A DNA stretch of 32,000 bases from Wallemia ichthyophaga EXF-994 (taxonomy: Eukaryota > Fungi > Basidiomycota). The stretch is taken from contig NW_008806285.1 of assembly GCF_000400465.1 (NCBI RefSeq), positions 150,001 to 182,000 of the forward strand, in the 5' to 3' direction. Below are positions 1 to 32,000 of this stretch, one piece after another. The notes beneath the pieces were generated by a model. That model saw only the letters and a program-made list of their open reading frames with translations. It searched no databases and was not told the DNA's origin. Positions within the stretch are counted from its first letter, which is position 1. Every line of letters starts with the position of its first letter. The position numbers were made by a program, and so were the translations under genes.

Positions 1-265
1 TGAGGGCGGCGACAGAGCCTGGCTGCTTCTGGTTGCGCTTGGGCTGTCTACTGGAATGCTTTCTGTTGGAGTGGGTGGACTGGGTGGAGCCAGGGCGCTT
101 CTTGCCCAACTCAGTCTCGATCTTGCGCCTGAGAGCCTCGTCTTTCTGCGTGTTGCGCTTTCTGCGGTTGTCTGGAAGTGGAGATGGGGAATCAGACATG
201 GCTGGAGATGGTGAGAGTGGTCTGGAGGAGAGGGATGAAGGGTTGCGCTGGGGGATGCGTGACAT
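1..265 (-). CDS. N-terminus of a CBS- and PB1-domain protein (S. pombe Mug70-like); runs off the window edge
   Basis: Minus-strand ATG at 265 gives MSRIPQRNPSS...RRKRNTQKDEALRRKIETELGKKRPG...KQPGSVAAL. This resembles the conserved N-terminal 'KRDEAIRRKIE.DL.KK...PGTVLAL' segment I recall from fungal CBS/PB1 proteins. The domains themselves lie outside the window. Confidence 0.6.
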   Translation of the reverse strand, partial: MSRIPQRNPSSLSSRPLSPSPAMSDSPSPLPDNRRKRNTQKDEALRRKIETELGKKRPGSTQSTHSNRKHSSRQPKRNQKQPGSVAAL

Positions 266-348
266 GTTAAAATTTAGATGATGGTGGTTTGAACGGAGGA
301 ATATCACTGGCCATCTCGAGCATCTCCCAGCACACACGACTCTCACCG

Positions 349-369
349 CGACGACGACGACGACGACGA
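349..369 (+). repeat. (CGA)7 microsatellite whose last A is the A of the uL14m start codon
   Basis: cgacgacgacgacgacgacga-tg read directly at 349-371. Confidence 0.9.
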
Positions 370-881
370 TGCTCGGATTGAAATCGACGATGAATGTGGG
401 GCGTGCGTGCTAGAATATAAACAGGGCTAACGACACACACAAGATAATAGACAACTCAGGCGCTCTGGTTGCAGAAGTCATCAACGTCCTCAAAGTCAAG
501 TCTGGCAGTGGCATTGGCAGCGTCGGGGATGAGTGCGTGGTGGTCATCCAATCAGCCAAACCGATCCCCGCGAATCTCAACATATCTGCAAATTCACCTG
601 CAGCAGCCAACAAGATCAGGAAGGGCGATATACGCAGAGCTGTGATTGTACGCACAAAGCAGCAGATTAGAAGACCAGATGGCCGCTTTGTCAGGTTCGA
701 CGACAACGCAGGTGTTCTCATAAACCCTAAGAAGGAGCTTCTCGGCTCTAGGATCTCAGGCGTAATTGCTAACGAGGTGAGGCAGAAGGGCTGGGGGAAG
801 ATTGCGTCTGTTGCGCCCAAGGTGAGTGTGGTGTAGATTACATGATGATTAGACTAACACTCGGAACCACAGCTACTCTAG
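369..881 (+). CDS. MRPL14: Mitochondrial ribosomal protein uL14m (yeast MRPL38); introns 396-443 and 822-872
   Basis: Spliced product MLGLKSTMN|[17 protein letters not shown]...[34 protein letters not shown]...APK|LL* carries uL14 signatures. Both introns have GT donors, CTAAC branch points and AG acceptors. Confidence 0.93.
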
Positions 882-918
882 TAAGGCATTGCAATATGTA
901 TTTATAGATAATCATTCA

Positions 919-2375
919 TTATTCCTCATATCTGGCCACTCGATACACACGCATAGTCTCTTTGGCTCCTTTTGAGTGTTTGTTAACCAGTCCATCGAAA
1001 GCCCGCGTTGAATCCTTGATGCGCTTACCCGTCGCGCTGATACTCCACTCCGTCAGTATCCCCCGTCCACCAGGATGTGAGTCAGCGTAAGGCGTAGCGT
1101 CAACGATGAATCCATCGATCAGCAGCAGTAGCTGTTTTCCACCTTGTCCAGCATGTTCTCCGCTAGCCCTCGCCCTTTCTCTCACCTCACCAGCACCCCA
1201 CACGGGCAACTCGCTCTCGCTTCTCGCAACATTCTCCTTAGGTATCCTCTCATGCAGCCTGCTCGCCTCGAGCGACAGCATACCCGCCTTAGCTTTGAGG
1301 TAGTCTGTGTCAGTGATGCGATGCAGATACGGGATCTGGTTGGTGAGTGCGTGGAGCAAGTGCAGCACCCAAGCGCTCGGATCCCAATCGCCACGCGCCG
1401 GTCCGTTCCTATAATCGTGCGGGAATGCGTGGTGGAAATTGTGGTTGCCCTCGCCCGACGTGCACAGCGCGATGAAAAGCGTCCCCCGACTGCTATTTTC
1501 CTCGCTATAGGGCTGATCGCCGATGTAGTGCGCGAGCGAGTTGATCATCTGGAGTGCGAGTGTGAGTGTGAGTATGAGTATCGTGGCTACTATCTACTCA
1601 CAAAAGTGCAGTGCCAAATAAGCAGTCGTGCGACCAGACCACCCCACACGAATCCGCCGAGCGCATCGCCCCACTGCCGAGCCGCCACGGCGGGCAGGAG
1701 GAGACCGGCGGTGAGAGCGATGGGTATGTAATGGCGATGCTGGAATCGGACTACGGGATCGCTCTCCAAGTCACCCTTGTCGATCATCTTCATACGCGGA
1801 TACGCGCGTTTGTAGTAAATCCACCCGCAGTGACTCCAGAACAACCCCAGCTGCGCAGAGTACGGATCGTGGACGGGATCGTCGGTGAAGCGGTGGTGTA
1901 GCCGATGACGCACCACCCACCTTATGTAATGTAATTAGAAGGCGCGTTGGTTTATACACAGCGCACAGCTTACTCACCACTTTATACTCCCTTGGAAACC
2001 AAGTGAGCCCATGAAAGCCAGCGCTGTCCGTAGCGGTAGACGCGCTGTATACGCCTTGTGACTCCATAACCGGTGGTAACCCAGTGTGATGCTGGGGATA
2101 GCGTGAGTGAGATATTTGACACCACTAATACACCCCAACCCACCCAAACGAAGCCAGCTGCCAGGATGCTACACACAGCGCAAGCGTGTAAGTGTGCAGA
2201 TCGCGCCAGGGTGATAGAACCACTGCGCCATACACAGCAGCCACGTGCATCCCCGTAAAGAATATGGCGTTCGACCTGCGATATGGTTATTCATCTGTTG
2301 CCACTATCACAGACCAACTGACCACCATATTTCATCTTTGGGGACTCTTTGGGGTGTTGTGGCTGTTGATGACAT
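919..2375 (-). CDS. OLE1: Delta-9 acyl-CoA desaturase with fused C-terminal cytochrome b5 domain (4 introns)
   Basis: Three His boxes: HRLWSH, HRLHH and GEGNHNFHH. Also TDDPVHDPY, a GITLGYHR motif across a splice junction, and C-terminal b5 motifs (HPGG...H). Start MSSTATTPQRVPKDEIWWSNAIFF reconstructed across intron 1. Orthology among OLE paralogs not established. Confidence 0.92.
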
Positions 2376-2462
2376 TTGCCTTGCTTTATTTTGCTGCTTG
2401 TTCTCTTTGCCGTCCCTCTGAGTGAGATTACTGCCGTGGCCGTGTTTTTTCAAGTGGGCTGG

Positions 2463-2471
2463 TTATCTGAT
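2463..2471 (-). promoter_or_regulatory. ATCAGATAA extended GATA site 88 nt upstream of the desaturase ATG
   Basis: Exact match to the ATCWGATAA consensus of iron-responsive GATA repressors (SreA type). GATAAC also occurs at 2521-2526 and 2629-2634. Function inferred only. Confidence 0.3.
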
Positions 2472-3269
2472 GCGCGATGAGGAGATGGTTATGGATTTAA
2501 CCGGTGGATATGTGCCGTGAGTTATCTTAGCCGTCTCAGCATACAACCAACACTAATGCGCTCTCATGCATCTCACTGCCGCCCACGATTCGAGACACTC
2601 GGTCGCTATTGACGTCGTTTGGGTGGCCGATAACGGAGTGTATATCGGAGTAGTACATACGCATGTCATATAGTTATATTTTAAAATGACACAGGCCATC
2701 GATTAGGTTCGACTGCACTTGGCCGACAGCTGGCGTGAAGCGGGGGAGCAGGAGTAGTGGGCAGTGAGTCTGTTGGCGTAATTGTTATTTTAGCTGTAGC
2801 TGTGTGTAGCGCACCTGTATCGCACCTATTCCATATATATCCAAACGCACAGTGCCTGCGTCATGTAACTTGCCAGGGCTCGTGCGAGATACGGCGGAGA
2901 AGGGGAGCGTAAATGGGGGCGTGACCAGTGAGCTACCAAAGCGAATCACAACTCCTAAACCACCCGAAGTAAAACCAATCCGGCGAAACACAATCTGGAT
3001 GAAATTGCAACCGAGACTGTATGATGTGTTTGTTTTACAAGTACATGAGGTGGAAGCAATTACTGGGTTGTATTAATGTCGTATATGCTATATGGCAGCT
3101 AGCAGCACTTGCCCACACGGCCACTGGGCATTACTAGGCCAATTGGTACACGCTCAGTTGGCCGACGGCGAAGACATTTGCGTGCCATGGTGGAGACATA
3201 GCTATCTTGTAGACATCCAACACACTGGGTGATCACACCGTTCACAACACTAATTATACTGATATCACA

Positions 3270-4826
3270 ATGTCCACTACTACACAACCCAGTCTACTGT
3301 CTGTGCACCTTCGCAGGGCGGGTGTGGGTACAAACAATAGGCCGGATAGAGACAGCAAGGCAGTCCAAGACAAGGTCGATGCAAGCAACGCAGATACAGC
3401 GTTTATATCACTCCCAGCTGTTTTTGAGGACGAACCAGAGTTTCCAGCGCAGGCTGACGGAGAGCACAGGGATTATACTCCACTCAGCTCACCTCCTACC
3501 ACGCCGCATCTCAGTTTCATTATTTCAAAGCCACGCTCTGCACCCAGCGATCAGTCTGGTAGGCTGGCCAGCCAACAGTCATCCACCACACCGCCGGAAC
3601 ATATTCATCATAGTAAACCACCCACTGTCTGGTGTCACAGACTCAACAGCCAGAAGGACCACGCAAGCGACCATCACCCCAAGTCTGAGTCTAATAAGTT
3701 GTACAATCTGTTGAGATCCTTCTCAGTATCGTCTATGCCAGCGCTGTCGACGTCAGCGACGACAGCCAACACAGCCACCACGCTGATAGAGCCATCGACG
3801 CCACCATGTGCGCAGACTTGGCAGAGGAGGAAGGTAAGTGATGTTTGAGTTTAATGCGATGACGTCAAATTAACACACACGCAGTCATCAAACAGCTCCC
3901 TGCCCTCCCTGCCCTCACTGTCCTCCTTCTCAACAACAACTGCGCCGCCCACGGCCACGCCCAAAGCGGCCCAGTCCACGCTCGTTGACACGACGAGCGC
4001 CACCGCGCAGATGATCAAGTACGATGCGCAAGTCGAGCGAAAGCGGATGAGTTTGAGTGACGACGCGGAGGAGATGCGCCGGAGAAACACGCTATGGCGA
4101 CGCATAGGCGGATACGTGGTAGACACGCATAGTCAAACGCACACGGACAGCGCCGCACTCCTCAACAGTCAGATACGGCAAGAGGAACGTTTTCCCGATA
4201 GCCTGACGGAGCGACTGCGTAACGTCAAGGCACGCTGGTCACTCTCTATCTCGGAAGCACGCTCCGAGGGTCGCGCGCAGGCCGTTGCGCTGCTCAGAGA
4301 TGCTCGCATTCTCTACCGCGAAATGAAGATTGAGGGTAGTGGTGGGGTGCTGGACGGTGATGTATTTCACTCTTACTCTCCCTCACCCTCTCAATCTACA
4401 GCTACTAAATCTCCCCGCTGCGATCACTGCTGCGCCCTCCATAGCGGAGGTCCTTACGAATGCGACCTTAATCGTCAGATCCGCGCTGGGCGCGCACACG
4501 AACGCGAGAAGAGACGCATTAAGTCGTGGATCGAATTGCACCTCACCGCTCTTAAACTCAACGTTGGCAACTGGGATAAGATCAATTGCCCTCATCCTCT
4601 CTCCCACATCAAGAAATTCGAATACGGCGCTGACCTCTGCACATCCTCGGGTCTCTCTTCCAAGTCATGGCTAGAAATACAGGGCGACACGGACAGAGAG
4701 AGGAACGAAGCCCTGTTAGAGTCGCGCGAATTCGACTTTTGCCTCGAGTATCTTGCCCATTTCCACAGACACCAGATGAAAAAGAAGAAAAACACGTCTA
4801 GCTATAGACCACGTTCTTCTATTTAG
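3270..4826 (+). CDS. Hypothetical protein of about 501 aa: Ser/Thr/Pro-rich N-half, helical Cys/His-containing C-half; intron 3834-3884
   Basis: Two long ORFs are joined in phase 0 by a GTAAGT...TTAAC...GCAG intron. No family recognised. Confidence 0.7.
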
Positions 4827-5093
4827 CACTTTTTAACTATTTATTTTTACTCAATCACTCTTTCTCTCTCTCCAGCTGCTCAATCTACATTACGATCTTC
4901 ACGACCACCGAAAGCCATCTAATTCAGCCCGATTGGCTCTCGCTGCTTGTTCTACTAAACATGTTCTCTACTAATTATGCGTGTAATCTGCTATTTATTA
5001 TCTTCATGATTTATGCTTACAATGATGCTATATATGCCGCTGGTATACTGTGCTTAGACTACTTACTCACCCATACCCCACCACATCAACTCC

Positions 5094-7338
5094 TCAAGTG
5101 AAAGAATAGATACGTATATCGCGGTCATCTCCCGCGGTGACGATCTTATCTCCGCTGAGCTGCACAGCGGTGACAGCGCCCGCGTGGCCGACCAACGTTG
5201 CCAAGCATCTCCCAGTATCTGTATCCCACACCTTGACAGTACGATCGTGAGACGTGGAGACGATACGCAATCGATCAGCGTCGATGGACCAGATCCCTTT
5301 GATGAGTGTGAGTGAAAGTATAAGAAAGCGCCTTAGAATATCCCCACGCACCCTCTATATGACCGAATAGCGTGCGTGCACACCGCCCAGTATTCACATC
5401 CCATACTTTGACCGTGTTATCGAGTGCGCCGCTTACCAGCATCGGCACTGTTTCGTGAGATGCAGAAGTATCGCCGAGTATCTTGTCTACACTGCTCTGG
5501 CTCGACTCGACGAGGTTGTTGGTATTGTGAGAAGCAGACGGACCTTGTGCACCGCGATTAATATTCCCACCACTACCACCAACACCATTACTACTGTCGA
5601 GCACGCGCTGCAGTTTCGGCGCTCCACCTTCCTCATGCTCCGTCTGCGCCACCTCGAGCGTCTTGGAATCAACAAGTATCATCTTGATGTCTTGTACCTG
5701 CCCAACATGGCTGTCGAAGCTTCTGATGCACTCGCGGCTGCCAAGGCTCCACATTTTGATGGATCCGTCATCCGATGCGCTGAAGAGGATTTTCTGCGCC
5801 TCGCGGAGCTGTTCCGAGCCTGAAATTGAGCTGGAACTGGACACCATCCCATCCCAGATCTGCACGCTATTAACCCAATCGCGGTGCCCGCGCAGTGTGA
5901 AGCACTCAGCAGTCTTGAATCGCCAAACTTTCACAGTAGCATCCGCGGACCCCGAAGCAAGAACAGTTTTATCGAAATCGAGACAAACTACTCCCTCTCT
6001 ATGACCTTCTAAAGTACGTATACACTCTCCATTCCTCCAATTCCATATTTTGAGCGTCCTGTCCATACTCCCCGTTATCAACTTAGCTTCGTCGAATTTG
6101 AGTGTGCGTATACCGCGCGTATGTCCGCGCAGCACGCCTACCTGTGCACCTGTATCGAGATTCCACACGCGCGCTGTGCGGTCGTATGAGCCTGTGATAA
6201 GTGTCGGGGCGGGGTGAGCATGTTCGTCAAACTGCAGACACATCACTCCCTCAGTGTGACCGGAAAGTGTTTGCACCGTGTGTGTGCCCCGACGCCAATT
6301 GCGCTCAATCAGTAGTCGCTCCGTGTAAACCGCTTTCCAAGGTCGCGTCAGTGGCTTGCATGTGCCACCGACCCCGCTGCTGCTGCTCGGACTAACTGTC
6401 ATATTCGACGCTTTCTGCCGGATGGTATTCATCGGCGATGCTGAGCGCGATGGTGAGAGTGTGGGTGAGATTGAAGTGGAGTGCGTCGGCGATGTACGCG
6501 CTGATCTGTGTCGCTTTACGGGTCGGTCATCGACGTCCATGGTGTTGATTGTGTCTATTGTGTCAAATGGGTTTGGGGTGGCTGATGTGGCTGATGCACC
6601 CGGTGCACCCCCTGTACCATCATGCATCGCCAAATGGGCCGTGTGGCTCGCTAGTAAAGCTCTCTTGGCACTACCCACCTTGGTACTTGGCTCCTTCTGC
6701 AATTTGCGTCTCTTCTCGAGGAGAGGTAACCCCCAACCGCACTTCTCGCACTTGCGCTCGATATGCTGCTCACACATGTTACGCCAGAGGAGATCGTCAT
6801 CTGCGAGGTTCTTCCAGCTGCGACTGACTTGTGCAGCTCTAGCGAGGGAAATAGCGTCTAGATAGCCCATAATTTTGAGATTGAGTTCTCGTGGAAGGAG
6901 CATGAAAGGGTCAATTCTAATAAGATTGCCTAGCTCCTCGTAGAGATAGCTGAGTTGAGAGAAACAGCATGTTTGGAGGATACCTTTGAGGATGAGCACG
7001 CGGAGAGGACTGCTGGCTGCAGAAAACGAGGACCATATGGAAGTGACGGCTGAGCGCTGGTTTAGGGGTAGCTCATCGAGTGCTTGCTGTAGCTCAGCCG
7101 ATGCGCCCTCATCAGCCATATTCTTGTGGCGCAAACAGAGAGTCCTGCTGTCCTCCTCGCCAACAACGTTATCCTCTTCAGATCTCAGCCTGCCTTTGCC
7201 CTTATCCTGGGTATAAGAGTGGGAGTATTCGCTGTAGTCGTCATCGCACGCTTTCCTAGAAGACGAGAGAGATCTGGAGAGATCAGAGTGGGAGATGGCA
7301 ATATCAGAATTTGATTTCTTAATTTCTTCAGTGCCCAT
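5094..7338 (-). CDS. MET30: F-box/WD40 sulfur-metabolism regulator (Met30/SconB/SCON-2), SCF substrate adaptor; one intron near the 3' end
   Basis: F-box (IDPFMLLPRELNLKIMGYLD), the family motif QHIERKCEKCGWGLPLL, and WD40 repeats (LSGHTEGVMCLQFD, ITGSYDRTARVW, LRGHRDWVNSV). A GTGCGT..AAAG intron joins HIEG|IWSIDADRL. Confidence 0.92.
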
Positions 7339-7434
7339 TAAACGGGTTTTGAGAGATGATGACTGTGAGGAACAGAGATGCGTGATGCGAGTGGCGCAAC
7401 AGACGAGATAAGCCCAAGAAAATATTCATTTATT

Positions 7435-8471
7435 CTAAGCAAGTACAACAGCCAATCCAACCAACGCTAATAATCCGGTTGACAAAACAGCTCTGGTTGA
7501 AGATGAGTCAGGGTCGGTGTTTTGTGCGCTGGTGTTGTCATCGTTGTCGTCGTTGTCGTCGTTGTCGTTTTCGTTGTCGTTGTCGCTGTTACCGCCACTG
7601 CCTGCAACGACTGAGCTTGGTGTGGCAGAGACAGACGCGGTGTTGACAGTTGAAGTAGGCTTAGCAGACACAGTGCTATCGCCAACCTCACAGATAAAGT
7701 AAGTCGCAGCGACAATCTTTGAGTTAGTGGAATCAATGTAGTCGGCAATGTTCATTTTACCGAGTGGAGTCTGGCTATCTAAGCCGTCTGGGGCCTGGAA
7801 GTCTTGTGGCTGCTTCAATAACAAAAATTGGTATCTGTGTGGACCACTGCCTCTTGCTGGGCCTGGACCTGTGTAGCTGGTGATAACCTTACCAGAGTCA
7901 CCGTCGTGGATTGCAACTCCATTGTCCGAGTCTGAGTCGTCGCTGTCGTCGCCATCACCGCCAACTGAAATGTTGTTCTCAAGGAAATGGCGTGTTTGGC
8001 CTGTAAATAGAATAAGCGTGGATCATCAAAGTGCTCAAATACACACCTTCTGATTGGTCTGCACCGTTGTAGTCTGCATCGATCAGTGCTAAAGTGTATT
8101 GTCCGTCAAGTGTAGCGTTTTCAGATGGGAGGTATCTAAACTCTGGCTTCTCTTGAACGGCTGTGGAGCGCGTGAGTATTTTAACTCCAAACTACCCCAA
8201 ACGCACCGTCCTTTGACAGACGCTGGCCCAAGCTCAGTGGCTCATCTTGGTTATCAAACTTGACCCAGAGAAGTCCTTGGAGATTGTTGAAATCCTCTGA
8301 CTGGAACTCATCCCCAATCAGTCCTGCTGCATTGAAGTCTGCCTGTATGTGTGTTAGTTGTGCCCATCAATAGCTAACTCGACCCACCTTTACTACTGCG
8401 AGTCTGCCTTCATCAACAGCGGCAACGGAAACACCTGCCAAAGCAGCGAGTAATAAAGATTTAATCAACAT
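7435..8471 (-). CDS. Secreted, probably GPI-anchored PEBP-family (phosphatidylethanolamine-binding) protein; 3 introns
   Basis: Signal peptide MLIKSLLLAALAGVSVAA; PEBP motifs YTLALIDAD, RHFL and YTGPGPARGSGPHRYQFLL; Ser/Thr and Asp/Asn linker; hydrophobic tail LSTGLLALVGLAVVLA*. Confidence 0.85.
7535..7585 (-). repeat. Imperfect GAC/AAC coding repeat encoding an Asp/Asn tract (DNDNENDNDDNDDNDDN)
   Basis: Plus-strand tcgttgtcg-type repeats seen directly. Confidence 0.8.
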
Positions 8472-8549
8472 TTTTAGATGATAGTTGTTCTGGTTTAAGA
8501 GGGTTCCTCAGCCTTCTGGGCCTTCTCCGCCTTCTTCAAACATCTTCAA

Positions 8550-10061
8550 ATGTCCGAATTCAAAGAGCTTGTGGAATTTCTTAGGAATGATAATCCAACT
8601 ATCAGGCAGATTGCCATACAGCACCTCGCGGGTTTCACGACCAATCAGAAGCAGCTATTCGACAACGACGCCATCTCCCAGGTAAAGCTGTCGTGCAGAG
8701 ATAAGCCTGTAAGTGGGCTGTAGATGCTTAGTCATTGCTCACCAGGCCTATCACGCTCAAGGCTATTGCTCACGACGCTTTCTCCATCCTCGTGAACCTC
8801 TCCGACTCTGTTCTCAGCTCAAATGCCATCGCTACCAAAGAATTCCTCCTTTTCCTTACCAGCTACATCTCCAATCCATCAGCTCTATTAGCTGATCTAG
8901 CCTGTATGCTTCTCTCTAACCTCAGCAAGCTCCCAAATCTCATGCATGCGCTATGCTCTCAGCAAATCCCAATTAGTCTCCACGACGGAAATGTTTCTTA
9001 TATTGCGTCTAAGAGCGATTCTTCAAGCGTACAGATGGATGGTCTTCAAACCACCGTAAAAGCTCTTCCCTGTCTCGTTGAGGCTTTTGTCCAGGGCGCT
9101 AACAAACCCGAGACGGCTGTTGAGAGTGCTGAGGCTGATGCACAGCGTAAATCTAATTGCCACTTCTTAGGCTCCGTATTCGCCAACATCACCACTACTC
9201 AACCTGGCAGAGACTTTTTCACATCTCCTTCACTTTCATTCGACTCCCTTGCCAACCAAAAGTCTGCCAAGGAGTATCCACTTGCCAAGCTCACTGCTTT
9301 CACAGAGCACCCAAGCAATATCAGAAGACACGGTGTAGCTGCTGCTCTCAAGTGAGTTGCTTTGGCTTGATATCATCACCTCACCTCACCCACTTAGGAA
9401 CTCGACTTTCGTTAAGGACGCACACAGGGCACTACTTGCACAAGACTCAGAAATTGTTGGCGAGTGCAACGGCGTTAATATGCTTCCATATGTCCTCTTG
9501 CCCTTGTGTGGTCCTGAAGAATTCGATATCGAGGTGCGTTGTTTCTTGGCATTTCATCTTATTCTCACATTCCACCGCACATAGGAACAAGAGGCTCTGC
9601 CGGAAGTTTGCCAATTACTCCCTCCAACAAAACAGCGCGAAGTGGATCCTAGCATCCGCAAGACACACATTGAGACACTCTTGCTACTCTGCACCACACT
9701 CCACGGAAGGGAGTACCTCAGGAGCAGGAACACTTACGTTGTCATCAAGGCTGCCCATGCCGATGAAAAGGACCAGCAGGTATGCTCGACTTTTTTTTTA
9801 AAAAAAATACTTGGTGCCTAATCAACTATCTACAGGTCACCGATGAAATGATCAAGGTGGGAACGTAGCGTTAATATAGAGCAATCTAACTCGCTGCACA
9901 GCTCGTCAACCTCATCATGAGAGAAGAGGGCCAAGAGTGAGTATGTTCCTCGCTGCGTCATCACCCGCTGACAATTGCGATTGCACAGAACAAAGATACA
10001 GGAGCTCTCAAAAAAAGAATCTGAGCTGATAGACGAGGACATGACAATCGAGGAGGTTTAA
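8550..10061 (+). CDS. HGH1: HGH1/FAM203 eEF2 chaperone (6 introns)
   Basis: MSEFKELVEFL..., AIAHDAFSILVNLS, ADLACMLLSNLSK, HFLGSVFANIT, LTAFTEHPSNIRRHGVAAALKN, NMLPYVLLPLCGPEEFD, GREYLRSRNTYVVIKAAH. Confidence 0.9.
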
Positions 10062-10132
10062 ACTATTTAAATTCACATGCATATTTATATTTAGAACGCA
10101 AACGTTGGCTTAGTCAAGTACAATCAACTCAT

Positions 10133-13100
10133 ATGTCCAAAACGCCACCGAACATAGCTGTAATACCTAACGAGACGCCGAAAGCGAAAAAGAAGAACCC
10201 CATCAAGGCTATACGCTCTTTTGTGAGCAGGAACAACGCCGTGAAGCCAGAGAGCTTCAGACCACACGCCGACGAGATACCGTTTGCTTCTCTGCGAGTG
10301 CAAGTGCTTAATGCCAAAGATCTCGCAAGCAGAGACCGCAATGGACTGAGTGATCCGTTCATTGATATCAACTACGGCCTACTGCGCTTATCTACACCCT
10401 GCGTCAAGAAAACTGTAAATCCTTCATGGGATTCGAATGACGCGACGTTCGACATTAGTCTTTATAGATCTACAGTAGCAGATATTCTCCAGCTCGAATT
10501 CGTCTTGTGGGATAAGGATACTTTCGGCAAGGACTACCTTGGAGAATGCTGTGTCTATCTCGATGACTGGTTCCCAAAATTATATCCAAATCTCTCTACT
10601 AGAGCTGTTGAGTGGTCTGACCATCAGAATAATGTGCGTCGTCGGCTCTTTTCGGCGAACATTCATCCGTCGCTCCGGGTTTTGCTCTTTTACTAACTAA
10701 TGGCGTAGGTGCGCACCCTCAGTATCGAGTCGGCGAGGAAACACAACAGCGTCAGTGGCGTCCTCAATGTCAGATTCGGTCTCATTCAACACGTCGCATC
10801 CCCCGTTGTCGATTTGGCGAGTGAATTTGAGGATATTCTCGCGAAAGTTCGCAAATCTGTTGATTGCGGTTTATTGTCCGCTCCTCCTGTGGGTATTTTG
10901 GTGGTGTATGTACATGATGATGCTCACCTAAATGCAACACACAGGTCGCTTCAATAGGCACTCGTCTCATCAGCTCCAATTCCCTCTCGCAGCAAGTGAG
11001 CAACGACTCAACGCGCACCGTTGTCGCCTCAGGTTCAGGTAGCGAAGATATCCCATCTTATGCCCTCACCAGATCTACAACTGGAGGGAACGATAGCATC
11101 GGTGACGAGTCGGACACTTTCGACGATTCTGATGTAGATATAACTATATCAGACGTCGAAGGCGATGAAGTGGAAAATGATGCCGAAGAGGTTAGGCACG
11201 CTGACGAGTCAAACGTACCCACACCGACAGTCGGGAAAAGTGAAACAGAATCATTCATAAAGGGGATCGAGTCGAGAAGAAGTGAATCACAACCAGAGCA
11301 CAGAACATCTTCAACCCTCTCCCCGAGAGATATACCACCATTTAGAAAAAAGTCATCCAAGCTTAAACGCATGATAACACCGTTATCATCGAGACAAAAT
11401 AGCAGAGAAAGTATACCACTCGCCATCACACCACAGGGTGATATATCTGAACCTAATCTTTCTTCGCATTCGCCTATGTCTCTCAAATCTAAAAGAAGAA
11501 GGCCGAAGAAAGCGAGATCGAGTAGACCAAAAACTGGCGGGTTCAACTTGTACTCGGAAGATGCTTCCAATGTACTTGGTGTTGTGCTGTTAGAAGTCCG
11601 TCACGGTGAGGATTTGCCGAGAATGAAAAACTTGACTAGAACTGGATGGGATATGGACCCATTCGTCGTCATCAGTTTTGGCAAGAAGATATTTAGGACT
11701 AGGGTTATTCGGCACTCTCTAAACCCTACTTGGGACGAGCAGCTCTATTTCCATGTGCGTAACGGTGAAAGCAAATTTAATGTTGACTTCTCCGTCTTGG
11801 ATTGGGATAAACTCAGTGCGAACGATCATGTCGGAGAAGCTTCACTACCGCTCCAGGAACTAATATACAAAGCACCAAAAGCAGACGCCAGTACTGGATT
11901 GTTCAATACAGATGACTATGACGCGCATGGAATGGAGGATTACAAGCTAGATCTCAAGATAGATGAGAATTGGGAAGAAAAGCACCGACCAAATATACTC
12001 ATCAAAGCCAAATACCTGCCATACGCAGCGCTCAGACAAAGATTTTGGAGATCATACCTCGACCAATACGATACCGATGATACAGGAGCAATTGCACGTG
12101 TGGAGCTGACGATGATGCTTGACTCGCTTGGCTCGACACTCACATCACTCACTATCGACTCTTTCTTCACCAGATGGGACAAGGACCCGCGCAGTGACGA
12201 GCTTAGCTACGACCAGATCATACAGGTACTGGAGAATGAAACAAACAAACCAATTAACGAGAGGAGGTCACTTGATGCAGATGCTGACGAGACTGATGCT
12301 TCGGTGTCACCTGGCCCAACCACTCCAGCAGCATTGACGGCGTGCACTAACAGCAATGAAGCTCCTCTCGAATATACCGGACCTCTCGCGCGCCCGCCAA
12401 ATAACTCTCCTGATACCGTCGAAGAAAATAAGCGGGCATCTAAAGTAAAGAATGAAGGCGCGGGTAATGAGACTGATCCCTTGATTAGTGAAGAAACATC
12501 AAAGCTTAAAATTTCGACTGAATTTATCGACAGTTCAAAACTCTCCCCTCAAGGTGATTTCATGTCTTCGTCGTCGAGTATTTCTGGATACGATGCTAGC
12601 GATTTGGAAGATTCCACCGAGATTGAAAGAGATACTGCGAGCGACTACAGCAAGATGAAGTTAAGGATGGATGAGAGCCAGCACGAGAAAATTATTAACA
12701 TCAAAGTCTGCCCGCTCTGTCATAAGGGTAGATTGAACAGTAAAGCTGAAGTAGATATCGTTACACATCTGGCTATATGCGCGTCGACTGATTGGGGTAG
12801 ATTGAATAGAATAGCTGTGTCAAATTATGTCACGGCTTCTCAAGCTCAAAGGAAGTGGATTAGCAAGATCGCTTCAAAAATATCAACGGGATCTTACAAG
12901 CTAGGAGCTAATTCAGCAAATATACTTGTCCAAGATAGATTGTCAGGCAAGGTTCAAGAAGAGAAAATGCAGATATATGTGAGAATTGGTATTCGAATGC
13001 TTTACAAAGGAGCAAGATCAAAGATGGAAGGTAGTAGAGCTAGAAAATTACTCAAATCCATGTCAATAAAACAAGGTAAAAAGTATGATGACCCAGAATC

Positions 13101-13898
13101 AATTCGAGAGATACCCAACTTTATCCAATTCCATAATCTGCGAATGGACGAAGTGCTTGAGCCAGTCACAGCATTCAAAACATTTAACCAATTCTTTTAT
13201 AGAAAGTTGAAGGCTGATGCGAGGCCAGTAGAGAAACCAGAAGATGGATCGAGGTTGGTTAGTGCAGCTGACTGTAGAATGGTTGTGTTTGATGACTTTG
13301 ATGTTGCAACCAAGGTCTGGATAAAGGGTAGAGGATTTACAGTCGCCAAATTGCTCGGCGAGAAGGTATCTAAGGAGGATTGGTGTGCAGCACTGATTGA
13401 CAAGGAGCAATTGCCAAGTCTGTGTGTGTTCAGACTTGCTCCTCAAGACTATCACCGCTTTCACTCACCTGTTGATGGAGTTATGGGAGAGATTACGACG
13501 ATTGAGGGAGAATACTACACTGTCAACCCACAAGCTGTGAGATCGTCGATTTCTGTCTTTTCTGATAATGTGAGTGATGAAATTGAGTGGTTTAAAGCGG
13601 CTAATCACATACACAGGTACGCGTAATTGTGCCAATTCATACGGAACGCTACGGGACTGTAGTGGCAGTCTGTATCGGAGCCATGATGGTAGGTTCAACG
13701 ATACTGACGAAAAAGGAGGGCGAGAGAGTGAACAGAGGTGAAGAATTTGGATACTTTGCTTTCGGAGGATCGACAATTGTGTGCCTCTTTCCGTCAGGAG
13801 TTGTTTCATGGGATGATGACGTCAAGGAGAACAGCAGCGCAGCTATCGAAACGCTGGTGCGAGTTGGTATGGGTATTGGTTCGTTGAATGAACATTAG
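10133..13898 (+). CDS. PSD2: Phosphatidylserine decarboxylase 2 (two C2 domains, EF-hand-like segment, decarboxylase domain; 3 introns)
   Basis: C2 domains (LASRDRNGLSDPF; DMDPFVVISFGKKIFRTRVIRHSLNPTWDE), FNQFFYRKLK, RLAPQDYHRFHSPV, AVCIGAMMVGS, and the FGYFAFGGST autocleavage motif. Confidence 0.95.
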
Positions 13899-14119
13899 TT
13901 GTACAATCATTCACAGAGATATTTGAGTGGATTTGAGTGAATGAAAAATGGCACGCAAAATTACAGCGGATGATTGAGTAAAAGGGATGTAAGAAAGTAA
14001 TCGGAGTAATTGAATGTGATTAAATAAACAAAGACTCGTTGACGGAATTTATAAATTTACTTCTTCGTGTCCACTGTAAGCTTCTTGAAACGCAACGTCA
14101 GTGTCTGCAGACGATCTCG

Positions 14120-16084
14120 ATGGCTTTAAATTACCAACAGCTGGGGGAACGTCCGCAGGATATTCAGCAGTTGCAACAAGCCCAAGCTAGACGTTCTCCT
14201 CGTATGGCTGCTGCATTGCTTCAACAGAGGCGAAGTGCCGCTATGGGTCAGCCGACGCCGACTCCGAGTTTGGGGATAAATGCGTTTGAAGGGGGCAATA
14301 ATTCACCTGGCAGCTTCGATTGGAATCCTCAAATTCAATTTGGTACGTCTATTCACTCTTGTTTACTTGAAATTCCGGTGCTGATCTGATAATTTACAAG
14401 ACCCAAATCGCGAGCAGCAAATGCAGCAGCAGCGTCTAGCACAGTATCAACTTCAGCAGCATTTCTTGCAACAGCAGCAAATGCAGCAGCTTCAGAAGCA
14501 GCAGATGGCTCTCCACCAGCACCAGCAACAGCAACAGCATCATTATCAGCAGCAACAACAGCAACAACAGCAACAACAACAGCAGCAGATGCACTTTAAT
14601 AGCATGCAGCAGCAGCGTCCGTCACCTATAATAGGTCACTACCCACAGAGGCCATCGACCAGTGACGGCATGGGCCAATTAAATGACACTCAAGCAAACG
14701 CTGCTATGAATGGTATTGGCGGTATTAATAGCATGAGCGCTGCATCGGATGCACTTAATTTACAGTTGAACGGCAGTCAGCATCCTTCCCCGGCTCATCC
14801 GCCTAAAGCTATTCCTACGCCACAGCCAATGTCTACACCACAGCCCGTCCCAACGCCTCCTCATTCTATAGGCACTCCTCAACCACAGACGCGTCCACAC
14901 TCACTACCTCACCCTCAACTACATCATCCAAACGCTCAGGTACATCCCTACTCAGCTCAGATTCAGGCTTTGCAAGCTGCGCAGGCTGCACAGGTATCTC
15001 AGCATGCCCAGGCTCAACAACAGCAACTCCAGCAACAGCAAATACATCCACAACATCCACATCAACATTCAATACGGCCACCAATGGGAAACATGCCTGA
15101 GGGTATACCGCCGCAATTAGCGTGAGTTCAGAAGTCTGGTGAGCTCAATGGACTGACGTATTCAATCGCAGTAGAATGCCAAACCATTCAGCAGCAGTAG
15201 CAGCAGCAGCAGCAGCCCCACGTGCACACGCTGGTACACTCAGATTGTTACAGTATATCGAACACTTCAGGCGACACATAAGCCTAGTGCATGGAGGGAA
15301 TAACCAGCACAAGGGAATGGGGGAGCAGCTGAGTGCAACGCAATGGCAAAACTTTGTACAGGAGTTCTTTATGCCATCCGCGATGCTCAGACTTAACTTC
15401 AAGAAGCTTGACGGAGGATATATGAATCAGAACCCACAAGATATGAGACAGACACGACATTTCGACCTACCATTTACGACACTACCGAGATATCATGCAG
15501 CATGGTCGCACAGCCAAGTAGCGGGGATAACAATGTCAACACCGGGTGCGCATGAGAGTGTTTATCACACATCGGGACCGACAGCTCAAGGGTTAAGAGG
15601 ACCAAACGGAGAAATTTTGCCCTCTTCAATGACGACAATAGCTACACACCTCGTACAAGCACCACGAGCGATGGTGTTGTACACATTCTCTAATGGAACA
15701 TCAATTAGAATGATAGGACACTTGCGAGCTGCGCTGACGGCATCATTACCACCACAAAACGGAGGCGGTCAACACGCACTAAAGTTTGAAACGCTAGAAT
15801 TTGACGTAGAAGCGTGCATAGAATCATTAGACAGATCGGCAATACAGTACAGAGCTGGAGATGATATACCGAAGCTGCCGGAGTGCGTGGTGAACGACTA
15901 CGGGCTTCCAGTGAGCGTGATGAAGTGCTTGGAAATCGTAGAATCTGTGGTGCAGATGCAAGATGTAATGAATTTCAGTCTGAGGAATAACTGTGGACCA
16001 GCGGAGGCGTTGAAGGAAATAAACAAAATCAAAGATACCAATTTGAAGAAAAGAAAGCTTGAAGCTGGACAAAGCCCTTTATGA
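14120..16084 (+). CDS. Gln-rich transcriptional co-regulator with LIM-domain-binding domain (Mfg1/PtaB/Adn1/LDB1 family); 2 introns
   Basis: PolyQ N-half; C-half motifs LRLLQYIEHF, WQNFVQEFF, FDLPFTTLPRY, LKFETLEF and DYGLPVSVMKCLEIVESVVQMQDVMNFS...GP.EAL are typical of LIM_bind proteins. Confidence 0.75.
14547..14588 (+). repeat. CAG/CAA tract encoding 14 consecutive Gln within a longer Q-rich region
   Basis: Read directly. Confidence 0.9.
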
Positions 16085-16176
16085 GATTATAAATTTTGTA
16101 GTTATAAATTTATATGTTGTATTCCTGCGATACACGCAAACGCTGACGCCGACGATCAACAGCACAATAGACTAAG

Positions 16177-17959
16177 ATGGCGAGCGAGCTTAACCAGGAG
16201 ATTGAATACGTTCCACCACCCTACTATAATGAACAAAACTACGGTATGTTGATAGTACCGCCGTTTCACGCGTTTCCCGTCTCACTCCAACAAAGCATAC
16301 GAATACGATCCGAACGATATAAATATTGGACATTTATCGGTAAATGAGAATGTACAGCGAGCTCATTCACCAGCCTTGAACGGTTATACCAATCCAGACG
16401 CTGCGTCCATGTACTCGCAGAGCTCAGATCCACGTCTATCCCAGGGCGCTTTTCCCGCTTCGTTTAACCCCATGTTCGTAGCTAGGCCACCGGAGCCTGA
16501 GTCTGCTGCCGATGACGGCAGGTCTATAAGGTCTTTCGATACAGCTTCAGTGAATAACCAGTTGCCCGTCGCGAACGCACCAATGGTGCCAAACTTTTAT
16601 GCAGGTGCTGCGCCTCAAATGATGCCTTACAGCGGCTATCCTCCCTTTTATTCAAATCCTGATAATGTTTATACCTCCCCTCATCCGCAGATGTACTCGT
16701 CGATACCACCTGGATACAACATTCCTCCCCCGCCACCAATGCAGACTAGCCAGAACAGGTCAAAGACGTCGTTGAGCAGTCTAAGGACTCCTACGCTACC
16801 TACGAGGCAGCCAAAAACTCAAGTTAAGAATGAAATGCCTTACAATCGGGCCTTTGTCGATGATTACAGGACTAGAGTTAAGGGCGATCCTGATCCAGAG
16901 GCTCAGTTTGCTTATGCGAGATATTTAATTACTGCTGCTAAAAAGATTTACACGGACGAATCTCCAGCAAACCCCAAATCTGCTCATAAATACAGAGACT
17001 CGTTACTCGCAGAGTCCATCAAGGTTACAAAAAAACTAGCGACTCAACTAAAGCCAGGTTATGTCGAGGCTCAGTTCTTTCTTGCAAATTGCTTGGGTTC
17101 GGGGTCTTTAGGTTTGCAGACAGATCAGCAGAAGGCATATGATCTATATATAACTGCCGCCAAGAGGAACCACGGACCATCGACATACAGAGCTGCTGTG
17201 TGTAATGAACTAGGTGTTGGTACTAAGAAGGATGTAGCAAGGAGCTGTGAACTATACAGAAAAGCTGCGACTCTGGGTGAGACTGCCGCAATGTACAAAA
17301 TCGGTGTTATACTACTTAATGGGTTGTTGGGAGTGAATAGGAATGCAAAGGATGCTATTATTTGGTTCAACAGGGCTGCTCAGCAGGCTGACGAGGAAAA
17401 CCCACACGCCTTGCATGAATTAGCTTTGTTATATGAACATCCAGTTGCTGGTGCTTTGGTGCAAGATGATAATGTGGCATTTGATCTGTTCAGTCAAGCT
17501 GCACAGTATGGCTATGCACCAAGTCAGTTCAAGCTGGGTACTGCGTATGAGTACGGTAACTTGACATGCCCCGTTGATCCAAGAAGGTCGATTGCGTGGT
17601 ACACACGCGCTGCTGAAAAGGGCCATTCTGAAGCGGAGCTCGCGCTATCTGGTTGGTATTTGACGGGCTCTGAGGGTGTTCTCAAACAATCGGATGCTGA
17701 AGCTTTCCTTTGGGCCAGAAGAGCAGCCAATCAAGGACAAGCTAAGGCTGAGTATGCTGTTGGATACTACTCTGAAGTTGGCATTGGAGTGAAGCAGGAC
17801 TTAGAGTTGGCTAAGAAGTGGTACTTGAGAGCTTCACAGAAAGGCAATCAAAGAGCGTCACAAAGAATAGCTGAACTGAAGAGATTAGGAAATCAACGCA
17901 AAAATGGTAATAGACCTACACGCCAGCAAGCTAGAGATGAAGGATGCATAATAACGTAA
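16177..17959 (+). CDS. SKT5: Sel1-repeat chitin synthase activator (Skt5/Chs4); 1 intron
   Basis: DPEAQFAYARYL, multiple SEL1 repeats (AAMYKIG, SQFKLGTAYEYG, AELALSGWYLTGSEGVL, AEYAVGYYSEVGIG) and a C-terminal CaaX-like CIIT*. Confidence 0.88.
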
Positions 17960-18161
17960 TACAAGTTTCTTTACAATCATCGCAATACAAGTACAAGTAC
18001 ATTCAACATTAATACTCACATAGTCACTACATGACTTCATCACAATCATCATAGTCATTATTAAGCTAAGCTCAGCTCAGCTGCTCGTCATTCGTTTTTG
18101 CTTCTTGGATAACATTTCTCATAGAGTGTTTGTACAACTATAAGTCATTCATAAAAGATGT

Positions 18162-18815
18162 TCAAACCTTCTCAGCAGCCCAGACGCCAAACTTGCAAGC
18201 AGAACCTATAGCAGCGCTGAGGAGGGCGTGTGCTGGAGCCTGCTGTGCGCCGTGGTCAACGGCGGTGTCTAGGTGTTCGAGCTCATCATCTCTGAACTGC
18301 TCACACGTCTCCCTAAGCTTGACAAGATCTGGATGGAGATGCTCGAACTTTTTGAGCTGAATAATTTGACTGTGCGAGTGATTATGAGTTGTGATATCAT
18401 CGACTGGCAGGCACACTCACTCATCATAGTGCTCACCGATAACAGTCTCAACAGCCTCCGTGCAAGCCATAGCAGACTCCTTTCCCATGGCCGTTGTAGA
18501 CGCGCCCATAAACCAACCAGCAGCAACCCAAACAGGTGACAACATGGTCGGCCGCACCTGGAAATTCTCGAGAAGCTGGTTGAATGTTTTCAAGTGATGT
18601 TTCTCCTGATCCCACATGTTTTGTACTAGCTCAATTTCGCCTGCTCGCTCTACGCCGCCCTTCTTGGTGGCGTACATCTGCCCTGCATAGATCCAATTCG
18701 CACCGAGCTCGCCAGCGTGGTCGACGCGTATCAATCTGTCTATAACGTCTCTTTGAGAGGCAGATAAATTAATATTTTTGTACGTATTCAATAGCCTCAG
18801 CGAGCTTCTTAGCAT
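18162..18815 (-). CDS. COQ7: 5-demethoxyubiquinone hydroxylase, mitochondrial; 1 intron
   Basis: MLRSSLRLL presequence; diiron motifs IRVDHAGELGANWIYAGQ, QEKHH, AMACTEAVETVIGEHYDDQ and FRDDELEHLD. Confidence 0.95.
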
Positions 18816-18827
18816 TGTGCAGTGAGG

Positions 18828-19939
18828 ATGGTACGGAAGAGAGACTCGATAAAGAATAAAGTGAAGGAAGTTTTTAGCCCGTCTCCAACGCAAGAGCCAG
18901 TGGAGCACGCTGTAGACGACTCGCTCGAAGATGACTTATTTGCACAGCTCGATGCGAAGGAAGCTGAGCAGACATCGAATACGCCTTCTAAGACGCCTTC
19001 TCAGACGCACTCGATGAGGGAAGTTGAGGCTGAGGCTGAGGCTGAGCAGAAGAAGTCCCGCAAAGCCAGACGTGAAGTGGGTTTTTATGGCGTAACGAGC
19101 CATACAAACTGACTCTAGTTAAGGAGAAGCGTCTACTTGAAGAGGAATCTATTAGGCAGGCTGCTTTCGCAGAAGCTAACCTCCCTGAGAATGAGAAATT
19201 GGCTAAGGAAGCTACCGAGGAGGAGAAAATTATCATCGATATCTGCAACAAACACGCTCGGAAGATGCACGAAATCTCACCAGATGGTCACTGTCTCTAT
19301 GCCGCTATCGCTGATCAGGTCACCTGCGATAGTTTGCTCGAGTATTCTCCGCAGTTTCAGGTGGGCGTGGTGTTGATGTTGTTGGAACACTGTCTGACAT
19401 ACACATACAGGCTACTTACCAGGATATGAGGAGTACAGCCGCAAATTACCTCAGAGAACACGCAGATGACTTTATGCCTTTCCTTACAACTGCTAATCTT
19501 ACACCCGCTGATGGAGCTGACTCAGATGGTCATGAGGCTGAAGGTACACCGATGGATATTGCGCAGTTTAACAAGTATTGCGAGATTGTAGAGAATACCG
19601 GTGAATGGGGTGGTCATATTGAGGTTCGTTGCCTTGTCTTCTCACCAGTATATTCGCAACTTACAAAATTTGCAAAGCTACTCGCTATCAGTAGAGCTAT
19701 CAACAAACCTATACACGTCGTACAGCGGTCACATCACAATGTCATCCTCATCGGTGGTCGTGAGGGTGAATTCGAGCACAATCCAGAAGGCGTAGATGGT
19801 ATTTGGCTGAGTTTCCACACGCGTATGTATGGATTAGGAGAGGTGGGTAAAGCCTGTTTGATATGTGCCTGCTAACGTCAATGTGCCCGTCATGCAGCAT
19901 TACAACTCGTTGAGAAGGAAAGAAGACACAACGTCTTAG
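18828..19939 (+). CDS. OTU2: OTU-domain deubiquitinase (OTU2/OTUD6B-like); 4 introns
   Basis: Catalytic ISPDGHCLYAAIADQ, WGGHIE and YGLGE|HYNSLR motifs; N-terminal DDLFAQLD and coiled-coil region. Confidence 0.88.
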
Positions 19940-20189
19940 CTCGCAGCAGTATTGCTGTAAGATGCGGCTAATTGGCAATCGCTAATCGCCAACATTAGCG
20001 GAATGAGAATGATACTTGTAAATAGCCTCGATAAACGACATCGTGTACTCAAGCTGTCCTGGATTTACCACAATTCAGGCATACGGATCGTAAGCACTGT
20101 GTGTTTTGCTAGCAGATATTTCGCTCGCCCGCTATCTCCTCCCATCTCCCTTGCACCAGTTCTGCCACCATCATCGGCAACGAATAGCG

Positions 20190-22409
20190 ATGAAGAGAAA
20201 TATCCCGAACGAGCAGTACGGATATCAGCGCAAGTGGGTTACCTGTGTTGCAGACGTCGTGTGCACTGGCTGATAAACTACATTCGCAGACATCCGCGCT
20301 ACGCTTCCCAGGATCAGCATGGAAGGCGAGTAGATATGGTGACGACAGCAGATAGAACTGACGTAGACCGTGCAGTGGCTTCACAGAAGGCTACTCGCAC
20401 CAATCACCGCCAGCTGCAAGGCCACAAGAAGGCTACCGTAGTCCTGATCATACCATGTATAAAAGACATAAAGCCAGTCAGAATCACAAGGACAATTATA
20501 GATGGCAGAAAGACTACGAGGATTACCATCGTAGCGGCAGAAACATTGACTATGGCAAAAGCTATGGCAAGAACCACAGCAGCTATAGCAACAGGTATAA
20601 CGGAAACAACATGAATGATCAGAAGAATCTTAACGACTATGCTAACGCCATGAATCCTAACAATAAGTACAACCCGAGTAGCCCGAGGAAAAACCAATCT
20701 AAGAATAAGACTAAAAAGAAGAAGCCCAATAATAACAACAGCAACAACATACCACCGCAGAGTCGAAACTTAACGCCCAGCAGTCACATTGATAGACCAG
20801 ACTTTGAGCACAGGAGCATGCAGCCATTTGATGGCGATCCAATCGATAGGCACATCGATAATGTGATGCGAGGGGCTGGTGGAGGTGATAGAAGGTCCTC
20901 CTACGGCTCTTTTTCTCATTCAAAGTACTCTCACAATGGACCCCAGCCTTCGACAAGCAGGGAAATTTTACACCCTCCAACCAAGGGGACAGTGATAGAA
21001 GGAGGTAAGCATAATGACATCTTTGAATTCCGCTCTGATCGCTTCTGCAGCTAGAAATCGTTGGGTAGAGAATCAGCTCAAAGCCCAAGCTCAAACGCAG
21101 TCAGAAACACACCAGCAACCTCCCTCATCAAAGCCTCTATATCCAATACCGCCACCGCCATTGCCAAGTAAGCCACCTCCACCGCCAAAAGCTAGAAATC
21201 TGTCTCCGAAGAATCTTCCCTCTCCCAAGGAAGAAGACGTAGGCCCTATAGTACTTGGCTGGCATAATTTACCACGCTTCGACTTAAAGGAAGTCGATGA
21301 AAGCGCGTTCCAAGTGCCTGATAACATCACTGACTTCTACGACCGTCTGTGCCAAGTCGGTGAAGGCACGTACGGCAAGGTGTACAAAGCGAGGAACAAG
21401 GTGTCGAAGCTACACGTAGCTCTTAAAAGAATCAGGATGGAACAGGAGAGGGACGGTTTCCCAGTCACTGCTTTGAGAGAAATCAAGCTGCTGCAGCAGT
21501 CACATCATGACAACATTGTTAGGTTGCACGAGATGCTAGTGTCAAATGGTATGTACTGGTTTGACTCTTCTGTCCCGGTTGACGCTCTGCACAGGCTCAG
21601 TCTATATGGTGTTTGAGTACATGGAGAATGACCTCACAGGCTTGCTGCAGCATGGCCCACATCTCTTCCAATTGCAGCACAAAAAGTCGCTCTGCCAGCA
21701 AATGCTGGCTGGCTTGTCTTATCTCCATTACCGGGGAATCTTGCACAGGGACATGAAAGGCTCGAATATCCTGATATCGAACAAAGGTGTACTCAAGTTG
21801 GCCGACTTTGGTCTCGCTAGATTCTTTCACAAGCACCGCAAGGCGGACTACACCAACAGAGTGATAACTATCTGGTACAGGCCGCCTGAATTACTGCTTG
21901 GTGCTACGAGCTATGGTCCGGAAGTCGATATGTGGAGTGCTGGGTGCATAATGCTCGAGATCTACACCACGAAACCCGTCTTCCAAGGTGATAACGAGCT
22001 ACACCAGCTAGAGATTGTATTCAAAATGCTGGGCGCACCATCTCATCAGGACTGGCCAGGGTTTTCCAGCCTCCCGTGGTACGAATTGGTGCGACCAACA
22101 GGCAAGCACTCGTCTGAGCGGTTCAGGGAGACCTTCAAGAGATGGCTGACACCAGCAGGCTTAGAGCTCGCCCAAGCACTGCTGACATTTAATCCGCAGA
22201 AGAGGCTGTCGGCGAAAGATGCTCTGCAGCTGCCATTCTTCAAGTCGGAGGAACCGCTTCCAGAGCTCCCCAGCCATCTCGGCGAACTTCAAGGCGAGTG
22301 GCATGAGTTTGAGGCCAAGAGAGAGAAAGCACAGGCTAGACTGAAAGCTAAAGAGATGGAGAGCAAGGAGGGAACTGAAGGAGAGACAGCTAGAGAAAAT
22401 AGTGCATAG
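20190..22409 (+). CDS. CTK1: CTD kinase alpha subunit (Ctk1/Lsk1, CDK12-like); 4 introns including one predicted GC-AG
   Basis: VGEGTYGKVYKA, DGFPVTALREIKLL, HRDMKGSNILI, LADFGLAR, DYTNRVITIWYRPPELLLGAT. The 5' exons are reconstructed with lower certainty. Confidence 0.88.
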
Positions 22410-22442
22410 TGTTTAAATTATGATGTAAATTACATGAAACGT

Positions 22443-22922
22443 TTATGATACTGTCTTCTTTACTTTGTCGAGCATGGTTTCCATCCTTGCGCCCATTTTT
22501 GGCTGATTGTTGTGGTTTTTCGAGTGCTGGTCTCTCCTTCTCTGGCGATGTGACGGTGCTTCTTTCTTTTGAGGCTGAGTTTGTGGCTGTGGTTGCTTTT
22601 GCTGAGGGTTATCGCTTCGCTTTATCGATCCTTCCGGCTTATCCCTTTCGCTCCTTCTCGCCTTCTTGGGTATCTCAGGCAGCTGTTGGGCTGGTTGGCC
22701 CTCCTTTTTCAGCATGTTGGCATACTCCTTCTTCACTTTGGCTTTCTGAATCAGCTGCTCTTTGATCTTGGAAGCTGTAGGTGGTGTTAGAGTGTCTGGA
22801 TCGTAGAGCTCAATCGCTCTCAACCCACCTTTGCCTGTATACGCTCCCTTGCCTGCCCTTCTGGCTACCGAGAATCCCTTTCTGTCCTGCATTGGTTGGC
22901 CTTTGCTCTTCGTTTCCACCAT
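22443..22922 (-). CDS. Probable rRNA-processing protein of the Fyv7 family; intron 22775-22828
   Basis: After splicing: GFSVARRAGKGAYTGK|ASKIKEQLIQKAKVKKEYANMLKKEG...QPKMGARMETMLDKVKK. This resembles the Fyv7 'KIK..LI.KAK.KK.Y' motif as I recall it. Confidence 0.6.
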   Translation of the reverse strand: MVETKSKGQPMQDRKGFSVARRAGKGAYTGKGGLRAIELYDPDTLTPPTASKIKEQLIQKAKVKKEYANMLKKEGQPAQQLPEIPKKARRSERDKPEGSIKRSDNPQQKQPQPQTQPQKKEAPSHRQRRRDQHSKNHNNQPKMGARMETMLDKVKKTVS

Positions 22923-24512
22923 GGCCGCTGCGATAAGAGAAGGCATTTGTCGAATAGTTGCTAGATGTAGCACTGTTGCATTATGTGCTGCCATTATCAT
23001 CGATTTATTCAGCCATTCCCCATCTTTGTTGTTGCCTCTCAGTTGTAAATTGCTGTGTAGTGGATTATTCAAAGACATTCATACACAATTTAAGTCCATT
23101 AATGAGTGCTTTCATATATTAATTGAGCTATTCCTCCCGTTGCACTCAGAAAAAGGTCAAACTGTGACTTGTCTCTACATATCTGATGACTTCAAATATG
23201 TTTATGGGATTACAGGGCAGTTTGAAAAGTTGATTAAGTATTATCGGATACTTAAAACTGTGTAAACCATTCGAAAGAATTGGTTTTGCTCGAGTCACCC
23301 CGCAAATGACCAAGTTATTGAGAAGATGAACGTAGAGATACCATATGCTGACAATTTGAACAAACTAGCAACACTTGCATTTTAACATCATTTTCAGCAT
23401 TCCGAATACATCCCCATATCAACCACCCGCTCAATATCAATCGAGTTGAATGTTATTGCTACCACCTATCTCATCTCCCATAGTGATTTACAAGTTTTGG
23501 TGATCTCCAAATAAAAAAGCTTGTCATATAGTTTTGAATGAGCCCTCTATGACATACCAGAATTGCTTCACCAAGCCTCCATTTGCACCCTGTAGGCTGT
23601 TCAGAAGTTGTGATCCGACATCGCTCTGTAGCACGGTCTAGGATAGAAATTTCGGATTTGACGCGCTTCATCAACAAAAAGTGACAATTCTAGCTGATTG
23701 AGACTGTAAGCACCCGAAATTCCAAGTATTCGGCCCTGTATACGTGAAAAACAGTTTAAGCTTAATGGCGTCTACAGGACTCAGAACTATGTCGAGAAAA
23801 AAGATATTGCTATTCCGCATCACTTCACTTTTGGAAGAGGAGATTTAGGTTAAGAAAAGGGGTGTATCAGCCCAGCTCTGAAATCGCGACTTTGGCTTCA
23901 GCTGGTGCATTTCGAGATTTCACTTAATGGGGGTGAAGGGGTGATTTAGACCGCATGTGAATCTTAGAATGCAGGATAATAGAAATTTCAAATTCAAAAC
24001 GCTTAGTTGTTACTCAATCACTACGCAAGGAGGCCATCATTGCCAGATTTGACATCGTCACGCTAATATGACGTACTTGAGGTGATCATGATCTATACGC
24101 AATTTGGTGTGAATAAATAGGAAATCCAGCTGAGTTACTTTATAATGTGGGGTTCTGTCGCTTGTTAACGGGGGCTCTTGGAAATTGTGTGAGATTTTCT
24201 TATGGGTGTGAGATGCTGAGCTGAACCCTCTCTGATGCTGCAAAGAAAAGGGGACATAGCATGCGAAGAGGTATAGCTTATGTGGCAATGTTGCAAACAG
24301 TCGACAAATTCATATATGGACTTGGCTTCGATGGAATGCTACATCACGTGAAGATTTGCAGAGCGCGGCGAGCGGCGAAGAAGTGGAAAAGTACAGCAGC
24401 ACAAGACGGTAACGAGAATCGATTCTCTACAGCAATTTTAGTTTCTGTTTAGAATTTTTATCTGCTTCCCCGATTTTAAGTTTTTTGGTGCGTGTCTCCT
24501 CACACACGCAAT

Positions 24513-24519
24513 TATAAAA
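24513..24519 (+). promoter_or_regulatory. TATA box of the U2 snRNA gene
   Basis: TATAAAA 34 nt upstream of the predicted U2 5' end. Confidence 0.65.
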
Positions 24520-24546
24520 GACTGCGCAGATGCATCATGGTTCGTT

Positions 24547-24733
24547 ATCCTCTCTGGCCTTTTGGCTTAGATCAAGTGTAGTATCTGTTCTTCCAAGTTC
24601 GAACAACTTGGATCGCATAACTTATGCGACAAACGTTCGATCTAATTTTTATCCGCGTCCAGTCGCCCTCACTGCTTGCATAGGATGGCTGGAAGATGGC
24701 CTTGCGTTGCACTACCGCATGTGCCGTCAGCGC
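24547..24733 (+). ncRNA. U2: U2 spliceosomal snRNA
   Basis: ATCCTCTCTGGCCTTTTGGCTTAGATCAAGTGTAGTATCTGTTCTT matches the conserved U2 5' end, including the branch-point recognition sequence GTAGTA (24578-24583). Stems IIa and IIb, an Sm-like site (24644-24651), stem III, and stem IV with the TTGCACTAC loop (24707-24715) are all present. Confidence 0.96.
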
Positions 24734-24875
24734 TCTCTTGCTATCTCTATAATCTTCACATATTTTGCCATGTCTCTGTTGCTTTTAGCAGTGTTGACTT
24801 GATGAACTGTGTGGCGATGTAGAAGATTTGCCGCTATGTATTATACCCGATATACACGTTTTGTTTATTTCTTTA

Positions 24876-26291
24876 ATGCTTACAGTGATCAAGCACACTT
24901 GCTTAAGTGGTCGGCGCTACTCGACTCTGGTGAAGCCACAGTCAACAGTACGTTCATACCGCTTCTTTTAACCGCCTCACACTCCCGCAGCAGACTGAAG
25001 CTCTGGCTTATGTCTCGCATTCTACAGATCCGTGGTTTAATCTCGCATTTGAAGACTGGTAAGAAGCCATCGGAGACGAAGGCTAGCACACTGACGGACA
25101 AGACAGGTTATTCAGAACATCCAGCAAACCTTCACATGTGCTCTATTTGTATAAAAACTCACCGTCTGTCATTATTGGGCGTAATCAGGTGCGTGTGAAG
25201 ACCGTGAAGACTGTTAGTTGCACTTTTTGACACAAACAGAATCAATGGAAAGAAATTGATCTCAAGACGTTGAATAGACTCAATATCCCATTCGTCAGAC
25301 GGCGAAGTGGCGGCGGTACAGTCTTCCATGTACGTAGGTCTTTGAAGGGTGATTTAGTGCTTACGCAAGTCGCAGGATTTGGGAAACACCAACTACAGTG
25401 TAATGATGCCTCAATCGGTATTCAATCGGAGAGATAACGCTCAGTTGGTGGCTAGTGCTCTCAATGAGCTCAGCGTACCAGCAGTCGTCAACGAGCGCAA
25501 TGATATCGTTGTAGACGGCTACAAGGTATCTGGATCTGCATTCAAATTGACCAGTTCGCGCGCTTACCATCATGGAACAATGTTGCTGGATTCCAACATC
25601 AAAACACTTTCACAAGCGCTCAAGAACACAAACGTGAGTCTCATTCAATGCTATAATGTACGTGCTAAATTAACTCAGCAATCAATGGTCACCAAAGGTG
25701 TATCATCTGTTAGATCGCCGGTGAAGAACATAATCGAATGGCAGCCACACATTACGCACGACACATTCGTCGCAGCGGTTATAAAAAAGTTCGAAGAGCA
25801 TCACAAGGTTGACAAGAAGATTATTGTAGGTAGACCGCCCTCCAAGTCACGACTATTGACAATGTTTTAGGTGTCGGACATTGACGAGAACATTTTGAAA
25901 GAAGATGGCGGTAACCAGATACAGAAGCTGAAAGATGAGCTTCAGGTGGGTTCAGTGTATGTAAGTTATGCAAAAGCGTTAACCTCTTGACAGGAGTGGG
26001 ATTGGCACTACGGACAGACACCGGAGTTCACCAACACGCTCTCAACGATAATTGAAGGAACTGAAATTGTCGGTACTGTTTTTTGAAAGCTTTTCATTCT
26101 AATAAGTCTCAAAGACAGCGGAAATTACGGCAAAGCAAGGCAAAATCATTAAGATGAATGTGAGCGGTTTCTCAGAGGACGTTGGAAAGCAATTCATCGG
26201 GAAGAAGTACGCATTTATACAAGTAGAGGATATAGCAGCTTCCAGTGAGATGGATAGAAGTGTTGTAGAATGGCTGATTGAATGCATGTAA
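24876..26291 (+). CDS. LIP3: Lipoate-protein ligase A, mitochondrial (Aim22/Lip3); about 8 introns
   Basis: YVSHSTDPWFNLAFEDW, IIGRNQNPW-type segment, FVRRRSGGGTVFH|DLGNTNYS, NERNDIVVDGYKVSGSAFK, YHHGTMLL, TKGVSSVRSPVKNI, EWDWHYGQTPEF. Confidence 0.9.
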
Positions 26292-26301
26292 AGAGGAGAA
26301 T

Positions 26302-26436
26302 AAATGTCAGAATCAGAGAAAGAAACAGATTAGAGATAACCATTTACTGCAAATCTCCAATTCTAATTATTATAGCCTTGCTAAAGCACTCACAACGACG
26401 TGGATAGGCGTCAGAGGTGAGGAATAATGAAGGCAT
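26302..26436 (-). ncRNA. Candidate box H/ACA snoRNA (hairpin-H-hairpin-ACA, about 135 nt)
   Basis: Minus strand, hairpin 1: lower stem GCCTT/AAGGC, pocket CATTATTC and TGCTTTAGC, upper stem CTCAC/GTGAG plus TGACG/CGTCG. H box ATAATA (26368-26373) lies 15 nt from the upper stem. Hairpin 2 has a 12-bp basal stem TAGAATTGGAGA/TCTCTGATTCTG followed directly by ACA (26305-26307). The pocket is complementary to the 18S motif AGCA-UG-GAAUAAU. Confidence 0.65.
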
Positions 26437-26752
26437 GTAAAGAAACACACGCAGCTTTAAACAGAAACAAAGAAATACATCAAATGCATCAGATACTTAC
26501 AAAAGATGTTTCCTGCGTGTGAAGCTACCGATCAACCAAGACGACCACTAGACAAATGCACGGGAATTGCTATAGCACAAAAGCATAGCGAATATTGCAA
26601 ACTTTTATGCTTATTATCCGCAATATATTGTGCTGGTTTTCAAGGAAGAAAATAACATAAATCTTGCGCGTGATGAATTTTTAAAAAATGGCGTGCCCAG
26701 CTCAGAGCTCAGAGGAGAAGAGTTTTCTAGCGGACCGCCATTAGCCTCAAAA

Positions 26753-27235
26753 ATGAAATTCAGCAGAGATGTTTCTTCAAGTCGCAGGGTAAACCGCAAG
26801 GCTCACTTTGCCGCTCCATCTTCAGAGCGTCGCAAATTGATGGCTTCTTCTCTCAACAAGGAACTTCGTAAGGAGCACAACATCCGCTCATTGCCTATCC
26901 GTAGAGACGACGAGGTTCTCATCGTCAGAGGCTCTAACAAGGGTAAGGAAGGCAAGGTTGTCCAAGTTCAAAGAAACAAGTTCGCCATCTTCGTTGACAG
27001 AGTTCACCGCGAGAAGGCAAACGGTCAAACCTCTCCAACTCCAATTCACCCATCAAGCGTCGTCATTACCAACTTGAAGCTCGACAAGGGACGTATGGCT
27101 ACTATTGAGAGAAAGTCCGTTGCAAAGAAGGCTGCTCTTGAGGCTCGTAACCAAACCAAGGATGTTAACATGTCTAACGCCGTACGTTTCTTTCCTCCCC
27201 TTTGACTTTAAATTCTTACTCACTTTCCTCAGTAA
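26753..27235 (+). CDS. RPL26: 60S ribosomal protein L26 (uL24); intron 27182-27232 separates the last sense codon from the TAA
   Basis: [39 protein letters not shown]...[14 protein letters not shown]...[23 protein letters not shown]...CTCAC...CAG intron is followed by TAA. Confidence 0.95.
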
Positions 27236-27765
27236 ATTTTATAAGTTACGCTGCAAATTTACTTTGTCATGTATTGAAGGAACATGCACGAATACTAGGG
27301 CTTAATTTTTGGATTGGTTTTGGTGACTCGTTTTATGGGTTTTTAAGCCATTAGACGTATTCACCGTTGAGTAGATTTTATGGCTATCACGTCGATTGGG
27401 GTGGGGTGACTTAAGGGCATTTGATGAAAAGCGGAAGCTTAGCAGATACTGGAATCAGACAGGTTTTCTCTAGCTTAAGTGCATCAGCTACATAGGTCAG
27501 ACTGCATCGCCCGTCTCCCACTGACAACAGTAAATTCTTAAGCCATCTTGAGTGCCTTTGTGATTCGACTGTTGTTCTATGAACAATCTGAGATATTGGA
27601 AATGCAGTACTTTAAACGAAATATTAGCTTGTCAAATGTTTAGCACCCTTATCACCTCATTCAATGATTTAAATGGCAATGCATATCCCGGCTTAACACT
27701 TGCTGCCTTGTTGGATAGTCGCAATACCACTTTATCACTTGTTGAACCATATCAATCATCGAAAA

Positions 27766-28700
27766 ATGTCCGAAAACAACCAGAGAGAGGCTGTGGTACG
27801 TCTTAATGGAGTATCACTACCTATACATCTGACAAGCGTACAAGTTCCCAACCAGAATGGTACTAAACGTCATGAATCACGTTGTTGATTAGCTGACGAG
27901 AAACGCAGGCTTTAACCAATACCAAGAACAGACTAAAGGGAGCACAAACTGGTCACTCACTTCTCGCTAAAAAGAGAGACGCTCTCATGATTCGATTTAG
28001 AGCGATTCTCAAGAAAGTCGAAGAGGTTGGCATTATATTGTACACGAGCAGAGCTAGGTTGACAAAATCCAGGCTAAACTTAAGATGGGTAAAGTTATGC
28101 AAGTTGCAGCATTTTCATTAGCAGAAGTTAACTATGTCGCTGGAGATATATCTTATCAAGTACAAGAGAGTGCCAAGAGACCGCAATTGACAGTGAAAGC
28201 TAAGCAGGAGAATGTTTCTGGTGTAACATTACCAGGTTTTGAAATAGAGCGTGAACAATCAAACGAATTCTCACTTACTGGACTGGGAAGAGGTGGTCAG
28301 AAGATACAGAAGTGCAAAGAGACGTACGCTAAAGCTATTGAAACGCTTGTGGAATTGGCATCGCTGCAGGTATTTCATAAATACTCAAGCAGGTACTCTA
28401 TTGACATTAATTCAGACTGCTTTCATGATACTTGATGATGTTATCAGAGTCACAAATAGGCGTGTCAATGCGATAGAACACGTTGTACTTCCAAAACTTG
28501 AGAATACAATCAAATATATCAACTCAGAGCTTGATGAAATGGACAGAGAGGAATTCTTTAGGCTCAAGAAGATTCAATCCAAGAAGAAGAAGGGTGGAGA
28601 CTCAGAGCAAGATACCATCGACCAAGGAGAATACACGCAAGACCAGGCAGGCGGTGCAGACATATTAGATCAAGGAAAAGATGAGGATGTCATTTTCTAG
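27766..28700 (+). CDS. VMA8: V-ATPase V1 subunit D; 4 introns with a 15-nt microexon (27845-27859)
   Basis: REAV|FPTRM|ALTNTKNRLKGAQTGHSLLAKKRDAL...LTGLGRGGQ...LVELASLQ|TAFMILDDVIRVTNRRVNAIEHVVLPKLENTIKYINSELDEMDREEFFRLKK. Confidence 0.96.
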
Positions 28701-28727
28701 TATTGTATCTTCTGTTTGATAGCACTC

Positions 28728-31138
28728 ATGGACATTTTCTTGAACATTTCCAGAATCTGTCCAAACGATACAGCAAAGGTTACAGAGGCTTCCAGGAATC
28801 TAGCCGATAGTCTTCGTACTTGTTGGTCTCAGCTATTCAGCCCGAGCTAGCTGACTGATATGACCCAGCTGAGCGGAGAGATCAGTTAAGCTGTGTGGAA
28901 GATATACTTGAAGCACTCAATCTACAATTCAAGCAGACGACTGCTATCGACGACGATATCTCCCAGCTCGAGAGACTGACACAGCTGTACAGGGTAACAG
29001 CTAACATCTGTCTCGATAGCAGTGAGTTGCTAGCGAAATGCGTCATATTTAGAATACTGATAGTGTTTTTGTTCCCAGACACCAACAGACAAAAGTTAAT
29101 CGATGCCGATGTTGATATCTCCGCTTTGGGGGTACTCAAATCACTCACACCCCAACAAATCTCGAGTCAGCCATACGCATTCATGCTTAGGGCTGCTTTT
29201 GGCACTCTAATAAATCTCAGCCAAGACTACTGTAAGGGCGTAATCGCTTTACATGTTCTCATCTGATAGGTACACAGCTCCTTCCCAAGAACGCCTTAAC
29301 AACCACGACACTCTGCCGATAGTGGTCAAATTTCTCAACAGACGCAATATTCAAGCGAATGACTCTGCTACAGCTGTTACCCATTCTTATATTTATGAGT
29401 GGGGATGGCGAATCGTTAACAATCTACTATCGACTGGTGAGTTTGGGATGCGCATTCAAACATAAGCTCATCTTTAAGAAGAAAATGCTAAAATTGAGCC
29501 TGGAAGCACTGAGGTAGATGCTCTATGTTCTTGGGTGGAAGCATTTTACAGCCAATCAATTGAAGAGTGAGTATCTAGTTGGGTGAGAGCTTTTTTGACA
29601 CTTAGCAGTGAATATGCTGGATTAGAAGATGAAGATGAGTTGCAAGCAGTATATGAGGAAGACTTATCTTCTTTGGAGAGTGCAACGCTGCTATTAGAAA
29701 CATTCGCGTTCGATTCTGAGGCCGCACGTCTTTTACTTGCTCAAGAAGAGAAACTTGATGTTCTGTTGTCTTTTGCAGAGACTCGTGAGCTTCCAAGAGC
29801 ATTAGCAGCTAGTGCAGATCAGAGCTCAGTGGAGGAGTGGTCTAAAATTTATGAGGAGTGCAAGGCTGCTGTTGGGAAATGTGTTGTCGGTATTGCTAGT
29901 TAGTTCGCATTTCTAGCTACTGCCTCTTTCGTCGTCTAACGCACATCGCAGGTGAAGATCAGCTGATGAGCTTCTTCTTTGACAACGGCAGAGCACCGTT
30001 TGTGCAAAGGATGCTGAGATGGTTGGAAAGCGATTTGCAGAGACTCAACATTAGTGGTAGTGAGTTTTTATCAAGTACTAAATGCTTTGCTGACAATAGT
30101 AGCTTTGGCTATTGGAAACTTGGCAAGATCTGGTAAGTGCGTGGACAAATTCAGTGTCCAAACTAACAGCCGACCAGAGGAGAATTCTATCATAGCTGTG
30201 AAACAATTCAAGATTATACCACGCCTCGTACAATTGCTCCGAGACGATGATGTGAAGGTATCTCATGCTTCCATGTGTCTACTGAAGAATCTATCGCTGC
30301 CTGCGTCTAACAAGGACGAAATTGGTGATAGTGGGGCAATGGAAGCAGCTCAAAAGTTTCTATCGCTCAGCTTTTCGCACGTACAGCCTCTTCAATTTGC
30401 GACCGTTGGCTTTTATAAGCACTTGTGTACGCAACAGTGTGAGTTATCGTTACTGAATGCGTATAGGCTGTCTAATGTGATTCAGTTTGTAACACACTCA
30501 CAATTGTGAATCACGAACCGTCTATACTCGACTCAGTGCTTGTTCTGATCAGCAAAAGTGATGACGCAGGTGTAAAGAGTGAAGGAACACGTATATTGGT
30601 GCATGGAATCAAATCTTGTTGGATTTCTGCAGGCGAAAAGGCTCAATATGCCAGATCAAAGTTCACGAGCCATCCTGTTGCAAAAGCTTTAGTGGAGTTG
30701 TTGTGCAATTACCGTAGATACCAGATCTGTAAGTGTCGTGTGTGTCTAGTTCACATCAGCTAACTCTCAATAGTGATCAACGAGGCCGTCATGGGTCTCA
30801 CTCTGCTTGCATCAGAACGTAAAGGTGCTGACTACATACTCGCAGAGACTTCCAAGCTAGCACCAGCTATCAAACAAGTATTGGAGGATGAGAAAGAGAT
30901 CAATAAGAAGGTCAAGCTCAACGTCTGTATTCTCTACTCTAATCTAGTCCTGAAACAGACTCAGGAAAATTCAAACGCTAAGCAGCGTGAGTGCGGTGAT
31001 ACATTTCTAAATAATATGACTCACTGTAATACAGTCAAAGGCCTTCTCGAACAAGACATAAAGAGTTTGTGTGACGATAGCGATAACGAGTTATCCAAGA
31101 CTGCTTCAACGGTATTGTCAGCTACGACTTGGAGCTGA
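28728..31138 (+). CDS. Armadillo-repeat protein of the SmgGDS/RAP1GDS1 (Bem4-like) small-GTPase chaperone/GEF family; about 10 introns
   Basis: RVTANICLD..NRQKL, AAFGTLINLS, ALAIGNLARSEENSI, SMCLLKNLSLPASNK and VKSEGTRIL resemble SmgGDS ARM repeats. The start codon is less certain. Confidence 0.72.
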
Positions 31139-31219
31139 TGTGGCTAAAATAATTAATTTACTTTAAGAGTATTATTGTTTATCTAAATGCATTTGCTGAC
31201 TGCCTTCACAAATACAATC

Positions 31220-31825
31220 ATGTTCTCACTGTTAAAAAGATCAGCAGGATTATCTAATAACATTAGAACATTCTCATCAACTAGATTCAATAAGGAAACA
31301 GCTGGTGCACTAACTTCTGTTCTATCAGATACTGATGCCTTGCAAATACAATCAATTGGAAAATCAGGCTTAACGTTTAGTGATGGCAAAGTATGCAAAG
31401 GACCTGTGATAGTCGTTGATAATAAGATATTTTTGTGGAAAGTGCCTACGCCTACCATGCCATTCAACTGGGGTGACGCTATACCCAAGGAAGCGTTCAA
31501 GATGTTTGAAACGTTGACACCTAGACCAGGTGGGTTTAGAGCTTGTAAAAAGACCATTCTAACTCAATCATTCAGAAATATTGCTTCTTGGTACTGGAAA
31601 GAGCATGCTCCCACCACCACCAGCTTACACCAAATATCTCAATAGTTTGGGTATACAGGTGGATATTATAGATACTGTGGGTTATATTTGGCACTAGAAT
31701 GTGATTTTGCTGACGTGCAACACAAGAAAAACGCTTGCTCTACATACAACGTTCTCGTGGAGGAGGATAGAAGTGTGGCAGCAGCATTGTTCCCGATAGA
31801 TGGCTATGAGTGGACGAAGAAATAG
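31220..31825 (+). CDS. NDUFAF3: Complex I assembly factor NDUFAF3 (Mth938-like domain); 2 introns
   Basis: Presequence MFSLLKRSAG...RTFSSTR; GPVIVVDNKIFLW, LTPRP|EILLLGTG, LGIQVDIIDT|KNACSTYNVLVEEDRSVAAAL. Confidence 0.85.
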
Positions 31826-32000
31826 CTGGAAAGTATTAAAGCAATTACTAGCATCCCCTTAACAAATATTTAGTGACTACAATATGATCAGATAGTGTTT
31901 AGATGACGTCTACGCTATATTAATTACTTGCATTGCGGTTAATTGAGTGCATCCAGGAAATTTCCATTGAAAGTCTTATCAGAAAGCCTCTCCATAACAG

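Follow-up and report, generated by a model that had tools for sequence, protein, structure and literature searches.

Two box H/ACA snoRNAs separated by a conserved 5′ splice-site motif in the LIP3–RPL26 spacer of Wallemia ichthyophaga

In Schizosaccharomyces pombe, the mamRNA/snR107–snoU14 precursor carries a Pac1 hairpin that spans its exon–exon junction (Migeot et al. 2025, EMBO Rep, PMC12508059). A different arrangement is found in cluster III of Neurospora crassa, a single non-coding host gene in which CD6 is exonic and CD9 and CD17 are intronic (Liu et al. 2009, PMC2780460), and spliceosomal cleavage forms the 3′ end of the telomerase RNA in S. pombe (TER1) and in other fungi (Kannan et al. 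2015, PMC4299874). Mixed exon-plus-intron snoRNA clusters have been recognized as a class only recently, and little is known, budding yeast apart, of how snoRNAs made from one transcript are parted. Wallemia itself has been reported from a homology survey to have lost 92% of the H/ACA families.

The locus described here lies between LIP3 and RPL26 in a 32,000-nucleotide stretch of W. ichthyophaga contig NW_008806285.1 (the window, to which all positions refer). The original prediction for this locus was that removal of a 46-nt intron from a non-coding RNA would build a 13-bp hairpin, which an RNase III enzyme of the Rnt1 or Pac1 type would cut to make the 5′ end of a downstream H/ACA snoRNA; a splicing-conditional mechanism of this kind is already published, in 2025, for S. 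pombe. The comparison set comprises five lineages, of which three are closely related. The most distant relative, L005, has a spacer that is unalignable except for the donor motif discussed below.

Two H/ACA snoRNAs on the minus strand

A pair of H/ACA snoRNAs, rather than a single one, occupies the minus strand of the spacer between the LIP3 stop codon (26290-26292) and the RPL26 ATG (26753, plus strand), and the sequence evidence supports the prediction that a non-coding RNA is made from this strand. The neighbouring RPL26 matches that of W. ichthyophaga at 100% identity. The upstream member, snoRNA1 (26504-26634, with an approximate 5′ end and with the 3′ end set at ACA+3), has the hairpin-hinge-hairpin-tail architecture of box H/ACA RNAs and is conserved in all five lineages. 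When it is folded alone, its minimum free-energy structure is the canonical double hairpin (−33.9 kcal/mol). The H box, AUAGCA (26568-26573; columns 111-116 of alignment A2), is replaced in relatives by AGAGCA, AGAUCA or AGAUUA, all of which match ANANNA, and the ACA box (26507-26509), invariant in all rows of A2, lies 15 nt past the base of the upper stem and within the region that had been read as a tetraloop. The downstream member, snoRNA2 (26302-26434, minus strand), is the H/ACA candidate of the original prediction; it follows snoRNA1 after a gap of about 70 nt, with an H box AUAAUA at 26373-26368 and an ACA box at 26307-26305. The H and ACA boxes of both RNAs match the consensus in all lineages.

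Both snoRNAs are real and are backed by covariation. Over the two together, paired cells make up 95.8% and compensatory changes are seen in 15 of the 54 pairs, a result that is matched by none of 500 shuffles, while slid controls are 36-45% paired; RNAalifold counts 16 compensatory pairs among 79. Five of the compensatory pairs fall in helices 1-4 of snoRNA1, which are 93-100% paired, and ten in helices 5-8 of snoRNA2, so that the downstream snoRNA put forward originally is upheld. A search of the whole window against Rfam at gathering thresholds returned U2 only, and at E values of up to 10 the sole match was a weak H/ACA hit (RF00542, 18 bits) pointing to snoRNA1. The presence of two well supported H/ACA snoRNAs suggests that the H/ACA families of Wallemia have diverged rather than been lost.

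The guide-pocket strands of snoRNA1 are invariant in the alignment, and the spacing from pocket to box is 15 nt in hairpin 2 and 13 nt in hairpin 1, against an expected 14-16 nt. With the rRNA sequences that we assume here, hairpin 2 would presumably target 25S GUGUGAA-U-A-CAAAC and hairpin 1 what we take to be the ITS4-primer site, AGCAUA-U-C-AAUAAG; no rDNA against which the predicted 25S target could be checked was found among the fetched loci. In snoRNA2, the pocket of hairpin 1 can pair with 18S UUAGCA-U-G-GAAUAAU and lies 15 nt from the H box; this 18S sequence was confirmed as the fungal SSU0817 primer site. A metagenome scan with the guide hairpin of snoRNA1 yielded 120 loci, none of them homologous beyond the pattern. 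Most of these loci form an unrelated termite-gut family.

A TATA-like element, TTTTTTAAAAATT (26676-26688, minus strand), is kept among the Wallemia rows of alignment A1 about 45 nt upstream of snoRNA1, and this region is likely to be the snoRNA1 promoter, in common with the divergent RPL26 gene. The promoter proposed earlier, CATAAAAG, is indeed present in the letters of the minus strand at 26609-26602; it is really the apical loop of hairpin 1 of snoRNA1, which is variable and reads GCAGGACUUAG in L001 and UUUAGAAAAAUAA in L002. The transcription start near 26575 that went with it would likewise fall within snoRNA1. All five lineages retain, just upstream of snoRNA2, a block of the form UGUG-N(4-6)-UUACA (26436-26449, minus strand), where RNAalifold pairs columns 251-255 with 262-266; it may serve as an initiator, a mini-hairpin or a mark for processing.

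The hairpin across the proposed splice junction

The letters of the intron-like segment are as originally described: 26500-26455 on the minus strand reads GTAAGTATCTGATGCATTTGATGTATTTCTTTGTTTCTGTTTAAAG, a 46-nt GTAAGT...AAAG stretch flanked by CACACGCAGGAAACAUCUUUU (26521-26501) and CUGCGUGUG (26454-26446). Joining the flanks does give a 13-bp stem (12 Watson–Crick pairs and one G-U pair) with a CAUC loop and an energy of −18.4 kcal/mol, and the stem ends 11 nt ahead of the GCCUU at 26434. A cut in such a hairpin after splicing would follow a known mechanism, since in S. pombe the Pac1 hairpin frees snoU14 only once splicing has taken place. Also in favour of the segment, its donor is perfect, its length is typical and it contains a pyrimidine tract; four Wallemia lineages have a homologous AG. 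Among the 442 GTRNGT...AG segments in the window (mean −6.3, s.d. 3.3 kcal/mol), its joined-flank hairpin is the second most stable, although this rank is also what choosing the best of 442 would yield.

The identity of the 5′ arm argues against this model. The arm, CACACGCAGGAAA (26509-26521, minus strand), is the 3′ foot of snoRNA1 and comprises the last four nucleotides of the 3′ guide strand CUUCACA, the basal-stem strand CGCAGG, an AA spacer and the first A of the ACA box; because it is made of these elements, forming or cutting the hairpin would destroy snoRNA1. The description of the segment as lying outside any gene does not hold either, as the 5′ arm, the supposed loop and the proposed promoter are all inside snoRNA1 or at its 3′ edge. 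Helix 3 of snoRNA1 (columns 122-127 with 169-174) is 93% paired, and a G-to-A change in column 170 of L005 retains the native snoRNA1 pair while breaking the pair of the junction hairpin. In naked RNA, pairing by the spacer is predicted to unfold the basal stem of snoRNA1.

The stem also lacks the conservation and covariation expected of a processing signal. No pair has changed on both sides, and one varies between G-U and G-C. The 3′ arm, CUGCGUGUG (26446-26454), is CUGCUUGUG in all other Wallemia lineages, which produces a C·U mismatch, and the central C-G pair occurs only in W. ichthyophaga (one of ten rows) and is broken in the other nine. The hairpin energies in relatives drop to −13.1, −12.8 and −9.9 kcal/mol, and L005 keeps both snoRNAs and the donor with neither stem nor acceptor. 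Gating by splicing is contradicted by the predicted pair probabilities of the 9-bp perfect core, which are already 0.93-0.99 in the unspliced precursor, compared with 0.97-1.0 in the spliced RNA. This core is at chance level: ten such inverted repeats with loops of 3-70 nt occur in the window versus 8.9 ± 4.2 in shuffled sequence. As an RNase III substrate the stem is a misfit. A stem for Pac1 must measure 20 bp or more, and Rnt1 requires an NGNN tetraloop, with cleavage 14-16 bp from the loop, whereas this stem has 13 bp, with no extension possible, and its CAUC loop is not of the NGNN type, as had been acknowledged.

The hairpin is thus neither conserved nor splicing-dependent, and its role as the processing signal for the 5′ end of snoRNA2 is very unlikely. 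The complementarity between the 5′ arm and CUGCGUGUG, perfect only in W. ichthyophaga, is regarded as incidental; a striking junction hairpin can be the by-product of an overlooked neighbouring RNA gene. A C/D snoRNA between the arms was also considered on account of UGAUGC, UGAUGU and CUGA strings and was rejected, there being no D box by the 3′ arm and no conservation of the strings.

A conserved donor motif and the proposed separation of the two RNAs

The functional element of the spacer appears instead to be the invariant 5′ splice-site motif UUU/GUAAGU (26495-26503, minus strand; the stroke marks the predicted splice site). The canonical splice-site motif that had been noted in the precursor is real, deeply conserved and clearly non-random. 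In all five lineages UUUGUAAGU lies 6-17 nt past the snoRNA1 ACA box (6 nt in W. ichthyophaga) and 57-70 nt ahead of snoRNA2, and the 9-mer TTTGTAAGT is invariant throughout, L005 included, against a chance expectation of 0.29 per whole window (64 kb of strand). The spacer interior otherwise varies freely in sequence and length between lineages, although parts of it are conserved in the alignment. No similar motif follows snoRNA2, and no 'ACA...GTAAGT' arrangement was found elsewhere in the non-coding sequence of the window.

With moderate confidence, we interpret the locus as a minus-strand dicistronic 'mixed' H/ACA unit that is divergent to RPL26 and in which a spliceosomal 5′ splice site serves to separate the two members. 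The two snoRNAs would be co-transcribed, U1 and the spliceosome would recognize UUU/GUAAGU after the snoRNA1 ACA box, and cleavage there would physically part the two RNAs. snoRNA1 would be left as a 5′ exon ending in ACAUCUUUU, 3 nt beyond its mature ACA+3 end, and snoRNA2, 57-70 nt downstream of the donor, would occupy the usual place of an intron-borne snoRNA. A terminator and a second promoter would not fit into a spacer of about 70 nt, judging from yeast dicistronic units such as snR190–U14.

How splicing would be completed can be read in three ways, and no acceptor is satisfactory in every lineage. In the likeliest of the three, itself tentative, a long intron would end past snoRNA2 near 26274, which would make the locus a 'mixed' exon-plus-intron cluster. 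The candidate intron, 26500-26274 (227 nt), would contain snoRNA2; its branch site would be CUUUAC, with the A at 26289, and its acceptor the CAG at 26276-26274, the first AG past snoRNA2. In W. ichthyophaga, L002 and L137, the first AG is preceded at 14-15 nt by a yUnAC motif. L001 has an additional, closer AG 20 nt after CUGAC, and L005 has UUUGUUUUAG but no canonical branch motif. The whole element (26274-26293, minus strand) is antisense to the stop codon and last codons of LIP3, so that its conservation in Wallemia is confounded with coding constraint, the AG being the antisense of a CTN leucine codon. No stable hairpin of note spans the long-intron junction.

Use of the 46-nt intron (26455-26500, minus strand), as a feature of the genus Wallemia, is unlikely. 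Introns in the window are 42-59 nt long, with yUnAy 6-22 nt from the AG, branch motifs CUCAC, CUAAC, CUGAC, CUGAU, CUAAU and UUGAC, and an AAG acceptor in about four of 24; the short intron ends in AAG, and the motif in it that most resembles a branch site, UUGAU, is at −25 relative to its 3′ end. Of the intron predicted originally, the donor is found in five lineages and an AG at the homologous position in four Wallemia lineages (at 36-37 nt there), but L005 has no AG between GUAAGU and snoRNA2. An objection from minimum intron length to the 36-37-nt introns of the relatives was dropped in view of a plausible 37-nt intron at 30133-30169. An AG-YCUGCKUGUG block after the short intron is conserved within Wallemia, and the long-intron reading leaves it unexplained.

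About as unlikely is first-step cleavage alone, with the spliceosome acting as a 3′-end processing enzyme for snoRNA1. The cut 6 nt past the ACA box would free snoRNA1 with an oligo-U 3′-OH tail of the type bound by La/Lsm, and the same cut would part the two snoRNAs of the transcript, with no need for an RNase III site. All five lineages are compatible with this reading, among them the one that lacks a usable acceptor.

The motif UUUGUAAGU might alternatively not be spliceosomal at all. It could be a Nrd1/Seb1-type (GUAA/G) 3′-end or termination signal of snoRNA1 with a U-rich, Nab3-like neighbour, or a U1 site that targets the exosome, with snoRNA2 having its own TATA-like element and start or being freed by an endonuclease. 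This possibility, although less likely on balance, needs no acceptor and so fits L005. It draws on the occurrence of UCUU with GUAA in W. ichthyophaga and L005 and on the U-run before the motif, which is conserved although U1 pairing leaves it superfluous and unexplained. Every lineage has a TATA-like sequence (TTTAAA, TATTATTATA, TATTTATA or CATAAAT) 23-38 nt ahead of snoRNA2, an initiator might be provided by the conserved UUACA-N-GCC, and most N. crassa H/ACA snoRNAs are independently transcribed (PMC2780460). Against it, the full GUAAGU and not only GUAA is invariant over deep divergence, which suggests pairing with U1 rather than a degenerate protein motif, the spacer leaves little room for a terminator and a promoter, and snoRNA2 is not followed by a signal of the same kind. 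To our knowledge, termination by Nrd1–Nab3–Sen1 is established in budding yeasts only, a scope that weighs against its action here; in fission yeast, the 3′ ends of snoRNAs involve the polyadenylation machinery.

Both RNAs might also remain together as one stable, four-hairpin RNA of about 335 nt, like the animal tandem H/ACA scaRNAs, with the spacer and its inverted repeat retained. The constant domain order and similar spacing (57-70 nt) in five lineages, the lack of an evident RNase III-type site and the conserved parts of the spacer are in keeping with such an RNA. It is nevertheless quite unlikely, as each domain has complete H and ACA boxes of its own, the spacer interior is free in sequence and length, the invariant GUAAGU would go unexplained and the spacer pairing would unfold the basal stem of snoRNA1 in naked RNA. 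We know of no tandem H/ACA RNAs in fungi.

The least probable explanation places the constraint on the plus strand, with the LIP3 mRNA 3′ UTR spanning the locus and the complement of the motif, ACTTACAAA, serving as a 3′-UTR or polyadenylation element. It derives from L149, the sole RNA-derived contig found in the transcript searches, which comes from a species of the W. mellicola clade, is colinear across the spacer and resembles a spliced LIP3 cDNA. L149 runs 285 nt past the LIP3 stop, through snoRNA2 and the spacer, and ends within snoRNA1 at ...CACAAAA; most likely it represents the 3′ UTR of LIP3, on the other strand. L005, however, retains the motif with no LIP3 called on the available flank of its own contig, and the position of the motif is fixed relative to the minus-strand ACA box rather than to the LIP3 stop; L001 has a 26-nt insertion between motif and stop. 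Peptides translated across both hypothetical junctions matched annotated LIP3 only, and look-ups of W. ichthyophaga RPL26 for transcripts returned genome assemblies only.

Comparison with known snoRNA units and telomerase RNA

The predicted Wallemia transcript resembles S. pombe mamRNA in being a non-coding two-snoRNA precursor with an intron, in Wallemia a candidate one, between exon 1 and the downstream snoRNA, and in that a hairpin can be drawn over the joined exons a few nucleotides upstream of that snoRNA. The hairpins themselves differ. The S. pombe stem extends from −15 of exon 1 to +121 of exon 2 (−35 kcal/mol), is not predicted in the unspliced RNA and has diverged among Schizosaccharomyces species by neutral or compensatory substitutions, and the staggered cuts in it have been mapped, whereas the Wallemia stem (13 bp, −18 kcal/mol) is predicted to form without splicing, shows no covariation and is built from the essential 3′ elements of another snoRNA. 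The gene order differs as well, with an intronic C/D snoRNA and a downstream exonic snoRNA in S. pombe and two H/ACA snoRNAs, the clearly exonic one upstream, in Wallemia.

N. crassa cluster III is similar in its mixture of exon-borne and intron-borne snoRNAs (predicted in Wallemia) in a fungus with short introns, and the distance from the 5′ splice site to the snoRNA is mainly 41-60 nt in N. crassa and 57-70 nt in Wallemia. Cluster III, however, contains C/D snoRNAs and its splicing has been verified by RT-PCR, whereas both Wallemia RNAs are H/ACA and are known from sequence alone. In addition, the Wallemia donor is next to an ACA box, 6 nt beyond that of the exonic snoRNA, unlike in cluster III. 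The S. cerevisiae Rnt1 units such as snR190–U14 likewise consist of two snoRNAs on the same strand, tens of nucleotides apart and presumably under one promoter, but their spacers contain an NGNN-capped stem that is cut 14-16 bp from the loop, in place of which Wallemia has a conserved splice donor.

The donor itself has a parallel in TER1, in which a 5′ splice site also lies immediately 3′ of a protein-binding element of a stable non-coding RNA and in which cleavage, as would be the case in Wallemia, leaves a short U-rich tail near the mature end. The element is an Sm site in TER1, where the second step of splicing is suppressed, and an H/ACA box in Wallemia, where no feature blocking the second step was identified. 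Tandem snoRNAs with a splice donor in the spacer are an uncommon and already described gene layout. If the dicistronic reading is correct, the placement of a donor directly behind the ACA box of an exonic H/ACA snoRNA adds a variant in which the RNAs are parted by splicing itself and, if only the first step is used, spliceosomal 3′-end formation reaches beyond telomerase RNA.

Two H/ACA snoRNAs between LIP3 and RPL26

Wallemia ichthyophaga belongs to the basidiomycete class Wallemiomycetes. The 460-nt spacer considered here, on its minus strand, separates LIP3 (lipoate-protein ligase; plus strand, TAA stop at 26290–26292) from RPL26 (26753 onward, plus strand), whose protein is 100% identical to a W. 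ichthyophaga entry. The same locus is found in six strain assemblies, with at most one substitution in 550 nt. A full-length U2 spliceosomal snRNA gene (24547–24735, plus strand; Rfam RF00004, 112.6 bits) is situated some 1.8 kb away from the two snoRNAs.

With permissive thresholds, an Rfam scan yielded one weak match to H/ACA RNA, at 26638–26504. Alignment with the orthologous spacers of four further lineages, namely L001 (W. hederae-like), L002 and L137 (W. mellicola-clade) and the distant relative L005 (RPL26 73% identical), shows that 26634–26504 (minus strand; snoRNA1) is kept in all four. Folded alone, snoRNA1 is predicted to adopt a textbook hairpin–hinge–hairpin–tail structure, with an H box (AUAGCA, AGAGCA, AGAUCA or AGAUUA) that agrees with ANANNA in every lineage, an invariant ACA box and the upper-stem base of hairpin 2 located 15 nt upstream of ACA. 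The H/ACA candidate of the original prediction, snoRNA2 (26434–26302, minus strand), follows at a distance of about 70 nt. The eight helices of the two RNAs are 95.8% paired across the alignment (slid controls, 36–45%), with compensatory changes in 15 of 54 pairs, a result matched by none of 500 shuffles. The conserved double-hairpin fold, the boxes and the covariation therefore identify two H/ACA snoRNAs at this locus.

The hairpin-1 pocket of snoRNA2 can pair with 18S UAGCA-U-G-GAAUAAU, known in fungi as the SSU0817 primer site, and lies 15 nt from the H box. Putative targets of the snoRNA1 pockets are 25S GUGUGAA-U-A-CAAAC and the ITS4-primer site. Among pattern matches that are otherwise unrelated, two metagenome contigs, Ga0315908_10469971 and Ga0315905_10352665, carry AUUUGUCU...AGCUUCACACACAGAU-ACA. 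Their guide strands equal those of snoRNA1 and are correctly spaced from an ACA, so that another eukaryote possibly has this pseudouridylation guide too. A further 77 matches with a 53-nt span belong to an unrelated termite-gut sequence family.

A survey of fungal snoRNAs reported about 92% of H/ACA families as lost in W. sebi (PMC5824354). Neither snoRNA described here reaches Rfam thresholds, and the presence of two covariation-supported H/ACA snoRNAs in one spacer suggests that Wallemia H/ACA families are diverged or under-detected, not lost.

In W. ichthyophaga a 10-nt direct repeat, CTTTACATGC, flanks snoRNA2 (26442–26433 and 26293–26284, minus strand). The second copy is antisense to the LIP3 stop and last codons. 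Relatives show the repeat in weaker form, and it may reflect chance or be a trace of snoRNA insertion.

The hairpin across the proposed junction

The original prediction was that removal of a 46-nt intron (26500–26455, minus strand) builds a hairpin and so may couple snoRNA processing to splicing. The GTAAGT...AAAG segment is indeed present, and its flanks CACACGCAGGAAACAUCUUUU and CUGCGUGUG, once joined, pair over 13 bp around a CAUC loop (−18.4 kcal/mol), in a stem that ends 11 nt upstream of GCCUU at 26434. The 9-bp core is unremarkable: perfect 9-bp inverted repeats with 3–70-nt loops occur ten times in the window (8.9 ± 4.2 in shuffles). The hairpin formed by the joined flanks does stand out, ranking second among 442 GTRNGT...AG segments in the window (mean −6.3 kcal/mol, s.d. 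3.3), a rank also expected from picking the best case.

The 5′ arm, CACACGCAGGAAA, consists of the end of the snoRNA1 3′ guide strand, CGCAGG (one strand of the basal stem) and the first part of the ACA box, the rest of which falls in the hairpin 'loop'. In the naked precursor the core is predicted to pair with probabilities of 0.93–0.99 unspliced versus 0.97–1.0 spliced, displacing the native snoRNA1 basal stem in both. Its formation thus does not depend on splicing, and it is mutually exclusive with functional snoRNA1. In the alignment of orthologous spacers the stem has no compensatory pair, and the central C–G pair is confined to W. ichthyophaga, with C·U in all other Wallemia rows. The junction hairpins of relatives reach −13.1, −12.8 and −9.9 kcal/mol, and folding the L005 spacer gave no junction stem. 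L005 also has a G-to-A change in the 5′ arm, with which the native snoRNA1 pair persists (as U–A) and the proposed one is lost. The hairpin is very probably a by-product of the 3′ foot of snoRNA1 in a tandem H/ACA pair.

The supposed promoter element CATAAAAG does occur at 26609–26602, where it is actually the apical loop of snoRNA1 hairpin 1 and is not conserved; the start proposed near 26575 is internal to snoRNA1. As a promoter, the TATA-like run at 26688–26676 (minus strand) appears to be a better candidate. Between this run and snoRNA1, CGCGCAAGATTT (26664–26672, minus strand) is kept among the Wallemia lineages compared (L001 and L002); it lies in the putative promoter region common to RPL26 and the snoRNAs and may be a transcription-factor site. 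The original prediction was accurate in its sequence observations and right in placing a putative splice-donor signal in a snoRNA precursor, and its reading of hairpin, promoter and gating was largely wrong.

The donor motif and proposed separation of the pair

None of the five lineages departs from the 9-mer UUUGUAAGU, which begins 3–14 nt after the ACA box, placing GUAAGU 6–17 nt after the snoRNA1 ACA and 57–70 nt before snoRNA2. The motif is considered functional, since its chance expectation is 0.29 in the whole window and nothing else in the L005 spacer can be aligned. A UGUG-N(4–6)-UUACA block directly upstream of snoRNA2 is kept in all lineages. An AG followed by YCUGCKUGUG is kept within the genus; between donor and AG both the sequence and the length differ (46, 37, 36 and 37 nt), and L005 has no AG between donor and snoRNA2. 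Introns in the window are mostly 42–59 nt, with yUnAy 6–22 nt upstream of the acceptor. Length and donor make the 46-nt segment plausible as an intron; UUGAU at −25 is a mediocre branch site, as AAG is a mediocre acceptor. Elsewhere, a candidate 37-nt intron (30133–30169, plus strand; GTAAGT...ACTAACAG) connects two long open frames; a genuine intron of this size would be close to the minimum for the genome, and its branch motif abuts the acceptor.

Downstream of snoRNA2 each Wallemia lineage has yUnAC 14–20 nt ahead of the first AG; the W. ichthyophaga version reads CUUUAC...CAG, with its last nucleotide at 26274. This conservation is confounded because the region is antisense to the LIP3 stop and last codons. 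L005 has UUUGUUUUAG there, without a canonical branch motif.

A contig of a W. mellicola-clade species (L149; Logan SRR23314750, 1–1181) matches L137 396–1811 with five LIP3 introns (43–49 nt) removed and is therefore RNA-derived. Beyond the LIP3 stop it remains colinear for another 285 nt, passing through snoRNA2 and the spacer and ending within snoRNA1 at ...CACAAAA. This tail is most simply a LIP3 3′ UTR, at least 285 nt long and antisense to snoRNA2, to the spacer and to half of snoRNA1; the LIP3 mRNA and the snoRNA unit would thus be convergent and overlapping. A search with peptides encoded across the two hypothetical junctions matched nothing but annotated LIP3 proteins.

It is likely, at about an even chance, that both snoRNAs would be transcribed on one precursor, that the spliceosome would recognize the donor after the snoRNA1 ACA box and that cleavage there would part snoRNA1 from snoRNA2. 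How this might proceed is more tentative: a long intron containing snoRNA2 (26500–26274), giving a mixed cluster, is a possibility of some weight, use of the short intron as a genus-level feature is rather doubtful, and first-step cleavage only is slightly more so.

The invariant motif close behind the ACA box, with neither AG before snoRNA2 nor canonical branch motif after it in L005, might instead be a non-spliceosomal 3′-end or termination motif, whether or not snoRNA2 has a promoter of its own in the AT-rich spacer; this reading carries about the same weight as the long intron. One stable tandem H/ACA RNA, compatible with the constant order and similar spacing of the two domains, is improbable and leaves the invariant GUAAGU unexplained. 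The full splicing-gated model, correct in the donor and the joined stem, is more improbable still given a core that pairs unspliced. Least probable is a plus-strand element of the LIP3 3′ UTR: the L149 tail speaks for it, and against it the motif keeps its place relative to the snoRNA1 ACA box and not to the LIP3 stop.

Comparison with known systems

The mechanism originally proposed has already been demonstrated in Schizosaccharomyces pombe, in which a Pac1 hairpin across the mamRNA exon–exon junction frees snoU14 only once the snR107 intron is removed (Migeot et al., 2025; PMC12508059). In contrast to the mamRNA class, the Wallemia hairpin fails every defining test, namely conditionality, length and conservation. 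Nor does it match the substrate requirements of these RNase III enzymes: Pac1 requires at least 20 bp and Rnt1 an NGNN tetraloop, and here the stem has 13 bp and the loop reads CAUC. On the first-step reading, itself rather doubtful, the 3′ end of an H/ACA snoRNA would be formed by the spliceosome; spliceosomal cleavage is known to make the 3′ ends of telomerase RNA in fungi (Kannan et al., 2015; PMC4299874). Mixed exon-plus-intron snoRNA clusters occur in Neurospora crassa (Liu et al., 2009; PMC2780460) and also in several model species. The layout of the Wallemia locus is a variant of an already known snoRNA arrangement.
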